Shown: positions 1 through 64,000 of the stretch, piece by piece | How positions within the stretch are numbered: position 1 is the stretch's first letter | Layout of the letters: each line of letters begins with the position of its first letter | IMG/VR virus record: IMGVR_UViG_3300025000_000055 | DNA from: a virus | Taxonomy: Duplodnaviria; Caudoviricetes | Length of the DNA: 64,000 nucleotides | Direction: 5' to 3' (one strand) | The notes under the pieces: generated by a model | The model's database searches: none | The model's input: the letters and a program-made list of their open reading frames with translations, nothing else | Told to the model about the DNA's origin: nothing | Position numbers and translations under genes: made by a program

Positions 1-529
1 AAACACGATAACCATTTAAAATAAAATGACTAATTATATCTCTACCCTTACCAATAAAATTACCAAATAATTTTCCACTATCACAAATATAACAATTATT
101 ATCTCTAAATACTATAACCCTTTTTGATTTTTTCTTTTTTGTAATACCTGTTTCTTTAAGACCTTTATGAGATTTTGACATTAATTCTTTGGTCGTTTGA
201 TTTAAACAACCTTTTAAATCACCCAAGCGGGAATTATATCCAAATTCAGGATTTGTTGTATTAAAATACAGTATATAATATTTTTCCTTTCTGGATAATT
301 CTTTTTTAGAAAAAGCATCATCTATTACTTCAAAACTAAAATTATGAAAACCTATTTTATTAATAATTCTCATAATTGTGTAATTATATTTTTTATTAGA
401 AAAAACTTTACGTGTTTTATATTCATTAATTCTACGTATTATATTTTTAGTTTGACCGATATATTTTTTACCATTGTTTTTATTTGTTAGAACATATATA
501 AACCCGTAAGGTTTTATGTTGATTATCAT
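1..529 (-). CDS. Intron-encoded GIY-YIG homing endonuclease (runs off the window start; not in ORF track)
   Basis: ATG at 529 with SD AGGAGGTG (541-548); translates MIINIKPYGFIYVLTNKNNGKKYIGQT...ELSRKEKYYI...GYN...KELMSKSHKG (GIY-YIG motifs, NUMOD3-like); no stop before position 1. Confidence 0.9.
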   Translation of the reverse strand, partial: MIINIKPYGFIYVLTNKNNGKKYIGQTKNIIRRINEYKTRKVFSNKKYNYTIMRIINKIGFHNFSFEVIDDAFSKKELSRKEKYYILYFNTTNPEFGYNSRLGDLKGCLNQTTKELMSKSHKGLKETGITKKKKSKRVIVFRDNNCYICDSGKLFGNFIGKGRDIISHFILNGYRV

Positions 530-803
530 ATATTTATTTTCACCTCCTTATTTTTCCTTATAAACTAGTGGAGTTTGGCACGGTATTGCCTGCTATCCAT
601 ATTTCAGGACCGTAGGTTCTCTTAGTCAGTGTTTTCGCTTATGGACATGTCATATAGACAAGACTTGTAATTGTCATACAAGTAATCTTATTTAACTGAT
701 ACCGTTAGCAAGTAATAATAAAATATTACTCACACCGCTTGTTAAGCGTTCACATAGAACTCGCTATATCATTACTGATACGCCGGACCTTGATGGTAGA
801 TTG
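1..803 (-). mobile_element. Group I intron in RNAP beta' N-half gene (5' part; 3' end outside window)
   Basis: Begins after NAD codon GAT; P1 exon CGGAU / intron GUCCG with U-G at the splice site; 43/45-nt block (581-625) shared with the nrdD intron; hosts GIY-YIG ORF. Confidence 0.9.
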
Positions 804-2039
804 ATCCGCATTTAAAACCTTTAATATTTGTATAGGTAAACTCATTGTATATTGATCTGTATTATCATTCTTAATATCAACTATTTTCATTAAAAGCATA
901 GATCCATAATTAATTGTAGGGTTTCTATTGATAAGAACTTTTGGTTCCCACTTCTTTAATAAATATTTCATTATTTCATATATTTTATTATTATAAACAA
1001 TGGTACCTTTATACCAATATTCATATGCTTCATTCTCAGAAATATCATTTATTCTAGAAACATGAGTTATTATCTCATATTTATACAATTCTAAAAATGC
1101 CAAATAACCTAATTTAATTTCATTTGCTTTTAAAACAGGATCAGGTATTACAACGCAGCGGGCTGAAAAATTAATTTTACCACCGAGAATCTCCCATTTG
1201 ATATGACCTTTTCTTTGATCTATCTGTTTAAATATTAAATAACATAATTCAATTAATTTCTTTTGAATTATACTAAGAATTTTATTCTCATCTATATCCC
1301 CCCAGTCTTTATTCTTTCTAGTTTCTATTAAGTCTCTATCTTTTAATAGATTGCTTAAAGAAACTATTGGATTATATTTCTTATCCATAGAATTATAGAA
1401 AAATGATTCTCCTTTAAATTGAGAGGGTCTCAATACAGATGAATAAACTGGAATACATGAAGCAAATACTTTATCCTTCTCTTTATATAATTCTTCAATC
1501 ATTTCAATCTTATTCTTCTTTTTGGCTCTATAATAATCCATTATTTCATCAAATCTTTCTTTGAACTCCATAATACCAATACCTTTAAATGGAGTTTTAC
1601 CTTGTTTATTAATTATATGACCGTCCTTAGTAAATTCTTTATCATATTCAATAATTTCAAGGAAACCCTTTTCTCCAATTATTGATTTTAACATCCTGTA
1701 AAATATTGGATGTATTATAAAATACTCACCTAATTTAATCCAACCAGTAATCTTTAAATCAACATCTTTAAATTTAACTATTGTACCACATATAGAACAT
1801 TCTTCTTCATCATATAATCTACCTTTTAACTCACCACATTCACAAGTATATCTTTCAGCAAATGCATCATCATCTTCAAAATCTGTAGCAAATAAAGGTG
1901 ATTGGATACCATATTTAGATTTCTTCTGCTTACCTTTAAAAGCAGGTTCTTTTATTTCAAAACCTTTTCCTATAATAAAATCCTTTTCACACTCCTCATC
2001 CCAATTTAATTTTACTAGTCTAACTTCATCATGTTTCAA
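804..2039 (-). CDS. rpoC: Phage multisubunit RNA polymerase beta' N-terminal subunit, exon 1
   Basis: Zn ribbon CECG...CSICG, FSARCVVIPDP, NRNPT, ends at NAD of the catalytic NADFDGD; ORF-track tail QSTIKVRR... is intron read-through. Confidence 0.92.
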
Positions 2040-2105
2040 ATATAATACACCTCCATTTAATTATCTTATTTAAAAGTTCTTAGACTTTTAAATCTCTACT
2101 AAAAT

Positions 2106-2114
2106 ATAATATAT
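2106..2114 (-). promoter_or_regulatory. Putative early promoter motif ATATATTAT (also 5829-5837, 21847-21855, 26140-26148, 32684-32692, 32706-32714, 35433-35441, 36471-36479, 36941-36949, 41429-41437 on minus; 62557-62565 on plus)
   Basis: Recurs in intergenic DNA, often just past terminators, oriented with the next gene; resembles AR9/phiKZ early promoter consensus; caveat: very AT-rich genome. Confidence 0.65.
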
Positions 2115-2127
2115 GTATAAAAAAAAT

Positions 2128-2162
2128 ATTGTTTATCAGAAAATTATATTCTGATAAACAAT
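2128..2162. terminator. Intrinsic terminator hairpin
   Basis: ATTGTTTATCAGAA / TTCTGATAAACAAT arms, T-run on minus strand. Confidence 0.8.
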
Positions 2163-2169
2163 AATAAAA

Positions 2170-2529
2170 TTATTGAATTTTAAAAGGAGTTTTTAACAAT
2201 TTAAATATATCTTTTACCATTACCAATAATATATGAAAATGATGTTCATAAAAATCATTAACACCAGTTTTTTCTATTTCCTCTTTAAAACCTTTCATAA
2301 TCTCACACTTATCTTCTTTATAGTTATAATCAAGGATTTCTAAAATTTGTTCTTTAACATTTCTCTTACAAATTTCTTTATTTTTTACACCAGCTGGAGT
2401 TACAAATACCTCAGTTTTTTTCATAATTTCTTTTAATATATTTTCATTTAATTCATTAACATTTTTTAAAAATACATTAAAGTCAGTGGTATTATTTATT
2501 TCTAAAATTAATTTTTTATTCTCACCCAT
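2170..2529 (-). CDS. Hypothetical protein
   Basis: 119 aa ORF with SD, in operon. Confidence 0.75.
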   Translation of the reverse strand: MGENKKLILEINNTTDFNVFLKNVNELNENILKEIMKKTEVFVTPAGVKNKEICKRNVKEQILEILDYNYKEDKCEIMKGFKEEIEKTGVNDFYEHHFHILLVMVKDIFKLLKTPFKIQ

Positions 2530-2554
2530 TTTTTCAACATCACCCCATTTTTAT

Positions 2555-2779
2555 TTATTCTTTCCAGTTCATATTCTCTTTAATTGTAGTTAATAATAGC
2601 TTTTCATATTCTTTTTTATTTTGTAAAACTTCTTCAATAGTATTATTTGAATGAACAAAAGCTATTACAGTTTCATGACCAATAGGATTTTTTAATACCA
2701 ATCTAGTAGTTGTTTTAGTAGTATCAACATATTTATTTGATACATCATGAACATCTATAAATAACTCAAAACCTATCAT
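2555..2779 (-). CDS. Hypothetical protein
   Basis: 74 aa ORF, SD GGAGGG. Confidence 0.7.
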   Translation of the reverse strand: MIGFELFIDVHDVSNKYVDTTKTTTRLVLKNPIGHETVIAFVHSNNTIEEVLQNKKEYEKLLLTTIKENMNWKE

Positions 2780-2802
2780 ATACCCTCCATTTAGAAAATA
2801 GT

Positions 2803-3204
2803 TTATACTTCGTTTTTCCTATTTTCTAATTCCATTAATGAGCGTTCTAACATTATTCTTTGAATCATATAAATTTCTTTCATATGATTTTCTTTTTCCG
2901 ATTCATATAAAACTATTAATATTTCTATTTCATTTTTTATCCAAATTGACAAATTTTTTATTCTATTATTAGCTCTAAATAATTCATTACTAAGTCTAGT
3001 ATTATGATCGTGAAAATGTTGTCTACTACGAATAAGTTGTTCTTTTGTAACATCTTTAAAAAGTTTATTTTCAATTTCAGTTAATTCTAAATCTGGTGTA
3101 GGAACATTACCAAATATTTTTTCAATTAGTTCCCAGCCTTTATCTAAAGCATTATTTATTTGTTGTTCAATTAAATCTTTATCAGCTTTATCATTAACAT
3201 GCAT
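2803..3204 (-). CDS. Hypothetical coiled-coil protein
   Basis: 133 aa ORF, SD AGGGGG. Confidence 0.75.
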   Translation of the reverse strand: MHVNDKADKDLIEQQINNALDKGWELIEKIFGNVPTPDLELTEIENKLFKDVTKEQLIRSRQHFHDHNTRLSNELFRANNRIKNLSIWIKNEIEILIVLYESEKENHMKEIYMIQRIMLERSLMELENRKNEV

Positions 3205-3227
3205 TTTATAACATACCCCCTTTTAAT

Positions 3228-3497
3228 TTATTTTTCGTTTCCAGCTATTATTCTTATATCCTGTGAAGGAACATAATCAAGTATAACCTGTTTATTTAAA
3301 AATTCATTTAATTTAGGCATACTGTCAAAAGAACTCTCAACCTTCATATTATCAGGATTTAGTAATAAAACATTATCGTTAATCTTATTAAATATAATTA
3401 TACGCTTTATATGATATATACCATCAATATATTGAATATAATCTCCAATATTAAAGGCATACTTTGTCTTACTACCCTCTCTTATAAAAACAGGCAT
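3228..3497 (-). CDS. Hypothetical protein
   Basis: 89 aa ORF, SD AAGGAG. Confidence 0.75.
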   Translation of the reverse strand: MPVFIREGSKTKYAFNIGDYIQYIDGIYHIKRIIIFNKINDNVLLLNPDNMKVESSFDSMPKLNEFLNKQVILDYVPSQDIRIIAGNEK

Positions 3498-3519
3498 AAG
3501 TTCACTCTCCTTTATTTTT

Positions 3520-4818
3520 TTAAATTATTTCTTTTAATAATAATTTTTCTTTATAAGTATTAAAACTTTTAACATGTTCATTTTTATTTTTAGTTAGAAT
3601 GTTATATGTTGTTTCAACCGCTTCTTCAATGGTTAAATCATTATTACATGCTAATAAATATTTGGTACCAGTCATGATTTCTTTTAGATTAGCCATAGGT
3701 AAATTATCACTATATTTAACAAAAAGTTCTATAACTGCATTATCACTATCAGGTTTATTATCATCTTTATAGACTTTATATTCTGATAATAATTTTCCAA
3801 TATTTCTATTTTGGAAAAATGCACGGCGTATATTTTCTGATGGGTTATCAATTTTATATGTGCGATCAAAACGACCAGATCTATTCATAAAGGCAGGATC
3901 AATATGATCAGGATAATTTGTTGTACCAATGATATACACTCCAGATTGAACATCAATACCATCTAAAATATTTAGAAATTCTGATCTATTTCTTCCACTA
4001 ATTATTGAATCAATATCTTCAATTATAATAATAGCCTTTTTACCATTTAGTGATTTAATTAATATTGATAAAATTTTAGGTATATCATTAATATTAGGGT
4101 TTATTACTATTTTAGAAATCCTAGGTAATATCCTGATAATTTCCCGTATCATAGCACTTTTACCATTACCAGGTTCACCATATAAAATAACCCCTCGCTT
4201 ATACGTAATTTGTAATTTTTTATACATATTATATGTTTCCTCTTTAAAGAATAAATCAATATCTTTCATAACTTCTGTTATTGTTGAATCTTCAGTAAAT
4301 ATAAGTTTTTCTTTAATAATTTTTTTCTTCACAATATCAGCAGGTCTCTTTTCATGATTAGAAGAATTAGAGATTTCAATATATTCTCTATTTCTACATT
4401 TAAAATCAATTTCCCGAAACATATTAGTATTAGTATCTCGTTGTAATATTATCTTTGCATTTTTTGAAAATGTTTCTAAATACTCAGTGTCAATTAAAAA
4501 AGTGCATCGAATATAATAATAACCATTAGCCGTATATAACACAATAGAATTAATTTTTTTAGATATAGCAATACGCTGAAACATATTAAAATTAGATGAT
4601 AACTCATAACCATTAATCATTTCTGGTTGAGGGAGAATATCAGGGTAATCATAAACATTTCCTATATTTTTAAATTTACATTCATGAAGGATATCTTTAA
4701 TAATATCTTCACTATGTACTTGAAAATCAACCTTTTGATATTTTTCTAAATAAACACTACGTTCAAACAATTCTTCATTAACTAAGTTAACAAGTGCTAA
4801 TTCCATGGTTTTATCCAT
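3520..4818 (-). CDS. AAA+ ATPase
   Basis: Walker A GVILYGEPGNGKS, Walker B IIIIEDID, GTTN, RSGRFD arginine finger. Confidence 0.9.
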   Translation of the reverse strand: MDKTMELALVNLVNEELFERSVYLEKYQKVDFQVHSEDIIKDILHECKFKNIGNVYDYPDILPQPEMINGYELSSNFNMFQRIAISKKINSIVLYTANGYYYIRCTFLIDTEYLETFSKNAKIILQRDTNTNMFREIDFKCRNREYIEISNSSNHEKRPADIVKKKIIKEKLIFTEDSTITEVMKDIDLFFKEETYNMYKKLQITYKRGVILYGEPGNGKSAMIREIIRILPRISKIVINPNINDIPKILSILIKSLNGKKAIIIIEDIDSIISGRNRSEFLNILDGIDVQSGVYIIGTTNYPDHIDPAFMNRSGRFDRTYKIDNPSENIRRAFFQNRNIGKLLSEYKVYKDDNKPDSDNAVIELFVKYSDNLPMANLKEIMTGTKYLLACNNDLTIEEAVETTYNILTKNKNEHVKSFNTYKEKLLLKEII

Positions 4819-4867
4819 TATTTATACCTCCTAAAAATTATTAATACCAATTAATAATTTTTTTCAC

Positions 4868-5323
4868 TTAAAATAATTTAACTAATTTTTCTAATAGTTC
4901 TTGATAAATATACCAATCCTTACAGCAATCTTCTTTTGAGTATCCCACTATACACTCCCCTATACTTGGAATTAAACCTCTTCCACCCATCGGACGTTCA
5001 TTAAATGGTAAACTACAACCTTGTTCTGTTAATAACATACACACACCACCCCAAGAGGGATCGACAATAGGTGCATTTTTATTTCTTATTCTAAGATATA
5101 ATGTACGGTCTCTATCCTTATCAAAAATATCACCGTCCCACCAATCAATTGATATATAGTCTTTTTCAATTAAATCCTTTAAAGTTTCAAAATCTATATC
5201 TTCGAAATCTTTAGGTGAAAAGTGACATCCTAAATTTTTACAACATTTACCACCACATTCAAAACATAATTTACTATTTTCATTATTACTTTGAAAGTTA
5301 TTTTCTATTTCTATATTTAACAT
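4868..5323 (-). CDS. YkgJ-like cysteine-cluster (Fe-S/Zn) protein
   Basis: CFECGGKCC...GVCMLL...GCSL..NERP pattern. Confidence 0.7.
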   Translation of the reverse strand: MLNIEIENNFQSNNENSKLCFECGGKCCKNLGCHFSPKDFEDIDFETLKDLIEKDYISIDWWDGDIFDKDRDRTLYLRIRNKNAPIVDPSWGGVCMLLTEQGCSLPFNERPMGGRGLIPSIGECIVGYSKEDCCKDWYIYQELLEKLVKLF

Positions 5324-5339
5324 AATAAAACCTCCTAGA

Positions 5340-5792
5340 TTAATTATAAAATTCTGTATATCTCCTAATAAAATTTCTTACTTTATTAAGTTCATCAATA
5401 GTTGGTGTAAGTATATTAATACTATTCAATGAATTTAAAAAATCTTCTTCTTCAAAATGTAATTCATATTGAGGTGAATTACAATCACCATATTCGAACT
5501 CAATAGTGTCACAATTTATTTTACCTGAAATATCAATACATGTTCCGTCAGGTTTAATACAATAAGCATGTACTAAGGCTTTACTATATGTGGTTTCTTT
5601 ATTTTGTTCATTAACAAATTCTGCTTCTAAATCAAATAAAAGTTTTATATTATAACCAAGTTCTAAATGAAGAGCTTGGGCGAATATATGACATTTCCCA
5701 TATAAATACTGTTCAATAAATTTTCCATTTCCTCCCATTACTCCATAAAATGAGTGTTGTTCCATAAATTTAATCATTCTTTCTAATCTCAT
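5340..5792 (-). CDS. Hypothetical protein, possible Cys-His-Asp papain/transglutaminase-like fold
   Basis: GKCHIFAQAL...HAY...DISG. Confidence 0.5.
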   Translation of the reverse strand: MRLERMIKFMEQHSFYGVMGGNGKFIEQYLYGKCHIFAQALHLELGYNIKLLFDLEAEFVNEQNKETTYSKALVHAYCIKPDGTCIDISGKINCDTIEFEYGDCNSPQYELHFEEEDFLNSLNSINILTPTIDELNKVRNFIRRYTEFYN

Positions 5793-5843
5793 TTTTCATT
5801 ATCTCCTATTTATTTTATTTTCATATTAATAATATATAAATTA

Positions 5844-5877
5844 AAAGATATATGATAATTAATTATCATATATCTTT
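5844..5877. terminator. Perfect 34-bp palindrome, likely terminator
   Basis: AAAGATATATGATAATT-AATTATCATATATCTTT directly after the nrdD stop. Confidence 0.75.
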
Positions 5878-5893
5878 GTCTTAATTATTATGA

Positions 5894-8316
5894 TTATACT
5901 CCATCAATATGCGTTCCTCTATCTTTAAGTTCTGATTTCTTAGCACTATTAAACATATTTATTGTACTTAAATATCCTGTAATTCTTCTTACTCTATTAA
6001 TGTCTTCAGAACTACAGCTTGGACATTCCTTAGGATATACTCCCGAATAATTACATGAACGGCAAAAATCAACTGGGAAATTAATCCCACCGTACCCAAC
6101 ATCACACTCTTTCATATATTTAATAATATTAATTACAGCTTCAGTATTATAAAGAAAGGGAGATGATGACTCAATATAAGTAATATGACCGGCATTACAA
6201 TACTTATGAAAAGACCCTTCCAACATAATTTTACTGAACCAACCAATATTATATCCTACTGGTATATGAAAACTATTAGTATAATAATCTTTATCAGTAA
6301 CCCCTGGAATGATTCCAAATTGTTTTTTATCAAGTCTTAAAAATCGACCTGACAATCCTTCAGCTGGTGTTGCTAATAGAACAAAGTTAAGTTTTCTTTT
6401 AATTGTTTCATTATCACAAAATTTTCTCATTAATTTTATAATACTTAAACCAAGTTCATATACATCAGTATCTTCTCCGTGATGTTTACCAGTTAAAGAT
6501 ACTAATGCTTCTGCAAGACCAATAAATCCAATTGACATAGATCCATGTTTGATAGATTCTTCTATCTTATCATTATAATCTAATTTGTTAGAATCTAGAT
6601 ATAAACCTTGACCCATAATAAAAGGCATATCTCTTACAAGTAGATTCTTCTGTATGTCATATCTATGATTAAGTTGATCAAATATAAGATTTGATTTACT
6701 TTCAAGTAATGTAAAAAACTTTTCAATACTACCTTTTGCTTTTATTGCAAGTCTAGGTAAATTTAATGTTGTAAATGATAAGTTACCTCTCTTATCTGTA
6801 GTTTCAGGTCCATTAATATTACCAATAACCCTAGTTCTACAACCCATATAAGCTACTTCAGCATCACCTGTGTATTGCTTATTAAAACTAGAGTCCATAA
6901 ATGAAAAAGTTGGATTTAATTTAGTACCAGCTATTTCACAAGCTAATTTAAATAAATCATAATTTGGATCTCCTGGTTCTACATTAACACCATCTTTAAC
7001 TTTAAAAATAATATTTGGAAAAATTGGATTTTCTCCCTTACCTAAACCGGCTTTATATGCAAGTAAAATATTTTTTGTCACTTTTCTTCCTGCGTCACTC
7101 ATATCAGTACCAATATTTAAACTACTGAAAGGTACCTGAGCTCCAGCTCTAGAATGCATACTATTTAAATTATAAATAAGAGCTTCACATGCTTGATAAG
7201 CCTCGTTATCATTAGCATCAACAAAAAATTCAGCCATATCCTTATCAAAGAAAGCAAATGATTGACCACCGTGCATATCCACTGTACCGCCTCTTTTGAG
7301 GTATTTCAAACGGGTTAGACTATATCATATACCTATTTTTTATATAGGTACCCTGGCACTTCGGATCGGGATTTTCACCCTTATTACCCCTACTCTACTC
7401 GCTTCGTGTATCAATGATACCTTATTTTCAACATCAGAAAAGATGTGTATAGCTTTCGATAGTCGTTAGCGTTTCTCTAATATTTTTAAAAATATTAGAG
7501 CTTACGACGGTATTACCTGCTATCCATATTTCAGGACCGTAGGCTCTCTTAGAAAGTGTATTCGTTACTATATAACTAGTACTTATTTAACTTTTACCGT
7601 TAGCCAGATATTATATCTGACACCCATCTATTGATGGTTCACCAGGTTATTCAATGTACATTACTGTACAAGGGAACAAATTAATTATTCTGAGCACTTT
7701 GTAAAACTATAGCCGCTAATGCAGTTGCACTACTTGTTCTTTTAGGCGGTCTAATCCAACCATGTCCATTATCAAAACCTTTAGTTAGTATTTCTTTTAA
7801 AGGTATTTGTAAACATGTTAGAGTTTTTCCATAAAAATCTAAATCATGTATATGAATATAACCTTCTCTATGGGCATTTGATATTTCTTCAGGTATCATT
7901 CTAGATAAATAAAATTTTCTTGAAGCTTCGCTTGCAATTTGTAACATTTTAGCCATTGGTCCAGTACCAATATTTGCATTTTCTCTTGAAGTTTCTTTTA
8001 TTATATCTTCCACACAATCCATTAATTCACTTTGGCCTTCTCTAATACGAGTTCTATTATTTCTATATAAAATATATGCTTTTGCTGTTTTAGCTTTCCC
8101 ATTATCAATTAAGACTGTTTCAACAACATCCTGTATGTCTTCAACATTATGTATATCTTTACCTAAATTTTCTAATCTATTATAAACTTCTAAAGCTAAT
8201 TTAAAAGAAGTTGAATTATCATTTCCTCCTAATGACTGAGCTGCTTTAAAAATACAACTAGCCACTGTTTCAATACTAAAATCAACTATTCTACCATCAC
8301 GTTTCATAACTTGCAT
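5894..8316 (-). CDS. nrdD: Anaerobic ribonucleoside-triphosphate reductase; join(7687..8316, 5894..7279), 671 aa after splicing
   Basis: ATP cone MQVMKRDGR, spliced QSAQN|DMHGGQS, YMGCRT, RGNLSFTTLNL, LATPAEGL, C-terminal Zn ribbon and glycyl radical loop RVRRITGYL. Confidence 0.95.
7280..7686 (-). mobile_element. ORF-less group I intron (407 nt) in nrdD
   Basis: 5' splice after U (CAGAAU, P1 with GUUC), terminal G, R-like CUAACGACUA and S-like AUGAUAUAGUCU; removal restores the frame. Confidence 0.93.
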
Positions 8317-8348
8317 TTATATTCCCCCTTATTTTTTAATTATAATTA

Positions 8349-8909
8349 TTACACAAAATATTTATAATAAAGCTCTTTGATTATTTCAGCATCCCATAAA
8401 GCATTATGTTTTAAAGCTTCAGAATTAATTTTTTTATCTAATAAATCTTCTCTTGTAACATTAAAAGCTTTACGAGCATCTTTATTAAAGTATTTGATTA
8501 GGTCATTGTTAATATCATAACATGCTGGACATACATTTTTAGGTAAGTCAAAAGCTGTACCAAATAAATCAATAAGTAATACAAAGTCATAATGACATAC
8601 ATCTGAAACAAATAAAATTTCTTCATTATTAAATTTATTTAACCATTTCTTTAATTCTATTACTATCTCTTTTTTACTACCATAAAAATAATAATCTGGC
8701 ATTTTTGCTTTTTGTTCAATAATATTTTTTCTATTTACCCATAATTTATCAATAACATTTTTTTGTATCCAATTATCTACTTGTGATTTATTATAATCAT
8801 TGAACTCAGCATAAAAGTTGTCATCATTTTCTGATATAATACCTAATGAAATTAGAGTAGTCTCCTTATGGAGCCCTGTGAATTCGCAATCAAAAAATAA
8901 TTTTATCAT
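8349..8909 (-). CDS. DEDDh 3'-5' exonuclease (Rv2179c/DUF5051-like)
   Basis: FFDCEFTGL, YDFV, HNALWDA. Confidence 0.85.
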   Translation of the reverse strand: MIKLFFDCEFTGLHKETTLISLGIISENDDNFYAEFNDYNKSQVDNWIQKNVIDKLWVNRKNIIEQKAKMPDYYFYGSKKEIVIELKKWLNKFNNEEILFVSDVCHYDFVLLIDLFGTAFDLPKNVCPACYDINNDLIKYFNKDARKAFNVTREDLLDKKINSEALKHNALWDAEIIKELYYKYFV

Positions 8910-8975
8910 AATTTATTCCTCTTTTTTGTATTAATCATCCAAAGTTGTTGTTTCAGTTAATATTTCTTTTAGGTC

Positions 8976-9314
8976 CTAATTATCTTTATCTTTTCCTTCT
9001 GTATTATTACTTATTGTTTCAATACATAAATCAATACATTTTTGACAAATAGAAGCATTTTCAGAATAAATAATAATATTTTCATCAGAATTCTTTTCCC
9101 CACAAAAAGAACAAAAAACACCACTTTCTCTATAACTAGCTTTTGTAGAAGTAATAAAAATATTTTTAAGATTAAATTTATTTTTTTCAACCCAATTTTT
9201 AAAAATATTAATAATATCTTCAATATACTTTTCTTCTGGAACTAAAATTTTTGAATCTAAATGTAATAATTTAGTATTTATATTACTATTTTTATTAATA
9301 AAAGGTATTTTCAA
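8976..9314 (-). CDS. Small protein with ClpX-type C4 zinc-binding domain
   Basis: FCSFCGE...SICQKCIDLCIETI matches the ClpX N-terminal ZBD pattern; no AAA domain. Confidence 0.75.
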   Translation of the reverse strand: MKIPFINKNSNINTKLLHLDSKILVPEEKYIEDIINIFKNWVEKNKFNLKNIFITSTKASYRESGVFCSFCGEKNSDENIIIYSENASICQKCIDLCIETISNNTEGKDKDN

Positions 9315-9335
9315 AATAATATTCTCCTTTATATT

Positions 9336-10379
9336 TTATTTATTTAACCAATTAACTAGTTGATTTCTTGATTCTATATTATCTAAAAAGAATTGAGCTA
9401 CACAACCACCACCACATCTCATTATTTTATCACATTCATTTACACATATTTCTGGTATTTTTCGTGTTCTTAAAAATATAAGAAGTTTATCATAATTCCA
9501 TATATTATATAAATTTGTTTTTAAAATATTATTAGGTGTTATAAAATTACCTAACCATTTAAATGCTTCACATGGAAATATATCACCTTTAGCAGATATA
9601 TTTAATTTATTAATACCAACTGAGCATGGTTTATTATTTTTATCATCAGTTATACAATTAAAAGGACAACCATATCTAATAGATAAATTTTTATATTTTT
9701 CATTACTAATTTTAATAGTTATTTCTTTTAATAAAGATTTCATATTATCCACACTAACTTTTAATTCATCATTATTTAAACACCTACCTTGTGAAACAAG
9801 TCTTAATAAACTTATTTTTTTAATACCAATATCATTAACTAAATCTATTAAATCTAAAAAATCAATATAATTTATATTTATAGGAACGAAATGAATTTCA
9901 GTTTCAATATTATATTTTAGACAACTTTTAATTGAATTTATAATAGTGTTAAACACATTTTTAATTTTAACAATTTTATATATTGTATCATCATTTGACC
10001 CATGTAAACTAATTACAATCTTATTAATATTTCTTTTAAAAAATAATAAAGTATCTTCAGATATAGATGATAATTCGTTATTATGATATATAATCCCACA
10101 ACTATAAACAGTAATGTGTAAACCTAATTTTTTAGCAAAAGAAATTATTTCTTTAAATTCAGGGTGAAGTAATGGGTCTCCACCTGATATGGATAAATTT
10201 TTAACTCCTTCAGAAACAGCATCTAATAATATATTTTTTACATCTGAAAATAATAACATATCATTACTCTTAGAATTAGCTTTAGAAGAACAATGAATAC
10301 AATTTAACATACATTTATTTGTTATTTCTATACATAAATTTTTTAAACCAATATCTGGGAACAACTGATACATTCTCAA
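9336..10379 (-). CDS. Radical SAM / SPASM domain protein
   Basis: EITNKCMLNCIHC, SGGDPLL, SPASM cysteines CSVG...FPCE...C..EC...RCGGGC. Confidence 0.92.
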   Translation of the reverse strand: MRMYQLFPDIGLKNLCIEITNKCMLNCIHCSSKANSKSNDMLLFSDVKNILLDAVSEGVKNLSISGGDPLLHPEFKEIISFAKKLGLHITVYSCGIIYHNNELSSISEDTLLFFKRNINKIVISLHGSNDDTIYKIVKIKNVFNTIINSIKSCLKYNIETEIHFVPININYIDFLDLIDLVNDIGIKKISLLRLVSQGRCLNNDELKVSVDNMKSLLKEITIKISNEKYKNLSIRYGCPFNCITDDKNNKPCSVGINKLNISAKGDIFPCEAFKWLGNFITPNNILKTNLYNIWNYDKLLIFLRTRKIPEICVNECDKIMRCGGGCVAQFFLDNIESRNQLVNWLNK

Positions 10380-10392
10380 ATTATCATCCCCC

Positions 10393-11947
10393 TTATATAA
10401 TTAAGTTATTTAATTTAACTTGTGATATCTGGGATGTACTATTGTGAAATTTCTTCATAGATAAATTAACTAATGTAGATGAAACTCTTGCTGATGTTAA
10501 TCCAATATTAGTTATATTTAACTTCTCATACATAAGTCCAGCACATACACGACATAATTTCTTAGATATACAACCCATAGGTGTTCTCATTTTAACTTTA
10601 ACTCCAAAATATTTATGTATATTATCATCATCTAATAAAATTAATTTGTTCCCTTCCATAATATATCTATATAAATAGTCGTTAATAGTATTTTTAGTTA
10701 TTATTACATCCATTAATCCTTTAGAACCACAATTACTCCCTTTATCATCTAAAACAACAGCTTGTAAAGCTGCAATAATTTTTTTAGAAAAATAACCTGA
10801 ATCAGCTGTTCCAATAGCTTTTGGATCTATATATTCACATAGGTCGTTAATCTATGCAGTTCTCTTATGAACTTCCTTATCTTTCGATAAGATACTAGAC
10901 TATATCTTCATCCTTATTATTTCTAATAAGGAGCTCTCCATTTCGATTTAAGGGATTCTCACCCACCTACTTAGGCCCTACTCCTATTGCTTATTTCAAA
11001 GCCAATGGGATAGTCGTTGAACTTTTCTCATATTTATGAGACTTAGCTGCGGATTACTCAATCCTAAAACCTTATTACTAATATAATTTAGTAGTTTTAG
11101 GCTCTAAGAGCTTCCCCGACAATTAAAAGAGTAAAACATAATATTACTATTATGCCGCCCATAATTTATAGGCACCTGTTATAATAGCATTACCATAAAC
11201 AGCTAAATCTTCTTTTGTTATACCTTCCATTAAACAATTTTCAACAAAATCAAACTCTCCTGTAGACGGATTATATACAGGGCCTTTCATAATATTAGTA
11301 TTTTTATAGTTATTACTAAAAGTACCTCTAGCACCAGATTTATAAAGTTCATAACCAGTGTCATATTTTAATTCTTCTTCAGCTAATTTTATTAATTCTT
11401 TTTCAATTTTAACAGCTGTTATAATATCACCCTGTTTTAATTTATCTTTATTTTCTTTTATTAACTTTTTTTTCATATCAATAACTTTAGGATTGGGTTT
11501 AAATAATTTCATTGTATATGAACCAGAAATAACAATATGAAATTGTTGTGCTAACCATTGAATATCATTAAGATATTTAACCATAATATTGGTATCTATT
11601 TTATCATTTAGTAATGCTTTAGATAATTTATCTTCTATTTTTAAAAGTACTTTTTTATCTATAGTTTCATTTATATATCCCAGAATATTAACTAAGCTTC
11701 TTTCAATTATATATTTATTATAAATAAATAAACCAATATTAGTTCTAACCTTATCTTTGTTAAAATACTCACTTGGTTTTAAATCAAACTCATCCCATGT
11801 TTTAAATCTACTTTTAATAATATTAATTTTCTTATTAATATCTTTTTTAACAGTATCACCAAATAATTCTATTAATAATTCAAAAGTTATATCCTCGGGT
11901 TTTAAATTTAATAGATATTCTTTATCTTTTTGAGATATCAAATCCAT
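10393..11947 (-). CDS. rpoC: Phage RNAP beta' C-terminal subunit; join(11170..11947, 10393..10826), 403 aa
   Basis: SGARG, spliced bridge helix GAYPKAIGTADSGYFSKK, CGS, RTPMGC..LCRVC, trigger-loop-like IGLTSARVSSTLVNLSMKKFH. Confidence 0.9.
10827..11169 (-). mobile_element. ORF-less group I intron (343 nt) in beta' C-half gene
   Basis: P1 GCCU/GGGC with U-G placing the splice site inside the Tyr codon (T|AT); AAUUGUCGGGGAA, AAUCCGCAGC, GUUCAACGACUA, AAGAUAUAGUCU; terminal G. Confidence 0.93.
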
Positions 11948-11980
11948 TATTTATACATCTCCTTTATATTTATTATAGGT

Positions 11981-11992
11981 TATAATTTTGTT
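11981..11992 (-). promoter_or_regulatory. Putative late promoter motif AACA-N6-TA (also minus 12967-12978, 18363-18374, 24296-24307, 26686-26697, 33331-33342, 58406-58417, 62514-62525; plus 15451-15462, 37696-37707, 37869-37880, 44278-44289, 54202-54213, 54230-54241, 56770-56781, 62915-62926)
   Basis: Correctly oriented short distance upstream of many genes, including most structural ones; matches the AR9 late promoter consensus; short motif that also occurs by chance. Confidence 0.65.
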
Positions 11993-12012
11993 TTGGTTTA
12001 TATAAAAATAAA

Positions 12013-12054
12013 AAATTTATATAATTGATAAATATTTATCAATTATATAAATTT
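12013..12054. terminator. Perfect 42-bp palindrome, likely terminator
   Basis: 21-bp arms, no loop, right after the stop of 12060..12923. Confidence 0.75.
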
Positions 12055-12059
12055 AATTT

Positions 12060-12923
12060 TCATGATGTATAAATACGATAAATAATAGTTAAATCTTTAG
12101 CAAATTGTAATAACTCATTCCCAAGATTTAATTTAGAAAATAATTTTACTTGTTTATAATCATAAGAACCATCTGCCAATAAACTTTTAATACCTGTAAA
12201 CAAACCAATGGAATTTATTCTAGCCTGTTCAATATTACCATTAAGTTCAAACCATTCTCTTACATCCAATTTACTTATTTTTAAAATAAGTTCAATAAAT
12301 GTTTCAATCGGTTCAATACGTGTAGTGTTATGAACTCCGGCCTCAACCTCAGTTCCATCTTCATCTCCTTCAGCATCTTTCCAAAGAACTTTAATTTCAG
12401 GTATTACTTCAAAGTTCTTTAAATAATAGGCTTTTTTACCATCAACTAATATTGTTTTAAACCAATATTTATCAACATCTTGCAGAGAAAGTTCACCATC
12501 AATAACTCGAAATGGTACCATATCAAAAATTTCTCTTTCATAAAATTTAACATCTACAACAGAAGTTATTGAATCCCCACAACCACCAGTTCCCACACCA
12601 AATAAACATATTACATTATCTTTAGGATATATATCAGTTACTGCAACCCCAGTTGTTGCTATTCCCATAATGTTATTTAAATAGTCAACTGTTAAAGGAG
12701 ACGCTACACCAAATATTTTTTCTAAAACATATAAAGCCCCGCCCAATATTATTTGATTCTCTTCTTCAAAAAGAACCTCTCCCAATTCAGTAATACCATT
12801 TTCATTTTTTCTAGGATTATAACCACCTATAATTTTAGTTCTTTGTAATACGCTTGGTTTAAATTCAAAAGACAAAATATTATTTGAATTGAGACTATCT
12901 TTTTTCATAATTACTTTATCCAT
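12060..12923 (-). CDS. Putative virion (baseplate/tail fibre attachment) protein
   Basis: C-terminal SIGLFTG...LFSKLN...IIYRIY resembles baseplate/tail-fibre N-domain ends; late motif upstream. Confidence 0.5.
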   Translation of the reverse strand: MDKVIMKKDSLNSNNILSFEFKPSVLQRTKIIGGYNPRKNENGITELGEVLFEEENQIILGGALYVLEKIFGVASPLTVDYLNNIMGIATTGVAVTDIYPKDNVICLFGVGTGGCGDSITSVVDVKFYEREIFDMVPFRVIDGELSLQDVDKYWFKTILVDGKKAYYLKNFEVIPEIKVLWKDAEGDEDGTEVEAGVHNTTRIEPIETFIELILKISKLDVREWFELNGNIEQARINSIGLFTGIKSLLADGSYDYKQVKLFSKLNLGNELLQFAKDLTIIYRIYTS

Positions 12924-12978
12924 TTTTTAAAAATTCAACCCCTTTCTTTACGATTCAATACCATCTTATTTATTTGTT

Positions 12979-15423
12979 TTATGATTCATGAATAATATTA
13001 ATATTATCTTTTAATGATAAAGGTGTTTTATTTATTATTAAAGAATTTATATTATTAGATGTCAATATATTACAATCATCATTAATAATAATTGTTTTTA
13101 TTAAAAGATTAATCAATGATTGTTCTGTTCTTTCAGAATCATTTTCAAAATATTTATTATCACTAAGTATTTTTTCATTTACCTTTAAAGTATTATATAA
13201 TGAAATAAAATTATCTAATAAAGATAATTTAACATCTTTATCCATATTAATACTAATTGCATTATTACAATCTTTATATATAAAATTAAAATTATCTTCA
13301 TTACCTAATACCTTATCAATAGTTTTAATATCATGTATTAATCTGACCATATTAAAGTATCTACTATTCATTAAATAAACTATATTTAATGATGTAATAT
13401 CAGTTGTATATGATTTAAAGAAATCTATAAGTGTTATTAAAGCATTTATTGTACCTGTGTTGGAATCATTTAAAAACATATCCATATATTTTAATTCACT
13501 AACAAGTTTAGTTAATCTAAATACACTATGTCTAATATATTCAGATATTTTTTCATCACCAGAAGAATTAATTATATTATACATGTCAAGATTAGAATCT
13601 TCTAAATATTCTAAAAAAGTTATAGCTATTTCACCATTAGATTTTATAAATATTTCATTATTTTCATTAGAAACCATTAAAGCATTAAATAATTTTGTAT
13701 AAGCTCTATATTCATCTATATTTTGGCTTGTTGCTATTTTTGTAACAATAAAATCATTTAAACCTTTAATATTAGCATAAAGGGAATTAATATCATTAGC
13801 ACTTGATATATTTAAATTATTTATATAATCAAGAATAGTAGTATCTATTAAGTCTGAATTTTCGTTTATATACTGACGTATTATATTAAAATCATTTTTA
13901 AAATTAAATCCCATTACTGATAATATTTTTGATGGTGTATATAAAATATTACCAGCCATTTTATTTTTTTTACAAACTAATGCTAATAAAAATACTACAA
14001 CATCAAATATTTTAAATTCAGTATTACTAAAAATTTTAGGTAATTTCATTAATATAGTTGAAACTTGTGATTTTTTATCTATTAACATTTTTAAAAAGTA
14101 TGTAGTTTCAAATAACATTTCGGTCATCTTATACATTACTTGAATATTTAAATATTTAGTTTCAATAAAATTAAAGTCTTCCTTATATAATTGAACTTTT
14201 ACTTCATCATCAAACCAATATGGGTCATCAGCAACAACTTCATCATAATCTAGTCTATTAGTATTGTCTTCTAGTGCAAGGGCTACATTACGTTCATTTA
14301 TATCCACTAATTGAAAATATAATGAATACATTTGTTCAACATCTTCAACAAGAGTAATATTTCCTAAACCATCATCTTCTTCCTTATAAAGAAATAAAGG
14401 ATTTTTATTTTCATCTAAATTATGCTGTTTTATTAAATAATATGAAAAAATTCTCACTCGTTCAAAATCTAATAAAGAACACAAATCATATAATACTTTA
14501 TCTGTTGATTTATATCGTAGAAGATTATTTAAATTCTTTAAAATAATTCTTTGATGAACTAAAGATAAATAAGATATAAAGGGTACATTATAAGATTCAA
14601 ACATCATTTTTATTGATTCCAAATCATAAAAATCCCTTGTAATACCACTTTTAAATACATCAGAGAAAGTTCTTTGAATGGTCATAAACATTATACACAA
14701 TGCAATAAAATTATCATACAAGTCATATGTTTTACTATATTCTTTTATATAAATTACTGTCATGAAATATTCTCTAGCCTGATTATAAAAATCATTAAAT
14801 TTTATATAGGTACTATCAGATATATCTTTTGTCATTTGTAGTATAGATAAGTTTTTAGCTTTTCTAGCATATGCAATTTCAATCTTATTTGAACCAAGAT
14901 AATTAAGATATTTTTTATCTGGATAATTATTTTTTATTGTTTCTAATAAACCGACATTTTTAATTGTATTTATATCTTCAACTGGATAATTATGAATAGC
15001 TATCCCATAATTTAAATTTAATTCAATACAAGTTTCTTCATCTAAATAAATAAAAGTGGTATCATCTATATCTGGCAAACCATTTAATGTCCTATAATAA
15101 TTATTATTTTCAATATAATTATTTATAATATATTCTCTTTGTTTCAGTAAGATAGTATCCCTTAAATTATAAGGTATTTTTAACTTATCTTCTGAATATT
15201 CTCTTGCTAAATCTAAGTTGGTAACACCAGCAGTTATTATTACTTCAATATTAAATTGACGATATGTATTAAAAGAGTCTAGTCCCAATACGGCAGATAC
15301 ATATTTATCACTTTCCTTTAAAGTATCAATAGTATCTAATGCTTTAGCATCATTCTCAAATTTAATTGTGATACTAGATGTAATTAATTTTATTTCATTA
15401 AAAATATTATCTATTAAATACAT
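12979..15423 (-). CDS. Putative virion structural protein (814 aa)
   Basis: Large ORF next to a baseplate-like gene; NNYYRTLNGLP motif recalled from jumbo-phage structural proteins. Confidence 0.5.
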   Translation of the reverse strand: MYLIDNIFNEIKLITSSITIKFENDAKALDTIDTLKESDKYVSAVLGLDSFNTYRQFNIEVIITAGVTNLDLAREYSEDKLKIPYNLRDTILLKQREYIINNYIENNNYYRTLNGLPDIDDTTFIYLDEETCIELNLNYGIAIHNYPVEDINTIKNVGLLETIKNNYPDKKYLNYLGSNKIEIAYARKAKNLSILQMTKDISDSTYIKFNDFYNQAREYFMTVIYIKEYSKTYDLYDNFIALCIMFMTIQRTFSDVFKSGITRDFYDLESIKMMFESYNVPFISYLSLVHQRIILKNLNNLLRYKSTDKVLYDLCSLLDFERVRIFSYYLIKQHNLDENKNPLFLYKEEDDGLGNITLVEDVEQMYSLYFQLVDINERNVALALEDNTNRLDYDEVVADDPYWFDDEVKVQLYKEDFNFIETKYLNIQVMYKMTEMLFETTYFLKMLIDKKSQVSTILMKLPKIFSNTEFKIFDVVVFLLALVCKKNKMAGNILYTPSKILSVMGFNFKNDFNIIRQYINENSDLIDTTILDYINNLNISSANDINSLYANIKGLNDFIVTKIATSQNIDEYRAYTKLFNALMVSNENNEIFIKSNGEIAITFLEYLEDSNLDMYNIINSSGDEKISEYIRHSVFRLTKLVSELKYMDMFLNDSNTGTINALITLIDFFKSYTTDITSLNIVYLMNSRYFNMVRLIHDIKTIDKVLGNEDNFNFIYKDCNNAISINMDKDVKLSLLDNFISLYNTLKVNEKILSDNKYFENDSERTEQSLINLLIKTIIINDDCNILTSNNINSLIINKTPLSLKDNINIIHES

Positions 15424-15496
15424 TTATATTTAAACCCCCTTCTGATAAAAAACATACTATTAATGAAATGTACTTTCAAAAATCTTTTTTAAGGAG

Positions 15497-16159
15497 TTGT
15501 ATTATATGAGTAATAACATAGCAAATATCAAATTTAAGAATACTAAGAATAGACCGATTATTGATTCGGATACTTGTGCATTTGCTTTACCTTTTTATAA
15601 AAATGGAGAATACTTTTCTAATATAGATAATTTTGTATCTTTTATTAAAGCGGTTGAAAAACAAGTAAGGGGTGATAATTTTTATAAAAAATATATTTCA
15701 TATTTAAAAAATGATATTGGTTTAACTAGATGTCAAGTTCTATCCAATATAGATGATGAAAGCGCTGAGATTGAACTTCATCATGGTCCGATACTTACTT
15801 TATTTGATTGTGCATGTATAATAACTGATTATTATTTAGCTAAAAATAAAAAAATAAATACCTTTATTATATCCAATACTTTATTAGAGGAACATAAAAA
15901 CAATAATATTCAGGTAGTAATGTTATCTAAAAGTGTTCATCAACAAGTGCATGATAATAATATTTTTATTAATCTTAAACAAGCTTTCGGTAATTTAGTT
16001 ACATTCTTAAACAAATATAGAACAGGAATTCATCCCGAACAAATTCAGAAGATAAATAAATATATTGAATTATCTGAGAAGTATGAATCATTTGATAAAA
16101 ATGTACTTGAATTGAAAAAAAATATTAAATCATGGTCTAATGATGAAATTATTTTTTAA
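15497..16159 (+). CDS. Conserved 220-aa protein with HNH-like His motif; paralog of 23601..24263
   Basis: C...IELHHGP.LTLFD...HQQVH...FGN shared with 23601..24263. Confidence 0.65.
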   Translation: MYYMSNNIANIKFKNTKNRPIIDSDTCAFALPFYKNGEYFSNIDNFVSFIKAVEKQVRGDNFYKKYISYLKNDIGLTRCQVLSNIDDESAEIELHHGPILTLFDCACIITDYYLAKNKKINTFIISNTLLEEHKNNNIQVVMLSKSVHQQVHDNNIFINLKQAFGNLVTFLNKYRTGIHPEQIQKINKYIELSEKYESFDKNVLELKKNIKSWSNDEIIF

Positions 16160-16161
16160 AA

Positions 16162-16200
16162 TTATAATACTAATAACTTATTAAGTTATTAGTATTATAA
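16162..16200. terminator. Bidirectional terminator palindrome between convergent genes
   Basis: 19-bp arms, 1-nt loop. Confidence 0.8.
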
Positions 16201-16208
16201 TTAATTAG

Positions 16209-16844
16209 TTAGTTATCAAATAATTTAACTGTATTAAAAAGAATTTGACTTAATTCATCAGATATCCCAAATCTTTCTTTATTATCAATTACACTCTTAT
16301 AAATATCACCATTATTATGTCTCATTGAAGCGGCTTTCCAATCACAAATCATTTCAACCAAATCAATAAGATTCATACCTCTTAATGTATATCTTTCTTT
16401 AATTTCAGGATTTGAAGTATTACAATTAGGACATTTATTATAATATGAGTGGTTATTTAGATTATTCAATCCATATCCGCATTCAGTACAATATTTTTCT
16501 TTTTTATCATAGAATTCAGGATGATGTCTATTTTTAGAATAGTGTGAATCTAATGCAACTTTCATTTCTTTTAAAAAACTTCTATACTCTTCACTACCAT
16601 AAGTAGAATCTTTAAGTTTTGGTCCATATATAGCAAAAATATCTAATTCAGGTTGTTCCATTTTACTTTTATCATGATTTAAAACCCTTTCATTTAACCC
16701 ACTTATAATTAAATTTATAAAACTAGCAACTTTATCAATATGTGTTTTTGTATCACTTATAGATTCTTCTATAAGTTTCCCATCAATATTATTATTACTT
16801 GACAAATTTAACCCCTCTTTTCTTTTCTTATTATTAAATATCAT
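16209..16844 (-). CDS. DUF5662-like (HD-related) protein with inserted Zn ribbon
   Basis: HDKSK, HYSKNRHHPE, EMICDWKAAS; insert CTECG...CPNC. Confidence 0.7.
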   Translation of the reverse strand: MIFNNKKRKEGLNLSSNNNIDGKLIEESISDTKTHIDKVASFINLIISGLNERVLNHDKSKMEQPELDIFAIYGPKLKDSTYGSEEYRSFLKEMKVALDSHYSKNRHHPEFYDKKEKYCTECGYGLNNLNNHSYYNKCPNCNTSNPEIKERYTLRGMNLIDLVEMICDWKAASMRHNNGDIYKSVIDNKERFGISDELSQILFNTVKLFDN

Positions 16845-17524
16845 AATTCCACTCCTGTCTGAATGAGTCCTTTTATATTAAGTTCTTTGTCAATAATTTT
16901 AATAAATCTATCTACACACCATATATCATCTTTAATTATATTACATTTACTAAATAAATCAAAGAATTTATTAGCATTATGATAGTATTTAAATATTTCA
17001 ACAATACCCAAAGTAGTTGTAATAATTGATTCAATTTGGTTCTCATTTAATATTTGTTTAATACCTTCGTCTAAATTCATTTCAGGATTTATTGCTTCTA
17101 CTTCTAAATAAGTATATGGACATATAAATCTACTATTCCATTTATCTATTTCATATAAAAAATTATTTAATTTAAAACTTTTTCTTAATTTATTTCCTAC
17201 TAAAATAGGAATATATAATAATTTTTCTTTATTATAATTAATTATAAGTTTTTCAAATACATCTGAATTTATAATAATAGTTCTTTCATTTTGAATTTTG
17301 TGTTTTTCCGTTCTTTCAACAATAGATTTTGTTGTGTGTTCATATGTTATAGATCTATCAATAAGAGATAATATTTTTCTTAATCTAATACTTTTATTTT
17401 TATATTTAAATATCCAGTTTGTTTGTTCCTCCAATTTAACAAATTGACATCCTTTGTCAATTAAAATCTTTTCAATTTCTTCAGCTGTACCAAGATTAAA
17501 AATCTTTATTTCTTTTTCTAACAT
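16841..17524 (-). CDS. CYTH-domain protein (class IV adenylyl cyclase/triphosphatase fold)
   Basis: N-terminal EKEIK, IRLRK, YEIDKW, YLEVEA. Confidence 0.75.
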   Translation of the reverse strand: MLEKEIKIFNLGTAEEIEKILIDKGCQFVKLEEQTNWIFKYKNKSIRLRKILSLIDRSITYEHTTKSIVERTEKHKIQNERTIIINSDVFEKLIINYNKEKLLYIPILVGNKLRKSFKLNNFLYEIDKWNSRFICPYTYLEVEAINPEMNLDEGIKQILNENQIESIITTTLGIVEIFKYYHNANKFFDLFSKCNIIKDDIWCVDRFIKIIDKELNIKGLIQTGVEL

Positions 17525-17567
17525 TTTGGTATCCTCCTTTTAACTAACATAATTAAAAAAAATATTA

Positions 17568-18329
17568 TTAAATTAAAATACTAATTAAAGGAACTAAGTA
17601 ATGTATAAAATTATAATTAATATTTATATCATTAACATAAGATGTATCTTTAACACCAATTATTTCTTTATTATATTTTGGGTCATTTAATCTAAATAAT
17701 GATTGTATATTTAGTTCTCTATAATATTCAATATATAATTTTCTTCTCTTATAATAATCAATAAAATCTTTTAAAAATTCTACTACTCTTTTTCTTTTAG
17801 ATAATTCATTCATCTTAAAAAATGTATGTAGAAAATCTAACATATATTGTCTATGATATTCTAAAGTAGTATCTGATATTCCTTTTACATCAATAATACT
17901 ATTATTATAATAAAATTCATTTTCATTTAAATAATAATAAGATGTATAAATATTCTTTTCAATAAAAGAAATATTATCTAATTCTGTAACAAGACATCTT
18001 TTAGTAACTATAATAGCATCTTTTTTTATAGATAAAATATCCTCATCTTTGAGATTGTTGTTATTAAAAAACCATTCTCTTACTTCTATAAATTTCTCAT
18101 TCAATCTTTTAAATAATTCTTTATAATTTTTCATATACAAACCTATTTGAACTTGTTTTTGTTTTCTATCTAAAGTTTCTAAATAATTTATTTTATTAGA
18201 ATCTAAAAGATTGAATTTCTTTATGATATTAAATCCTGCTGATTTAATATCATATTCAATTATCTCGTTTGAAATCAAATATTCAATATTTTTATTTAAA
18301 TAAAAATGTTTTTTAAATAAAAAACTCAT
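17568..18329 (-). CDS. Putative family-B DNA polymerase palm-like subunit
   Basis: IEYDIKSAG (motif A-like) and SIKKDAII (motif C-like) in a 253-aa protein. Confidence 0.55.
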   Translation of the reverse strand: MSFLFKKHFYLNKNIEYLISNEIIEYDIKSAGFNIIKKFNLLDSNKINYLETLDRKQKQVQIGLYMKNYKELFKRLNEKFIEVREWFFNNNNLKDEDILSIKKDAIIVTKRCLVTELDNISFIEKNIYTSYYYLNENEFYYNNSIIDVKGISDTTLEYHRQYMLDFLHTFFKMNELSKRKRVVEFLKDFIDYYKRRKLYIEYYRELNIQSLFRLNDPKYNKEIIGVKDTSYVNDININYNFIHYLVPLISILI

Positions 18330-18400
18330 AAATTATCAATCCTTTAAAAAAAATAAGATTTTTAATAATTTGTTAAAATAAAAGTATTTTTCTAATAAAT

Positions 18401-18430
18401 AAAGACCTTAGTATTTATACTAAGGTCTTT
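18401..18430. terminator. Terminator hairpin
   Basis: AAAGACCTTAGTA / TACTAAGGTCTTT. Confidence 0.8.
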
Positions 18431-18440
18431 ACTATTCAAA

Positions 18441-19109
18441 TTAACAAATCGCCTTTACTATAATTTTAATAAGGTCTTTCTTTTTATCATGTTTATCAAC
18501 TTTCATCAAGTTTGTTTTACAATATTTATATAGTTCTTCCCTTTCCATTGATTTTAATCTCTTAATAAGTTTATCCTTATTTACATCTGGTGACATTATA
18601 TCAGATGGTTTTAACTTATTGACAATATCCGTTAAATTATTGATAACCTGTTCTTTGTTTGGTATCTTAGTAACTTTATTCACATCTTTCTTTAACTTCT
18701 TATATGAATATGTTTTCAACTTATACTCATTCTCAATGAATTCACATAACATTTTAAGATATCCAAATTCATCTTCTGACTTTGAACATAATAAAATAAC
18801 ATTCATATTACTAAGAGCACCCTTAACAATAGTTGAAACCAATAAATTATTGTCATCTTTTTTAAGATACTCATAGTATTTCTTTTTATAAGTTTTTGTC
18901 ATACCATCATTAATAGATAATGACGCAACATGAGGTGGGGGTATTAATGCTTTAATAGCCATTACATTAGAATACTTTCCTTTCTTTCCTTTAGTTGTAA
19001 CATTATGTGATAATAATAAAAATTGAAATTTATTTGGGTCAAAATTTTTTAAAAAATCCCCAATAAATTCTTTTGAATTAATTCTAACTATACAACCCAT
19101 GTTCCACAC
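18441..19109 (-). CDS. Hypothetical protein (weak DUF488-like N-part, Rho-N-like C-terminal helix bundle)
   Basis: LIPPP...YYEYL...VILLC; C-terminal LKSMEREELYKYCK...KKDLIKII. Confidence 0.45.
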   Translation of the reverse strand: MWNMGCIVRINSKEFIGDFLKNFDPNKFQFLLLSHNVTTKGKKGKYSNVMAIKALIPPPHVASLSINDGMTKTYKKKYYEYLKKDDNNLLVSTIVKGALSNMNVILLCSKSEDEFGYLKMLCEFIENEYKLKTYSYKKLKKDVNKVTKIPNKEQVINNLTDIVNKLKPSDIMSPDVNKDKLIKRLKSMEREELYKYCKTNLMKVDKHDKKKDLIKIIVKAIC

Positions 19110-19114
19110 TCCTT

Positions 19115-20824
19115 TTAGTCATTATTAGTTAATCCCAGTTCCTCTTTTAATTTTTTCATTTCTTCACTTTCATCAGAATCATTTTCTTCAGTTGATTCTA
19201 TTTTATCTGTTAAAATAGTTACACCATTGCCTAAATCATGAACAGATAATGAAGTAAATTCACATCCTCCATTTGATTCATCTACAGAGGATAAATTTTC
19301 ATTATCATGTCGATTAGGTATTGTGCTACCATGTTCAGTAGGATTAAAAACAGTAATAGATAATGAGTCATTATCGCATTGGTATGTTGTCTCATCAGTC
19401 ACTGATACTCCTACATTTCTACCTTCATATGCTTTTTCTAAATCATCTTTTTTATCAATGTTATAAGGATAATCAGATAAAATATCAATATCAACAATTA
19501 CCCTTGAAATTGGTTCTTTATAAATATAACTAAGCTTCTCATTATCATCATGAGGAACAATATTTTTTACTGTTTCTTGAAGATATGTTTTAAGGTTTCT
19601 TAATACTTCTAATTGTTCTTCAGTTAAGATAGCTAGAATGTTATTATCTGTAAAAATTTCATCTTTACGTACATTAACATTAGATTGATTTAAATATTCC
19701 ATCTCGTCTTCACTTAAGTTATTTCTTAATATTTCTAGATACTTATTTTTAGCTTTAATTGAAATAAAGAATAATTCATCAACTGGTACTTTCAAATATT
19801 CTAATAAAATTAATTCCTCTTCTGTAAAATCATCAGCATAATTTTTCATATTACACTCTGCTGTGTCTTTTTTCATGTCAGACCAAGAATTTTCCTGCCT
19901 TTTATCAATAACATCTATTGGGGATAAAATATTTTCAATTTTTATTACTGCGGGTTCATTCATATTACCTTTAATAAGTGGAATAGAATCTAGTGCTTCC
20001 AAATATTTATCATTAGCCTCATCGTAATCAAAATTATGAATATCTTTTTTCATGTTAGTTTCCTCCTTTTGTATATTAGATATAACTTCCTCTTTAGAGT
20101 CACTTTCTACTTCCATTAGAGGTTTAGTTAATTTATATGCCATTTGTTTGGCAATATAATTTTCATTTCTTTCAATTTCCATTGAAATTTTCTTTCTTAA
20201 ATCAATGAATGTGTATTTCTTATTACATTTAGGACATTTTAAATCATGAAAATTATTGTCATAATCAACAAATTGGTTACAAACGGAACATAATAATTCA
20301 TCCCCATTTATACGATAAATATAGGCAAAATCTAGTATTACTAAGTCACCATTATCTCTATACCCCCAATTTAAATAATTTCTAGGTACTGTTCCAACAT
20401 CTCCTAATAAATAGGATTCTGCTAAAATTGATAAAATTGATTGAAGATTTCCTTTTTGTTCTATGAATTCTTCTTTACTTATAACAGTAATATACTCACA
20501 TGCCAATATAAGTTCATTAGTTTCATATACTTTAATTACATAAGGTTGTAATTCATCTGACATTGTGAACTCATTTAAATTATCCTGAATACCCCATTTA
20601 TCTAATGCTATTTTAAAGACATAGTTATCTATTAAAATAGCAAAACGATTGGTTCCTGGTCCTAATTCAACATAATCTAATTTATGTTTATTTAATACTT
20701 CAATCATTATATTAGTTTTTTGATTATTATCAGATATCTTAACCGATTTACACACATTATATAAATCTACTAATAATTGTTTGTTAAAGTATTCCAATAT
20801 TCTACTTCGAATTATTTTTTTCAT
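19115..20824 (-). CDS. Protein-kinase-like protein with Zn finger and acidic tail
   Basis: GPGTNRFA, VFKIALD, DNLNE, DVG...NWG, VILDFAY, then CSVC...CPKC. Confidence 0.7.
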   Translation of the reverse strand: MKKIIRSRILEYFNKQLLVDLYNVCKSVKISDNNQKTNIMIEVLNKHKLDYVELGPGTNRFAILIDNYVFKIALDKWGIQDNLNEFTMSDELQPYVIKVYETNELILACEYITVISKEEFIEQKGNLQSILSILAESYLLGDVGTVPRNYLNWGYRDNGDLVILDFAYIYRINGDELLCSVCNQFVDYDNNFHDLKCPKCNKKYTFIDLRKKISMEIERNENYIAKQMAYKLTKPLMEVESDSKEEVISNIQKEETNMKKDIHNFDYDEANDKYLEALDSIPLIKGNMNEPAVIKIENILSPIDVIDKRQENSWSDMKKDTAECNMKNYADDFTEEELILLEYLKVPVDELFFISIKAKNKYLEILRNNLSEDEMEYLNQSNVNVRKDEIFTDNNILAILTEEQLEVLRNLKTYLQETVKNIVPHDDNEKLSYIYKEPISRVIVDIDILSDYPYNIDKKDDLEKAYEGRNVGVSVTDETTYQCDNDSLSITVFNPTEHGSTIPNRHDNENLSSVDESNGGCEFTSLSVHDLGNGVTILTDKIESTEENDSDESEEMKKLKEELGLTNND

Positions 20825-20869
20825 AATAACAAATCCTTTCGTTATTTTAATAAAATTTAAAGGTTCGAT

Positions 20870-21808
20870 TTAATCATTCAAACCTAAATTACCTGATGTA
20901 AAATTTAACATATCTTCTTGAAAGTCTTCAAAACTATTATAATTATTATCAGTTACAACTCTTGTCATAAAATTATCATTTTTTTTATTTTTCTTTTTTC
21001 TTTTTTTATTTTCTCTGTCTTTTATCAATTTTGTAGCCCTTTTACTAACACCTTTCTCTTTCATAAGTTTAATAGAATTCCAGCCCATATCATTAAGATT
21101 TTGATAAACTCTTAATTCTTCAGCTGTGTCTCTAGTAACAAACCTTCCATTATAATGAATGACCTCATCCTGTTTAGTAGTATCTTGTATTTTATCAAAA
21201 TAATTACCATTCATTAATTCATTCAGTTTAGGAATATATTCTTTTTGTTTAGACTGTTTAATTTTTTCTTTACTTTCAAAGAACTCAGCTAATAAATCTA
21301 TGTTATGTATCGACTTTAATTTTTTATCTGGAATTGCTGTAACAGCACCATCTTTAATAATTTCTAAAACAACCTTATCGGTTATTTTAGAAGATTTAAA
21401 TTCTTGTATCTCATCATTATTAATTAATAATAACTTATCAATAATTTCTTCATCAGGATAAAGATGTTTAGTTCTACTTAGAATAATCTTATTCTTTATT
21501 AAAAATTTATTGATAACATTGTTTCTCATTCTTGGTTTAGCTGGAATAAATTCATTAATCATATCATTTCTTATTTTAATCTTTAATATTTCTATACCAC
21601 CATGTTTTTTAGCTAATTTATCCATATATTCATCATAAACCATCAAACCTACCATATAGTCATTTATGTTTTTATATCTTCTCCTAATCTTTTTAGCGGA
21701 TTTTTCTAGTTCCGTAGAAGGTTCTTCAGAACCTCTATGATAATTATCACCAAAGTCATTTACATAAACTTCAAATAAAAATTCATTTTTATTAATTGAA
21801 ACTTCCAT
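20870..21808 (-). CDS. Hypothetical protein
   Basis: 312 aa ORF with SD and early motif upstream. Confidence 0.75.
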   Translation of the reverse strand: MEVSINKNEFLFEVYVNDFGDNYHRGSEEPSTELEKSAKKIRRRYKNINDYMVGLMVYDEYMDKLAKKHGGIEILKIKIRNDMINEFIPAKPRMRNNVINKFLIKNKIILSRTKHLYPDEEIIDKLLLINNDEIQEFKSSKITDKVVLEIIKDGAVTAIPDKKLKSIHNIDLLAEFFESKEKIKQSKQKEYIPKLNELMNGNYFDKIQDTTKQDEVIHYNGRFVTRDTAEELRVYQNLNDMGWNSIKLMKEKGVSKRATKLIKDRENKKRKKKNKKNDNFMTRVVTDNNYNSFEDFQEDMLNFTSGNLGLND

Positions 21809-21873
21809 CTAACCCTCACACTCCCAAATATTTCTTATTTATAATAATAATATATATTTTAATAATTAGATTA

Positions 21874-21919
21874 TTAAATTAGCATTAGAGTTTAATTCTT
21901 AACTCTAATGCTAATTTAA
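21874..21919. terminator. Terminator hairpin
   Basis: 19-bp arms TTAAATTAGCATTAGAGTT / AACTCTAATGCTAATTTAA. Confidence 0.8.
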
Positions 21920-21925
21920 ATAAAA

Positions 21926-22903
21926 CTATATCATCTTAGGTGCATATTGATTTTTAAAAGTTAAAATATTATCTATAACTAATTTAACCCATGTATCTAA
22001 ATTAGGTTTATTTAGTAAGTCATCACTAATTTCTAGTACAACCAACTTATGTTTTTCCGGTTCACCAGTTTGAATCTTATTTATAATATCATTAATATCA
22101 GTAACTTGTATATGATATATTAAACCAAAATGTTCACTTTCAGTTAGTGTCATGTATCCATTATATGTAAAGCTTGGTAATAATGGTATTGGTAAATAGA
22201 TATCATCTTTTAATATTAATTCTTCTTCTATCTCCCGCATAAGATTTTCTCTTAATATTGTAAATTGATTTTTAAGATAGCATGAACGCGTAAATTTAAC
22301 ATGACCTTGAATCATAGTTATTTTACTTTTCATTTTTCCATCAAGTGATTCTAAAAGAAGAATGTTTTTATTATCAGTTATATAACACGCTACTACTAAT
22401 TGTTTATAAAGTAAGTCATATTCAGCTTTAAATCTAGGAATAAAAATAAAATCATCGTCTTCTAAAAAAGTTTTATCATTTTTAAATAAAGGTTTATTTT
22501 CATTAGAAAATACTTTAGTTACAATATTCATATCCTCATCATACTCTTTTGATTGAAGTGAAAGACCATTATGTGGATGAACTAAGCCGACTAAAGAGTT
22601 CATTCTTCTTATTTCATCATATTCAATATAATTTTTATTATCATTCATAGCTTTTATATTAAATTTACTAGGTATACAAACTAATTGTTCTAAATTTTTA
22701 GAATCATTATATAAATGAGCTTCAATAGAATTTTTTATTCTTTTATAGTCATCTGACTTTATTGGATAATTAAATAAATCTTCTGCAAGATATTGTAAGT
22801 TCCCTCTCACCTCATATAACACTCCCTCATATTTTTTATTATTTAGGTGTTCCTTCTTGATTAATTTTATACTTTTTATAAGCTTCTTTAATAGCTCTAT
22901 CAC
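21926..22903 (-). CDS. Nudix hydrolase (true start uncertain; overlaps the RNase H end)
   Basis: QGHVKF...RENLMREIEEEL Nudix box, HFGLIY. Confidence 0.8.
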   Translation of the reverse strand: MIELLKKLIKSIKLIKKEHLNNKKYEGVLYEVRGNLQYLAEDLFNYPIKSDDYKRIKNSIEAHLYNDSKNLEQLVCIPSKFNIKAMNDNKNYIEYDEIRRMNSLVGLVHPHNGLSLQSKEYDEDMNIVTKVFSNENKPLFKNDKTFLEDDDFIFIPRFKAEYDLLYKQLVVACYITDNKNILLLESLDGKMKSKITMIQGHVKFTRSCYLKNQFTILRENLMREIEEELILKDDIYLPIPLLPSFTYNGYMTLTESEHFGLIYHIQVTDINDIINKIQTGEPEKHKLVVLEISDDLLNKPNLDTWVKLVIDNILTFKNQYAPKMI

Positions 22904-23426
22904 ACTCTTTATTATTTAAATATGCTCCTAAAAAATCTTCATAACTAATATCACATTTATTAAATTTATTAAAATACTTATGCTGTTGATATGTTTTATA
23001 TAAAGGCATATGTGAATTAATATGAAATATTCTTACTTTTTTTAACTTATTTAATAATTTAAAAGCTTTAATAATATATTCTTGATTAGCCACTATAGTT
23101 AGCTTTGATGTATATAACACTCCTTCAACAGAAGTTTTTAACCAATTATATATCCATTCTGTTAATGATTTTACACATAATAAAGAATCAGTATATAGTT
23201 CAATTGTATAATTATCAATTTTACTTACAGAGATATATTCATTTACTAATTCTAAAGATTTTTGTATAGAGTAAATTTCAGCAAAATTATTAGTTTTATC
23301 TTCAACAATTATTTCATCCTTAAGTAATAACTCATCATCTTTAAATATTCTATATGAAGAAACCGCTGTAAATTTCTTATTGCTCTTTTTAAATCCACCA
23401 CCATCTGTAAATATTCTTATTTTCAT
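22839..23426 (-). CDS. rnhA: Ribonuclease HI
   Basis: IFTDGG, TNNFAE, YTDS, HINSH, NKECD. Confidence 0.9.
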   Translation of the reverse strand: MKIRIFTDGGGFKKSNKKFTAVSSYRIFKDDELLLKDEIIVEDKTNNFAEIYSIQKSLELVNEYISVSKIDNYTIELYTDSLLCVKSLTEWIYNWLKTSVEGVLYTSKLTIVANQEYIIKAFKLLNKLKKVRIFHINSHMPLYKTYQQHKYFNKFNKCDISYEDFLGAYLNNKECDRAIKEAYKKYKINQEGTPK

Positions 23427-23546
23427 TTTTACACCCCCTCATATTTTTTTTACATTTTATTTATATTTTTTTAAACAAATATATAATGGGATTGTGGAAA
23501 CAAAACCACATACTTTCATTACATCCTTACCTCCTTTATTTATATA

Positions 23547-23585
23547 TTTCCTTACTAGAAGAAACGGGCTCTTCTAGTAAGGAAA
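23547..23585. terminator. Terminator hairpin
   Basis: TTTCCTTACTAGAAGA / TCTTCTAGTAAGGAAA. Confidence 0.8.
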
Positions 23586-23600
23586 CTATCTTATCGTTGT

Positions 23601-24263
23601 TTATGAAGCATCTTCAATAATTTGTGGAAAGGTAAATCCTTTTATTTCAAGATAAATATATTTTTTCTCTAAAATACTCATATCAGGTTCACTAAGTTCT
23701 TTAGATATTTTAAATTTAGCTTCAAGTAATGATAATAAATCTTTAGATATATACTTTTCATATTCTTCAATAAAAGATACAAAATTACCAAATAGATTTT
23801 GTAAAGGTATAAATAATTTACCGTTATGAACTAATTCATGAACTGTAACACATAACGGTATTAAACCTACAGTATTTTTATAATGAAGTAGTACAACCTC
23901 TTCAGCTATTAATAAAGGGATTATATCTTTTTCCTCATTAACCCATTTATCTAAAACTATTTGTGTTAAATCAAATAAAGTAAATGGCTCATGATGAATC
24001 TCAATAGAAATTTTTTTGGTATTCTTATTATTAATATTGTTAAAAAAAGAACATAAAGTCATATCAATTTCATCTCTTAAGTATTGTATATATTGTTTAT
24101 ATTCCATCGAGCTTCGAACTATTCTTTCAATAGTTTTTATAAGCTTAATTTTATCCTTCTCATTCATAATAATAACATTACGAGTTGTTGTCGGTATTTC
24201 ATTTATTTTTACATATTCAATTTTATTCTTATTTTCATAATTATCAATTTTAGGCATTCTCAT
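23601..24263 (-). CDS. Conserved 220-aa protein with HNH-like His motif; paralog of 15497..16159
   Basis: CSFF...IEIHHEPFTLFD...CVTVHELVH...FGNF. Confidence 0.65.
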   Translation of the reverse strand: MRMPKIDNYENKNKIEYVKINEIPTTTRNVIIMNEKDKIKLIKTIERIVRSSMEYKQYIQYLRDEIDMTLCSFFNNINNKNTKKISIEIHHEPFTLFDLTQIVLDKWVNEEKDIIPLLIAEEVVLLHYKNTVGLIPLCVTVHELVHNGKLFIPLQNLFGNFVSFIEEYEKYISKDLLSLLEAKFKISKELSEPDMSILEKKYIYLEIKGFTFPQIIEDAS

Positions 24264-24335
24264 TTTTTATCACTCTCCATTTCTTATATTTTCTTTATTT
24301 AATTGTTGAAAATAAGAAATAAGAGTGATAAAATA

Positions 24336-24818
24336 TTAATATCGTCTTTCAATAAATTCCATTATCATTTTTTCTCTATCTAAATAAGAAAATTCACTTT
24401 CTTCTATTCCGTAATCTTCATCCATTATTATCTTGAGTATATTCATAAATTTTTTAATAGTTTTTTTAACTTTATGTCTTTCATTATCACTAAGATTAAA
24501 AAATTTAATAATTTCTTTCAAATCAATAATAGAAATTTCTAAATCTATTAAAAACTGATGAAATGATTCAGCAAATGCGGTTTCTTCATATTCAAAAACA
24601 GGAATATTATCATCGAAGCATATAAGTTCATATGATGAAAAATTACTTAATTCTTCAATACATGATCTATGTAATTTATTTTTTTTAACTTTTTTTATCT
24701 TATAATGTTTTTTACCCCTTTTCTCTAAAAATAAGTCTACTAATTTTTTTTTATCACTATGACCTAAAAACATTCCTGATTTTTTATTAAGAAAAAAATA
24801 TATAAACATATTAATCAC
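24336..24818 (-). CDS. Hypothetical protein
   Basis: 160 aa; loosely similar layout to 30516..30980. Confidence 0.7.
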   Translation of the reverse strand: MINMFIYFFLNKKSGMFLGHSDKKKLVDLFLEKRGKKHYKIKKVKKNKLHRSCIEELSNFSSYELICFDDNIPVFEYEETAFAESFHQFLIDLEISIIDLKEIIKFFNLSDNERHKVKKTIKKFMNILKIIMDEDYGIEESEFSYLDREKMIMEFIERRY

Positions 24819-25060
24819 TTCTTTCCAACCTTTAACTTATTTTTATCTTCTTTTAATATTTTTTTAACTTTTAAATATTTATTTATGTCTTTAATAGATT
24901 TACTTTTTTTCATACCTTTAGTATGTTTATTAATTATATCAATTAACTCTTTATCCTGAAATTCATCATTAAAAAATTTAGTGAAATATTTAAATCTTTC
25001 ACATACACCATCTACTTTATCAACAAATTCATCTATAATAATACTTTTATTATCAATCAT
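24815..25060 (-). CDS. Hypothetical protein
   Basis: 81 aa, overlaps the start of the next gene. Confidence 0.7.
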   Translation of the reverse strand: MIDNKSIIIDEFVDKVDGVCERFKYFTKFFNDEFQDKELIDIINKHTKGMKKSKSIKDINKYLKVKKILKEDKNKLKVGKK

Positions 25061-25083
25061 AGGCCCTCATCTCCCATACTAAA

Positions 25084-25131
25084 AATATAATAAAGGTGTA
25101 AAGTATTTTTACTTTACACCTTTATTATATT
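25084..25131. terminator. Terminator hairpin
   Basis: ATAATAAAGGTGTAAAGTA / TACTTTACACCTTTATTAT. Confidence 0.8.
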
Positions 25132-26096
25132 TAACTATTTAAATATTCTTGTAATATACCAATTATACTGGTAAAAACTTTATCATTTTTTATTATAAAT
25201 CCGGCAGCTTTAGCATGTCCTCCACCACCAAAATGTTTCTCAGCCCATTTACCTAAATGGACATCATTTTCATTACTCCTTAAATCAACCTTACCCGATG
25301 TTAAATCAATCATTAGTGCAACATCAATTTCAGGATATTTTTCACATATTTTATTACCTAAAATACTAATAAAATCTGTAAATGAATTAATAAATACAAT
25401 ACCGGCCACATACCCTTTAATTTCAGCTATATGAACTTTTTCTAATTTCTTTTCAATAAATATTTCTTCTTTCTGTTTTATTCTATTTACTAGTATTTGT
25501 AATTCTGGATCAATCAAATCTTCCTGGTTTTTAATACTAACCTTCATACTATTTTTAAAGAGTTCTAATCCTAACAAACTACACGCTATACTTAAATCAT
25601 AGGCTTCAAAATTATTCTTTTTATACCATCTATAAGTATCATATTCAGTTACAAGGTAAATAAATTTATGCAATTTCCAATAAGTTCTACTGAATAATAC
25701 ACTATCAATCATATTTTTTTTATAATATTCCCCTATCAATTCAGTCCCTGATGTTAATATACCAACCCTTTCACTTATTACTTCGGCCCAGGAATAACGA
25801 TTTAAAAACTTGTTTGTATCGTGGTGATCTCTTAAAACTATTTCAAAGTCAGGTCTATTACTTATGTATAAATCTATAAGTTTAGCTGTTTCTAATGGAA
25901 CACCCATATCAGTAATAATTAATTTATCGAATTTATCAGCATGATTATTTAAAAAATCCTGAACTATTGTTCCTATTTTGAGTCTATCTACAAATCTAGT
26001 ATACACTTTATTACCTAGTGCTTCTTCAAATATTTCAATAACTACACCACAACCAGCACCATCTAGATCCCTATCAGTAAAAGATTGAACATTCAT
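25131..26096 (-). CDS. DHH/DHHA1 family phosphoesterase
   Basis: DRDLDGAG, IITD, DHHD, GGGHAKAAG. Confidence 0.92.
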   Translation of the reverse strand: MNVQSFTDRDLDGAGCGVVIEIFEEALGNKVYTRFVDRLKIGTIVQDFLNNHADKFDKLIITDMGVPLETAKLIDLYISNRPDFEIVLRDHHDTNKFLNRYSWAEVISERVGILTSGTELIGEYYKKNMIDSVLFSRTYWKLHKFIYLVTEYDTYRWYKKNNFEAYDLSIACSLLGLELFKNSMKVSIKNQEDLIDPELQILVNRIKQKEEIFIEKKLEKVHIAEIKGYVAGIVFINSFTDFISILGNKICEKYPEIDVALMIDLTSGKVDLRSNENDVHLGKWAEKHFGGGGHAKAAGFIIKNDKVFTSIIGILQEYLNS

Positions 26097-26192
26097 TATT
26101 CAACATCTCCCTATAATTATATTTTTTATCCTTATTTGAATAATATATAAATGAAGAAGATGAAGATTTTATTCTCCATCTTCTTTATAAAA

Positions 26193-26660
26193 TTATTCAC
26201 TTGTTGTTTCGTCTGTTTGAGTTTGAAGTATTGTAACTCCTTCGAGTAATACATTATTAAATTTTTCTTTAACAATGAAGTTTTGAATATTAATATATAT
26301 CCAATCCTCAACATCACCGTATATCATTGATAACTGTTCCTTTGTATTTTCTGATAAAGTATTTAAAACAGTTTCAATTGCACCTGTGGTAATATCATTA
26401 ATTTCCTCTTCTGTTAATTTTCCATCCGAAGCGGCAACTTTTAATTTACCAACAGTAGTTTGGTTTAAAGAAATTACAACCTTGCGAATTATATCTAAGG
26501 CGTTGTCAATATATTTATTAACTTTTTCATTTTTAACACTGTCTTTAACATTATTAATTTTTATATTCATAAATGAAGATAGTTGTGCTCCCAATACTGT
26601 AATAAGAATAGATATAATACCTAAAATTAATTGTGTGATTGAGACATTGTTTACTTCCAT
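26193..26660 (-). CDS. Putative holin (LL-H-like)
   Basis: Single N-terminal TM helix, then VISLNQT...DGKLTEEE; late motif upstream. Confidence 0.65.
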   Translation of the reverse strand: MEVNNVSITQLILGIISILITVLGAQLSSFMNIKINNVKDSVKNEKVNKYIDNALDIIRKVVISLNQTTVGKLKVAASDGKLTEEEINDITTGAIETVLNTLSENTKEQLSMIYGDVEDWIYINIQNFIVKEKFNNVLLEGVTILQTQTDETTSE

Positions 26661-26699
26661 AATAATAAACCCCCTTTTTATTTTTTAATTAGTTGTTTA

Positions 26700-28031
26700 T
26701 TATATATTTTTAAATTTATTTTTTACTTCTTCCATTTTACCACATGTTAAACTACCTTCTTTACATTTACCTTTGACACATGGGGGTTCAGCCTCTTCGA
26801 ATAATAGCTTTGATATTTTTTTCAATTCAATAACTTTCTTAGTTGAATTTTCTCTTATTTCTGTTGCAGCTGTCATACATAACCTATCTTTTAACATTTC
26901 AACATCATCTCTTGCATTATTACTGATAAAATATTTTATCATATCACAATTAAGTAGCATTGATAGAGGTAAATCTTTACCATATTTGATATACATATCA
27001 ATTCTAAATTTTTGTATGTCGTAAATTAATTGTTTATATGAATCAATAAAAATAGAATTTCTTATTGATTCAGGAATATAAAATTCTCTATTGATATTAT
27101 CAAGAATGATGTTTAATAAATCTTCCCTTACTATAGTAGGAATTCTATGTCTTATTTGTTGATGATATGATGATAAACTACATGACAATAAGAAAGAACT
27201 TCTACAATGTTCAGCTATACCTTTATGACCATATCCAAGAACCCTATCTATAACTTTTACTAATTCATCTTGATTATTTTCATATTTATCTGCAAATGCT
27301 TCAGTTGGTGATTGTTGTGTGCTTGTAAGTGCTGCTAATCCAACATTTTCATTAGCATGTAAGGAAAATGATGAATTTAATGATACACAATCACCTGTTG
27401 TAGTAATATTATTAAAAAGGTATGTTTTATATCCATCTAATATATTAGAATCATATGTTGTTTCTCTTTTAAAATCTTCAATTGTTAGTCCAAAAAGGTT
27501 TAATAAAACTTTTTTTATTATTAAATTAATAAGCTCATCATTAATATGTTTATACTCAGCAAGATAAAATAACATATCAATTAATTTATCTCCAGTTAAA
27601 GATATACTAATATTTGTCTTAGTTGCTAAAGGTAAACTATATCGAGCATCTTCAAAAGTAATACCATGTTTAAAATCTTCCACTTTAGGTCTACCTTTAC
27701 AACCTTCTTTAACTTCACTCATTTTTGAATATAAACTAAAACACTCTTCTATTAAAAAATGCGCCTTATTAGTATCTTCTTCATCAAATCCTTTTAGTTT
27801 ATTATATGCATCTGAATTCATTTGAACATATCTTTGACTTTGTTGAACATATGAATCTTTACACTCACAAATTAATGTACTTTGTACTCTATTAATCCCT
27901 TCTAATATAAAAAAAATATTTGTGAATTTTAATAACTCACGTAATTCACTCATACAAGGTTTAATATTATTATCACTTATTAATTCTTTAATAGTTAATA
28001 ATCCATCTGTATTTACAACTGTTACTTCCAT
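26700..28031 (-). CDS. thyX: Flavin-dependent thymidylate synthase, tandem two-domain form
   Basis: Domain 1 SYVQQSQRY and EDARYSLP; domain 2 GHKGIAEH, HQQIRHR, RLCMTAATEIR. Confidence 0.85.
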   Translation of the reverse strand: MEVTVVNTDGLLTIKELISDNNIKPCMSELRELLKFTNIFFILEGINRVQSTLICECKDSYVQQSQRYVQMNSDAYNKLKGFDEEDTNKAHFLIEECFSLYSKMSEVKEGCKGRPKVEDFKHGITFEDARYSLPLATKTNISISLTGDKLIDMLFYLAEYKHINDELINLIIKKVLLNLFGLTIEDFKRETTYDSNILDGYKTYLFNNITTTGDCVSLNSSFSLHANENVGLAALTSTQQSPTEAFADKYENNQDELVKVIDRVLGYGHKGIAEHCRSSFLLSCSLSSYHQQIRHRIPTIVREDLLNIILDNINREFYIPESIRNSIFIDSYKQLIYDIQKFRIDMYIKYGKDLPLSMLLNCDMIKYFISNNARDDVEMLKDRLCMTAATEIRENSTKKVIELKKISKLLFEEAEPPCVKGKCKEGSLTCGKMEEVKNKFKNI

Positions 28032-28071
28032 TTTCTCATTACCCCTTTTATTTTTTATTTTAACTATTTAA

Positions 28072-29163
28072 TTAGTTAGTATTCCTTAAAATTGTAATAA
28101 TTCTATATGCTTCAATTCTATCACTATTTTTTTCTTCCTCACTTAATTTTTCATAACATGTATCTATTTGTCTAGCCCATCTTTCGACAAATTCTTGAGG
28201 GATAGTAAGTGAGCCATTTTCATTTGTAATACATTTAGTAAATAAATATTCCATCCAACCGGACCACATCTGATGACATAAATCAGATAAAGTTTCTTTT
28301 ATTTTATATGAATTTTCTCTCATTTCATCAAAACTAATTTTATTAATAATTTCCTTGTTATCAATATTTAAAAACCCAATAATTTCACTATAAATTTTAC
28401 ACTTATCAAATTCTTTTAAACTAAAAGAAAATTCTCTTTTTCCTTCCAATAAATTAATAATTCTTTTTCTTTCCTCTTTAACACCTTTTTCTTTGTTAAT
28501 TTGAGCAAATTCTTTTAATGTATCAATACGTTGTTTTTCACACCAAATAGGTTCTGGTTCATATAATGATAATAAAATCTTACCATTATCTTTTAATTTT
28601 TCTATTTCTGAATTAATTAAATCATTAATTTGAATTAATGGAATATTTACATCTTTTAATAAGTTAATAGCCTCAATGTCATTATAAAGTTCATCATATA
28701 TAACTCTTTTAATACCTTTATGAAAAATTATTTTAGCACATAAAAAACATGGTGAACAGTTAACAAATAAATCACCATCACGTGCATTATCACCAGCTTT
28801 ATCTAAAGCTTGAAATTCAGCATGTATTGAATTACAAATATCTGCTCTGGCACCAGAAGATATATTTTCTTTTTTTCTTCTACATATATCTTTACAATTA
28901 ATAGTGTAGTTATGAGCTTCTGCAATAATCTTATCATTTTTTACAATAACACAACCAACTTTTCTACTTAAACATGTAGAATTTTTAGATAGTTTATATG
29001 CTCTAGCCATATATTCACTATATTTTAATTTTATTAAAGCACTTTCTTTTCGATGTAAAAAACAATCTAATTTTTTTGATTTATAAATACCACTACAATC
29101 CATTTGATGTAATTGGAAACAAGTTTGACATTCTTCATGTAAACTATTATTTTCATTTTTCAT
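28072..29163 (-). CDS. dCMP deaminase fused to a C-terminal RyR-like domain (start probably ATG 29163)
   Basis: STCLSRKVGCVIV, SIHAE, SPCFLC; C-terminal HQMWSGW...YEKLSEEEKNSDR. Confidence 0.85.
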   Translation of the reverse strand: MKNENNSLHEECQTCFQLHQMDCSGIYKSKKLDCFLHRKESALIKLKYSEYMARAYKLSKNSTCLSRKVGCVIVKNDKIIAEAHNYTINCKDICRRKKENISSGARADICNSIHAEFQALDKAGDNARDGDLFVNCSPCFLCAKIIFHKGIKRVIYDELYNDIEAINLLKDVNIPLIQINDLINSEIEKLKDNGKILLSLYEPEPIWCEKQRIDTLKEFAQINKEKGVKEERKRIINLLEGKREFSFSLKEFDKCKIYSEIIGFLNIDNKEIINKISFDEMRENSYKIKETLSDLCHQMWSGWMEYLFTKCITNENGSLTIPQEFVERWARQIDTCYEKLSEEEKNSDRIEAYRIITILRNTN

Positions 29164-29370
29164 ACAGTTCACTCCTTTAGATTTTTTTTCTTAAAGATTT
29201 CCATATTATTAATATAAAGACATTATATATTCATATGAGTTTATATCTACACCACCGACATTTTTCTATTAAATAATAATTTTCAATATCATTTCCAATA
29301 ATAAATACCTTTCTTTTTTATTATTTAAGTAATTTTAATATCCTGGATATATCTTATATAATCCTTAACA

Positions 29371-30093
29371 CTAAATAATATTAAATTTACTATTAATAAC
29401 TTTAATTATTTTTTCAGTTATTTCTTCTCTACTTAACATTTTATACTTATCATTTTCAGACATACAATCAATTCGTTCCCAGCCACATAAATGGATGAGA
29501 GTATCTTTTATTCTATTTACAGCATATTGATGTTCTTTCTTTTCATGAATGTCATTTATATCTTTAATGTTTTCCCCACTACGACTTTCTATATTCTGTA
29601 TAACCTGTCTTATGTTAACATCTAAAAATATAACTAAATCCGGCTTAGGTAATTTAAATACCCCGTACTCAATAGATTGAATCCAATCAACATATGAATA
29701 TATTTCTCTTGCCATATTATTTAGTTGTAAGTTAGCAGACATATGTAATATATTAGAAGTTGTATATCTATCACAAATTATATTAAGCCCTTCTGTCAAT
29801 TCCTCAAAATAACTTTTAACACCATTTTTTTTATTGAATATAGTGTATATTCTATCAACAGTATAAAAACTAGATGTTTGTTTAATATATGATAATATAT
29901 TAAACCCATCATTCCTAATAAACATACCTTCTAAATATTTCCTAACTAAATAAGATGAATCATCTTTATAATTCGGAAATGATAATAATTCAGTTTTAAA
30001 TGATAAGGAATTTAATAAATTAGTTAATAATTTGGATTGGGTTTCTTTACCTGACCCATCAACACCTTCAATAACAATTAGTTTACCTTTCAT
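29371..30093 (-). CDS. tmk: Thymidylate (dNMP) kinase
   Basis: LIVIEGVDGSGKETQ, ICDRY, PKPDLVIFLD. Confidence 0.92.
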   Translation of the reverse strand: MKGKLIVIEGVDGSGKETQSKLLTNLLNSLSFKTELLSFPNYKDDSSYLVRKYLEGMFIRNDGFNILSYIKQTSSFYTVDRIYTIFNKKNGVKSYFEELTEGLNIICDRYTTSNILHMSANLQLNNMAREIYSYVDWIQSIEYGVFKLPKPDLVIFLDVNIRQVIQNIESRSGENIKDINDIHEKKEHQYAVNRIKDTLIHLCGWERIDCMSENDKYKMLSREEITEKIIKVINSKFNII

Positions 30094-30198
30094 TTTTTAC
30101 CTCCTTTTTTGGAAAAAAATAATTATAATATAGTTATCAAAAAAATTAAAAATTACTATTATAGTAATTTTTATAATGGTTTATTTATATTAGTTCAT

Positions 30199-30498
30199 CT
30201 ACACTAAAATATTTAATCTATTCATTCTATTTAATTTTCTATTAAATTCAATTATATAATATTTATAATAATCATTTTGGATGTGTGTTTCTTTATTTAA
30301 TAATGCTTTTCTTATAAATTCTAAAGCTTCTTCTTTAGTTTCAAATAATTTTGGATTATAATTATAAGACAATTTTTTAAAATTCAATTCATTTTTATAG
30401 ATGTATAACTTAGCTTGTAATACTTTACATATAGAAAAACTAATAACAGGATAACCCTCAGTATAAAATATTTGTTCAATCATATAATAATTATCCAT
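30199..30498 (-). CDS. Hypothetical protein
   Basis: 99 aa ORF. Confidence 0.7.
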   Translation of the reverse strand: MDNYYMIEQIFYTEGYPVISFSICKVLQAKLYIYKNELNFKKLSYNYNPKLFETKEEALEFIRKALLNKETHIQNDYYKYYIIEFNRKLNRMNRLNILV

Positions 30499-30515
30499 TA
30501 TTCAACAACTTCTTT

Positions 30516-30980
30516 CTATTTATACTTAATAAATAAATCTGATATATTAGTTTTAAAAATATAAAATATAAATTGTTTGATATCTAAAAGAATACTAATT
30601 CTTTTAGGTTTATTAATTCTTCTTAATAATTTAATTACTTTATCAATATTATTTTTATCTTTATTAGATATAATAGATAAATAATCTTTTATTAATAAAA
30701 GATTATTTATACTATCTGTTATTCTACATGTAAATTCATCTATACTATTATTAACAATATTTAGTTCTTCTGATGTGAGTATAAATTCATCAAATTCATT
30801 TAGCATTAATTCACTAAATGAATTTGTTAACTTTATTATTTCCTTTTTATTTGATATTTTACTAATATCAAATTCATTTATATTTTTTAAAAGAATATAT
30901 CTAATAATAAAATCTCTATCTTCTGATATAGCTATTATTTTTTTATTAATATTTTTAAGTACATAAAGTTTCATATCCAT
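30516..30980 (-). CDS. Hypothetical protein
   Basis: 154 aa ORF, SD AAGGAG. Confidence 0.7.
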   Translation of the reverse strand: MDMKLYVLKNINKKIIAISEDRDFIIRYILLKNINEFDISKISNKKEIIKLTNSFSELMLNEFDEFILTSEELNIVNNSIDEFTCRITDSINNLLLIKDYLSIISNKDKNNIDKVIKLLRRINKPKRISILLDIKQFIFYIFKTNISDLFIKYK

Positions 30981-30999
30981 ACTCCTTAAAAAATATAAA

Positions 31000-31608
31000 T
31001 TATTTACTTATAATATTAAATAAAACAGAATCATTCATGATTAAATTTATTTTATTAGACAATTCAAATATTTTTTGAAAATCACTTTCCTTAATCAATT
31101 TAATTTTTATAACAAACCTATCATTTTCATCTTCATAATAAAGAAAATCATATGATAATATTATAGCAGATAAATATTCCTTAGTTATTGTATCAATAGA
31201 ATCATATAAAGTATCAATATTAATTGCGCTTTGTATATAATTTTCTAAAAATATTATTTGAACTTTATCTAAAAATTTTACATTTATCGGATACTCTATT
31301 ATTATATCTTTAACTATTAATGATATTTCATCTTCCTCATTTTCAAACCTGTATTTATAAAAAGATTCTTCTGTTATGTTATTAATTATAAAGTCTTTCA
31401 TAAAAATATCAAAATTAAGTATATAAAAATTTTTAAATTCTGATATTTTTCTAATTAATTTCATATCATTTTTATTTTCTTTTACATATTTATGTAGTTC
31501 TTTAAAACTAAAACTCTTTCCTGATCGTTTTTCCATTTGTTCTTTTTCTAAAATACATATAGTTTTTTTAGCTAACCAATTTAAAAACTTTCCTTTGATA
31601 TTTAACAT
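31000..31608 (-). CDS. Hypothetical protein
   Basis: 202 aa ORF, coupled to the previous gene. Confidence 0.7.
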   Translation of the reverse strand: MLNIKGKFLNWLAKKTICILEKEQMEKRSGKSFSFKELHKYVKENKNDMKLIRKISEFKNFYILNFDIFMKDFIINNITEESFYKYRFENEEDEISLIVKDIIIEYPINVKFLDKVQIIFLENYIQSAINIDTLYDSIDTITKEYLSAIILSYDFLYYEDENDRFVIKIKLIKESDFQKIFELSNKINLIMNDSVLFNIISK

Positions 31609-32195
31609 TTTCCATCCTCCATTTTTTTATTTTTTATAATTGACTCTATATTAGAATCATATTCAGATAGTATTCTATAAAATTCACTTATTTGAGTAAA
31701 TACAAATGGTATTGTTATTTTAATACTATCCACTACTTCTATTTCTATATCTAAAGCTAATAAATCATATTTATTAAATATTGATTCTTGTTTTCCTTCT
31801 AATAAATCAATAGATAATATTTTAGATATATGGTCTTTAATATAAGTCAGTATAAAATGTTGTTCTATATTATTATATATTTTAATACTAATGTAATTAA
31901 ATGATATATTAAAATCTATATTTATACCATAGGTGATTGTATTACCTGATATAATTTTATCTATTCTTATATCATGAATTTTTTCATTAATAATTTTTTT
32001 GATTGTATTTATATCAATCTTTGTTTCATAATTAACATTCATTAAATAACTTAAATATGATATAATACATTTAATATCTTTTTCTGTTCTATCTATTTTG
32101 GTATTATATTTTAAATTATCGATTAAATTATCTCTTGAAAAAATTTCTAAATTATTTGTATTAACTAATTTTTTTAATTCTTCTTTAATACTCAT
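31602..32195 (-). CDS. Hypothetical protein
   Basis: 197 aa ORF. Confidence 0.7.
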   Translation of the reverse strand: MSIKEELKKLVNTNNLEIFSRDNLIDNLKYNTKIDRTEKDIKCIISYLSYLMNVNYETKIDINTIKKIINEKIHDIRIDKIISGNTITYGINIDFNISFNYISIKIYNNIEQHFILTYIKDHISKILSIDLLEGKQESIFNKYDLLALDIEIEVVDSIKITIPFVFTQISEFYRILSEYDSNIESIIKNKKMEDGKC

Positions 32196-32214
32196 TATTA
32201 ATTTACAACTCCTT

Positions 32215-32643
32215 TTAATGTAATATCACTATTGAACTATAGTCAATAAAGTTTACTTTAATTAAAAATTTAATATAATACTTTTTATTAATAAAACCTA
32301 CTTCTATTTCTTCTATTATAGAATTACCCCCTTTATCTTTTAATATATTATTGATTATTTCAATAGTTGGATATTCATTATATAATATATAATCTCGTAT
32401 TAATGTAATTGATCTATTTAATAAAATATTATTTACTATATTAGTTTCTTCACTAATTGGAAATAATATTTCTAAGCCTATTAAATAACCATCTGGTGTT
32501 TGTATTATTTTTATATCCTCTTCTTTTGTTTTTCCTAGATTGATAAAGAAATTTTTAATCAAATTACTCTTAATATTATATATAATATTATTATATAAAG
32601 AATTTATTAATAAATCATTGTTACTAGTATTTTTTATATTCAT
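32215..32643 (-). CDS. Hypothetical protein
   Basis: 142 aa ORF, SD GAGGAGG, tandem early motifs upstream. Confidence 0.75.
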   Translation of the reverse strand: MNIKNTSNNDLLINSLYNNIIYNIKSNLIKNFFINLGKTKEEDIKIIQTPDGYLIGLEILFPISEETNIVNNILLNRSITLIRDYILYNEYPTIEIINNILKDKGGNSIIEEIEVGFINKKYYIKFLIKVNFIDYSSIVILH

Positions 32644-32799
32644 ATTATCCTCCTCTTATTTTAAGTTATTTATATATTTTTATATAATATATTGTAACTT
32701 AATAAATAATATATAAATAAAATTTAGTATAAAGATATTATATCTTCTATTATGAAAATATAAGCTTTATACTAAATTTGAAATTATTTTTTTATATAA

Positions 32800-33305
32800 A
32801 AAAATAGTGTAGGTCCCTCTCCGATGGGATATTCTCAAGGGAGCAATAGGGTGCTTCGTTATATATTAGTATAATTATTCTTCATTTATGAGATTTTGGA
32901 GACAAACTAAATTTATAATTGTATTATTGTATGTTTGCATAAGAGTGTTTTTTTCATTTATATCTTTAATGTTATGCTTTATTTATATAACTTATTTATA
33001 TATAGTATATTTATTAATATTACTATTTAAAATTTATTTAAAATTAATGAACTTTATCTTCGTAATATTCTTACGTTTAATTCTTTGTTGTTAATTTTAA
33101 ATTAATCTTTTAGATTAATTGTTATTCTTTCCCTATTGCCCTTGAGCGATTTTCAATTATTACTTGTTCACACAAGTAATAATCTCAATCTTGGCCTACA
33201 ATTCACTCTCGTGAACGCCACCTTGATCCAAAATCGTCAATTTAAATTACGTAATGACATATCATTACAAATATAATTTATAATAACGATTTTGTGCACC
33301 CCTAT
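32800..33305 (-). ncRNA. Putative large structured non-coding RNA of unknown family
   Basis: GC-richer ends with long-range complementarity (33131-33146 vs 32834-32851; 33195-33200 vs 32808-32813; 33296-33302 vs 32848-32854), GAGA tetraloop, several hairpins, late motif upstream, terminator downstream. Confidence 0.6.
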
Positions 33306-33372
33306 ATTAAATCAAACATAAAGATGCATTTAATTATATGTTTATTTAAATTATTTTTTATTTGATAAAAAT

Positions 33373-34212
33373 TTAATAAAAAATAAAACCATTGTCATCA
33401 AATAATTTCATCATATTATTAATAAATTTTCTAGTCATTTTATCTTTTATTTCATAATTATTTTTAAAATATACAATGAAAATCATTGATAAATTTTTAC
33501 TATAATTATCTTGTAGTATTTCTCTAAAAGTTTTTCTCCTATTATTTTGAGATGTTTCATCCCAATTTTTTATTATTGAATATGAATATAAACCTAATTT
33601 TCTTTTACTTTTAGAAAAACCAGCTAAATGTCTAGAAAATATATAATTAGTATTAATATCACTATTCATTAATTTAAATTTATCAACTAGATTAATATAA
33701 CTATTTAAATAATAAGGTTTCTTTTTAATATTAACTATATTGAATGTAAAAAAGATTTCATTTAAATCTGATTGAGAAATAATTTTTTTATTTAAAATAA
33801 TACTATCTTCTATTATATATTTAGGATAGAAAAAACGTAAAACAGATAAGAAATTATCTAAAGATAAATCAATAATAGGTTCACCTATTTCTTTTGATTG
33901 TAAATTTATCTTAAATAATTTTTTATATTCATTGTCTTTAAATAAAGTAAAATAACGATTATTATTTAAATCCACATGACTAATCATATTATCATTTTTA
34001 TTTATTAAATATTTATCATTCATAAATAAATGAATAAATTCAATATCTCTTAATAAAGAATTAAATATAACATCTAAAGAAGGTAAACTATCTTTTAATG
34101 GCATTATAGTTATTTTATTATCTTTAATTGTATATCTCCACCATGTATAAGTTCTTCTAGTTAATCTTTTATAAGTAACAACTCTATCTAATATTGGATG
34201 TGTAAAATTCAT
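33373..34212 (-). CDS. Hypothetical protein
   Basis: 279 aa ORF with SD. Confidence 0.75.
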   Translation of the reverse strand: MNFTHPILDRVVTYKRLTRRTYTWWRYTIKDNKITIMPLKDSLPSLDVIFNSLLRDIEFIHLFMNDKYLINKNDNMISHVDLNNNRYFTLFKDNEYKKLFKINLQSKEIGEPIIDLSLDNFLSVLRFFYPKYIIEDSIILNKKIISQSDLNEIFFTFNIVNIKKKPYYLNSYINLVDKFKLMNSDINTNYIFSRHLAGFSKSKRKLGLYSYSIIKNWDETSQNNRRKTFREILQDNYSKNLSMIFIVYFKNNYEIKDKMTRKFINNMMKLFDDNGFIFY

Positions 34213-34233
34213 AATAAAACACTCCTATTAATT

Positions 34234-34671
34234 TTATAATAATATTTCCTTTGAATCTAATATATACATCATATGAATAAATTGAGATATTATCTCTCCA
34301 AGTAATTCACAATACATTTCCTCATCTTTCCAATAATAATTATTATTTACACAATTTAATGTATCTATTTTACTAATTTTTCTTATATATTGAAATATAG
34401 CATGACCACATTCATGTGTAATTATATTTATATTACATTTTTCTATAGGAATGAGCACTTCTCCAATTTTATTTAATGGGATATTACCTTTATATATCTC
34501 TAAGTCTCTACATATTGCGTTAAAATCACATTTTTCATATCCTCCCGTACTATTATAATAATTATACATTGAATCATGAGAATTAAATATAAATACTTCA
34601 TAATATTTATCAGTTTTTTTAATATGATGTGGATATATTCCAAATACTTTAATTAATCCATCAATAACCAT
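34234..34671 (-). CDS. Putative zincin metallopeptidase-like protein
   Basis: ITHECGHAIF, downstream EEMYCE. Confidence 0.6.
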   Translation of the reverse strand: MVIDGLIKVFGIYPHHIKKTDKYYEVFIFNSHDSMYNYYNSTGGYEKCDFNAICRDLEIYKGNIPLNKIGEVLIPIEKCNINIITHECGHAIFQYIRKISKIDTLNCVNNNYYWKDEEMYCELLGEIISQFIHMMYILDSKEILL

Positions 34672-34736
34672 TTATAAACCACCCTATTATAAAAAAAATA
34701 AAGAACTTATTAGAAAGTTCTTTATAAACTAAAAAG

Positions 34737-35336
34737 TTAATATATATTATTCCATATATTTATAGCTCTCAATCGTAATTCCATTGAAATATTAAAGAAG
34801 TAGGAATCACTTAAATTTTCTTTAAATAAATTGAGGTATTTAATTAAACCATTTTTCATATTACACATAAGAACCCATTGGTCTGCTGTAATTTCTCTCT
34901 GTATTGAAGAACTAAAATTTTTAGATAATTTAACACTATCATCTAAAGATGGAATTTTCTTATTTATTTCCATCCATTCAACTAACTCAGGAATTGCTAA
35001 ACCTTCTACATTCATTTCAATATGGCCAATTTCATGGGCTATTATTACATAAGCAACTTCTAAATCACTAAAAAACTTTATTACATCATATACCAATATG
35101 ATATAATCATAATTTACTTTATTTGCTTCAAATATTGTAGTCAATACCCTACTATCGATAATGTCTGTATCAATATACTTGGTATCTTCGATTAAATGCT
35201 CAGCAATTAATCTTTCCTTATTTTCAACCAATAATAACCTTAAGGATGTTTTAAAGAAACTACTATTTAATATCATTCCATTATCAGGATTATTGGGTAA
35301 ATTAAGTTCTATTGCTAATTGTTGTAATTGATTCAT
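34737..35336 (-). CDS. Putative M48-like zinc metallopeptidase
   Basis: IIAHEIGHI and REITAD. Confidence 0.7.
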   Translation of the reverse strand: MNQLQQLAIELNLPNNPDNGMILNSSFFKTSLRLLLVENKERLIAEHLIEDTKYIDTDIIDSRVLTTIFEANKVNYDYIILVYDVIKFFSDLEVAYVIIAHEIGHIEMNVEGLAIPELVEWMEINKKIPSLDDSVKLSKNFSSSIQREITADQWVLMCNMKNGLIKYLNLFKENLSDSYFFNISMELRLRAINIWNNIY

Positions 35337-35723
35337 ACTATTTCTCCCCCTAATTAATATATCATTATTTGATATATTATAATAAGTATATTTATTCCCC
35401 CTATTAGTGGAATAATATTTATTACTATATTAATAATATATACTTAATATTAATAGAAATACTAAAAAAATAAATACCTATATAATTGTAACATATACAT
35501 TTATTATTTATTCAACTTCATTAAATTTAATATCTACTGCTATATAATCAGTTCCATTTTCAATAACTTTATAAACTGTACCAGAACATATGGTATATAG
35601 CTTTTTTACCACTTCTTTAAAGTATTCATCTCTATTTTTATAACTAAAAGCAGAATGATCTGAATACAAAACATCCTTATATGATAATCTTTTTATATTA
35701 ATATAACCTTTATAAAAAAAAAT

Positions 35724-35755
35724 ATAAAGGTTGTTAAATATTTAACAACCTTTAT
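35724..35755. terminator. Perfect 32-bp palindrome, likely terminator
   Basis: ATAAAGGTTGTTAAAT-ATTTAACAACCTTTAT. Confidence 0.78.
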
Positions 35756-35775
35756 TAATAAATTATCATACACTA

Positions 35776-36204
35776 TTATTTATAGTTTAAATCACCTTCT
35801 TCCTGCTCTTCAATTGGAATAGGACAAGGTACAAAATAGCTCTCATTAAGAGTATGGATATTTAAACCCTTACATAAAAATTTACCACGTTGTCTAGCTG
35901 AAGGGATATTTACAAATTCAATAATTTTAAAACCGGAACGTAGAAGTTTCAATGCATAATTTATAGGAGCGACAATACCTATAACTTTACATTTTGTAAC
36001 CTCTTCTATCTGTTCAACAATATTATCATTAAAGATAATAGTGTGCTTTTCATGACTTGTAATACCCACACATTGCAAAGTGGCAATCTGCCCATTAGTT
36101 AATTCATGTTGACTAAACCAATGGAGTTTTTTCAAATTCATAGAGTCAATACAATTATTAAATGGTTTACTACAATCTTTTTGAAACTTACTACATATAA
36201 ACAT
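35776..36204 (-). CDS. Hypothetical protein, Csx15/Csx16-like motifs
   Basis: WFSQHELTNGQ and VIGIVAPI...G...IPSARQRGKFL. Confidence 0.45.
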   Translation of the reverse strand: MFICSKFQKDCSKPFNNCIDSMNLKKLHWFSQHELTNGQIATLQCVGITSHEKHTIIFNDNIVEQIEEVTKCKVIGIVAPINYALKLLRSGFKIIEFVNIPSARQRGKFLCKGLNIHTLNESYFVPCPIPIEEQEEGDLNYK

Positions 36205-36223
36205 TTTTTATCCCCCTTATTTT

Positions 36224-36439
36224 TTATTTAGGTTTAATAGTTAAATAATTTTTATCTATTCTACATTTATTTATTTTGGTTGTTAAATTATATTTATCAC
36301 TATCACTACAACGATAAATATAATACACAACATTTTCTAAAGAGGCTCTTTTTTCAGCCTCTATTAAAACTTCACATAAATCAGTAGAAGAAACATTTTT
36401 CTTTCTTCTATAATTTTTACCTAATAAAGAGAACTTTAT
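36224..36439 (-). CDS. 71-aa ORF with apparent AUA start (not in ORF track)
   Basis: SD AGGGGTGA, ATA start, open frame IKFSLLGKNY...TIKPK fills the gap between the early motif at 36471 and the next SD. Confidence 0.55.
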   Translation of the reverse strand: MKFSLLGKNYRRKKNVSSTDLCEVLIEAEKRASLENVVYYIYRCSDSDKYNLTTKINKCRIDKNYLTIKPK

Positions 36440-36505
36440 TTAAATCACCCCTATATTATTATATTACTTTATAATATATATTTATAAGGGTTAAATAAAC
36501 TAAAA

Positions 36506-36910
36506 TTAAAGTGATAAAATTTTTAAATAATTTTCAAAAGATTTATGATCTAATAATAAAGCTAAGTTATCAAAATTATTATTAATAATATCCGTTAATT
36601 TCCAATCATCTATACGAATATTATAAAAAGTTCTAGAATACAATACAAAATCAGCATAATCACCTTTTTTAAGACTATCTAAAGATATAATTTCTGTACT
36701 AAAATTATGAAAAGATAAACCGTTAATATTATCATTAATTTTACTCATAGATAAAGATGTAAATCTACTAAGTAAAATATTTGCAAGTTTACTACTACAT
36801 TCAGGTATATATTTTATTTCTCGTTTACTGAGTTTCATTTCTCCACTAATACATAATTGATTTTCATTACTAAAAACAACTTTAGTATTTCTAATATACA
36901 TTGAATTCAC
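36506..36910 (-). CDS. Hypothetical protein
   Basis: 134 aa ORF, early motif upstream. Confidence 0.7.
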   Translation of the reverse strand: MNSMYIRNTKVVFSNENQLCISGEMKLSKREIKYIPECSSKLANILLSRFTSLSMSKINDNINGLSFHNFSTEIISLDSLKKGDYADFVLYSRTFYNIRIDDWKLTDIINNNFDNLALLLDHKSFENYLKILSL

Positions 36911-36960
36911 TCCTATTCCTCTATTTTATTTTTCATTATAATAATATATATTCTTATTCA

Positions 36961-37644
36961 TTAATATTTTTTTCTTCCTATGTACATTATTAGACCATAA
37001 TACCCACCTGTCATTCTTTTTGGTTCTTTTATATATAGATCATTTAATGCAATAATTTCAAAATCACTAAAATATTTTTTCATTTCATTTTTAGTAATAG
37101 GTATTTGTTTAAAATTTAAATAATTAATATCATTTTTTGATAATTCCTTATTTGATAACATTTTATTTTTTTGATTAATATTAAATATTGGATCATTTTC
37201 AGAAAGTGTATTAATAAGAACTATCCCATTATAAATTAAACCATTCTTAATATTATTTATAAGTTTTTCAATATTATTTTTTGATAAATAAGATATTGTC
37301 ATTGAGCATATAATTAATGAATATGTATTTATAGGTATATTAAAAGATGTTATATCCTCTGTTTTAAATACACATCTAGAATTACGATATTTGTTTTCAA
37401 GTTCCTTAATTATAACATTAGATATATCTATACCTTCAATTGAAAATCCATTTTTTAATAGAAAATCTACGTTTCTACCAATACCTATTCCTAATTCAAG
37501 TACTTTTCCTATAGGAATATATTTTAAATATTCTTGTAATAATATATCTGGAATAGGCTCAAAATAATGATTCCCAGTAGTATAAATATTGTTATAATGG
37601 TTTTTAATATTATTTATTTCATTTCCATCTGATAATGAAAACAT
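36961..37644 (-). CDS. Class I SAM-dependent methyltransferase (TehB-like)
   Basis: VLELGIGIGRN, GIDIS, LIICS, GIVLI. Confidence 0.85.
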   Translation of the reverse strand: MFSLSDGNEINNIKNHYNNIYTTGNHYFEPIPDILLQEYLKYIPIGKVLELGIGIGRNVDFLLKNGFSIEGIDISNVIIKELENKYRNSRCVFKTEDITSFNIPINTYSLIICSMTISYLSKNNIEKLINNIKNGLIYNGIVLINTLSENDPIFNINQKNKMLSNKELSKNDINYLNFKQIPITKNEMKKYFSDFEIIALNDLYIKEPKRMTGGYYGLIMYIGRKKY

Positions 37645-37915
37645 TGAAAACAGCTCCTTTTAAATTAAATTTTTTTCTCTAATTAAAAGTTGTTGAACAA
37701 ATAATTAATGACTAATTTTATTAAATTTTTCAGGAGGTTATTGATGACAAATGGTTGGACATCTGCTCAATAATAACAAACCTTTAACCTTACTTAATTC
37801 TAAGTTATTAATTTAGAATGTAAGGATTATTTTTTACCACACTCGTATGAGTAAAATACCTGTTCACCAACATCTTTATAATAAAAAATTATAAGGAAGG
37901 GTTGGTGAACAGGTT

Positions 37916-40900
37916 TTGATTTTTATTTCAGATATACCTCATCTTAAGACTTATAAACAAAAAGTTTTACTACCTAAAGATGAAAAATACCCTAGTATTA
38001 ATAGTGTTGTTTTTATCAATAATAATACTATAGAATCTTCTATAGAGTTATTAAAACATGAATTTATTAAAAATAGTAGTATGTATCATTTTTATTTTAT
38101 GGACCAAATTTATAGTGGTAAATTATTTAATAGAACATTTAGGATTTTATACCGTAAAGAAAGAACTGATATTTATACTAATATAGAAAAACAAGTTAGA
38201 TTTATACAAACAGTTACAGATTTACCATCAGTAAATAAAAAAAATATATATGTTGATTTAATAAAACATAATACTTTATTTTTTGAATTAAGTAAGAAAG
38301 TTAATTTTGGAGTTAGAATTAAAAATTATATAAGTTATTTAGATAACTTAATTAATAATAGTCATTTTAATCAATACAAATATAAAACAATTTGTATTGA
38401 TATTAATAGTTGGATTAACGACGTGGGAACCCAAATAAAAGGTAAATTAAATTTTGATAATCCTATATTTATTATTTATTACTGTATGTATAAATATTTT
38501 GATAAATTTATAGAATTAGGAAATATTAATATTATCTTTTATACTAATGATAGTGTATTAAGATTAAATCCATCATTATGTGATAAAAATTCATATTCAT
38601 TATTTAAGAAAGAGATTATGAAATCATCTCCTAAAAGTTTATTGGATATGGATGAAGAAAATATTGAAAAAATATTAAAAAGAAAAGAAATTGCAGATAA
38701 AATGATAGGATATCTTAATGACCAACATAGATTTATTGGTGATAATAAAACTGAACAAGATGATGAATTTGAAAATAGTATTGAAGAAAAAGTTGATGAA
38801 ATAATTGATGCTAATAAATTAGATGATTCTAATAGTGAAGAAATATATAATAAAGTTTCATCTACTATTATTAATGATAATGAAATTATAAAAAAAATTC
38901 ATATGTTGAATCAGGAGAAAAAAGTTGGTAGAAGTACAGCTTCTATTAAAAGGGATGAAGAATTAAGAAATAAGCAGAAAGAAATAATAGAAGATAAAAT
39001 GGGAATATATATAGATAATATATATGAAACTACTAATAAAGAACAACTCGATATTCCTAAATTTGATGTTTCTGATAAAGTTAATACTACTAATAAAAAT
39101 ATAACTACTATAAGATATCCTCATTTTGAAAAGGCATATAATGAAGTTCTTCATGAAAAAGATTTACTTAATAATATAAAGTTTTTAAATGAAAAATCTA
39201 TTCCAGTTTACATCAGGAACATAGAACACATTGATTCTTCTGATGAATTAAATTTAAAAGAAACATATACCTTTGAATTAGAAGATGAAAATAGAGTTAG
39301 ACATAAATTAAAATTCGATGTACCTAAATTTATAGATGATAAATTTCTATATTTAGGTGGAAATAAAAAGATTATTATGAAGCAATTATTTATGAAACCT
39401 GTTGTTAAAACAGGTCCTGACGAAGTACAAATTTGTACTAATTATAATAAGATGTTTATTAGACGTTATGGTACTAAAATATCATCTAAAATAGAAAAAA
39501 TGAGAAAATTATTATATGAACAAAAAGAAGGTATTAAAGTTAAATATGGTAATAATTTATCTAGTAATAATAAATATAATACTACTATAGAATATGATGA
39601 ATTATCTAAAAGCTTTACTTATATTCGTATAGGTAAAACTGAATTTTATTTTAATCAAGATGATGTTATTAATATGATTACAGATAAAAAAATAAAACTT
39701 AATGAAAATGAATTATTAATAGGTTTTCATGATAATGGTAAAACACCAATACCTATTATAGTTGATATAAATACTCAAAGAATCGGTACATCTTTTGATA
39801 TAGTTGGTTATATACTTTCTATGTTGACTCAAGGTTTAGTACAAGATTTTGATGATATTAAAAGTGGTAAAAAATTCGTATATACTAGAGCTTATATAAT
39901 GCAAAAACATGTCCCTGTAATTTTATTAATTTCATTTCTAGAAGGTTTATCTACAGTAATAAAGAAAGCTAATATAAAACATTACTTTTCAGATAAGAGA
40001 CCTAAAGACATAACTAGTAATGAGGGAATAATTCAATTTAGTGATGGGTACTTAATTTATGATAAGTATCCATTTGAAAACTCTTTATTAATGAATGCAT
40101 TTGCCGATATTCCTACTAAAACTTTTGAATATAGTGAATTTGATTCAAAAGATGTTTATTTATCTTTATTTGATACTCTTTATAATAGTAGAATAATTGG
40201 TAATGCTTTTCTTAATTCATATGAATTTTTAATTGATCCTATTACAAGAGAAGTGTTACAAGATTTAAATTATCCAACTGATTATGTTTCTTTAGTTCTA
40301 TATGCAAATTCATTATTGGCAACTAATTCGTATATTAAAGAGAATAATATGAATCTTTATAGAATAAGATCAAATGAATTAGTTAATGCTTTAATATATA
40401 AAGAAGTTGCTAACGCTTATATTAAATATAGAACTACTTCTTTAAATAATAATCCGGTTAAAATATCTGTACCTCAAGATATCATTATTAAAAAATTACT
40501 GGTTGCACAGACCGTGGAAGACTACAGCACATTAAATCCTATTGTTGAAGTTGAGAAATCAAGAGTTATTACACCAAAAGGTCATTCAGGTATGAACTTG
40601 GATGAAGCCTATACACAAGATAAAAGGTCATATGATAAAACAATGTTAGGTATTTTAGCAATGTCAACTTCACCAGATTCTTCATGTGGTGTAACCAGAC
40701 AATTAACCTTAGAACCCAATATAAAAAATCCAAGAGGGTATATTGATATAAATGATGATAGACTTGATAAATTAAAAGATGTGAATTTATTTTCTCCAGC
40801 TGAATTATTGTCTCCTTTAGGAAATACACGGGATGAGTTGCTATTGTCCCACTATATAGAAATATATAGTTAAAAACTCTTCTAATTGTCGGGGACATCC

Positions 40901-43900
40901 TTATTGCTCTTATTACCAAATTATATTAGTAATAATATAATGGCTTAATCTAATCAATTAAGGTATGGTAACAAGATAAGAGATTGGGTAATCCGCAGCC
41001 AAGTCTCATAGTATAAAAAAATAAAAAGAGTTAAAAATTATAACTCTTTTAAATTAATTTTAACAATATTCTTTACCTTTTATTACATGACAAAGATAGT
41101 TATGGATATCACGAAGTTCTCTTCTAATATATAATTTATGTATTTCTCCAGTACCATCATATAATTCATCATATAATAAGAAGGTTTCTTCGATATAATA
41201 TCTAAAAAGTTCTAAATTTTTACGAGTAACAAATTCATCTGTTGCTCTTTCTTCGTTATTGTTATATTGCTTTAAGTCATTGGTGAATCTTTGTTCAAAG
41301 AACTTTTTAGTTATTTCTATAGATTCTTTGGAGATACAATCTGGATCTAATTCTTTGATACCATTCATTAAAATATCTTTGTAGGTAACTGACATAAAAA
41401 TCATTCCTTTCTTTTTTATATTATATAAATAATATATAAATGAAAAATAAAATTATACTATGAGAAAGGTTCAAAGACTATCGAAAGCATGTTTATTATT
41501 TAATAAACAGAAGTGAGTAGAGTAGGGGAAACCCCAAACGGAGAGCATCTAAACACGTAATGGTGAAGATGATGATATAGTCTGTCACTTATGGAAATCA
41601 TAGGTGGTTTCTGGATAGCATAAGAACAGCGATGAGTGTAAAACAATCAAAACATATAGTTCCAGTAATAAAACAATCACCAGTTTTATTATCCAATGGA
41701 GTTGAACAAGTTATTCATTATCATTTGTCAGACGACTTTACAGTTGTAGCTAAAGATGATGGTGAAGTCGTTGAAATAAATAAAGAAACTGGTTTAGTTA
41801 TTATTAAATATAAAAATGGTGAAACGAAAGCAATTGATACAAGTCCAAGAGTAGTAAAAAATGGTAAACTAAATGCCCATTTATATGGTGACATATAAGT
41901 GAATCTTCTTTAATTGTCGGGGAAGCTCTTAGAGCCTAAAACTACTAAATTATTAGTAATAATGTTTTAGGATTGGGTGATCCGCAGCTAATAATTAATA
42001 TACGTTAACTATGATAAAACTATTAAAAGAAAGGAGGAAAAAATATGTTATATGTCTTTTGTGGTAATAAAGAGTTTTGGGTTGATTTAAATTATGATAT
42101 AATATTATCTATATATCAAATAAGTTTTTATGGTAATATTATTAATAAAGAAAATGGTAAAATATTAAAAGGTCATATTGATAAAAAAGGTTATGTTCAA
42201 GTTATGTTAAAAACAGTAGAAAAAAGAATTAAAAAATACAGAATACATGTTTTAGTAGCAAATACTTTTTTAAAATTTCAAAAAAGTGAAATTAATAATA
42301 CTGTAAATCATAAAAATGTAAAAAGTAAAAAAGATAAAATTAATAATAATGTTAATAATCTAAAGTGGGTTAGTAATGCAGCTAATAATAAACACGCAAA
42401 AGAAAATGGTTTAATTCATAAAGGTGAAGAATGTCATAATTCTATTTTCAGTAATAAAGAAATTCATAAAATATGTCAAATGCTTCAACACGAATATTCT
42501 TATTCTGAAATAATAAAAGAATTAAAATTAAACGATAATAAAAATATACGAGCTTCTTTATATAGAATAAGAAAAAGGATATCATGGGCACATATTAGTA
42601 AAAATTATTTTTGGAATGATTCTTATAGTTCGAATGGTAAAAGAAAATTAAAATCTTATAAAAAAATAAATGAAATGAAAGAATTAATATTAAGAAATTA
42701 TTCGTTTAATGATATATGTAGAATTTTATTAATTAGAAATAATTCTAATAATAGAGACATATATCGTAATATAAAAGATGGAAATGCGTATATTGATTAA
42801 AGTTCAACGACTATCCTTTAGCTTTGAAATAAGCAACAGGAGTAGGGCCTAAGTAGGTGGGTGAAAGTCCCTTAAATCGAAATAGGAAGTATCTTTATGA
42901 GATGAAGATATAGTCTAGTATCCTATAGAAATATAGGGAAGTTCATAAGAGAACTGCATAGATTAACGACCTATGTGAATTTTTACGGCCGGAGGTTTCT
43001 TTTTATCAAATAAGTTATCATGTGATTTGAAATTAGGGCAAAAAATAAAGAAAAAAGATATATTGGCTTATGATAGTAATTTTTTTAGTAATAATAAATT
43101 ATATGGTAATAGATTTAATATTGGTTCATTGCAGAAAATAGCCTGTATGTCCTCTTATTCAACATATGAAGATTCTACGTTTGTTAGTAAAAAATTAAGT
43201 GAAGATATGGCAACATATATTGTTATGGAAAAACCAGTTACTTTAGGTAAAAATGCTAATGTTGACTATATAGTTGAAATAGGTCAAAATGTTAGTGTTG
43301 GGGATGAGCTAATTAGATTTGAAATTTCATTTAAAGATGATTCATTAAATAAATTTCTTTCAAATGTTGGAGACGAGTTAAAAGAAGAGATTAAAGCAAT
43401 GGGTAAGACACCTATTAAAACTAAACACTCAGGTGTAATTGAAGATATTAAAGTATATTCAACTGTAGATATTGAAGAATTATCTCCTACATTAAAAAAG
43501 ATTGTTAACGATTATTATGACAGAATTAATAGGAAGAAAAAAGTTCTTAATAAATATGATAAAAGTGACTCTGTTTATAAATGTGGTATAATGGTAAATG
43601 AACCTGTTGGTAAGATTGAAAGTAAAGATGGTAAAGTTAAAGGTCATACTGTTAATTCAGGGGTTTTAATAATATTTTATATTAAATATAAAGATACAGT
43701 TGGTGTTGGAGATAAAATATGTTTCTTTACTGCATTAAAATCTATTTCCGGTGAAGTTATACCTGAGGGATATGAGCCATATTCTTTATTTAGACCGGAT
43801 GAAGAAGTATCTTCAGTAGTTGCCCCAGGAGCAGTAATGAATAGAATGACTCCATCTGTTATATTGTCAATGTTTGGTAATAAGGTATTAATAGAATTAA

Positions 43901-43932
43901 AAAGGAAATTAAAAGACGTCTATGAAGAATAA
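37916..43932 (+). CDS. rpoB: Phage RNAP beta subunit; join(37916..40834, 41614..41865, 42988..43932), 1371 aa
   Basis: TPKGHSG, STSPDSSCGVTRQL, spliced NTRD|DSIRTAMSVKQSKH, KNG|AGGFFL, TYEDS, VGDKI..ALKS, NRMTP. Confidence 0.9.
41024..41050 (-). terminator. Terminator of the intron-embedded antisense gene
   Basis: AAAAGAGTTA / TAACTCTTTT hairpin with a long T-run on the minus strand, 10 nt past the stop. Confidence 0.75.
41060..41404 (-). CDS. Antisense intron-encoded hypothetical helical protein (start probably ATG 41395, 111 aa)
   Basis: Own SD (AAGAAAGGA), early motif 41429-41437, terminator; no GIY-YIG/HNH/LAGLIDADG motif. Confidence 0.8.
   Translation of the reverse strand: MIFMSVTYKDILMNGIKELDPDCISKESIEITKKFFEQRFTNDLKQYNNNEERATDEFVTRKNLELFRYYIEETFLLYDELYDGTGEIHKLYIRRELRDIHNYLCHVIKGKEYC
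41866..42987 (+). mobile_element. Group I intron 2 in beta gene (1122 nt) with HNH endonuclease
   Basis: Ribozyme core nearly identical to 10827..11169; terminal G before GCC GGA GGT restores the frame. Confidence 0.93.
42045..42800 (+). CDS. Intron-encoded HNH homing endonuclease (I-HmuI-like)
   Basis: YQISFYGNI, KKGYVQV, IHVLVA, VNHKN...N.VNNLKWV...NNKHA; SD AAGGAGG. Confidence 0.9.
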   Translation: MLYVFCGNKEFWVDLNYDIILSIYQISFYGNIINKENGKILKGHIDKKGYVQVMLKTVEKRIKKYRIHVLVANTFLKFQKSEINNTVNHKNVKSKKDKINNNVNNLKWVSNAANNKHAKENGLIHKGEECHNSIFSNKEIHKICQMLQHEYSYSEIIKELKLNDNKNIRASLYRIRKRISWAHISKNYFWNDSYSSNGKRKLKSYKKINEMKELILRNYSFNDICRILLIRNNSNNRDIYRNIKDGNAYID

Positions 43933-43950
43933 TAAAGGAATGTTAAAAAT

Positions 43951-44205
43951 ATGATAAGTGAACATAATTGTGCAAAATGTGTATGTACAATATGTAATAA
44001 TCTTCGTGGTAAAGAAGGCCATGTGACATGCCAATTAACCACATGTCAGAATTCTATATGTAATGTAAAAAAAGCAGAAGATTGTAGATATTTTACATCA
44101 TTACCTATAAAACAATTCAACATCTTTTTTAAAGTTAAAAATGTATTAAAAAAGATATGTGAATGGATAAATAAGAATTTATTAGAAAAAATACTAAAAA
44201 AATAA
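43951..44205 (+). CDS. Small Cys-rich protein
   Basis: 7 Cys in the first 45 aa (CAKCVCTIC...C..TTC...IC); SD AAGGA. Confidence 0.7.
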   Translation: MISEHNCAKCVCTICNNLRGKEGHVTCQLTTCQNSICNVKKAEDCRYFTSLPIKQFNIFFKVKNVLKKICEWINKNLLEKILKK

Positions 44206-44209
44206 ATAT

Positions 44210-44248
44210 AATAAAATCAATAGAGAATAATTCTCTATTGATTTTATT
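44210..44248. terminator. Terminator palindrome
   Basis: 19-bp arms, 1-nt loop. Confidence 0.8.
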
Positions 44249-44325
44249 TTTACATTATCATTTTTTCTTTATTAAAAAACATTAATTTAAACAATCAATT
44301 TTAATGAGAGGAGTTGTAAAATAAG

Positions 44326-47300
44326 ATGGCAATAAAAAATAGAACTAAGATTAAGACTAAATCACCTACAGCTTTAAGTTGGTTTAAAAATGTTGGAAAA
44401 TCTTTAGGTTATACTACAACTGAATTAATTGAAGAAATGATTCCAGCCCCAATAGATTTTATTAAAAGTAACACAGAAACATTTAAAAACTTTTATAATG
44501 ATTTAAGACAAAGTAAATCTTTAAGTAAAAAATTATCAGATCAGATAGTAAAGAATGAATATATTAATATAGGTCAAACAGCAATAAAAAATGCTTTAAA
44601 AGATATTAAATCGGGTAAAATTTATAATAAAGGTAGACAGGAAGAAATATTTAATGATGATATTGATTTTGAATTTGGTGATGATTTAAATATTGATAAT
44701 GATGATTATAAAGTATCATCAGAAACAATGTCTGATTCTAGTAGTTCACCTACTGTTAATAGAGTTGTAGTTTCTTCCAATATAAATAAAAATAATCCTA
44801 TGGTTAAAGCAGTAGAAAGACAAACCGAAGCTTTATATAATACAACTCAAGCTAGTGATAAAATATCTATATCCTTAGCTACTAATCATATGATGATAAA
44901 TAGAAAACTTGGAGAAGATTTAAATAGAGGTTTAAGTGCTATAAATGATAATCTAAGTCTACTTGTTAACTTCCAAAGTGAATCAATGACTAGATATATA
45001 AGCACTACTTTTAAATACTATGAAGAAAGTTTAAATCTATTTAATAATATTCATAGTGAAATGAAAAAAGGGGTTTCAGAAGAAAAGATTGTTAAAGAAA
45101 AAGTCGATCCCATGGATTCAGTCTTTTTATCTAAAGGTGGACTAAATATATCCGGTTATGCTAATTTAATTAAAAGACAATTTGGTGCAGCTGTAGATCA
45201 AGATATGATATTGTCTCAACTAAAATATATGTTATCAGATAAAGATCAATTAAAATTTTTAGCTGCTTCACCTATAAGTTTTCTATCCACTAAAATAGTA
45301 TCTGCATTTATTCCTTCTATGTTAAAACAAACTTTAACTAGTATGAATAAAAGTTTTGAGAATTTCTTTCCAGCTTTATTAATGAAAGCTAATAGAATGA
45401 TTGGTTCTCAAAACCCTATACTTAATTTTTTAGGTCAGGTTTTTGGTATAAATGTAAAACAAAAATCATCTGTTGATTTATCTCAATATGAAAAGGGTGC
45501 AGTTCCTTTTGATGGATATACAAAGAAATCTATTACAGAAGTTATACCAGGATATTTAAGAAAAATATTAGCTGCATTAAATGGTAAAGAAGAAGTTGCT
45601 TTTGATTATGATAATGGTGTTTTTAAATCTATGGATTCTATGCAAAAAGATTTTCAAAGCACTATGAATAGAAGTATTCTAAGTAGTTTTTCAGATGTTA
45701 TAAGTGAAATAAAAGATAAAGCTAATGCTTTTAATATTCAAAATGATGAGGAAAGAAAAAAATTTAATAAAGACCTAGAGACTTTTTTCTTAAAGTTACC
45801 AGGTTTAAATAAATTAATAAATCCAGTAAGAACTAAAGATAGAAATGGTGTTAATATAAATGAATTAAAAGATGTTCATGATTTTGGTAGTGAAGAAATG
45901 AATAATTTCTTCAGACAGTTAGTATTATCACTTGATAAAGGTGATATACAAAAAATGTTTGGTACTGATGTATTAAACGCTAGAAAAAATAAAGAAAAAA
46001 TATTTAATGAAGCTGAAACAAATCCACTAAGATATAATGCTGCTTTAGTTAATAATCAATTAAATTTTGATGACCATATTAAAAGAAATAAATATAATCG
46101 AGGTCAATTTGAAGTAAAGAAAGGTTTTGGTGTTTTATCCAAAACAGATCAATTCAATAAAATTGATTTAGATTATTTACGTGATATTAAAGAAATTCTA
46201 TTAAAGGGTATTAAAGTCTTTCCAATAACTCAATTAATTAATCCGGATGGAACAATAACCCAACCTAATTTTAACTATCATGAGAGACAATTAAGGAGGA
46301 TGGAAACTGAAAGAAGAGAAAGAGATAGAAAATTTAAAGTAAAAAAACAACAAGATACTGAAATTACACCTGAGTTGGAAAGAATAAATAGACAACAAGG
46401 AAGAAGAATTTTAAATAGATTATCAGATTCAGATATTTCTCCTGAAGAAATGAGAGACCAAATTAGAATATTTGATGAACAAAGAAGAAGTGATTCTGAA
46501 CGAGATAGACGACAACAAAGTGGTTGGTTAAGTAGTTTTATATCTGGTGATATGCAAACTAAATATAATTTATTAAGAGAAAAAGTAAGAGATATTTTTA
46601 ATACTCCAGCTAAATTACTTAATACTGTATTTAAAAAAATAGATGATAGTATGTTTAAAATAATTTTTGGTGATGAAGAAGGTGGTGGTACCACATCTTT
46701 TCTTAGTAGAACATGGGCATTGATGCAAAGTAAGTTTCAAACAATGTCTGAATGGTTTAAAGATAAAATATTTACACCTATTAGAGAATCTTTATTTGGT
46801 CCTAATGGGTTTATAACTAAATTAAAAGATTCTGATTTTTTTAAAGGGATTAAATCTAATTTTGGTAAATTAACAGATTTTTTATTTGGGTTAAAGGATT
46901 CTACTGGTAAAAGAAAAGGTGGGATATTTTCAGACACAGCAAATAATCTTTTAGATATTTTTGATGGTGCTAAATATTATTTTACTGGTAGAGCTTATAT
47001 AAATAGATCTGGTGTTTCTTTTCCTAGTAATAATAAAAGTGTATTTGGTGAATTAAAGTCAATGTTTGGTGGTTTTAAAGATACTATAAAATCTTATTTA
47101 TTTGGTAGAAGATCACAAGATGGTAATATACAAGAAACAGGAGTTCTTTCATCAGCTGTTAATAGTATAAAAGATGGTTTTCAAAATTTTTCAGATGCTA
47201 TTTTTGGTCCACGAAAAATTGGTGGAAAAGATAATAAAAACTATTTGATAGTTGGAGACTTATTTAAAAAGTTTAAAGAAAGATTACCTAAAGCATTGTC

Positions 47301-50300
47301 TTTTGGCATTCTCGGAGCCGGTAGTGGGTTGTTAATGGGTGGTAAGTTAGGTTTATTAGGTTCATTATTTTTACCCGGTGGTCCTATTGGTGGAGCTATT
47401 GTTGGTACCACAGTTGGTTTTCTATCACAATCGGATAGATTTAAAGATTGGTTATTTGGTCCTAAAGATATTAATAATAATCATATTGGTGGTTTTATTA
47501 ACAAGAAAACTCAAGAGTTCTTTAAAAAGAATAAGGTAGGTATTATTGGTGGTGCAAGTTTAGGAGCTCTTAAATCTATATTAGGATTTGGATTTTTACC
47601 ATCATTCTTTTTACCCGGTGGTCCTATTGGTGGTGCATTATTTGGTGCGAGTATATCAATGTTAGCTAGTTCAGAAAAATTTAAGAAATTTATGTTTGGT
47701 GATTTACAAGCAGACGGAAATAGACTTGGAGGTATAGCTCAAAAAATATTTGGTAAAGTTGATAAAACTAAAGCTAAAAAAATGTTTGGTAATGTTAGTG
47801 CTGGTATATTAGGTGGAGCTAGTATAGGGTTAATTACAAGCAAATTTGGTTTATTAGGTGCCGCTTTATTACCTGGTGGACCATTAGGTGGAGCTTTATT
47901 AGGAGCTGCTGCCGGTATAGCTTTATCATCTGAGAAATGGAAGAAAATGTTGTTTGGTGAATTTGATGATGAAACTCAATTGAGAAAAGGTGGTTTATTA
48001 GGTAAAGTTATTAATTGGACTAATTTAGAAGTAGTTCAACCTATTAAAATAAAATTACAAGAAATAAATCTAAATGTTAAAGAATGGTTTACAAGAAGTA
48101 TAGCTAATCCATTTCTTAATGCAATTGATCCAATTAAACATGAAATAAAATTAATGATAAGAAGTTTAAAAGATAATTTTGTAGAAGGTTGGACTAGTTT
48201 TAAAATTTTTATCGGTGATGTATTTGAAAAACATGTAGGTATGCCTTTTGGTAAATTTATGGAAGATAAGGTTATGAAACCATTAAGAGGTTTCATGTCA
48301 AAAATATTAGGTGGTATTGGTAGAATAGTTGGTAGTATTGTATCCGCTCCATTTAAAGGAATGGAGGGGCTATCAAGAGGTTTGACAAAAAAACATATGC
48401 AAGCTGGTTTAGATGCTTATGTTGAAGAAGGTTGGAACGATCTACTTGATTTTAAAGGTAGAAGACAACGTGGGGAAAAAATAGGTTTCTTTGGTGGATT
48501 AAAGAAATTTAAAGACATTTATTTTAATAGACAAGCTAGAGATAACGCTAGAAATAGTAGTCAAGGTGCTCCATATGCTAGACAATTGGAAATTGATAGA
48601 CAAAGAAGAGAAGATGAAGCTAATGTTGAATTTGGTGCTAAAAGAGAAGATATAAGAAAAATGTGGAGTGCGTGGAAAGATAGAAAAAGAGCCGGTATTA
48701 ATAATAATTATGATAATTTTAGTCCTGATGGAAAAGTTGTTAGAGAACAATATTTATCTCCAGAAGAACGAAGAGTTGAACAAATGACCTCAAATCCAAT
48801 TAATGATACTACTTATAATATAAATAGTAGAACTGGCAGAAGGAGAAGAGGTAGACCTAATCCTAAACCTGTAAATGACCAAAGTGTAATAATATTACCT
48901 GGTTCAGTTCAACAAGGTGATACAACAATTGTTGATGATGTTACTAATGTTATAAATAACAGAAATGGTAGTAGAAGAAGGGGTAAAAAATCAACAACAA
49001 CTTCATCTATAAATCAACCCATTATTAATCAACAACAAACTCAAGACACATCTATAATACAACCAACTATTAGTCAAAGTCAACAACCTACTAAAAAAAC
49101 ATCTACACGTAGAATTAAATCAAAAGATGAATTAATAATACAAATAGCAGGTGATGTAAGAACTATTGCTAAAGAAGTTAATGGTCAATTAGATGGTGTC
49201 GGTGGTAATGTTTATAAAATAAGAAAATTAATTCAGTCTCAACAGGGTATAAGTGACGAAGATTTAAGTGGAAGTTCAAATAGAGATAGAGTTGGATTCT
49301 TTGGTAAAGTAAGAAGAATGCTATATAAACCTATAGACACTATTAAAGAGAAAGTTATGGGATCTATTCAATTTGTAACTGATAAAATTACTTCTGTTGG
49401 TAAAAAAATATTTGATTTTAGTAAAACAATATTAGTTACTATACCTAAACAAATATTTTCAACTATGTATAATATAGGTTCTGAAATATTATCAATTGGT
49501 AAAGAAACGTTTCTTACTATAGTTAAATTACCAGGACAATTATTAAATTTATTTGCTCAAACTACAAAAATATTTGCTGAATCATTAAAAATGGTAGTAC
49601 CTGCTATTGGAGAAACTCTTAAAGGTGTAGCTAAATTATTCTCAGGTGCAATGGGAATGGTTAGCGAAGCAATGATAGGTGTTGGTAAAGGAATAGGTCA
49701 AGTTGCTTTTAGTATTGGTGAGGTTATTGGCTCAACTTTATCTGCTTTTACTAAAAGTATAATGAATATAGTTCCAGTTGTAGGAGACTTCTTATTAACT
49801 TCCAGTAAAATGATTATGGATTTTGGATTTGGTATAATTAAAAATGTTGGTAGTTTATTAACAAGTGTTACTAAATCTTTATTTAGTATAGCAACTTCAC
49901 CACTTAGATTTGCAGCGGATATGCTTGGTAGAGCTGTAGGTGTTAATAGATCGGAAATGTATATTACAGGTGGTATTATTGATGTGGTTAAGAAAATTGG
50001 AGATACCAGCTCTGATTTTACACAAAGTCCAAAAAGTAATAGAAATAATTTATTTAATAATTCAGATAATATAGTTATACCAGTTAGAGTAGATGGAATT
50101 ACTTCAGTTAGAATTGTTGGTTTAGATAAACCTGTTCCAGTTTATTTTAATATGAATACAAATCAAAATCAACGTAGAATTAGTTCATCAAATATTCCAG
50201 GTTTAAATAATATAGGGAATAATGGTAATTATTTAACATCATCTTTAATAAATGCACTTGATATATTTGATACACAAAATGATGAAGAAGAAAATAATAA

Positions 50301-53300
50301 ACAAGCTGAAAAAGATAGACAAAAAGAATTATATCAAAATCAATTACAAGTTTCTAGGAAAACATCAGGGTTTTTAATAGCTCAAAATACTTTAAGAAAT
50401 GAGAAAGAATTTACTAGAAATAATGAAATAAGACAAACCTCATTACTACAAAACATTGCTGATACATCTAAAGGTCATTATGACAGCTGGTTATCAATAT
50501 TTGGGGTTAAAGGTGCTTTAACAACAGCATTATTATTAGCATTACCTTTTTTGAAAGATATTATTCAATGGGTTAAAAATAATTTTCCTTTTGGTGGTTC
50601 CAATTCTGGAATTGTTGATAAGGCTTTAGGTTTAATAGAAAAAAATGATACTAGTCGAAATGATGTGGATGAAAATGGAGTAGCAACTAAAAAAATTATA
50701 AATGCTCAAGGTAGAGAAAGTTATATTAAAGGTTCTGGTATTTTAATTAGAAGAAATGGACCAAAAATTTTAGAGTCTTTAAGTAAAGGTAAAGATAAGT
50801 TTGTAAATTCTAGTATCGTAAAAAATATTAGTAAGTATAGCTCAGATTTAAAAAATAAATTCTTTTCATCAGGTAGAACTGGAGTAATTGATGCTTCTTT
50901 TAGAGTTATTGATGATACTGGTAGAATTGTTAGAGAAGTTACTGTCAATGATTCTAATAAAATTATTCAAGCTATTAAAAATACTTTTGAGAAATTCTTT
51001 AATAATGCATTTGTTAGAGAAAAATTGGGTTCATCTGCATCAAAAATAGCTAGTAAAATAATAGGGGTTGTTACTAAAGTATTTAATTATAAAACTATAA
51101 TTAATCATATGGGTAAATTATCAAAAGCTTTTTTAAGAACAGGTGCCATTGTATTTGCAGCTCCAGTAATAATAACATGGGATTTAGCTACAGGTGCATA
51201 TGAAGCATCTAGAATATTTAGAGTTAGAAATGAATCAGTTGATGAAAAAATGAGAATAGCCTCATCTATAACTAAATCATTAATAGGATTCTTTCCTGTA
51301 ATAGATATAATATCAGAAATATTTAATGAACAAACCGGTATGAGTTTAAAACAATATGTTGCTACAACAATTTATTCAACATTAGCTTCATCTGAAGAAT
51401 TAAATAAATTAGAATTAAATAAAAAGGTATTTGAAGATGATAAGAATAAATATAATGAAGAGAATGGTACTGAGTTATCTTTAAATGCTTATAACGATAG
51501 GCAAAATAAAACTTTCTTCCAGAAATTTATCAGTAATCCTTTGTCTAAAACTAAAGATTTTTTATCTAAAAATTGGGATGATAGTAAAAAACAATGGAAT
51601 GTAGGTAAAAATTTTGCTTTAAGAACAGGACATAACATTGGCACTAGTTTATCTAAGAATTGGGATAGTTTTAAAGGAGGTTTTAGTAGAGGTTTTAATA
51701 TGATGGGTAATGATATTTCTGGAGCATTTTTTAATACAAATGAACGGTTGAAAACAATTAAGAATAGTTTATCTAAAAATTGGGAAGATTTACAAGAAAA
51801 TAGTAATAAGCAGTGGGTTAATATGAAAGGTTTTGTTTCTAAATCTTTAACTGATACTAATAATACTTTAGGTAAATTATTTGGATATAAAGATGAAGAA
51901 GGAAATGACGTTAGTTTTACAGAAGGATTTAATATAGGTTTTAAGGGAATTATAAAAGGTATTAGAGATAGTTGGAAAGAAATTGCTGATGGTGCTAAAT
52001 TTTATTGGGATAACACAAAAGCATTTACTGAAAAGAAATGGAAAGAATTAACTGAGAAACTCCCAAAAGCATTTGAAAGTTTAGATAATTGGTTAGGTGA
52101 ATTACTAGGATTTAAAGATAAAGATGGTAATAATTTATCTCTATCTGACTATGCAAATAATAAAATTAGTGGTATTAAAAAATATTTTTCTAAAGATGGA
52201 TACAATGGTTCATCATCATTCTTTAGTGGAAGAGGTGGGAATGGAAATGGTGGTTTTGGTGAAGAGCCAAATAAGCTTAATAATTTCAAATATTACTCAC
52301 AGTATGATGACAGATGGGGTAATTCAACTTATGATTTAAGTTCAGGTCATTCAGTTCACCCAACAATATCTGCTAGAGGTTGTGGACCAACTTCTATGGC
52401 AATGGTTGTTAGTCAATTAACAGGTAAACAATACGAACCACCCCAAATGGCTAAATTAGCTCAAGAGGGTGGGTATAGTACAAATGACGGCACAACATGG
52501 GGTTATTTTGATAGGGTTGCTAGGGACTTTAGTTTAAATAAAGAAACAATCAACCCTTCAAATATGCTTAATTATATTAATAAAGGTATGCCAGTAATCC
52601 TATCAGGTAAAAGAGATACCTATTCATTAAATGAATCCCCATTTACACCTGGTGGGCACTTTGTTGTTGCCGTTGGAAGAGATGATAAAGGTAATGTTTT
52701 AATAAATGATCCTAGAGGTTCTAAATTTTCTAAACCATATGATTTTAATAAAATTACTAAAGAAGCTAGACAGGGGTGGGCTTTTAGTTATAATGGTGGA
52801 GTTTTACCCCCTAATATAGTTTCATCAACAAATAGTAATATTATTTCTGAACAAAAACAATTATCTGTAATGGATCTATTCACCAAAATGTCAGAGGCTT
52901 TTACAATATATAACGAAAATGTAATGCTTGGAACAAATAAAAAATTATCATGGGATGACATTGAAGGAACTAGTAATGATTTCAATGTTTCAATATCAAC
53001 ATCTGAATCAAGTAGTTTATCTAATTTTATTCCTAAGAATTTACAAGAAGTCATTTTAAAGAAAACCTTAGAATTATCTATAGGTTCAGAATCATCAGGT
53101 GATTATACTAGTTCTAATAATGATACTAATGCATCTACAGGACGAAGAATTTCTCCATCTGTAGGTATTTTACAGTGGAGAGGTAATAATGCCAAATCAT
53201 TAATGCAAAGAATGTATGAACAATTGCCTGGTAATAGTGAAGCTAATTATTTTGCTAATCAAGTTGATTGGGGTAATCAAAATCCCTGGAATGATAGCCA

Positions 53301-54198
53301 AAGAGCAAGATTGAAAAAATTTCTTGGTGATAATATGAGTATAAGTCAAAAAGTTCAAAATGAAATGGCTCTATCTCATATTAGAGATACGAACTTGGCT
53401 CCAGTATATAAATATGGTGTTGATACTAATAAGATAAAAGATCCAAGAACAATTGCATTTCTTGCTGATTTCGCTAATACCGGACCAGCTCTTATTAAAC
53501 CATTCTTAGAAAAATACAATCCAAATAACGGTGGAATGTCTGAATTTGAACATTTTTTAAATGAATTTAAAAATAAGAGTTATTGGGGTAATAAAGGAAT
53601 ATATGCTAATAGAATAAACAATACTTATTCTAAATTATCTGGATGGAAACCTGAATTTGGTGGTAATGGTGATTTTTGTTTATCATGTAATTCAAAATCA
53701 TTACCTGGGGGTTTTGGTGAAGATAATAGTATTATACTTAATAATAAAGTTAATTTAGAAAGATTTACTGGCGGACTAGGAGATTTAACAACATCTATCT
53801 CAAATAAATATAAAGGTGAAGCAATTAAGTATAACCGTAATATATTTGAAAGTGTAAATAGTGGAATGGGTGATTATATTAGTACTAGTAGTAATACACA
53901 AAGTTCAAATATATCAATGGATGAAATTGTTAATGTATTAAAGGAAATTGCAATAAATACCAATACAACGTCAAAAGGTATTTCTGAAATAGCTGCTAAA
54001 GAAATGACAGTTACTGTAAATAATAATCCCACTACAAGTGATACTGATCGAGTTAATAATATCAATGTAAATTCACAACAACATAAAAATACATTTGTTA
54101 GTCCATTCTTTCAATCTTTAAATGAAGGAAATGGTGTTGGTAATAATAAAGAACAACGTGATTATACTACAGCTAAAAAAATAGCTAGAGGTAGATGA
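44326..54198 (+). CDS. Tape-measure-like/tail-associated lysin, 3290 aa, with C39-like peptidase and probable lysozyme-like domains
   Basis: Long helical body, three LPGGP(I/L)GGA glycine-zipper repeats, YYSQYDDRW...GCGPTSMAMV...GHFVV...INDP, then VGILQWRG. Confidence 0.8.
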   Translation: MAIKNRTKIKTKSPTALSWFKNVGKSLGYTTTELIEEMIPAPIDFIKSNTETFKNFYNDLRQSKSLSKKLSDQIVKNEYINIGQTAIKNALKDIKSGKIYNKGRQEEIFNDDIDFEFGDDLNIDNDDYKVSSETMSDSSSSPTVNRVVVSSNINKNNPMVKAVERQTEALYNTTQASDKISISLATNHMMINRKLGEDLNRGLSAINDNLSLLVNFQSESMTRYISTTFKYYEESLNLFNNIHSEMKKGVSEEKIVKEKVDPMDSVFLSKGGLNISGYANLIKRQFGAAVDQDMILSQLKYMLSDKDQLKFLAASPISFLSTKIVSAFIPSMLKQTLTSMNKSFENFFPALLMKANRMIGSQNPILNFLGQVFGINVKQKSSVDLSQYEKGAVPFDGYTKKSITEVIPGYLRKILAALNGKEEVAFDYDNGVFKSMDSMQKDFQSTMNRSILSSFSDVISEIKDKANAFNIQNDEERKKFNKDLETFFLKLPGLNKLINPVRTKDRNGVNINELKDVHDFGSEEMNNFFRQLVLSLDKGDIQKMFGTDVLNARKNKEKIFNEAETNPLRYNAALVNNQLNFDDHIKRNKYNRGQFEVKKGFGVLSKTDQFNKIDLDYLRDIKEILLKGIKVFPITQLINPDGTITQPNFNYHERQLRRMETERRERDRKFKVKKQQDTEITPELERINRQQGRRILNRLSDSDISPEEMRDQIRIFDEQRRSDSERDRRQQSGWLSSFISGDMQTKYNLLREKVRDIFNTPAKLLNTVFKKIDDSMFKIIFGDEEGGGTTSFLSRTWALMQSKFQTMSEWFKDKIFTPIRESLFGPNGFITKLKDSDFFKGIKSNFGKLTDFLFGLKDSTGKRKGGIFSDTANNLLDIFDGAKYYFTGRAYINRSGVSFPSNNKSVFGELKSMFGGFKDTIKSYLFGRRSQDGNIQETGVLSSAVNSIKDGFQNFSDAIFGPRKIGGKDNKNYLIVGDLFKKFKERLPKALSFGILGAGSGLLMGGKLGLLGSLFLPGGPIGGAIVGTTVGFLSQSDRFKDWLFGPKDINNNHIGGFINKKTQEFFKKNKVGIIGGASLGALKSILGFGFLPSFFLPGGPIGGALFGASISMLASSEKFKKFMFGDLQADGNRLGGIAQKIFGKVDKTKAKKMFGNVSAGILGGASIGLITSKFGLLGAALLPGGPLGGALLGAAAGIALSSEKWKKMLFGEFDDETQLRKGGLLGKVINWTNLEVVQPIKIKLQEINLNVKEWFTRSIANPFLNAIDPIKHEIKLMIRSLKDNFVEGWTSFKIFIGDVFEKHVGMPFGKFMEDKVMKPLRGFMSKILGGIGRIVGSIVSAPFKGMEGLSRGLTKKHMQAGLDAYVEEGWNDLLDFKGRRQRGEKIGFFGGLKKFKDIYFNRQARDNARNSSQGAPYARQLEIDRQRREDEANVEFGAKREDIRKMWSAWKDRKRAGINNNYDNFSPDGKVVREQYLSPEERRVEQMTSNPINDTTYNINSRTGRRRRGRPNPKPVNDQSVIILPGSVQQGDTTIVDDVTNVINNRNGSRRRGKKSTTTSSINQPIINQQQTQDTSIIQPTISQSQQPTKKTSTRRIKSKDELIIQIAGDVRTIAKEVNGQLDGVGGNVYKIRKLIQSQQGISDEDLSGSSNRDRVGFFGKVRRMLYKPIDTIKEKVMGSIQFVTDKITSVGKKIFDFSKTILVTIPKQIFSTMYNIGSEILSIGKETFLTIVKLPGQLLNLFAQTTKIFAESLKMVVPAIGETLKGVAKLFSGAMGMVSEAMIGVGKGIGQVAFSIGEVIGSTLSAFTKSIMNIVPVVGDFLLTSSKMIMDFGFGIIKNVGSLLTSVTKSLFSIATSPLRFAADMLGRAVGVNRSEMYITGGIIDVVKKIGDTSSDFTQSPKSNRNNLFNNSDNIVIPVRVDGITSVRIVGLDKPVPVYFNMNTNQNQRRISSSNIPGLNNIGNNGNYLTSSLINALDIFDTQNDEEENNKQAEKDRQKELYQNQLQVSRKTSGFLIAQNTLRNEKEFTRNNEIRQTSLLQNIADTSKGHYDSWLSIFGVKGALTTALLLALPFLKDIIQWVKNNFPFGGSNSGIVDKALGLIEKNDTSRNDVDENGVATKKIINAQGRESYIKGSGILIRRNGPKILESLSKGKDKFVNSSIVKNISKYSSDLKNKFFSSGRTGVIDASFRVIDDTGRIVREVTVNDSNKIIQAIKNTFEKFFNNAFVREKLGSSASKIASKIIGVVTKVFNYKTIINHMGKLSKAFLRTGAIVFAAPVIITWDLATGAYEASRIFRVRNESVDEKMRIASSITKSLIGFFPVIDIISEIFNEQTGMSLKQYVATTIYSTLASSEELNKLELNKKVFEDDKNKYNEENGTELSLNAYNDRQNKTFFQKFISNPLSKTKDFLSKNWDDSKKQWNVGKNFALRTGHNIGTSLSKNWDSFKGGFSRGFNMMGNDISGAFFNTNERLKTIKNSLSKNWEDLQENSNKQWVNMKGFVSKSLTDTNNTLGKLFGYKDEEGNDVSFTEGFNIGFKGIIKGIRDSWKEIADGAKFYWDNTKAFTEKKWKELTEKLPKAFESLDNWLGELLGFKDKDGNNLSLSDYANNKISGIKKYFSKDGYNGSSSFFSGRGGNGNGGFGEEPNKLNNFKYYSQYDDRWGNSTYDLSSGHSVHPTISARGCGPTSMAMVVSQLTGKQYEPPQMAKLAQEGGYSTNDGTTWGYFDRVARDFSLNKETINPSNMLNYINKGMPVILSGKRDTYSLNESPFTPGGHFVVAVGRDDKGNVLINDPRGSKFSKPYDFNKITKEARQGWAFSYNGGVLPPNIVSSTNSNIISEQKQLSVMDLFTKMSEAFTIYNENVMLGTNKKLSWDDIEGTSNDFNVSISTSESSSLSNFIPKNLQEVILKKTLELSIGSESSGDYTSSNNDTNASTGRRISPSVGILQWRGNNAKSLMQRMYEQLPGNSEANYFANQVDWGNQNPWNDSQRARLKKFLGDNMSISQKVQNEMALSHIRDTNLAPVYKYGVDTNKIKDPRTIAFLADFANTGPALIKPFLEKYNPNNGGMSEFEHFLNEFKNKSYWGNKGIYANRINNTYSKLSGWKPEFGGNGDFCLSCNSKSLPGGFGEDNSIILNNKVNLERFTGGLGDLTTSISNKYKGEAIKYNRNIFESVNSGMGDYISTSSNTQSSNISMDEIVNVLKEIAINTNTTSKGISEIAAKEMTVTVNNNPTTSDTDRVNNINVNSQQHKNTFVSPFFQSLNEGNGVGNNKEQRDYTTAKKIARGR
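47367..47891 (+). repeat. Three internal repeats encoding (F/L)LPGGP(I/L)GGA
   Basis: TTTTTACCCGGTGGTCCTATTGGTGG identical in the first two copies; the third is diverged. Confidence 0.8.
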
Positions 54199-54303
54199 TT
54201 TAACAGTTAATTAAAATCAAAACCAAAAAAACATAATGGTAAGATATAAAATTTATATCTTCCATTATGTTTTTTATTTATAAATATAGAGGGGGTTAAT
54301 ACT

Positions 54304-56055
54304 ATGAAGCAGGAAGTTAGAGTAGTTACTAAATCAAATTTAAATATACGTTCCGCAGCAGGAACAACAAATCCAGTAGTTGGTTCATTATCTCCGGGTT
54401 CAATAGTTATTGTGATAGGTATAGTTGATATTGGTAATCAAACATGGTATAAATTAGAAGATGGTAGGGGTTGGGTTTGTGGATATAACCCAGGTGGTGG
54501 AGGTAGTGGTATATATCTTGAATTAATTAGAGACTTAGAGGCACCAGTTCCTCAACCATCTCCAACTCCTACTGATTCATCTACTACAACTGATAGTACC
54601 AATGATACTGAAGATAGTTTGGGTTTAGATGAAACAATAATCACAATGTTATATAATCAGCAAGCAAATATCAGTAAAAAAATTTCAGCATCAACTAGAT
54701 TATTTGGTTGTCCTTTTCAATTTATTAAACAAACCGACTTTAGAATTAATGATAATGGTTTAGATTTAGGTAGAAAGTATTTAGAAAATATAATTGCTGA
54801 ATCCCCAATTGTTTTTTTTACACCAGGGAGACCTAATTATTTACCAAATGTTTCACAAACACAAAAAGATGCTTTAAATAGCTTTTTTACTAAGATGCAA
54901 ACTGATGAAAGTTCTAAAAGTTTGTTAAATGATATAACTAATAGTACTGATGTTCGTTATTTTGATTTTATTAATGATTTTGCTGAGTATATGAGATATG
55001 TTAATTTGTTATGTAGAATGTGTGCTATTTATTTAGGTATTGAAAATAAAAAAGCTTTTGGTACAAATACAACTTATAAATATTATGATTGGACCGATTA
55101 TAAATATAAAACAGGATATGTTTCTAAAAATAAAGAAGGTTCTAATAAATCTGTATTTTCTTTAGAAGTAACGGATGATGTCAAAGAGTTATTTTTCGGT
55201 AACTTTAACTATATACAATTCTATGTGGAACCAAATACTTCATTCAGTGAATCCATGGGGGCTAATACAACTAGTTCTAAATTACAATCAATGTTTGAAA
55301 CAGGGGAGGGTTTAATGAAAGAACTCTCATTTTTAACTAATACGGCAGCTTTATCAGGTGTTGATGAAGCAACTAAATCTTTTGGTGTTAATATGGAGGA
55401 AATAAGTAAAAAAATGATTAATAATAATGGTGAGGGTTTTTTTTCTAGATTATTAGGAATGTCTTCAGCTGTTCTTAAAGGTTCAAATATTTTATTTCCA
55501 GAACTTTGGCAGGACTCCCATTATAATAAATCGTATAATGTAACAATTAATTTAGTTTCACCATATGGTGATAAAGAAAGTTTATATTTAAATATTTTAG
55601 TACCATTAATGCATATTTTAACTTTAGGTTTACCACGTCAATCCACAGCTAATAGTTTTGCTCATCCATTTTTAGTTAAAGCTTTTAGTAAAGGTTGGTT
55701 TTCATGTGAAATGGGGATAATTGATTCTATTCAAATTGATAAAGGTGGTAGTGGAGATGCATGGACTGTTGATGGTTTACCATCTGAAATGAAAATTACT
55801 ATTGGGGTAAAAGACCTTTACTCTAATTTAATGATAACACCTACAACTAAACCAGCTTTATTTTTTGAAAACCAAGGAATGATAGATTTTTTAGCTGTAA
55901 TGTGCGGTATAGATTTAACTAAGCCAAACTTTTTAATTAAATTAGAATCTATGTTTTCAGTATTTTTTGGTAAAGTTGTAAATTTACCTAAAGAAGCTTT
56001 TAATGATGTTATTCAAAGTCTTAGAGAAAAGATTTTACCACTATTCCGTATTTAA
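54304..56055 (+). CDS. Virion protein (baseplate hub-like) with N-terminal SH3b domain
   Basis: LNIRSAAG...WYKL.DG.GWV, then IFPELW.DS...SPYGD...PFLVKAF; follows the tape measure gene. Confidence 0.65.
   Translation: MKQEVRVVTKSNLNIRSAAGTTNPVVGSLSPGSIVIVIGIVDIGNQTWYKLEDGRGWVCGYNPGGGGSGIYLELIRDLEAPVPQPSPTPTDSSTTTDSTNDTEDSLGLDETIITMLYNQQANISKKISASTRLFGCPFQFIKQTDFRINDNGLDLGRKYLENIIAESPIVFFTPGRPNYLPNVSQTQKDALNSFFTKMQTDESSKSLLNDITNSTDVRYFDFINDFAEYMRYVNLLCRMCAIYLGIENKKAFGTNTTYKYYDWTDYKYKTGYVSKNKEGSNKSVFSLEVTDDVKELFFGNFNYIQFYVEPNTSFSESMGANTTSSKLQSMFETGEGLMKELSFLTNTAALSGVDEATKSFGVNMEEISKKMINNNGEGFFSRLLGMSSAVLKGSNILFPELWQDSHYNKSYNVTINLVSPYGDKESLYLNILVPLMHILTLGLPRQSTANSFAHPFLVKAFSKGWFSCEMGIIDSIQIDKGGSGDAWTVDGLPSEMKITIGVKDLYSNLMITPTTKPALFFENQGMIDFLAVMCGIDLTKPNFLIKLESMFSVFFGKVVNLPKEAFNDVIQSLREKILPLFRI
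54337..54522. repeat. Inverted repeat copy A (SH3b coding); copy B at 62262..62447
   Basis: 30/30 identical block (54337-54366 vs 62418-62447) and 104/105 block (54418-54522 vs 62262-62366). Confidence 0.95.
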
Positions 56056-56081
56056 TAATTTTAATTAGGAGATAATTAATA

Positions 56082-56738
56082 ATGAAAAAAAAGATAAAAG
56101 AATATTTAACTAAATATGGTTCAATACCAAAAGATTTTAATGAAAGATTTTTATATCTTATTAAAGAATTAAGAATATCAATAAATGATATAGAAACTAT
56201 AAAGAAGAAAATAGTTAAAATTATTAATGCTAAATGGAATTCAATAGATTTAATATTTTATTTTTACCCAAAAGCAACACCGAGAGCCAGATACACAAAT
56301 TTTACTAAAACTTTTTATGTTAAAGATGCCTTTAATTATAGTAATTTATTTAAAGAATTTATAGAACAAACAGAAGAATTAAAGGACTTAATATCAACAC
56401 CTTGTAGATTTTATTGTGATTTATTTTTACCTACACCATCTCAAATGACAAAAATAGAAAAGGTGTTATCTGAATTAAAATTATTATATGCAGTACCTAA
56501 ACCCGATTGGGATAATGCGGGTAAAACCTATTCAGATATGGTGCAGACACATCTAATAATAGAAGATTGTCTTATAGTTGATGGGCGAGTTAGAAAATTT
56601 TATTCATGTAAACCAAGAATAGAAATACATATAGAATATATGGATAAATATGACTGTTTATTTAATAAGAAAAAAATAGAAAAATGGAAAGTATATACTG
56701 ATAACAAAGAGAAAATAATAAAAAAAGATATTATTTAA
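56082..56738 (+). CDS. RusA-like Holliday junction resolvase
   Basis: TPRAR, KPDWDNAGK..SD, EDCLIVDG.V.K.YS.KPRIEI. Confidence 0.8.
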   Translation: MKKKIKEYLTKYGSIPKDFNERFLYLIKELRISINDIETIKKKIVKIINAKWNSIDLIFYFYPKATPRARYTNFTKTFYVKDAFNYSNLFKEFIEQTEELKDLISTPCRFYCDLFLPTPSQMTKIEKVLSELKLLYAVPKPDWDNAGKTYSDMVQTHLIIEDCLIVDGRVRKFYSCKPRIEIHIEYMDKYDCLFNKKKIEKWKVYTDNKEKIIKKDII

Positions 56739-56814
56739 TAAACCCTAAATAAAAATTAATTTTTTTATAAACAACCAATTAGATGAATAAATTAAGAAAA
56801 GGGGATGACAAAAA

Positions 56815-57153
56815 ATGAATATAACATCATTGGCCTTTATAGACGATGATAATGTAACAGGCCATATAAAATCAGAATTAAGAAAAATAAAACAAAATAA
56901 AAAAATTATTAACACAAATAATATTTTAGACAATTTATTTACTGTGTTAAATCAAAAGTATCAACAAAATATACAGAGAACTGAATATGGTATTTTAATA
57001 AAATTGAATAATATTATTAAAACTAATGATATTATTCAAGAAATAAGATACAATATTATATCTATTATTAAAATAGATATAAATATAGACCTTTTATTTA
57101 AATTTATAATTGAAAATAAAGTCATTAGAATTAAAATAAAACGAAATGTATAA
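56815..57153 (+). CDS. Hypothetical protein
   Basis: 112 aa, SD AGGGG, late motif upstream. Confidence 0.7.
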   Translation: MNITSLAFIDDDNVTGHIKSELRKIKQNKKIINTNNILDNLFTVLNQKYQQNIQRTEYGILIKLNNIIKTNDIIQEIRYNIISIIKIDINIDLLFKFIIENKVIRIKIKRNV

Positions 57154-57184
57154 TAGATAGTATTAATACTATCTATTATACATT
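57145..57184. terminator. Perfect 40-bp palindrome; bidirectional terminator between convergent genes
   Basis: AATGTATAATAGATAGTATT-AATACTATCTATTATACATT. Confidence 0.82.
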
Positions 57185-57192
57185 CTTTTTTG

Positions 57193-58368
57193 TTAATGAA
57201 TTAATTTTTCAGAAATTTTACGAACTGTGTCATGTGAATATTGCTCAAGCTGGATTGTATATAATAATTCCATTAATGTATATTTAGTAATAGCTTCGGC
57301 TAAAACTAAATCCATATTAATATCATATTCTTCATCTTTTATAAATCCCTCATCGGGCTTAGTTTGATTAACCTCCTCATCAAGATTATACTCTCCATTA
57401 GAGACATCTTTAGAAGTAGTTCTAACTTTAAAATCATTATATCGCCGCTTATCTTCTCTCTCCTGTTCAGTGAATCCAGGTATTAAACTAGCAATTGACT
57501 CTAAGACCTCTTTATATGAATGTCGTAATAGAGCATTGAATAAAGTTGTTTCTTCAATGGGACTCTTATTTATTATAATTTTATTTAATGTTTCTTTAAC
57601 ATTATTATCATCTGGATTATCATTATCTCCAAGTTTATCACTAATATCATCTTCAATATCTTTAATTAAATTTTCCTCTTTTTCCTGTCGTGCTTTTTCA
57701 TCTTGTACAACAGTTAATACCTTGTTTTTAACTAAATCAGATAATTCATCAATACCTAATTTAGTTTTATTTAAATCAAATGTTTCTTTTTCATCATCAT
57801 TTAATTCAAAGTTTAAAATATTCAAATCGTTTTCTTTATCAACACTATTACCACATTCTTTAATCTTTCTTTTACATGTTCTTTTAGTTGTAGTTTCACA
57901 TAGAACCTGTATTGATTTTAATATAGGTGAATTAGTTCTATTAATTGAACTCTCAAGTAATTTATATCCACCATTATCATTAATATATTTATCAGTTACA
58001 TATTTAAGATTTTCGTAATTTTCCATAATAAAACTTTCATCTATATAAAGTGATTTTCTAAACATCTCAAATATGATATCTTTAAAAATTATATCTTTAC
58101 CAGTATGACTAATTGAATCAATTCTGTTTAGAATTTGTGACTCAAGAAGTTGTCTTTTAACAATAGGTTCATAGGATTTTTTTTTATTATACAATTCTTC
58201 TGATTTTTTAGCACTGTCATCAATAATATCACAATGCTCACGGATAATTCGATTTTCTAAAAAATTAAAAATACTTATACTATTAGCTTTTTTAGAAGCA
58301 TCAGAAATTTCCTTAATGCCAGTGGAAAAAGGTTCTATTTGTCTTTCAGTTTTATTAAAAATACTCAT
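57193..58368 (-). CDS. Hypothetical (probable virion) protein
   Basis: 391 aa, late motif upstream, structural module context. Confidence 0.6.
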   Translation of the reverse strand: MSIFNKTERQIEPFSTGIKEISDASKKANSISIFNFLENRIIREHCDIIDDSAKKSEELYNKKKSYEPIVKRQLLESQILNRIDSISHTGKDIIFKDIIFEMFRKSLYIDESFIMENYENLKYVTDKYINDNGGYKLLESSINRTNSPILKSIQVLCETTTKRTCKRKIKECGNSVDKENDLNILNFELNDDEKETFDLNKTKLGIDELSDLVKNKVLTVVQDEKARQEKEENLIKDIEDDISDKLGDNDNPDDNNVKETLNKIIINKSPIEETTLFNALLRHSYKEVLESIASLIPGFTEQEREDKRRYNDFKVRTTSKDVSNGEYNLDEEVNQTKPDEGFIKDEEYDINMDLVLAEAITKYTLMELLYTIQLEQYSHDTVRKISEKLIH

Positions 58369-58425
58369 AATTTCATTCTCCCTTCAAAAATACCCGTTGG
58401 TTTTTTATTATATTGTTTTTAGTAT

Positions 58426-61068
58426 CTATATTATTTCTATAATTATATCATCAATATTAATGGTTAAATATTCAGGTATATAATTTTTTTGTTCTTCTTT
58501 AGTTAAAGTTGTTATATCAACTGCCCTATTCTCTATGACTTGTATTGATGAATCATAGTCATTTATTTTAACAAATTTAAGGTAATTAACTTCACTTATA
58601 TTTGTTTTAATTGCTGTAATTAAATTAGATACATAGAATGAATTATTTCCTTTAATATTTATATTTTCAATATAACTCTTAATATATAATTTTAATTTTT
58701 GTATTAAAGTTTCCTCATCATTATTAATAATTGGTTTTACTTTAAACCAAATTTTACAATTAACCTTATCTAATAATTCTTGTTCCTCTCCCACTATAAA
58801 GTTTTTAGAATATCCATATGTGTTATAAAATTTAATATCAATTGAATAATTATTGGTAACTAGATTAACCACATCTTCCATATTTTTATAATTCAAAAAT
58901 AATTTATTTATAAAATCATTATATTTGTCATTATTTTTCATTGTTTCTGCTTTTACAAAAGGAAAAAAATTTAAAAGTATATAATAATTTAATTCATCAA
59001 TTTGAACATATTTTATTTTACTTGTAATTAAATTTAATGGTTTTATAAAATCAATTTTTTCATCTATTGTAGAATACATATTTGTTAAGGTAAAGTTTTG
59101 TAAATCAGTAATATAATTAAATTTATGAGTGATATTACTATCAGAATATTTATAAAATACATAAATATTTATAATTGATTTACTCATAGGAATCAATTTT
59201 ATTCCCTGTTCACTAGTTAATATATCCTTAACATTAATAACTCTTATTTTTTCATCTAATGTTATATAATCATCTGTTTGTAATAACGAATCAAATGTAA
59301 ATAGATTTAATTCTTCGTCATAATTACTTAAATTAAAATCAATATAGCATGTTTCACTTCCATCCATAAAAACCCCTATTACTTTAATAACTAGAGAGGC
59401 TGCTGTAATAATATCAGTAAATTCATCGGTAACTATATTTAAATCAAAAGTTGGTGTTATATTAATAGATAATTTATAATAATCTTCTCCGATTAAAGCG
59501 TTTCTACTGATATTTAAATTACTACAAATAAATTGAACAATCGAATTACTATTAACATAACTAAAATCTAATTGTAACGTTTTTAATATAGAATTTAAAA
59601 AAAATCCTACTATAGCTGGGCTTTTTGTCATTGTTATTAAGAACGGATTAGTATAAATAAAATCATATTGTAAAAGTGTTAAATCACTATTAACCGTTAA
59701 TGATGGGATTATTTCTCCTGTATCTATACTATCATTAACATATTTAAATAAGTGACCGGGTTTTAATATAAACCTTCCGGATTGCTCATATTCTAAATCA
59801 AAATCAGATGGGTTTAATTTTAAATGTATAGAATTTGTACTGTATATATTTCCATCAGTTTCTTTACATAATATAAATGACCCAAATAATCTTTCTAACA
59901 TATCATTTCTTTTTTTAATAAATAACATTTGTGAATCATATTTATATTTTAAATTATCAAAATATATTTGTAGATCATTTTCATTACTATATGATTCTAC
60001 AGTAGAAAATTTTTCAACTGTCTTTGCCTGTAAATCATCTTTTGACAATGTATCTAAACCTAATTTACTTTCAGTTTGTGCAATAGCAAATAGGATTATA
60101 TTTTTATTATATTCATATATGTTAGAACTAGGTGTTATTAAAATATTATTACCTTCATATAAAGGAAAATTACCTTTACTCCCAATAGTATTATATACAT
60201 AAATTAATAATTCTGAATTAAATTTTGGTTGAAAATAATAATCTAATGGTGTGAATGATATATTAATTTGCCCATCATCTTTAAAAGAATAATAACAAAA
60301 AGGGTCTTTTAAAGGAGATGTATTAATTAATTTTTTTTGCATTTGAATATATTCACTAGAATCTGGAGCTTTATAAAATATTTCAAAATTTGCTAAATAA
60401 TCATTAAATTCTATTGGAATTGTTGGATAGTTTATTTTATCATTAGTTATAATATGCTCATTTTTAATAAATTTATTTATCTGTCTAACTTTAACTAATA
60501 AACCTAAATACTTACTATTATTATAATTAATTCTTTTTATTTTAATATAAGGATTATTAATATCACTGATTGTATTATTGAAATTTAAATTATAAGATGC
60601 TACATAAATATATTCACCAAGCTGTTTTGTAGCAGTAATTTTAATATCATAGTCTAACATAAATTGAATACCTTCAACATCTATAATCATATTTGAATCT
60701 AAGATAAATTCAATAAATGAACCCTTATTAGTTCCCAATCTAATAATATCATCTTCATTTACAAATATTATCAATCCCATTTGTGATGGTGTTGCAAAAA
60801 TATTATCTATTTGGAACATAGATGCGTAATTATATATTGATTCTGGTAGATTTGCTCTATTTGGGAATATTTCTGGTATAAGTGTAGTTATAGTATTAAA
60901 ACTATCTTCACCAATTGTACTTATCATTTCAGTAGTATAACCTAGTAACCCTATATTAAGTTGATTAACATCATCGGTATCAAAATATTTTTTAATTAGA
61001 CTAAGGGAAAAATCTTTTATTGAATAACTACTACTATAATCTCTGGTATTTTGAACCACTTTTATCAC
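58426..61068 (-). CDS. Putative baseplate wedge subunit
   Basis: 880 aa; GY.TE...FPNRA.LPESIY..A, T.G..GNF, KLYIK.YIE..N...F..SNLI...I...VNYLKF resemble T4 gp6-like wedge proteins. Confidence 0.65.
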   Translation of the reverse strand: MIKVVQNTRDYSSSYSIKDFSLSLIKKYFDTDDVNQLNIGLLGYTTEMISTIGEDSFNTITTLIPEIFPNRANLPESIYNYASMFQIDNIFATPSQMGLIIFVNEDDIIRLGTNKGSFIEFILDSNMIIDVEGIQFMLDYDIKITATKQLGEYIYVASYNLNFNNTISDINNPYIKIKRINYNNSKYLGLLVKVRQINKFIKNEHIITNDKINYPTIPIEFNDYLANFEIFYKAPDSSEYIQMQKKLINTSPLKDPFCYYSFKDDGQINISFTPLDYYFQPKFNSELLIYVYNTIGSKGNFPLYEGNNILITPSSNIYEYNKNIILFAIAQTESKLGLDTLSKDDLQAKTVEKFSTVESYSNENDLQIYFDNLKYKYDSQMLFIKKRNDMLERLFGSFILCKETDGNIYSTNSIHLKLNPSDFDLEYEQSGRFILKPGHLFKYVNDSIDTGEIIPSLTVNSDLTLLQYDFIYTNPFLITMTKSPAIVGFFLNSILKTLQLDFSYVNSNSIVQFICSNLNISRNALIGEDYYKLSINITPTFDLNIVTDEFTDIITAASLVIKVIGVFMDGSETCYIDFNLSNYDEELNLFTFDSLLQTDDYITLDEKIRVINVKDILTSEQGIKLIPMSKSIINIYVFYKYSDSNITHKFNYITDLQNFTLTNMYSTIDEKIDFIKPLNLITSKIKYVQIDELNYYILLNFFPFVKAETMKNNDKYNDFINKLFLNYKNMEDVVNLVTNNYSIDIKFYNTYGYSKNFIVGEEQELLDKVNCKIWFKVKPIINNDEETLIQKLKLYIKSYIENINIKGNNSFYVSNLITAIKTNISEVNYLKFVKINDYDSSIQVIENRAVDITTLTKEEQKNYIPEYLTINIDDIIIEII

Positions 61069-62480
61069 TTCCTAAATCTTAATTTAAAAACATATTCTTG
61101 GTCAGAATCCGTAATAGACTCTATAAAAGGAGAACCTGAAAGTGTTTTTCCTGTAGACAATAAACTAGATTCATAAGTTTTTTTATAAACAAAATTACCA
61201 GAACTATTCATATTAAATTCAGCTAATGTTAATGGACTAAAATCTTCTTTAAATGCATATGCAAAATTAATAGAATATTCAGGTATTTTAAGTAAATTGT
61301 TTTTAGACCAACTAGATGTACTAGCCGGAATATTAGTTGGGAATATACCAAAATATTTAGACCAAAATAACAGTGTTTCATCATCAGGGCCACATAAAAA
61401 AAAATAAATACTACAAGCATAATCTAATATTTTTTTATAAATATACTCATCTTTTGTTACCAATTCCCCTCTATATACTTTTGAAATATAATCAACCCAT
61501 GCTTTAAGGGTTTTATATATAGAAAAATTATTATCATCTGTAAATGATATTGAAATATTACCAGCAGTTTTTGATTCAATATTACTTCGTCCATATTGAA
61601 CTTTATATCCTGTAAAGGTTTCCCCATGTTCCATAGTTTTAATATACTCATCTGATAATTCAAATGATTGTGCTGTATTTGATAAAAATGGATGAAAATC
61701 ATGATCTGCCGAAAAACTGGAAGTTAAAGATATTAATATATCAGGATTATTTTTAAAAAGATAATAAAATAATGCTTCATTTTGTAATTGTGAATGTAAA
61801 GAATAATTTCTATTACCATTATAATTAATTATATTAAGATCAGGCCTTGTGAAAAATATATGTGCAAATGTTTTTGATAAATGATAATCAGGAAAAGCAA
61901 CTTTAAATCTATTAAAATTATGAAATAATTGATAATTTAATTCTTGAACCCCCTTATATCCTATAAGATTTAAATTATTTCTTATTTTTTTTAAATTTTC
62001 TTCTACAAATGAATAATCTGTTAAATATGTGTATGTTTCAACATCATCATCTGTTGATGTTTTAGTTATTTTTTCCGCATCTGAAGTAGAAGTTGTATTA
62101 TTATTAAATTGTGATGAAAAAGACGATGAACTTGTATTATCATCACTATTAGTAGAGTCATTAGATGTTGTGGTATTATTATTGGTTGGTACTATTGGTG
62201 AATTTTCATCAACTTCTGGGGATTTTTGAGGTGGATCTGATTCTTCTAAATCTTGAACCATTTCAAGATATATACCACTACCTCCACCACCTGGGTTATA
62301 TCCACAAACCCAACCTCTACCATCTTCTAATTTATACCATGTTTGATTACCAATATCAACTATACCATTAACTATTATTATTTCACCTGTAGATAATGAA
62401 CCAACTATTCGATTAGATGTTCCTGCTGCGGAACGTATATTTAAATTAGGTTTAGCAGATACTCTAAGTTTTTGTCTCAT
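61065..62480 (-). CDS. Virion protein with N-terminal SH3b domain and tail-tube/baseplate-like C-domain (start probably ATG 62480)
   Basis: SH3b near-identical to 54304 gene; HIFFTRPDLN, GETFTG, WVDYI, FWSKYFGIFP. Confidence 0.65.
   Translation of the reverse strand: MRQKLRVSAKPNLNIRSAAGTSNRIVGSLSTGEIIIVNGIVDIGNQTWYKLEDGRGWVCGYNPGGGGSGIYLEMVQDLEESDPPQKSPEVDENSPIVPTNNNTTTSNDSTNSDDNTSSSSFSSQFNNNTTSTSDAEKITKTSTDDDVETYTYLTDYSFVEENLKKIRNNLNLIGYKGVQELNYQLFHNFNRFKVAFPDYHLSKTFAHIFFTRPDLNIINYNGNRNYSLHSQLQNEALFYYLFKNNPDILISLTSSFSADHDFHPFLSNTAQSFELSDEYIKTMEHGETFTGYKVQYGRSNIESKTAGNISISFTDDNNFSIYKTLKAWVDYISKVYRGELVTKDEYIYKKILDYACSIYFFLCGPDDETLLFWSKYFGIFPTNIPASTSSWSKNNLLKIPEYSINFAYAFKEDFSPLTLAEFNMNSSGNFVYKKTYESSLLSTGKTLSGSPFIESITDSDQEYVFKLRFRK
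62262..62447. repeat. Inverted repeat copy B (SH3b coding)
   Basis: See copy A at 54337..54522. Confidence 0.95.
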
Positions 62481-62702
62481 TATATCACCAACTTCCATAT
62501 TATTAATTATTGTTAAATAAATGTTCAAGATAGAAAAAATAATGGTTTTTTTATTTATATATTATTTATTTAGAAAAATAAATAATCACTGACTAAATTA
62601 ACATATACTATTATAAAAATAACCTCCCGCAAAATTATATTACTTATATAAAAATATAGAGATATAAGTTATTTAAAAAAAATAAGGGAGAGTGTTATTT
62701 TT

Positions 62703-62870
62703 ATGCTAGAAGTGTTATTTACTATAGCATCTGCGATTAATACTATTAGTAAATTTGGTAATATTGAAGAAATAAGAGAAAAAAGAAAAAAGATAGAAAA
62801 AAAATATAATCAATTATCTGACAAGGAACAACACAAAGTTATTATGAGAAAATTTAATCTAAGCATGTAG
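62703..62870 (+). CDS. Small hypothetical protein (55 aa, below the ORF-track cutoff)
   Basis: ATG with SD AGGGAGAG, MLEVLFTIASAINTISKFG..., early motif at 62557. Confidence 0.6.
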   Translation: MLEVLFTIASAINTISKFGNIEEIREKRKKIEKKYNQLSDKEQHKVIMRKFNLSM

Positions 62871-62960
62871 ATAAAAACATATACTAGTCAGATGATTATT
62901 TTTTTTGTTTATAAAACATATAAATAAAATAAGTAGTTATAGGAAGGAAGTGTAAATTTA

Positions 62961-64000
62961 ATGGGTGTTTTAAAAGATATATTAGATACGTTTAGAGATA
63001 TAGACATACATGGTAGTTTAGATGAGTATTTTAAAAAGAAAAAATACTCATCTATAGCTAAACATTCTCAGGAAGGGACTCTTCAATTTCCTGTTATAGT
63101 TTCTAGATCACTTGATATAGAAACTCTTCAAACTGTTACAAGAGCATTAGAAAGACAGTACAGTTCTTTTACCCAAATAGTTTTAACTATGAATCCAGTT
63201 CTTAATGTTGAAACAGAAAAGAATTTAGCAACATATTTAAAAAAATTTCATCAAAATTCAGATAGTAAGATAGATACGAATGATGTTTTTAATTTTTTTA
63301 TAGATGTTGATACAAAAAATTTAGAAGAAAATTATGTACTATTAACTGATGAACATGAAAATATTGCTGTATTAACTGGTACATTTGAAAGTTGTTGTTC
63401 AACAAAAAAAATTATTGATGCTAATAAAGAACAACTTAAAATTATTTTAGATTATCTACAGTTAGATTTATTAAATGATAAATTTATTCCAAATAATCAA
63501 GCTCTATATAAATTTACTAATGAAAATTTATCATCATTTTATAATAAAAATATTTTATTAGAAGCTTCTAATAACTCACCTCCAGGTGGTAACAAGAATA
63601 ATAATCAACGACCTTATAAACCATCTGCGCAAGTAATTAATAGTATTGGCACTTTAAATAATAATACAGTTATCAGTAGTACTAAAAGTAACGATAAAAT
63701 TTATAATGGTGAGAGTGGTAGTTCAAAACGTTCAAGTGAATTTAATCTACCCAATAAAGTATTACTTGATAATGATGTTAAAAAATCAAATGAATTAGTA
63801 CCAACCATGCTACATCTTCGTTTAAAATTAATAGATAAAAAAGGTAATAACCATGGAACACATGATTATTTAATTGGTATTAAAGCAGTTGTCCATCCAG
63901 TAAATTCAGATGAAATGGTAAACAATGTTGTTAATGCATGTAAAAATAACAATAAACTTTTTGATTTTATTAGATGGACTTCTGGTGAAATTAATTTCCT
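62961..64000 (+). CDS. Probable virion protein, truncated by the window end
   Basis: ATG 62961, SD AGGAAGG, MGVLKDILDTF...LQFPVIVS...ALERQY; open to the end; late motif upstream. Confidence 0.75.
   Translation, partial: MGVLKDILDTFRDIDIHGSLDEYFKKKKYSSIAKHSQEGTLQFPVIVSRSLDIETLQTVTRALERQYSSFTQIVLTMNPVLNVETEKNLATYLKKFHQNSDSKIDTNDVFNFFIDVDTKNLEENYVLLTDEHENIAVLTGTFESCCSTKKIIDANKEQLKIILDYLQLDLLNDKFIPNNQALYKFTNENLSSFYNKNILLEASNNSPPGGNKNNNQRPYKPSAQVINSIGTLNNNTVISSTKSNDKIYNGESGSSKRSSEFNLPNKVLLDNDVKKSNELVPTMLHLRLKLIDKKGNNHGTHDYLIGIKAVVHPVNSDEMVNNVVNACKNNNKLFDFIRWTSGEINF

What the first reader, a model, noticed from the sequence alone, without database searches (positions are those of the whole stretch)
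32800..33305. ~500-nt structured non-coding element with crossing long-range pairings
This is the largest gene-free gap in the window. On the minus strand it reads GGGGUGCAC, a long hairpin closed by CAAAAUCGU/ACGAUUUUG, UGGC-UUCAC-GAGA-GUGAA-GCCA, an 11-bp hairpin and CUCAAGGGCAAUAGGG. A ~270-nt A-rich stretch follows, then GCACCCUAUUGCUCCCUUGAG, a UCCC/GGGA hairpin and CCUACA. Three distant pairings (16 bp with a 2-nt bulge; UGUAGG/CCUACA; GGGGUGC/GCACCCU) cross or compete, which suggests a pseudoknotted core or a switch. It is bounded by a late motif (33331-33342) and a long terminator. I cannot match it to tRNA, tmRNA, RNase P, SRP, 6S, or group I/II introns.
Basis: partly seen in the sequence, partly recalled or inferred. 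Interest (0 to 1): 0.8.

Follow-up and report, generated by a model that had tools for sequence, protein, structure and literature searches.

The report
Orphan structured RNA of jumbo phage
An uncultured giant phage from groundwater carries a gene of about 620 bases that makes a folded RNA rather than a protein. Matching mutations in two sister phages preserve its hairpins, but it fits no known RNA family, and two of the three knot-like long-range pairings first proposed do not hold.

Summary
The 729-nt gene-free gap is real. It holds a discrete non-coding transcription unit on the minus strand. It starts at an AR9-type late promoter (33342-33331, start at 33331). Then come nine helices, ending in a 25-bp hairpin (32779-32720). 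A conserved early-promoter motif for the next gene follows.

Only three distinct versions exist in all collections searched: this phage, a 250-kb sister and a 6.8-kb contig. They keep every hairpin through compensatory and G-U-preserving changes. The GNRA loops stay GNRA in the sister. The conserved hairpins are far more stable on the minus strand, so this acts as RNA, not DNA. A G/C-rich 16-bp clamp loops out a fast-evolving AU-rich insert of 279-318 nt.

GGGGUGC pairs locally in a 5' hairpin. UGUAGG/CCUACA decays in the relatives. So a pseudoknot is not supported. One competing pairing for the clamp's 3' strand does show suggestive covariation.

There is no Rfam, tRNA or tmRNA match, no conserved ORF, no iterons and one copy per genome. 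Distant relatives of the upstream 279-aa basic protein also carry a late promoter plus a structured non-coding stretch behind that gene.

Function is unknown. The scan noted this same stretch once before (e1-5379638), not on other DNA.

The parts
33331..33342 (-). AR9-type late promoter AACATATAATTA. The predicted transcription start is the final A at 33331.
   Evidence: It matches the AR9 late consensus AACA-(6N)-TA/G, in which the last base is the start (PMC5312081). It is identical in the sister and present as AACATAATTGTA in the third sequence. No transcript data are available.
33296..33327 (-). H0: a 13-bp 5'-terminal hairpin, GCAUCUUUAUGUU / AAUAUAGGGGUGC.
   Evidence: It folds in all three sequences at -12.8, -12.0 and -11.0 kcal/mol, against 0 to -4 on the opposite strand. 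All 5 differences between this phage and the sister lie on one strand, and each preserves a pair (G-U to A-U, G-C to G-U). The third sequence has a re-written 16-bp stem.
33229..33294 (-). H1: a long AU-rich composite hairpin. Its tip loop is UAUG here, UUCG in the sister and GAGA in the third sequence.
   Evidence: Three both-sided compensatory pairs lie in the tip stem. The base stem is re-written in the third sequence (CCAAGUU.AGUUA / UAACGAACUUGG).
33221..33228 (-). Junction J1/2, GAUCAAGG. It is the start of the 5' strand of the candidate alternative pairing P_alt, which runs on into the base of H2 (33227-33217).
33192..33220 (-). H2: a closing stem UGGC/GCCA, an inner stem GUUCAC/GUGAA with a GAGA loop, and a 3' internal loop UUGUAG.
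   Evidence: The loop is GAGA here, GCGA in the sister and AAA in the third sequence. The inner stem is re-written to GUCCC/GGGAC in the third sequence. The closing stem pairs 4/4, 3/4 and 3/4.
33148..33190 (-). H3: 13 bp plus a 4-bp outer stem, with a GUGA loop.
   Evidence: The sister has three adjacent both-sided compensatory pairs (A-U to G-C, C-G to U-A, U-A to C-G). Its loop changes from GUGA to GAGA, which is still GNRA.
33131..33146 (-). Clamp helix Pb, 5' strand, CUCAAGGGCAAUAGGG.
   Evidence: It pairs with 32851-32834. The distal half pairs 8/8 in all three sequences with one A-U to G-C compensation. The proximal half pairs 8/8, 7/8 and 7/8. Duplex energy is about -25 kcal/mol in all three.
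32852..33130 (-). A-rich variable insert (expansion loop) of 279 nt here, 317 nt in the sister and 318 nt in the third sequence. It includes a conserved hairpin Hi1 (33120-33100) and an invariant block GCAAACAUACA (32938-32928).
   Evidence: Identity to the sister is only 43-70% here, against 93-97% in the core. Gaps are not multiples of three and include a 49-nt hairpin insertion in the relatives. Hi1 has one compensatory pair. No ORF is conserved.
32834..32851 (-). Clamp helix Pb, 3' strand, CCCUAUUG-CU-CCCUUGAG with a 2-nt bulge. It is also the 3' strand of the candidate alternative pairing P_alt.
32814..32829 (-). H4: a weak 3-4 bp hairpin, UCCC-AUCGGAGA-GGGA. The loop core CCAUCGGA is conserved.
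   Evidence: The loop sequence is invariant, but the stem is poorly supported at -5.1, -1.8 and -3.7 kcal/mol.
32785..32813 (-). Tail CCUACACUA (UACACUA invariant), followed by the AU hairpin H5.
   Evidence: H5 arms are U7/A7 here and U5/A5 in both relatives, so the arm lengths change together.
32720..32779 (-). T: a 25-bp AU-rich hairpin followed by UAUUUAU. It is the presumed terminator of both the RNA and the upstream operon.
   Evidence: It is conserved with three compensatory pairs, at -21.5, -34.1 and -21.9 kcal/mol. The consensus scan did not flag it because it has too few G-C pairs. Its function as a terminator is inferred.
32706..32717 (-). Early-promoter-like motif TTTATATATTAT for the downstream 142-aa gene. 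This is the boundary of the RNA unit.
   Evidence: It resembles the AR9 early consensus AAATATATATTAT-(6N)-G (PMC5312081). The core TATATATTAT occurs upstream of several other gene starts in the window (for example at 41438, 36950, 26149, 21856 and 5838). It is invariant in all three sequences.
33373..34212 (-). Upstream 279-aa basic protein of unknown fold. It is the only neighbour that stays linked to a structured non-coding stretch in distant relatives.
   Evidence: There is no Pfam or PHROG hit. The AlphaFold2 model has pLDDT 79 and no informative fold match.

Best explanation
This is a stand-alone, late-expressed, structured non-coding RNA gene of a new family. It belongs to an uncultured AR9/PBS1-like jumbo phage. 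SHOWN: it has a conserved multi-hairpin architecture that works at the RNA level on the minus strand. The order is a 5' hairpin H0, a long hairpin H1, two tetraloop hairpins H2 and H3, and a G/C-rich 16-bp clamp that loops out a fast-evolving AU-rich expansion of 279-318 nt. A weak hairpin H4 with a conserved CCAUCGGA loop follows, then an AU hairpin H5 and a long terminal hairpin T. INFERRED: the phage non-virion RNA polymerase starts at 33331 and stops at T, giving an RNA of about 620 nt. The same sequence also forms the 3' UTR of the upstream early operon. The terminal hairpins at both ends would make the RNA stable. MOST LIKELY MECHANISM (inference, about 30-35% on its own): the conserved scaffold and its invariant unpaired blocks act in trans as a protein-binding scaffold or decoy late in infection. 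These blocks are UUGAAAAUCGCUCAAGGG, the CCAUCGGA loop and UACACUA. The basic 279-aa protein encoded just upstream is the most plausible partner, because it is the only gene that stays linked to such a non-coding stretch in distant relatives. The AU-rich insert is a tolerated expansion segment rather than the active part. The confidence given (0.55) blends about 0.8 for 'a real structured RNA gene of a new family' with about 0.3 for the scaffold or decoy mechanism.
For: Transcription unit. The AACA-N6-TA motif is conserved in all three sequences and matches the experimentally defined AR9 late promoter (PMC5312081). The downstream gene has its own conserved early-type motif, which also precedes several other genes in the window. 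Structure. z = -6.6. Fifteen predicted pairs have both-sided compensatory changes among three sequences. All named hairpins refold in each sequence. H3 has three compensatory pairs. In the sister, GNRA loops stay GNRA while their letters change (GAGA to GCGA, GUGA to GAGA). In the third sequence the H2 loop becomes an AAA triloop. RNA rather than DNA. The summed energy of the conserved hairpins is -272 kcal/mol on the minus strand against -191 on the opposite strand. H0 exists only on the minus strand. Selection. The core is 93-97% identical to the sister against 43-70% in the insert. Non-coding. No ORF is shared, and the indels are not multiples of three. Uniqueness. There is one copy per genome. 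No Rfam hit appears at gathering score or at E<=10, and no tRNA or tmRNA. Link to the upstream gene. Homologues at 27-32% identity in other large phage contigs are also followed by AACA-N6-TA plus a strongly structured non-coding stretch (z = -8.9 and -6.3). The downstream genes in those contigs are unrelated. The protein is basic, with pI 9.4-9.7 in five of seven members.
Against: No transcript data exist, so the start, the end and even expression are inferred from motifs. Only three distinct sequences exist, all from one type of groundwater sample, so covariation statistics are thin. The function is unsupported by any direct evidence. The 279-aa protein has no recognisable RNA-binding fold. 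The non-coding stretches in distant relatives are not detectably homologous to this RNA (covariance model R1). The one exception is a GUUCAC-GAA-GUGAAC hairpin in L030. In two distant relatives the terminal hairpin is followed directly by a ribosome-binding site. That arrangement fits a 5' leader better than a free RNA.
Confidence: 0.55

Rival explanations
1. It is a cis-acting untranslated region rather than a free RNA. In one version it is a long structured 5' leader from the late promoter. Its terminal hairpin is then a regulated terminator (attenuation or antitermination) for the downstream genes. In another version it is a 3' UTR stability element for the upstream 279-aa gene.
For: The order is promoter, structured leader, big hairpin with U-rich tail, ribosome-binding site, gene. 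In L030 and L034 the hairpin is followed within about 20 nt by a Shine-Dalgarno sequence with no room for a promoter. Competing pairings exist for the clamp's 3' strand. [quoted passage not shown]
Against: In this clade a conserved early-promoter motif sits between the hairpin and the next gene, so that gene does not need read-through. The candidate switch region is about 50 nt and two hairpins away from T, and no antiterminator overlapping T was found. The downstream genes are not conserved among relatives, whereas the upstream gene is. An element of 620 nt with a 280-nt expansion is far larger than known attenuators.
Confidence: 0.22
2. It is a two-state RNA or ribozyme-like core, in the spirit of the first reader's idea. 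The 3' strand GC(UC/CC/CA)CCUUGA(G/U) alternates between the proximal half of the clamp and the segment AUCAAGG(U/G)GGC upstream of H2. This re-wires the junction that holds H2, H3 and the insert.
For: The alternative helix pairs 9/11 here and 11/11 in the sister. In the third sequence the real contiguous helix is 7 bp, AGGUGGC/GCCACCU. One position covaries as U.C, G-C, U-A and another as G.U, G-C, G-C. All three substitutions that separate the sister from this phage in these strands improve the helix. Shuffle tests give 263/2000, 6/2000 and 41/2000. In the sister it is the minimum-energy state by 6.4 kcal/mol.
Against: In this phage and in the third sequence the full clamp is favoured by 9 and 3 kcal/mol. 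The three sequences are related, so the tests are not independent. AU- and G-rich short repeats give many chance complementarities. No known self-cleaving or self-splicing family matches.
Confidence: 0.12
3. It is a DNA-level element: a replication origin, a packaging site or a recombination hotspot. The AT-rich stretch would be an unwinding region flanked by palindromes.
For: It has a 280-nt very AT-rich stretch flanked by inverted repeats, and it is the largest non-coding gap in the window.
Against: There are no direct repeats or iterons beyond one chance AT-rich pair. The GC-skew turn of the window lies near 37-38 kb, not here. The conserved hairpins depend on G-U pairs and are 80 kcal/mol weaker in sum on the other strand. 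GNRA and UUCG loops are preserved as such. A late promoter and a terminal hairpin frame the element.
Confidence: 0.05
4. It is a decayed remnant of a mobile RNA element, such as a group I intron that lost its exons and its endonuclease ORF. Nearby group I introns carry ORFs in a loop in the same way.
For: The genome is riddled with group I introns (earlier notes e1-5379655 and e1-5379637; the intron at 40835-41613 was seen). It has GNRA-capped hairpins plus a helix that encloses a long insert. Rfam misses this genome's accepted introns too.
Against: No flanking exons can be joined: a stop codon, a promoter, a terminator and a ribosome-binding site lie at the borders. The two halves of the clamp abut without a P3' strand. 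Only 2 nt stand where J8/7 would be. No P7-like AGACUAU/AUAGUCU pair like that of the local intron is present. There is no sequence similarity to any other part of the genome. The core is under strong purifying selection, which is unlike a decaying remnant.
Confidence: 0.05

Closest known systems
Large orphan structured RNAs found in phages and prophages (GOLLD, ROOL; Rfam families)
   Same: It is a structured non-coding RNA of about 0.6 kb on a phage genome. It has many hairpins, GNRA loops and no known function.
   Different: Neither family's covariance model matches, even at E<=10. The known range is three near-relatives rather than a wide distribution. It is driven by a jumbo-phage late promoter. 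It carries a large hypervariable AU-rich expansion held by a clamp helix.
phi29 packaging RNA (pRNA)
   Same: It is a phage-encoded, separately transcribed, structured RNA that would work as a scaffold bound to a phage protein. This comparison rests on my own knowledge of pRNA, not on a test here.
   Different: pRNA is about 174 nt, is made early, and relies on intermolecular loop-loop pairing on the portal. No such complementary loops were found here, and there is no sequence or model match.
3' UTR-embedded small RNAs with their own internal promoter (bacterial type, such as DapZ or MicL)
   Same: The promoter lies just after the stop codon of the upstream gene, and the terminator is shared with that gene's operon.
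   Different: The element is 5-10 times longer and has no evident seed. No antisense target for its conserved blocks was found in the phage genome.
Group I introns of AR9-like jumbo phages with cargo in a loop
   Same: It has GNRA-capped helices and a helix that encloses a long, fast-evolving insert. It lies in the same genome.
   Different: It lacks exons, a P3/P7 pseudoknot, J8/7 and a G-binding helix, and it is not similar to the local introns.
rRNA-type processing stems (long-range helices flanking a long RNA, cut by RNase III)
   Same: A 16-bp bulged helix is formed by sequences about 280 nt apart.
   Different: Here the enclosed RNA is the least conserved part and the flanks are the most conserved. 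Cleavage has not been tested.

Membership tests
Any Rfam 15 family (4227 models, including tmRNA, RNase P, SRP, 6S, GOLLD, ROOL, OLE, HEARO, riboswitches, T-box and self-cleaving ribozymes) | A score at or above the family's gathering threshold with its covariance model | tested here: not met
   The whole window gave 0 hits at gathering score. Positions 32600-33500 at E<=10 gave only two chance hits, SdsR at 18 bits against 38 and a miRNA.
tRNA / tmRNA | A tRNA-like acceptor and T-arm, plus a tag reading frame for tmRNA | tested here: not met
   ARAGORN found 0 genes in the window. The GGGG 5' motif pairs locally in H0 and is not conserved.
Group I intron | A match to a group I covariance model | tested here: inconclusive
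   There was no hit. But Rfam also fails on this window's accepted introns at E<=1, so its silence carries little weight.
Group I intron | A P3-P7 pseudoknot in the order P7-P3'-P8-J8/7-P7', with exons that can be joined into a gene | tested here: not met
   The two halves of the clamp abut with no P3' strand. Only 2 nt stand where J8/7 would be. The borders carry a stop codon, a promoter, a terminator and a ribosome-binding site. The crossing pairings fail in relatives.
Riboswitch or attenuator leader | Mutually exclusive terminator and antiterminator helices that share a strand with the terminator | tested here: not met
   Competing helices exist, but they are about 50 nt upstream of T. No conserved pairing that overlaps the T stem was found.
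Riboswitch or attenuator leader | The downstream gene depends on read-through, with no promoter of its own | tested here: not met
   A conserved early-promoter motif lies between T and the 142-aa gene. The feature is met in the distant loci L030 and L034.
Replication origin | Iterons or initiator boxes next to an AT-rich unwinding element, with strand-symmetric conservation | tested here: not met
   There are no iterons, and hairpin stability is strongly strand-asymmetric.
AR9-type late transcription unit | An AACA-(6N)-TA/G promoter element with the start at the last base | tested here: met
   AACATATAATTA at 33342-33331 is conserved in all three sequences. The consensus comes from PMC5312081. 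Actual initiation was not tested.
phi29-type pRNA | Intermolecular complementary loops and binding to the portal and packaging ATPase | not testable with these tools
   No Rfam pRNA hit. Oligomerisation and binding need experiments.

The most novel reading that the evidence does not exclude
The RNA and the basic 279-aa protein encoded just upstream form a new phage ribonucleoprotein module. The module persists across very divergent AR9-like jumbo phages while the RNA sequence is almost completely replaced. The RNA toggles between two junction states (full clamp versus P_alt) to control what it binds late in infection.
Probability: 0.12. Interest if true: 0.8.

Novelty: new variant of a known kind. 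Interest (0 to 1): 0.5.

Why it matters
Few structured non-coding RNAs are known from jumbo phages, and to my knowledge none from the AR9/PBS1 lineage. This one has a defined promoter type, clear boundaries and real, if sparse, covariation. It also shows an unusual design, in which a highly conserved scaffold clamps a hypervariable AU-rich expansion. It therefore gives a concrete, testable candidate for RNA-based functions late in jumbo-phage infection, such as a scaffold, a decoy or an RNP. It also adds a positional rule that can be used to find more such RNAs: a late promoter plus a structured RNA directly behind one conserved gene. Its narrow distribution and unknown function limit its present weight.

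Tried and rejected
1. Rfam searches at gathering score and at E<=10, and ARAGORN, found nothing.
2. blastn against 50,697 phage records found only a 147-nt AT-rich chance match.
3. Exact-pattern scans gave only the sister phage plus GC-rich or coding chance hits. These covered viral contigs, metagenome contigs and prokaryote genomes. The chance hits were L004-L007, L018, L021 and L042-L044. L042 lies inside a 378-aa ORF.
4. The search for related loci with the two flanking proteins found nothing. The sister came in through RNA polymerase beta. The third sequence came in through the protein database.
5. Extra contigs carrying the flanking proteins all held RNAs identical to one of the three versions.
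6. Covariance model R1 of the core (103 positions) found one copy per genome and no match in the distant loci.
7. The 279-aa protein has no Pfam or PHROG hit. Foldseek against the PDB gave E >= 0.018. VIA-align gave Z <= 3.5. The AlphaFold DB clusters and the ESM Atlas gave nothing informative. tblastn found no homologue in cultured phages.
8. Antisense targets for the conserved unpaired blocks were sought in the phage genome, and none was found.
9. Coding capacity of the insert was checked, and no ORF is shared on either strand.
10. The palindromic core of the 49-nt hairpin inserted in the relatives was checked as a possible repeated mobile element. It is not repeated in the sister genome, apart from one 1-mismatch match, and is absent from this genome.
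11. A 5'/3' closing helix proposed by RNAalifold (leader with the U-rich tail) was set aside. The same 5' bases form the better-supported local hairpin H0.
12. A closing pairing AGGU/ACCU is not kept in the sister (my reading).

Full report
CONTEXT. The window is the minus strand of positions 84891-148890 of a 187-kb IMG/VR virus record with 24.8% G+C. Its proteins include split multisubunit RNA polymerase subunits and jumbo-phage virion proteins. The closest cultured relatives by RNA polymerase beta are Listeria phage LPJP1, the Staphylococcus MarsHill group and Bacillus PBS1/AR9-like phages, at about 33% identity. Earlier notes of this scan call it an AR9-like groundwater phage full of group I introns.

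THE OBSERVATION. The gap between the 279-aa ORF (33373-34212, minus) and the 142-aa ORF (32215-32643, minus) is 729 nt. It is the largest gap between ORFs of at least 90 aa in the window. The stretch folds far better than shuffles do (z = -6.6). The opposite strand does so too (z = -7.4), so energy alone says nothing about strand or function.

RELATIVES. Scans with exact patterns and with the flanking proteins at first found only chance hits. RNA polymerase beta led to a 250-kb sister phage with 87% protein identity. That phage has the element at the same place, with 74% identity over 700 nt. A database search with the 279-aa protein found a third version on a 6.8-kb contig, with 76% protein identity. 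All other contigs that carry the flanking proteins hold an RNA identical to one of these three. The gene order 279-aa gene, element, 142/143-aa gene is the same in all three.

BOUNDARIES. The sequence AACATATAATTA at 33342-33331 fits the experimentally defined AR9 late promoter AACA-(6N)-TA/G, in which the last base is the start (PMC5312081). It is conserved in all three sequences. At the 3' end a 25-bp AU-rich hairpin (32779-32720) with a U-rich tail is conserved and carries three compensatory pairs. The consensus terminator scan did not flag it because it has few G-C pairs. Directly after it lies TTTATATATTAT, which resembles the AR9 early consensus. Its core TATATATTAT stands upstream of several other gene starts in this window. 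So in this clade the element is a separate late unit inside an early gene cluster, and it also lies in the 3' UTR of the upstream operon. All of this is inferred from motifs, because no transcript data exist.

STRUCTURE. The three sequences share the following helices.
- H0 is a 13-16 bp hairpin that begins 4 nt after the predicted start.
- H1 is a long composite hairpin whose tip loop is UAUG, UUCG or GAGA.
- H2 has an inner stem GUUCAC/GUGAA with a GAGA loop here and GCGA in the sister. The third sequence re-writes it to GUCCC-AAA-GGGAC.
- H3 is 13 bp, with three adjacent both-sided compensations in the sister. Its loop changes from GUGA to GAGA.
- The clamp has a distal half that pairs 8/8 in all three with one A-U to G-C compensation. 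The proximal half pairs 8/8, 7/8 and 7/8.
- Hi1 is a hairpin at the start of the insert with one compensation.
- H4 is weak, with an invariant CCAUCGGA loop core.
- H5 is an AU hairpin whose two arms change length together.
- T is the terminal hairpin.

RNAalifold counts 15 pairs with both-sided changes. On the opposite strand these positions would be A-C mismatches. Summed over the conserved hairpins and the three sequences, the minus strand gives -272 kcal/mol and the opposite strand -191 kcal/mol. H0 is 0 to -4 kcal/mol on the opposite strand. This is the main argument that the element acts as RNA of minus polarity.

CONSERVATION PROFILE. Against the sister, the H1-base-to-H2 core is 93-97% identical, the 3' domain is 83-87%, and the insert is 43-70% with many short indels. 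The sister and the third sequence carry an extra 49-nt hairpin in the insert. No ORF is shared on either strand. The insert is therefore a tolerated expansion and the scaffold is the selected part. An invariant GCAAACAUACA sits within the insert.

GGGGUGC/GCACCCU pairs 7/7, 5/7 and 2/7, and the 5' strand belongs to H0. UGUAGG/CCUACA pairs 6/6, 5/6 and 4/6, with an uncompensated central mismatch in the third sequence. Only the 16-bp clamp holds. A pseudoknot is therefore not supported.

A COMPETING PAIRING. A screen for conserved complementarity and direct inspection found a different competitor. AUCAAGG(U/G)GGC, which spans the junction before H2 and the 5' side of the H2 closing stem, can pair with GC(UC/CC/CA)CCUUGA(G/U), the bulge and proximal 3' strand of the clamp. 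It pairs 9/11 here and 11/11 in the sister. In the third sequence it is a contiguous 7 bp, AGGUGGC/GCCACCU. One position reads U.C, G-C, U-A across the three. Shuffle tests give 263/2000, 6/2000 and 41/2000. It is the minimum-energy state only in the sister. The full clamp wins by 9 and 3 kcal/mol in the other two. I treat this as a lead for a two-state junction, not as a finding.

WHAT IT IS NOT.
- There is no Rfam family and no tRNA or tmRNA.
- Rfam also misses this window's accepted group I introns, so I compared by eye with the intron at 40835-41613. The element lacks joinable exons, a P3' strand, a J8/7 and a P7-like pair. It shares no sequence with the rest of the genome.
- There are no iterons.
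- The GC-skew turn is at about 37-38 kb, not here.

DISTANT RELATIVES. A profile search found homologues of the 279-aa protein at 27-32% identity in other large phage contigs. In L030 and L034 the gene is again followed by AACA-N6-TA. A G/C-rich long-range helix follows that clamps an AU-rich hairpin. Then come a short hairpin with a GAA loop, a purine-rich tract and a perfect terminal hairpin. L032 has a similar layout behind a less exact promoter motif. These stretches are strongly structured (z = -8.9 and -6.3). Model R1 does not detect them. The downstream genes are unrelated to those here. L030 carries GUUCAC-GAA-GUGAAC in a G/C-closed stem with a 3' internal loop, which is almost the H2 of this phage. 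So a non-coding structured unit seems tied to the upstream gene, while its sequence turns over. The protein is basic and has no informative family or fold match.

MECHANISM. Shown: a conserved, strand-specific RNA structure under selection, framed by conserved promoter-like and terminator-like signals. Inferred: late transcription, stability given by hairpins at both ends, and action in trans as a scaffold or decoy, possibly with the 279-aa protein. The main rival is a cis-acting leader or UTR, which fits the distant loci better than it fits this clade. I put about 0.8 on 'a real structured RNA gene of a new family' and about 0.3 on the scaffold or decoy mechanism.

VERDICT. This is a genuine, previously uncatalogued structured RNA with a narrow known range and unknown function. 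Its pseudoknot interpretation is mostly wrong.

Noticed in passing
window 32706-32717 (minus); also 41438, 36950, 26149, 21856, 5838 (minus) and 62556 (plus): The core TATATATTAT, usually within TTTATATATTAT, recurs upstream of gene starts. It resembles the AR9 early-promoter consensus AAATATATATTAT-(6N)-G, so it is probably this phage's early (virion RNA polymerase) promoter.
   Followed up: partly
L030:3830-4200, L032:3860-4400, L034:3825-4095: Distant homologues of the 279-aa gene are each followed by a structured non-coding stretch. In L030 and L034 it starts with an AACA-N6-TA motif, and L032 has a less exact one. Each has a G/C clamp around an AU-rich hairpin, a purine-rich tract and a perfect terminal hairpin. 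These are positional analogues that are not detectably homologous, apart from a GUUCAC-GAA-GUGAAC hairpin in L030.
   Followed up: partly
L009 (sister) and L022 (third), inside the insert; alignment A4 columns about 458-506: A 49-nt insertion forms the hairpin UUGGGCAUAUCAAUUGAUAUGCCCAA. It resembles the terminal hairpin of the L030 unit (UUGGUGAUCAAUUGAUCACCAA). Its palindromic core is not repeated in the sister genome, apart from one 1-mismatch match.
   Followed up: partly
window 40700-43200: Rfam 15 gives no hit, even at E<=1, on the stretch that earlier notes identify as group I introns of the RNA polymerase beta gene. Rfam silence is therefore uninformative for this intron family.
   Followed up: partly
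window 33373-34212 (minus): The 279-aa protein defines a small family of basic proteins confined to large uncultured phage contigs. It has a conserved N-terminal LDR(V/I)V..(R)LTR..Y.WW.Y motif and a confident AlphaFold2 model (pLDDT 79), but no informative fold match.
   Followed up: partly
window 33217-33232 and 32834-32846 (minus): The junction reads UUGGAUCA followed by the Shine-Dalgarno-like AAGGUGG. Its candidate partner strand (CUCCCUU, CCCCCUU or CCACCUU) looks like an anti-Shine-Dalgarno sequence. From memory, UUGGAUCA also precedes the anti-SD at the 3' end of 16S rRNA. In the third sequence, CCACCUU is exactly complementary to the AAGGUGG ribosome-binding site of the downstream gene. 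This may be coincidence.
   Followed up: no
L032:1-613: A Thg1-family gene (tRNA-His guanylyltransferase-like, PF04446) lies about 2.4 kb upstream of the 279-aa homologue in one distant phage contig.
   Followed up: no

Follow-up and report, generated by a model that had tools for sequence, protein, structure and literature searches.

The DNA that we analyzed, a stretch of 64,000 nucleotides (hereafter the window), is part of a 187-kb virus record rated complete (G+C ~ 23%). The same phage carries split multisubunit RNA-polymerase beta genes that are interrupted by an HNH gene. On the minus strand of the window lies a gene for a small protein, termed P0001, which is present as a single copy in the phage genome. 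The gene and its flanking signals are listed below.

35776..36204, minus strand: P0001 ORF, 142 amino acids; the coordinates include the stop codon.
36211..36218, minus strand: Shine-Dalgarno-like sequence AAGGGGGA, as read in the sequence, 6 nt before the ATG at 36204.
36205..36505, minus strand: non-coding spacer 5' of the P0001 gene, 301 bp, AT-rich.
36471-36480, minus strand: motif TATATATTAT in the upstream spacer.
36286-36258, minus strand: sigma-70-like TTAACA-17-TAGAAT in the upstream spacer.
35714..35755, minus strand: intrinsic-terminator-like hairpin followed by a T-run, with a 14 bp stem and a 4 nt loop.

A preliminary description of this DNA had proposed a gene at 35776-36204, and this proposal is borne out by the minus-strand reading frame of 142 codons, its homologues, its Shine-Dalgarno sequence, and its terminator: the ORF is a real gene, more than a chance ORF. 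A word-indexed search retrieved 9 close relatives of the protein, at 55-77% identity. The start at Met1 is supported because AAGGGGGA stands 6 nt 5' of the ATG. The terminator-like hairpin (35724-35755) starts 20 nt past the stop codon, and one such site was found versus 0.1 expected from shuffled sequences. From the letters of the upstream spacer we infer that it is probably the promoter region, so that the P0001 gene looks monocistronic. Together, the Shine-Dalgarno sequence, the spacer, and the hairpin with its T-run make the gene look like a self-contained transcription unit. The "early island" in which the preliminary description had placed the gene is not established; the gene is located where a long block on the minus strand ends, with small unannotated ORFs around it.

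In an exhaustive phmmer search, the family of P0001 comprised at least 68 representative clusters (representatives at 50% identity) with E ≤ 1e-3, 40 of them with E ≤ 1e-10. The homologues recovered were metagenomic or viral, apart from one cellular copy, and the ESM Atlas labels on the nearest clusters were mostly viral. Searches of Pfam, NCBIfam (to E ≤ 10), PADLOC, and PDB sequences (the copy used included 9TEU, 9TET, and 9YLU) with P0001 gave no relevant match, and the comparison with PHROGs gave only a marginal one (E 0.02) to an unnamed PHROG. When 50 relatives were scanned with Pfam (E ≤ 1) and NCBIfam (E ≤ 10), the only domain found was the MoaD/ThiS domain of one fusion protein; the Pfam set did not include PF27247 (MJ1673). 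Neither the Csx15, Csx16, and Csx20 models of NCBIfam nor PF09652 and PF08960 of Pfam matched any of these 50 members, and no homologue was found by tblastn or megablast in GenBank (cultured) phages and PLSDB plasmids. The lack of a Pfam, NCBIfam, or PADLOC assignment and of a cultured-phage or plasmid homologue therefore indicates a true annotation gap: the family is undescribed, unannotated, and mostly viral.

Three alignments of the family (A1-A3) revealed near-invariant residues at S31, H33, G47, F58, V78, P80, L87, L88, E96, F97, N99, R104, F109, C111, and G113. Among 50 members, S31, H33, N99, S102, and R104 were each conserved in at least 90%. The protein can be divided into the following segments.

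36139..36204, minus strand: residues 1-22, an N-terminal extension that is lineage-specific, contains Cys4, Cys11, and Cys18, and falls outside the conserved core.
35821..36138, minus strand: conserved core, about residues 23-128, starting near residue 24-26 in A1 and A2.
36088..36120, minus strand: motif I, WFSQHELTNGQ, residues 29-39, running from the last part of strand 1 through the Ser31-x-His33 loop into the beginning of helix 1.
35866..35919, minus strand: strand 4-turn-strand 5 block EFVNIPSARQRGKFLCKG, residues 96-113, delimited by the alignments and the strand limits of the model.
35779..35826, minus strand: C-terminal tail CPIPIEEQEEGDLNYK, residues 127-142, with a conserved Cys-Pro and then an acidic EEQEE.

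The N-terminal extension was modelled poorly (pLDDT < 50 at residues 9-22), and other family members possess different Cys-rich N-terminal extensions. Motif I has the family consensus FISRHxxTxGQ, with a near-invariant opening of the form [WF]xS[RQ]HxLTxGQ. In EFVNIPSARQRGKFLCKG the conserved residues are E96, F97, N99, S102, R104, G107, F109, C111, and G113; R104 is a conserved basic residue that directly follows strand 4, a position paralleled in motif II of CARF domains. The tail follows the family pattern CPxPxEEQEE. One representative, P0040, carries an N-terminal MoaD/ThiS domain that ends in Gly-Gly and is fused to the family domain; it is the one fusion among the 68 clusters.

An AlphaFold2 model built on A1 had a pTM of 0.77 and a mean pLDDT of 82, with values of about 90 across the core. 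Its elements are b1 (26-30), a1 (37-45), b2 (50-54), a2 (62-69), b3 (74-77), a3 (81-89), b4 (93-101), b5 (108-117), and b6 (122-126), so that the core is predicted to adopt a minimal Rossmann-like (CARF-like) fold of the order b1-a1-b2-a2-b3-a3-b4-b5-b6. With VIA-align, the best 50 representative matches of the model were crowded with nucleotide-signal sensor domains of the CARF, SAVED, and MID classes. The CARF neighbors were Can2 (7bdv and 8bao), Cdn1 (8z4i), Csm6 (9w3u), VC1899 (1xmx), SiRe_0806 (9jxw), and Can1 (6sce); the SAVED neighbors were Cap14 (9om7) and, in a second look, 3TM-SAVED (9wq2). SAVED domains scored 3.6-3.9 and Argonaute MID domains up to 4.8. As a control, a Csx15 model (P0080 with 35 homologues, pLDDT 92.6) was compared with the same fold library and returned the same neighbor classes with Z ≤ 5.1; the entries 8z4i, 9om7, 1yvu, and 2yha were common to the two lists. 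The library appears not to contain the Csx15 crystal structures 9TEU, 9TET, and 9YLU, because the Csx15 control retrieved none of them. In the ESM Atlas, two kinds of entries were nearest, viral clusters with PF27247 "MJ1673" and TIGR02221 CRISPR-associated proteins in their N-terminal domain; the feature scores were 0.78-0.80 and the TM values 0.57-0.63, and we treat this placement as a lead only. Weak fold matches to the E1 enzymes UBA5, MccB, and Cap2 and to ThiF clusters (TM 0.44-0.50) were also seen.

The preliminary description had likened WFSQHELTNGQ to a Csx15 motif, FSHPLTxxQ. The motif is given correctly, because the published Csx15 family opens with LNFS(G)HPLTxxQ (PMC13148439, Suppl. 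Fig. S4). This b1-a1 loop of Csx15 corresponds to "Motif I" of Rossmann-type nucleotide binders; in PfCsx15, S9 and H11 of the loop line the cA4 site, and CliCsx15 loses its ring-nuclease activity in the H13A variant (PMC13148439). The site, formed between stacked dimers, is completed by H82/H90, F106/Y113, and R116/R120/R123 (PMC13148439). A second pattern, VIGIVAPI..A...G...IP...RG..L, had been compared with the C-terminal half of Csx16: all of its residues are present (VIGIVAPI begins at residue 74, and IPSARQRGKFL spans residues 100-110), but the spacing was given loosely, as G91 stands 7 residues past A84 rather than 4, and "RG" 4 past "IP" rather than 3.

We compared the family with Csx15 at the profile level, using a search seeded with a 78-residue fragment of HXF69998.1 that yielded 1511 Csx15 proteins, 35 of which were aligned (A4). 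With the untrimmed alignments, hhalign produced one local match, of P0001 residues 32-89 on Csx15 residues 7-81 (P 0.007), in which H33 falls on the Csx15 His and "IxIVAP..LL" on "ILVIPP..LL". Trimming gave a score of 23.6 (P 0.002), and the use of all 78 x 120 sequences gave P 0.014, so that larger alignments brought no gain in signal. The N-terminal halves alone reached P 3.6e-4 with a probability of 37%, whereas no similarity signal came from the C-terminal halves, which gave P 0.14 and scored lower than column shuffles; the HH probabilities for the family versus Csx15 ranged from 6 to 37%. Reversed profiles scored 10-12, and shuffles in blocks of 6 columns reached 23.6 in 1 of 60 cases. 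Against a canonical CARF control (26 N-terminal domains of TM1812/TIGR02221), the family gave P 0.52-0.8 and Csx15 itself P 0.27. Adding secondary structure to the comparison with Csx15 did not raise the score, and an HMM built from the Csx15 set (--max) reached at best 8.6 bits on family members.

The Csx15-like identity that had been suggested for P0001 thus stands in part. It is consistent with motif I, with the register of H33, with the order of elements up to strand 5, with the classes of structural neighbors, and with a stand-alone viral gene, but not with the missing HMM match, the dissimilar C-terminal half, or the absence of H82/H90 and of the Arg cluster. Of the structural and profile checks that the preliminary description had proposed, Foldseek searches of the model against PDB and BFVD returned nothing at E ≤ 1e-3, and hhalign gave the marginal match of the N-terminal half to Csx15. 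P0001 is not recognizable as a Csx15, Csx16, or AcrIII-1 protein.

We then considered the genomic context of the family at 21 loci with a member, including one copy on a 166-kb viral contig (L001), 18 on metagenome contigs, and one cellular copy. No conserved neighbor or partner gene and no CRISPR linkage were seen at any of them, and further viral scans for related loci found nothing. AcrIII-1 (PF08960) was absent from both large phages examined, namely the present phage and that of L001. In the genome of the present phage we found no match to PF09652 (Csx16, Cas_VVA1548) and no ThiF gene; PF09652 was also found in none of 401 sampled genomes of one phylum. The sole cellular copy recovered is that of Syntrophomonas palmitatica, on a mobile-element-like contig, where it has a SNF2 helicase gene on one side and a RadC-JAB gene on the other. 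Genes for a DNA methylase and for Prok-E2_D-like, SEC-C, and ThiF proteins lie nearby (the Prok-E2_D-like and ThiF genes at 3-4 kb), and the whole looks like an anti-restriction block carried by a mobile element. The S. palmitatica genome carries a type III-A csm locus with arrays. Within 20 kb of its csm genes there is no CARF effector, and the spacers of its type III-A arrays match none of the loci recovered here.

In CARF, SAVED, and Csx15 proteins, the C-terminal edge of the sheet is the site of cyclic oligoadenylate (cOA), and metal-independent ring nucleases place Ser, His, Lys, or Arg residues at that edge. In the P0001 model, Ser31-x-His33 comes after strand 1, Pro80 after strand 3, and Asn99, Ser102, and Arg104 after strand 4, and Phe109 starts strand 5. 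Because the conserved polar positions follow strands 1, 3, and 4, the topology suggests that they line the parallel sheet along its C-terminal edge, and Ser31, His33, Pro80, Asn99, Ser102, Arg104, and Phe109 may cluster in one pocket. With ring-nuclease residues placed at that edge, the simplest reading is that of a stand-alone cOA binder. Since its fold and Ser-x-His loop resemble those of Csx15, P0001 is a reasonable, if unproven, viral anti-CRISPR candidate.

Our tentative proposal, which we consider quite possible and somewhat short of probable, is that P0001 is a stand-alone viral interceptor of cOA, either a nuclease or a sponge, that acts against type III CRISPR. The jumbo phage would express, as a self-contained unit, a small and probably dimeric CARF/Csx15-like protein of the Rossmann type. 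This protein would capture the cOA, most likely cA4, that is made by Cas10 of the host type III CRISPR system. In one option, His33 would act like the catalytic His (H13) of CliCsx15 and the ligand would be cleaved; in the other, P0001 would sequester the ligand as PfCsx15 does. Under either option the CARF-activated effectors would stay off, and P0001 would be an anti-type III CRISPR protein. Extended to all members, the proposal becomes more doubtful: the family may be a new and widespread viral group of minimal CARF/Csx15-like Ser-x-His proteins that destroy or sequester cOA, and hence an unrecognized class of anti-type III CRISPR proteins, with P0001 as its first member and with jumbo phages and further uncultured viruses as its carriers, and with a mode of ligand binding unlike the Arg-lined filament of Csx15.

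The gene stands alone, family members are found in the accessory parts of various viral genomes as well as in a mobile-element block, the sole cellular genome with a family copy has a type III-A csm operon with arrays, and the two large phages examined lack AcrIII-1, all of which we count in favor of a cOA ligand. Against it we count the lack of a match to any family HMM, the marginal hhalign signal confined to the N-terminal half, the missing phosphate-binding Arg cluster, the unexplained conserved Cys residues and acidic tail, the lack of spacer links, and the lack of a CARF effector near the S. palmitatica csm genes. We infer the dimerization, the ligand, the catalysis, and the anti-CRISPR role of P0001, any cOA activity purely so, from evidence that is all computational and whose key statistics are marginal.

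Other readings of the same data have to be weighed. The fold and the pocket could serve another ligand, such as the cyclic di- or trinucleotides of CBASS, the gcADPR of Thoeris, the cCMP or cUMP of Pycsar, or some other nucleotide, in which case P0001 would be a sponge or phosphodiesterase directed against a non-CRISPR defense. We judge this unlikely: the sole specific sequence similarity is to motif I of Csx15, which binds and cuts cA4, and the known sponges Tad1, Tad2, Acb2, and Acb1 show no similarity to P0001 in Pfam or PADLOC. Nevertheless, the SAVED domains of the CBASS effectors Cap14 and 3TM-SAVED and the Argonaute MID domain score like CARF domains, the family lacks the Arg cluster with which Csx15 holds cA4, and it is spread over very different viruses and environments. 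The resemblance to Csx15 might also be convergent or due to chance, P0001 then being a small Rossmann-like viral protein with a non-immune role, e.g. in nucleotide metabolism or regulation, that uses its Ser, His, and Cys residues for other chemistry. Every similarity statistic is marginal, Cys111, Cys127, and the acidic tail are conserved and have no counterpart in ring nucleases, and no locus of the family shows CRISPR linkage, which speaks for this reading. On the other hand, the motif coincides in sequence, in fold position, and in register, while the CARF control gives P 0.5; the conserved residues fall, by topology, into the loops that leave strands 1, 3, and 4, the canonical ligand edge of Rossmann-like proteins; and the variable gene context is of the accessory type and includes the anti-restriction-like block of a mobile element. 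A convergent or chance resemblance is rather improbable in our view.

A role with ubiquitin-like or sulfur-carrier systems (MoaD/ThiS, E1/ThiF, JAB), in which family members would serve, for example, as substrates, adaptors, or Cys-dependent transfer proteins, was suggested by the fusion of MoaD/ThiS-Gly-Gly to the family domain in P0040, by the RadC-type JAB gene that adjoins the S. palmitatica copy, with Prok-E2_D-like and ThiF genes 3-4 kb away, by the weak fold matches to UBA5, MccB, Cap2, and ThiF clusters, and by the nearly invariant Cys111. We consider such a role very improbable, given that the fusion occurs in one cluster only among 68, the phage itself has no ThiF gene, such neighbors are absent at the other 20 loci, and the similarity to E1 enzymes is that of a generic Rossmann core.

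About eight families of ring nucleases are known, few of them with viral members. If P0001 does intercept cOA, its family would be a further and purely viral group of ring nucleases or interceptors, sharing with Csx15 only the catalytic loop and half of the fold, and HMM-based surveys would underestimate how common small CARF-like interceptors are in viruses. Surveys of this kind found no member of the P0001 family; among 28,114 phage genomes, the ring nucleases reported were AcrIII-1, Csx16, and Csx20 only (PMC12409355). The use of viral ring nucleases (AcrIII-1, AcrIII-2, viral Csx16, and Csx20) is an established strategy (PMC12409355), and an active P0001 would be a variant of the viral ring nuclease or sponge, not a new principle. 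It would offer a new Acr tool to switch off cOA signaling and would help to delimit the portions of the Csx15/CARF scaffold on which recognition of cOA depends. If the resemblance is convergent, P0001 adds one to the conserved viral proteins that have no assigned function.

Among known systems, AcrIII-1/Crn2 (DUF1874) and AcrIII-2, the viral SAVED ring nuclease, resemble P0001 in the role that we propose for it. These virus-encoded proteins destroy cA4 in a metal-independent, His-dependent manner. They differ in belonging to other folds and families, and PF08960 has no match in P0001, in its scanned relatives, or in the phage genome. According to the preliminary description, Csx16 has an "SRH" opening, which would agree with the consensus of the P0001 family. 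Csx16 and Csx20, both small and CARF-like with a sheet of five strands, cut cA4 and occur in a handful of phage genomes (PMC12409355); the P0001 family is set apart from them by HMMs only, namely by PF09652 and the NCBIfam models, which match 0 of 50 members.

CARF domains (e.g. Crn1, Can2, Csm6, and the TM1812/MJ1673 type) have a six-stranded Rossmann-like core in which strands 5 and 6 form a hairpin, an alcoholic residue that ends strand 1, and a conserved K/R directly after strand 4, often within [DN]x[ST]xxx[RK] (PMC4012209). P0001 shows the two sequence hallmarks, with S31 after strand 1 (26-30) and with R104, together with N99 and S102, after strand 4 (93-101). Its predicted Rossmann-like sheet would, as in CARF domains, end in a beta-hairpin, and weak structural matches to CARF domains extend over about 100 residues. 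In contrast, its six-stranded core has no helix 4 between strands 4 and 5, its spacing of N99-x-x-S102-x-R104 is not that of the textbook motif, and no profile link connects the family to the canonical CARF family TM1812 (P 0.5).

The comparison with Csx15, for which CliCsx15 (9TEU), PfCsx15 (9TET), and the Csx15 domain of Cash (9YLU) were considered as published, shows both divergence and likeness. H82/H90 have no counterpart in the family, whose helix 3 is about 3 residues shorter at the place of the Csx15 "ELH", and no conserved His besides H33 was found in the family alignments. The Arg-rich C-terminal helix of Csx15 (R116/R120/R123), which forms the head-to-tail cA4 sandwich, is absent, and the family instead adds strand 6, an acidic tail, and two conserved cysteines, Cys111 and Cys127. 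Csx15 itself has a five-stranded sheet and is a dimer that, with cA4, forms a head-to-tail filament. Moreover, its members are encoded by viruses and mobile elements, not by CRISPR loci, and P0001, which Csx15 HMMs do not recognize, cannot be counted as a member of the Csx15 family. The likeness begins with size, as each stands alone and is small (about 125-140 amino acids), and with the order b1-a1-b2-a2-b3-a3-b4-b5, which is the same in both models and matches through strand 5. Both have motif I, F-S-x-H-x-L-T-x-x-Q, after strand 1, including the catalytic His position of CliCsx15, and the S-x-H spacing of the family consensus is that of both crystallized Csx15 proteins. Both have a hydrophobic strand 3 that ends in Pro and is followed by an "LL" helix, and, by eye, R104 in the b4-b5 turn and F109 at the start of b5 parallel the [RK]-[FY] of Csx15. 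The SAVED, CARF, and MID classes of PDB neighbors are likewise common to both. At a marginal statistical level, P0001 thus shares with Csx15 half of the fold and the catalytic loop.

Two adjacent genes, immediately downstream of the gene encoding the Csx15-like small protein (P0001; window 35776-36204, minus strand), encode small proteins that each carry one HExxH-type motif (THECGHAIF and IAHEIGHIE, one per protein), and a methyltransferase gene lies two genes upstream:

34234-34671, minus strand, small protein with HExxH-type motif, first of the pair
34737-35336, minus strand, small protein with HExxH-type motif, second of the pair
36961-37644, minus strand, SAM-dependent methyltransferase (Methyltransf_25/TehB-like, E 1e-11)

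The HExxH pair returned weak matches only (Peptidase_M48, E 0.014; unnamed PHROGs, 5e-5 to 7e-5), and these proteins may be small metallopeptidase-like accessory proteins. The PHROG match of the methyltransferase is annotated as 'tRNA methyltransferase'.

The decamer TATATATTAT occurs 12 times in the window, against 6.6 copies expected:

5829, 21847, 26140, 32382, 32706, 35433, 36471, 36941, 39015, 41429, minus strand, decamer
34741, 62556, plus strand, decamer

At least four copies are located 30-55 nt upstream of minus-strand starts (5792, 21808, 26096, and 36910), a spacing to the start codon that would be as for a phage promoter element. The copy upstream of the P0001 gene is 267 nt from its ATG.

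Several members of the P0001 family, which is mostly viral, carry additional segments. P0040, a metagenomic homologue of 218 aa, consists of a MoaD/ThiS-type ubiquitin-like domain terminating in ...HIAGG and joined to the family domain by a Lys/Arg-rich linker; among the 68 representative clusters, this fusion was found in P0040 only. P0008, P0010, P0013, P0041, P0045, and the window protein (residues 1-22; 36139-36204) have Cys-rich extensions at the N-terminus that resemble zinc knuckles or ribbons and are unrelated to one another, whereas P0042, P0046, and P0063 have C-terminal extensions of 100-150 aa instead. The family core gained Cys-rich N-terminal extensions repeatedly, in different lineages.

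On two other contigs with family members, translations were read by eye:

L044, 3182-6391, 1069-aa ORF
L001 (166-kb viral contig), 12554-15732, gamma-glutamyl-cyclotransferase-like ORF and 489-aa Cys-rich ORF

From its translation, the L044 ORF looks like an intein-containing ribonucleotide reductase. On L001, the Cys-rich ORF lies a few genes beyond the gamma-glutamyl-cyclotransferase-like ORF.

The single cellular copy of the family belongs to Syntrophomonas palmitatica, in whose genome we analyzed two loci:

G001:C20, 9895-19877, type III-A locus
NZ_BBCE01000023.1, 547-10326, mobile-element-like block

The type III-A locus comprises cas10/csm1 (743 bits), four ORFs assigned by position as csm2 to csm5, cas6, interrupted arrays with at least 26 repeats of ATTTGAACGGAAGGACCCCTTTAAGGGGACGGAAAC, and then cas1; no CARF effector was seen within the 20 kb examined. 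In the mobile-element-like block, the family member is preceded, in this order, by genes for a DUF6094 methyltransferase, DUF6927, and an SNF2 helicase. It is followed, again in order, by genes for a RadC-type JAB protein, an N6/N4 DNA methylase, Prok-E2_D-like and SEC-C proteins, a small protein with ..KQG at its C-terminus, and a ThiF-type E1. This block is a PRTRC-like Ubl/E1/E2/JAB set adjoining anti-restriction-type genes.

Follow-up and report, generated by a model that had tools for sequence, protein, structure and literature searches.

The stretch of DNA analysed here (the window, 64,000 nucleotides) comes from an uncultured giant phage with a 187-kb genome of 24.8% GC that carries at least 12 related introns. 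It includes a plus-strand gene resembling that for the beta subunit of a virion RNA polymerase (RNAP). Exon 1 (37916..40834, plus strand; 973 codons) ends in ...GNTRD and matches the PHROG RNA polymerase beta subunit family (E 8.5e-93); it is followed by one of the related introns, I1 (40835..41613, plus strand, 779 nt), and by exon 2 (41614..41889, plus strand), which has about 92 codons from DSIRTAM... and an approximate 3' end. Immediately downstream is a second intron (site 2, ~41890-42987), whose P6 loop contains an HNH/NUMOD4 homing endonuclease gene (42045..42800, plus strand, sense; PHROG HNH endonuclease, E 9e-23; Pfam NUMOD4). The best cultured-phage match of the last exon of the host gene is g189, the virion RNAP beta gene of phage AR9, and we identify the host gene as the g189 orthologue. 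A megablast search of 40-43 kb against GenBank phages returned just one match, of 42 nt, to Vibrio phages and within intron 2.

I1 is assigned to the group I introns by its predicted fold, in which helices P1 to P10, P7.1 and P7.2 are recognised. Beyond P1 and P10, P2, P3, P4, P5/5a/5b/5c, P6/6a, P7, P7.1, P7.2, P8 and P9 can all be placed, the core helices (P3-P9, including the strands of the P7 pseudoknot) use Watson-Crick or G.U pairs throughout, and the intron ends on the terminal G at 41613. The internal guide sequence (40841..40850, plus strand) consists of contiguous P1 and P10 segments: positions 40846-40850 pair with the last five nucleotides of exon 1 (40830-34; GGGAU/GUCCC), such that U 40834, which closes exon 1, forms a G.U pair at the 5' splice site, and positions 40841-45 pair with the first five nucleotides of exon 2 (CUAUU/GAUAG). 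Splicing from 40834 to 41614 would yield the in-frame sequence ...GNTRDDSIRTAMSVKQSKHIVP and restore the junction motif, ...GNTRD followed by DSIRTAMSVKQSKH. The exon junction is identical in the related loci L014, L021 and L039, and the insertion point lies inside the conserved RDDSIR motif of the beta gene. I1 itself gives no match to RF00028, either in an Rfam search of the window in gathering mode or in one of 37-46 kb in E-value mode; the 436-nt insert in P6a is the likely reason. ORF-less sister introns in this genome are matched in small single-locus searches, three copies reaching 67.3, 64.9 and 55.6 bits (gathering score, 50 bits), and the 5' half of I1 is 79% identical to one of these scoring copies. 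The earlier note on this DNA had placed a group I intron at 40835-41613, and the helices, the P1/P10 guide, the U.G pair, the terminal G and the reading frame all fit that proposal; from the same features, I1 is probably competent to splice.

The insert is held by a 13-bp stem, which the earlier note had also reported: its strands (41004..41016 and 41453..41465, both plus) are exact reverse complements over all 13 bp. Alignment of the sister introns to RF00028 identifies the stem as P6/P6a and not P8, and it covaries in relatives, reading TCTTATAGTA/TACTATAAGA in L023 and CCTCATAGT/ACTATGAGG in L039. The P6a loop is the customary slot for homing endonuclease genes (HEGs) in phage introns. A short stem had been claimed for an ORF-less sister intron, and it is indeed there, with P6 (11024..11041, minus strand) reading TCTCAT-AAAT-ATGAGA around a 4-nt loop.

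In I1 the P6a loop is filled by a 436-nt cassette on the opposite strand (41017..41452, minus strand), and the early motif, Shine-Dalgarno sequence, ORF and terminator previously proposed for it are all present. An early-type promoter core, TATATATTATT, lies at 41428..41438 (minus strand). This sequence occurs 29 times in the genome (about 8 expected), nearly always 25-65 nt upstream of a Shine-Dalgarno sequence and start codon on the same strand. In AR9 the early promoter consensus of the virion RNAP has been experimentally defined as AAATATATATTAT-N6-G (PMC5312081); the core in the cassette, TATATATTAT, agrees exactly with it, and the annotated start codon follows after 24 nt. The cassette promoter deviates in its upstream bases, which are ATT and not AAA, and in its predicted +1 base, which is A and not G. 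One predicted AR9 promoter was inactivated by a single deviation in the upstream AAA (PMC5312081); the ATT variant here accompanies 7 of the 29 genomic copies of the core, each of them before a gene. We regard 41428-41438 as a predicted early promoter, whose use by a phage polymerase is suggested by its likeness to AR9.

The Shine-Dalgarno sequence AAAGGAA (41404..41410, minus strand) precedes the start codon by 8 nt and is identical in L010, L014 and L021. At the other end of the cassette is a putative intrinsic terminator (41015..41050, minus strand), a 10-bp hairpin followed by U5AU7, with the U-run reaching into the 5' strand of P6a. The terminator is AT-rich, and a simple scan requiring three G-C pairs misses it; a hairpin and U-run are found in the same place in all six of the intron-borne homologues, with differing hairpin sequences. 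Promoter, Shine-Dalgarno sequence, ORF and terminator are all present and conserved in position in six cassettes, which at the sequence level form a moron-like unit, and by analogy the cassette is probably transcribed.

The ORF (41060..41395, minus strand) encodes a conserved, mildly acidic protein of 111 aa plus stop (pI 5.2), with its start at the second ATG; in homologues the ATG before this one is not in frame. The family includes about 30 clusters at E<1e-3, and dN/dS is 0.17-0.23. An AlphaFold2 model built with the alignment (pLDDT 90.3) has four long helices and a one-turn helix, with no strand; it was used in place of the single-sequence fold, which was poor (pLDDT 48). All known homing nuclease fold classes contain beta structure. 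No credible family was found for the ORF in Pfam, PHROG, NCBIfam or PADLOC, no Pfam or PHROG nuclease family was found in it or in any of 33 family members, and the family profile had no match among PDB sequences. Structural searches gave generic helical bundles only, with Foldseek against PDB, AFDB clusters and BFVD (E>0.9), in the VIA wide search (Z at most 7.8) and in the Atlas shape search. The bundles returned include the Enzyme I N-terminal domain, YqeY and bromodomains, none of them prominent; a nuclease of a novel type could go unrecognised in such searches. An ESM Atlas feature search gave a single 0.75 match, to a viral cluster without a name. Some more specific candidates were considered and rejected: an R-x5-H pattern in the last helix, as in HEPN RNases, is not conserved across the family; the acidic motif order differs from that of MazG-like pyrophosphatases, and MazG is absent from the fold lists; and an IS605/TnpB link is seen in just one of about ten contexts, that of a free-standing member located 9 nt before a TnpB gene.

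Searching GenBank phages by tblastn with the ORF and two distant family members gave no match, and the family is at present one of metagenomic sequences only. A locus search with an 11-sequence family alignment gave five loci, most of them already in the set. More distant members occur outside introns as free-standing genes, in arrays with other small genes of the same direction. R36, K42, D53, E69, E70 and R95 are conserved charged residues of the family and could make up an active site. The acidic, helical ORF without nuclease motifs that had been described is borne out by pI, model and family searches, and we regard the ORF as a real gene. An objection raised at the same time, that it is a decayed endonuclease, is answered by purifying selection, a conserved helical family, free-standing members and closely similar copies at three sites; these observations support the view that it is neither a recognisable nor a decayed endonuclease.

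Comparison with related phages supports the insertion of the cassette into I1, as the earlier note had argued from the sister intron. The site-1 introns of two close relatives (L014 and L021) are orthologous and occupy the same site, with a short ORF-less P6 and no cassette, and the ribozyme halves of I1 are 91-97% identical to theirs. The non-coding flanks of the cassette are instead 88-96% identical to those of cassette-bearing introns at other sites, and the promoter/5'UTR segment is 92-96% conserved, more than the coding region. Copies that are 77-80% identical lie at three insertion sites: beta site 1 (the window), beta site 2 (L014) and the DNA polymerase gene region (L010), with the family antisense in P6a at the latter two as well. 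Site 2, which has an HNH gene in this phage, has the cassette in L014, L021 and L023. Overall, the family is found in the P6a slot of at least seven introns at four or more sites, and is not tied to one cognate insertion site as would be expected of a HEG.

Relatives with different cargo in this loop, which it had been suggested to look for, were also found, in L023 and L039, again antisense. In L039, a compost phage, the corresponding loop at this site holds about 13 antisense genes in an array of 7.4 kb, which makes for an intron of ~7.7 kb, and a member of the 111-aa family occupies a middle position in the array. The family recurs in introns more than other cargo, with each other cargo found just once.

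The promoter motifs ahead of the host gene are all of the late type, AACA-N6-TA, and one of them is 35 nt before the start codon. AR9 expresses g189 late, and one of the introns of g189 contains g190 under a separate early promoter (PMC5312081). For the uncultured phage, the use of the promoters, their timing and the splicing of I1 are all read by analogy with AR9, and on this basis the cassette would be transcribed early and the sense strand late. The earlier note had further suggested that antisense RNA might block splicing; this finds no support, as the predicted transcript would end at the terminator, still within the P6a loop and short of both the catalytic core and the exons.

The best explanation, to which we give a probability of about 0.7, is that a non-nuclease accessory early gene cassette, acquired by recombination, lies antisense in the P6a loop of a functional I1 and is spliced out of the host mRNA. 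The anatomy of the cassette, its conservation, mosaic origin and recurrence and the absence of nuclease features are shown by the sequences and comparisons, and the 111-aa protein would probably have a host or phage partner as its early target. I1 would be a functional intron of the T4 td type, with P7.1 and P7.2, splitting the virion RNAP beta gene, and the cassette a moron-like autonomous antisense unit with a virion-RNAP-type early promoter, a Shine-Dalgarno sequence, the four-helix protein gene and a one-way terminator. It may have entered I1 by replacement of the whole P6 hairpin through recombination between the near-identical P4'/J6-7 sequences common to many paralogous introns of these phages, and cassettes would have moved between such introns. 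The host gene could tolerate it in several ways: splicing would take the cassette out, the lengthened 13-bp P6a stem would reunite the ribozyme halves, the terminator would halt antisense transcription short of the ribozyme core and exon 1, and the two strands would probably be transcribed at different times by different polymerases, the injected virion RNAP early and the non-virion RNAP late.

Recombination can explain the recurrence of the family in introns, and a role in mobility would fit as well. The 111-aa protein could be an intron mobility factor of a new all-helical kind, acting as a homing nuclease or by promoting recombination, and its place in the HEG slot would then be functional and not incidental; it sits in exactly the P6a slot in at least seven introns at four or more sites, other cargo does not recur there, its acidic and basic residues are invariant, and free-standing copies are compatible with a nuclease since free-standing HEGs exist. 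We consider this unlikely, as the searches found no nuclease motif or fold, the model has no beta structure, 111 aa is very small for recognition of a long site, copies of 77-80% identity lie at unrelated target sequences, and the conserved flanks account for the spread of the cassette. Moreover, the member in L039 has a middle position among 13 genes, and the free-standing members are in small-gene arrays and not between conserved genes.

That the main product is the antisense RNA, repressing or delaying expression or splicing of the beta pre-mRNA with the ORF secondary, would agree with convergent promoters within an essential late gene and with a promoter/5'UTR that is better conserved than the coding region. 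It is nevertheless very unlikely: purifying selection is clear at the protein level and the family occurs outside introns, an RNA kept in the loop by its terminator would not pair with the core or the exons, the two RNAs would hardly coincide if their timing is early and late, and orthologous introns lack the cassette. A chance frame or endonuclease remnant in an AT-rich loop might be suspected from the lack of Pfam and PHROG matches and the poor single-sequence fold, but has next to no probability and is already contradicted by the 30 homologous clusters, dN/dS of ~0.2, pLDDT of 90 with the alignment, and conservation of Shine-Dalgarno sequence, promoter and terminator.

The preferred reading, of an accessory gene cassette spliced out with its intron, can be extended to a broader one, which we offer tentatively and whose parts may well not all hold together. 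In AR9-like jumbo phages, early accessory cassettes may generally dock in the P6a loop, whether as single genes or as arrays of as many as ~13 genes in an intron of ~7.7 kb, always antisense to a late essential host gene, and shuffled among paralogous introns via conserved ribozyme flanks. Clashes would be avoided by the two phage RNA polymerases acting at different times, and the 111-aa family might be a new intron-adapted factor serving, for example, cassette or intron persistence or the countering of host defence.

Group I introns of phages are usually treated as parasites made of a ribozyme and a homing endonuclease. Here the endonuclease slot appears to be reused, on the opposite strand, by ordinary, selected, non-nuclease genes, and the pattern is repeated in relatives, which use several insertion sites and carry several cargo genes unrelated to one another. 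Phage introns can, it seems, give accessory genes a sheltered place within essential ones. Introns would be cost-free seats for such genes within essential, highly conserved genes, and conserved ribozyme arms would be portable recombination handles for gene movement. With its predicted timing, the locus would also illustrate concretely how the two multisubunit polymerases of AR9-like phages divide their work over time. For function screens, a defined target is available in the 111-aa family, with about 30 sequence clusters and no annotation anywhere.

Several known systems share features with this locus. In Bacillus phage AR9 (GenBank KU878088), g189 has five introns, one with the HNH gene g190 (PMC5312081). 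The two phages share an orthologous late virion RNAP beta host gene, an intron-rich region, the core of the early promoter consensus and, as predicted here, independent expression of a gene carried in an intron, whereas g190 is a sense-strand HNH homing endonuclease and the cassette is antisense, non-nuclease and equipped with its own terminator. The td and nrdB introns of phage T4 have HEGs looped out of P6a, which are sense-strand genes of the GIY-YIG or HNH type and drive homing. These are likewise phage group I introns with P7.1/P7.2 and a P6a-loop ORF with its own expression signals, differing in that their ORFs are sense-strand endonucleases that drive homing.

Antisense intron genes have been described in the nuclear rDNA group I introns Dir.S956-2 and Dsq.L2066, where His-Cys homing endonuclease genes have an internal promoter read by another polymerase, and separated transcriptions are invoked against interference (PMC9548176). 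The antisense ORF and its transcription by another polymerase from an internal promoter (here predicted) are similar; the rDNA introns are eukaryotic, their ORFs are in P9.2 or P2, encode true homing endonucleases and have polyadenylation signals and spliceosomal introns. Non-endonuclease genes also occur in self-splicing introns of organelles: the hexacoral ND5-717 intron houses organellar core genes on the sense strand, and rps3 is housed in fungal mitochondrial rnl introns. ND5-717 is a giant group I intron of hexacoral mitochondria (PMC6545197). The ~7.7-kb L039 intron is of comparable scale. The organellar examples differ in being sense-strand core genes that are not known to have a separate promoter or terminator.

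Phage morons are autonomous promoter-gene-terminator modules (PMC10914365). They resemble the cassette in having one gene flanked by its own promoter and terminator and in being patchily distributed among relatives, and differ in lying between genes, whereas the cassette is inside an essential-gene intron on the opposite strand. Lastly, gp210 of phage PhiPA3 is an HNH endonuclease encoded within an intron of an RNAP gene of this jumbo phage and serves in phage-phage competition (PMC11620839). It is a sense-strand nuclease acting against a rival's gene, unlike the cassette, which has no nuclease features; in both, the intron of a jumbo-phage RNAP gene bears cargo that may benefit the phage.

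The group I intron at 40835–41613, which occupies site 1 of the virion RNA polymerase (RNAP) beta-like gene, carries a minus-strand gene cassette (41017–41452) in its P6a loop. The intron bounds proposed in the earlier note are exact, because four features agree: the U at 40834, the last base of exon 1, pairs with a G in P1; the five bases that open exon 2 pair with guide bases directly 5' of the P1 strand (P10); the terminal base of the intron is a G (41613); and the spliced product reads ...GNTRD/DSIRTAMSVKQSKHIVP, a restored motif that we take to correspond to HDDANRALMG...QRQAVP of bacterial beta. All of the helices can be placed (P1, P2, P3, P4, P5/5a/5b/5c, P6/6a, P7, P7.1, P7.2, P8 and P9), with P2 being 8 bp and closed, like P9, by a GAAA loop. 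RF00028 alignment of sister introns, the other copies of the same family in this genome, identifies the hairpin between P4' and J6/7-P7 as P6/P6a, which houses the endonuclease genes of T4 td-type introns. The 13-bp stem (41004–41016 / 41453–41465) is exactly complementary, as had been claimed, and is P6a. The antisense unit described between its strands is likewise present with each element in order: reading the minus strand, an early-type promoter motif TATATATTATT (41438–41428) lies downstream of the P6a 3' arm, followed by a Shine-Dalgarno sequence AAAGGAA (41410–41404), an ORF of 111 codons (ATG at 41395 to 41060), and a terminator consisting of a 10-bp hairpin and U5AU7 (41050–41015). 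The terminator signal is one-way, since the U-tract past the hairpin is broken up in the sense direction.

The virus record is 187,268 bp long with 24.8% G+C; its bases 84,891–148,890, reverse-complemented, make up the window. Common core motifs reveal at least 12 introns of a single family in the genome. On Rfam RF00028 (gathering score 50), three ORF-less sister copies reach 67.3, 64.9, and 55.6 bits; the site-1 intron itself has no direct RF00028 match, as expected because 436 nt are inserted in one hairpin. Large-window Rfam scans under-call this AT-rich family: the ORF-less intron at ~10845–11150 (minus strand) is also missed by a gathering scan of the whole window, and sister copies pass the RF00028 threshold when searched as short loci. 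A 42-nt segment in the 3' part of intron 2 (42939–42980) is 100% identical to Vibrio phages vB_pir03 and C-ZP2022, where the matches lie inside RNAP beta-prime genes, and the intron family extends far outside the present clade. Beyond the window, one of four other ORF-bearing introns (C1:11350–12362, minus strand, in the full genome C1) has an HNH gene broken into 58-aa and 138-aa frames, which looks like a decaying endonuclease.

The interrupted gene is, judging from its exon matches, orthologous to a Bacillus phage AR9 gene that encodes a virion RNAP subunit and is likewise rich in introns. Exon 1 and the last exon match PHROG 'RNA polymerase beta subunit' families with E values of 8.5e-93 and 4.4e-65, respectively. 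The top cultured-phage matches of the last exon fall on AR9 bases 149149–150027, within g189, which is annotated as a virion RNAP beta subunit in six joined pieces; exon 2 and the end of exon 1 match g189 as well. Upstream of the beta gene, a perfect 13-bp inverted repeat (37859–37871 / 37901–37913) that stops 3 nt short of the TTG start codon encloses the ribosome-binding site of this gene and a late-type AACATCTTTATA motif (37869); it could provide translational or processing control, and its only Rfam match, to a miRNA, was judged spurious.

The genome contains 29 copies of the early-promoter 11-mer, versus 5–11 in Markov shuffles, nearly always positioned 25–65 nt 5' of a same-strand Shine-Dalgarno sequence and start codon; of 188 ORFs, 26 have it upstream in sense orientation and 2 in antisense orientation. 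It is identical to the core of the AR9 virion-RNAP early promoter, mapped experimentally as AAATATATATTAT-N6-G (PMC5312081). The AR9 late-like motif AACA-N6-T(A/G) is present here 54 times sense versus 20 times antisense relative to genes, with a distance peak 24–38 nt before start codons. No early motif is found upstream of the beta gene, where three late-type motifs occur, one of them ending 35 nt short of the start codon. The AR9 gene g189 is expressed late, and an early promoter of its own drives g190, the HNH gene within one g189 intron (PMC5312081). The motifs in this genome together with the g189/g190 timing give good grounds to expect early antisense expression of the cassette and late sense expression of the beta gene. 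An exact early-promoter core, TATATATTAT, also lies antisense in beta exon 1 (39024, minus strand) with no obvious ORF downstream, and may be an antisense promoter or a chance occurrence. In an ORF-less sister intron beyond the window (C1:167603, plus strand), the P6 loop is the 11-mer itself in sense orientation (TCTCA-TATATATTATT-ATGAGA).

The proposal that the cassette is an insertion is borne out by orthologous introns at the same site that lack it. Two relatives, with beta exons 90–95% identical in protein to those of the window, have the same intron at site 1 with ribozyme halves 91–97% identical, and their P6 is a short unrelated hairpin without an ORF. The non-coding flanks of the cassette, on both the promoter and terminator sides, are 88–96% identical to cassette-bearing introns elsewhere, and the exchange junctions are no more than ~10 nt from P6, in P4' and J6/7 sequences common to all members of the intron family. 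The simplest history is that the whole P6 hairpin was replaced when a paralogous intron recombined with this one. The reciprocal picture is seen at site 2 (~41890–42987), where the window has a sense HNH/NUMOD4 gene and three metagenomic loci of relatives (L014, L021, and L023) have the antisense cassette. In the regions of L014:7085–7126 and L021:5160–5203, an extra intron follows site 1 at a distance of 18 nt and leaves a 6-codon micro-exon, DSIRTA; the window has no such intron.

Antisense members of the 111-aa family occupy P6a in five locations: site 1 of the beta gene (in the window), site 2 of the beta gene (L014–17, L021–22, and L023–24), the DNA polymerase gene region downstream of the PolB N-terminal exon (L010–13), another gene (L018–20), and a large array in L039. 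All of the P6a cassettes have a TATATATTAT-type motif adjoining the 3' arm and a hairpin with a U-run adjoining the 5' arm; in L018 a second ORF of 76 aa follows the family gene and overlaps its end. The P6a stems are 9–13 bp and covary (TCTCAT/ATGAGA is replaced by TCTTAT/ATAAGA in L023 and by CCTCAT/ATGAGG in L039), which argues that selection acts on P6a pairing and therefore on splicing. The HNH genes found in these introns are all on the sense strand. Distant members of the family are free-standing genes in co-directional small-gene arrays, with no intron motifs nearby. In the L023 cassette, the promoter motif and the family gene are separated by an SD-preceded hydrophobic mini-ORF of 20 codons (MFHVIIFFMLLRILSRLGKK), which lies ~60–120 nt 5' of where P0006 begins (4001). 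One free-standing member, P0007 (L027:4001–5565), is 9 nt upstream of a TnpB/Cas12f-like gene on a prophage-like contig with an integrase, the only TnpB-adjacent context among those examined.

Relatives with different cargo in this loop, which the earlier note had suggested seeking, are found in L023 and L039. An unrelated 147-aa ORF (L023:5277–5720, plus strand) occupies the P6 loop of an intron between the exons flanking site 1, and an unrelated 125-aa ORF (L039:17754–18131, minus strand) with an early-type motif is in the site-2 intron; both are antisense to the beta gene and match no family. L039 is a 258-kb compost contig (RCUE01000010.1) in which the site-1 region spans 9644–17334. Its 5' intron half ends CCTCATAGT (~9793) and its 3' half starts ACTATGAGG (~17205), and the ~7.4-kb gap holds one sense ORF and ~13 antisense genes, including family member P0010 and a DUF6036 nucleotidyltransferase; the array starts with an early-type motif adjoining the P6 3' arm. 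Because there is no further 3' intron half within the gap, this would be either a giant cis-spliced group I intron (~7.7 kb) or a trans-spliced pair.

Three relatives of the ORF were recovered by word-indexed search and 30 clusters (E<1e-3) by exhaustive HMMER. D53 is invariant in the family alignment, R36, K42, Y44, N45, E69, E70, and R95 are nearly so, and dN/dS against the closest homologues is 0.17–0.23. The product is mildly acidic (pI 5.2, net charge -5), and AlphaFold2 with the alignment predicts four long helices and a short fifth, with no beta strand (pLDDT 90.3, pTM 0.84). No family name was obtained from Pfam, PHROGs, NCBIfam, PADLOC, or PDB sequences; structure comparison by Foldseek (three libraries) and by an exhaustive scan, and the ESM Atlas, gave none either. 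The description of the ORF as acidic and free of nuclease motifs stands, with no nuclease family or fold matched and an all-helical model. Alignment and model point to a real gene without recognisable nuclease identity, and a spurious ORF is very improbable. Copies 77–80% identical occupy three unrelated exon contexts, which argues that the protein is not a site-specific homing enzyme; that it is a novel mobility protein is unlikely, and a role for the antisense cassette as an RNA-level regulator is somewhat less likely again.

The anatomy, conservation, and mosaic history of the cassette are directly visible in the sequences; for its working we infer the following steps as the most likely. 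Early in infection, the injected virion RNAP would fire the cassette promoter, the ~400-nt mRNA would stop at the terminator within the loop, and the small helical protein would be made early to act on a partner from the host or the phage. In the late phase, the beta gene would be read, cassette included, by the non-virion RNAP; the 13-bp P6a stem would then close the loop and the ribozyme would fold, such that the cassette leaves with the intron. Full-text literature searches found no phage group I intron with an antisense, non-endonuclease, self-contained gene, and no such cassettes recurring across introns. Every component of the arrangement nonetheless has a precedent: phage introns with ORFs in P6a for the position of the cassette, the orthologous AR9 gene for an intron-borne gene under an early promoter of its own (PMC5312081), nuclear rDNA introns, whose antisense homing endonuclease genes are read by a second polymerase (PMC9548176), for an antisense intron gene, organellar introns carrying ordinary genes for non-endonuclease cargo, and morons for the cassette itself.
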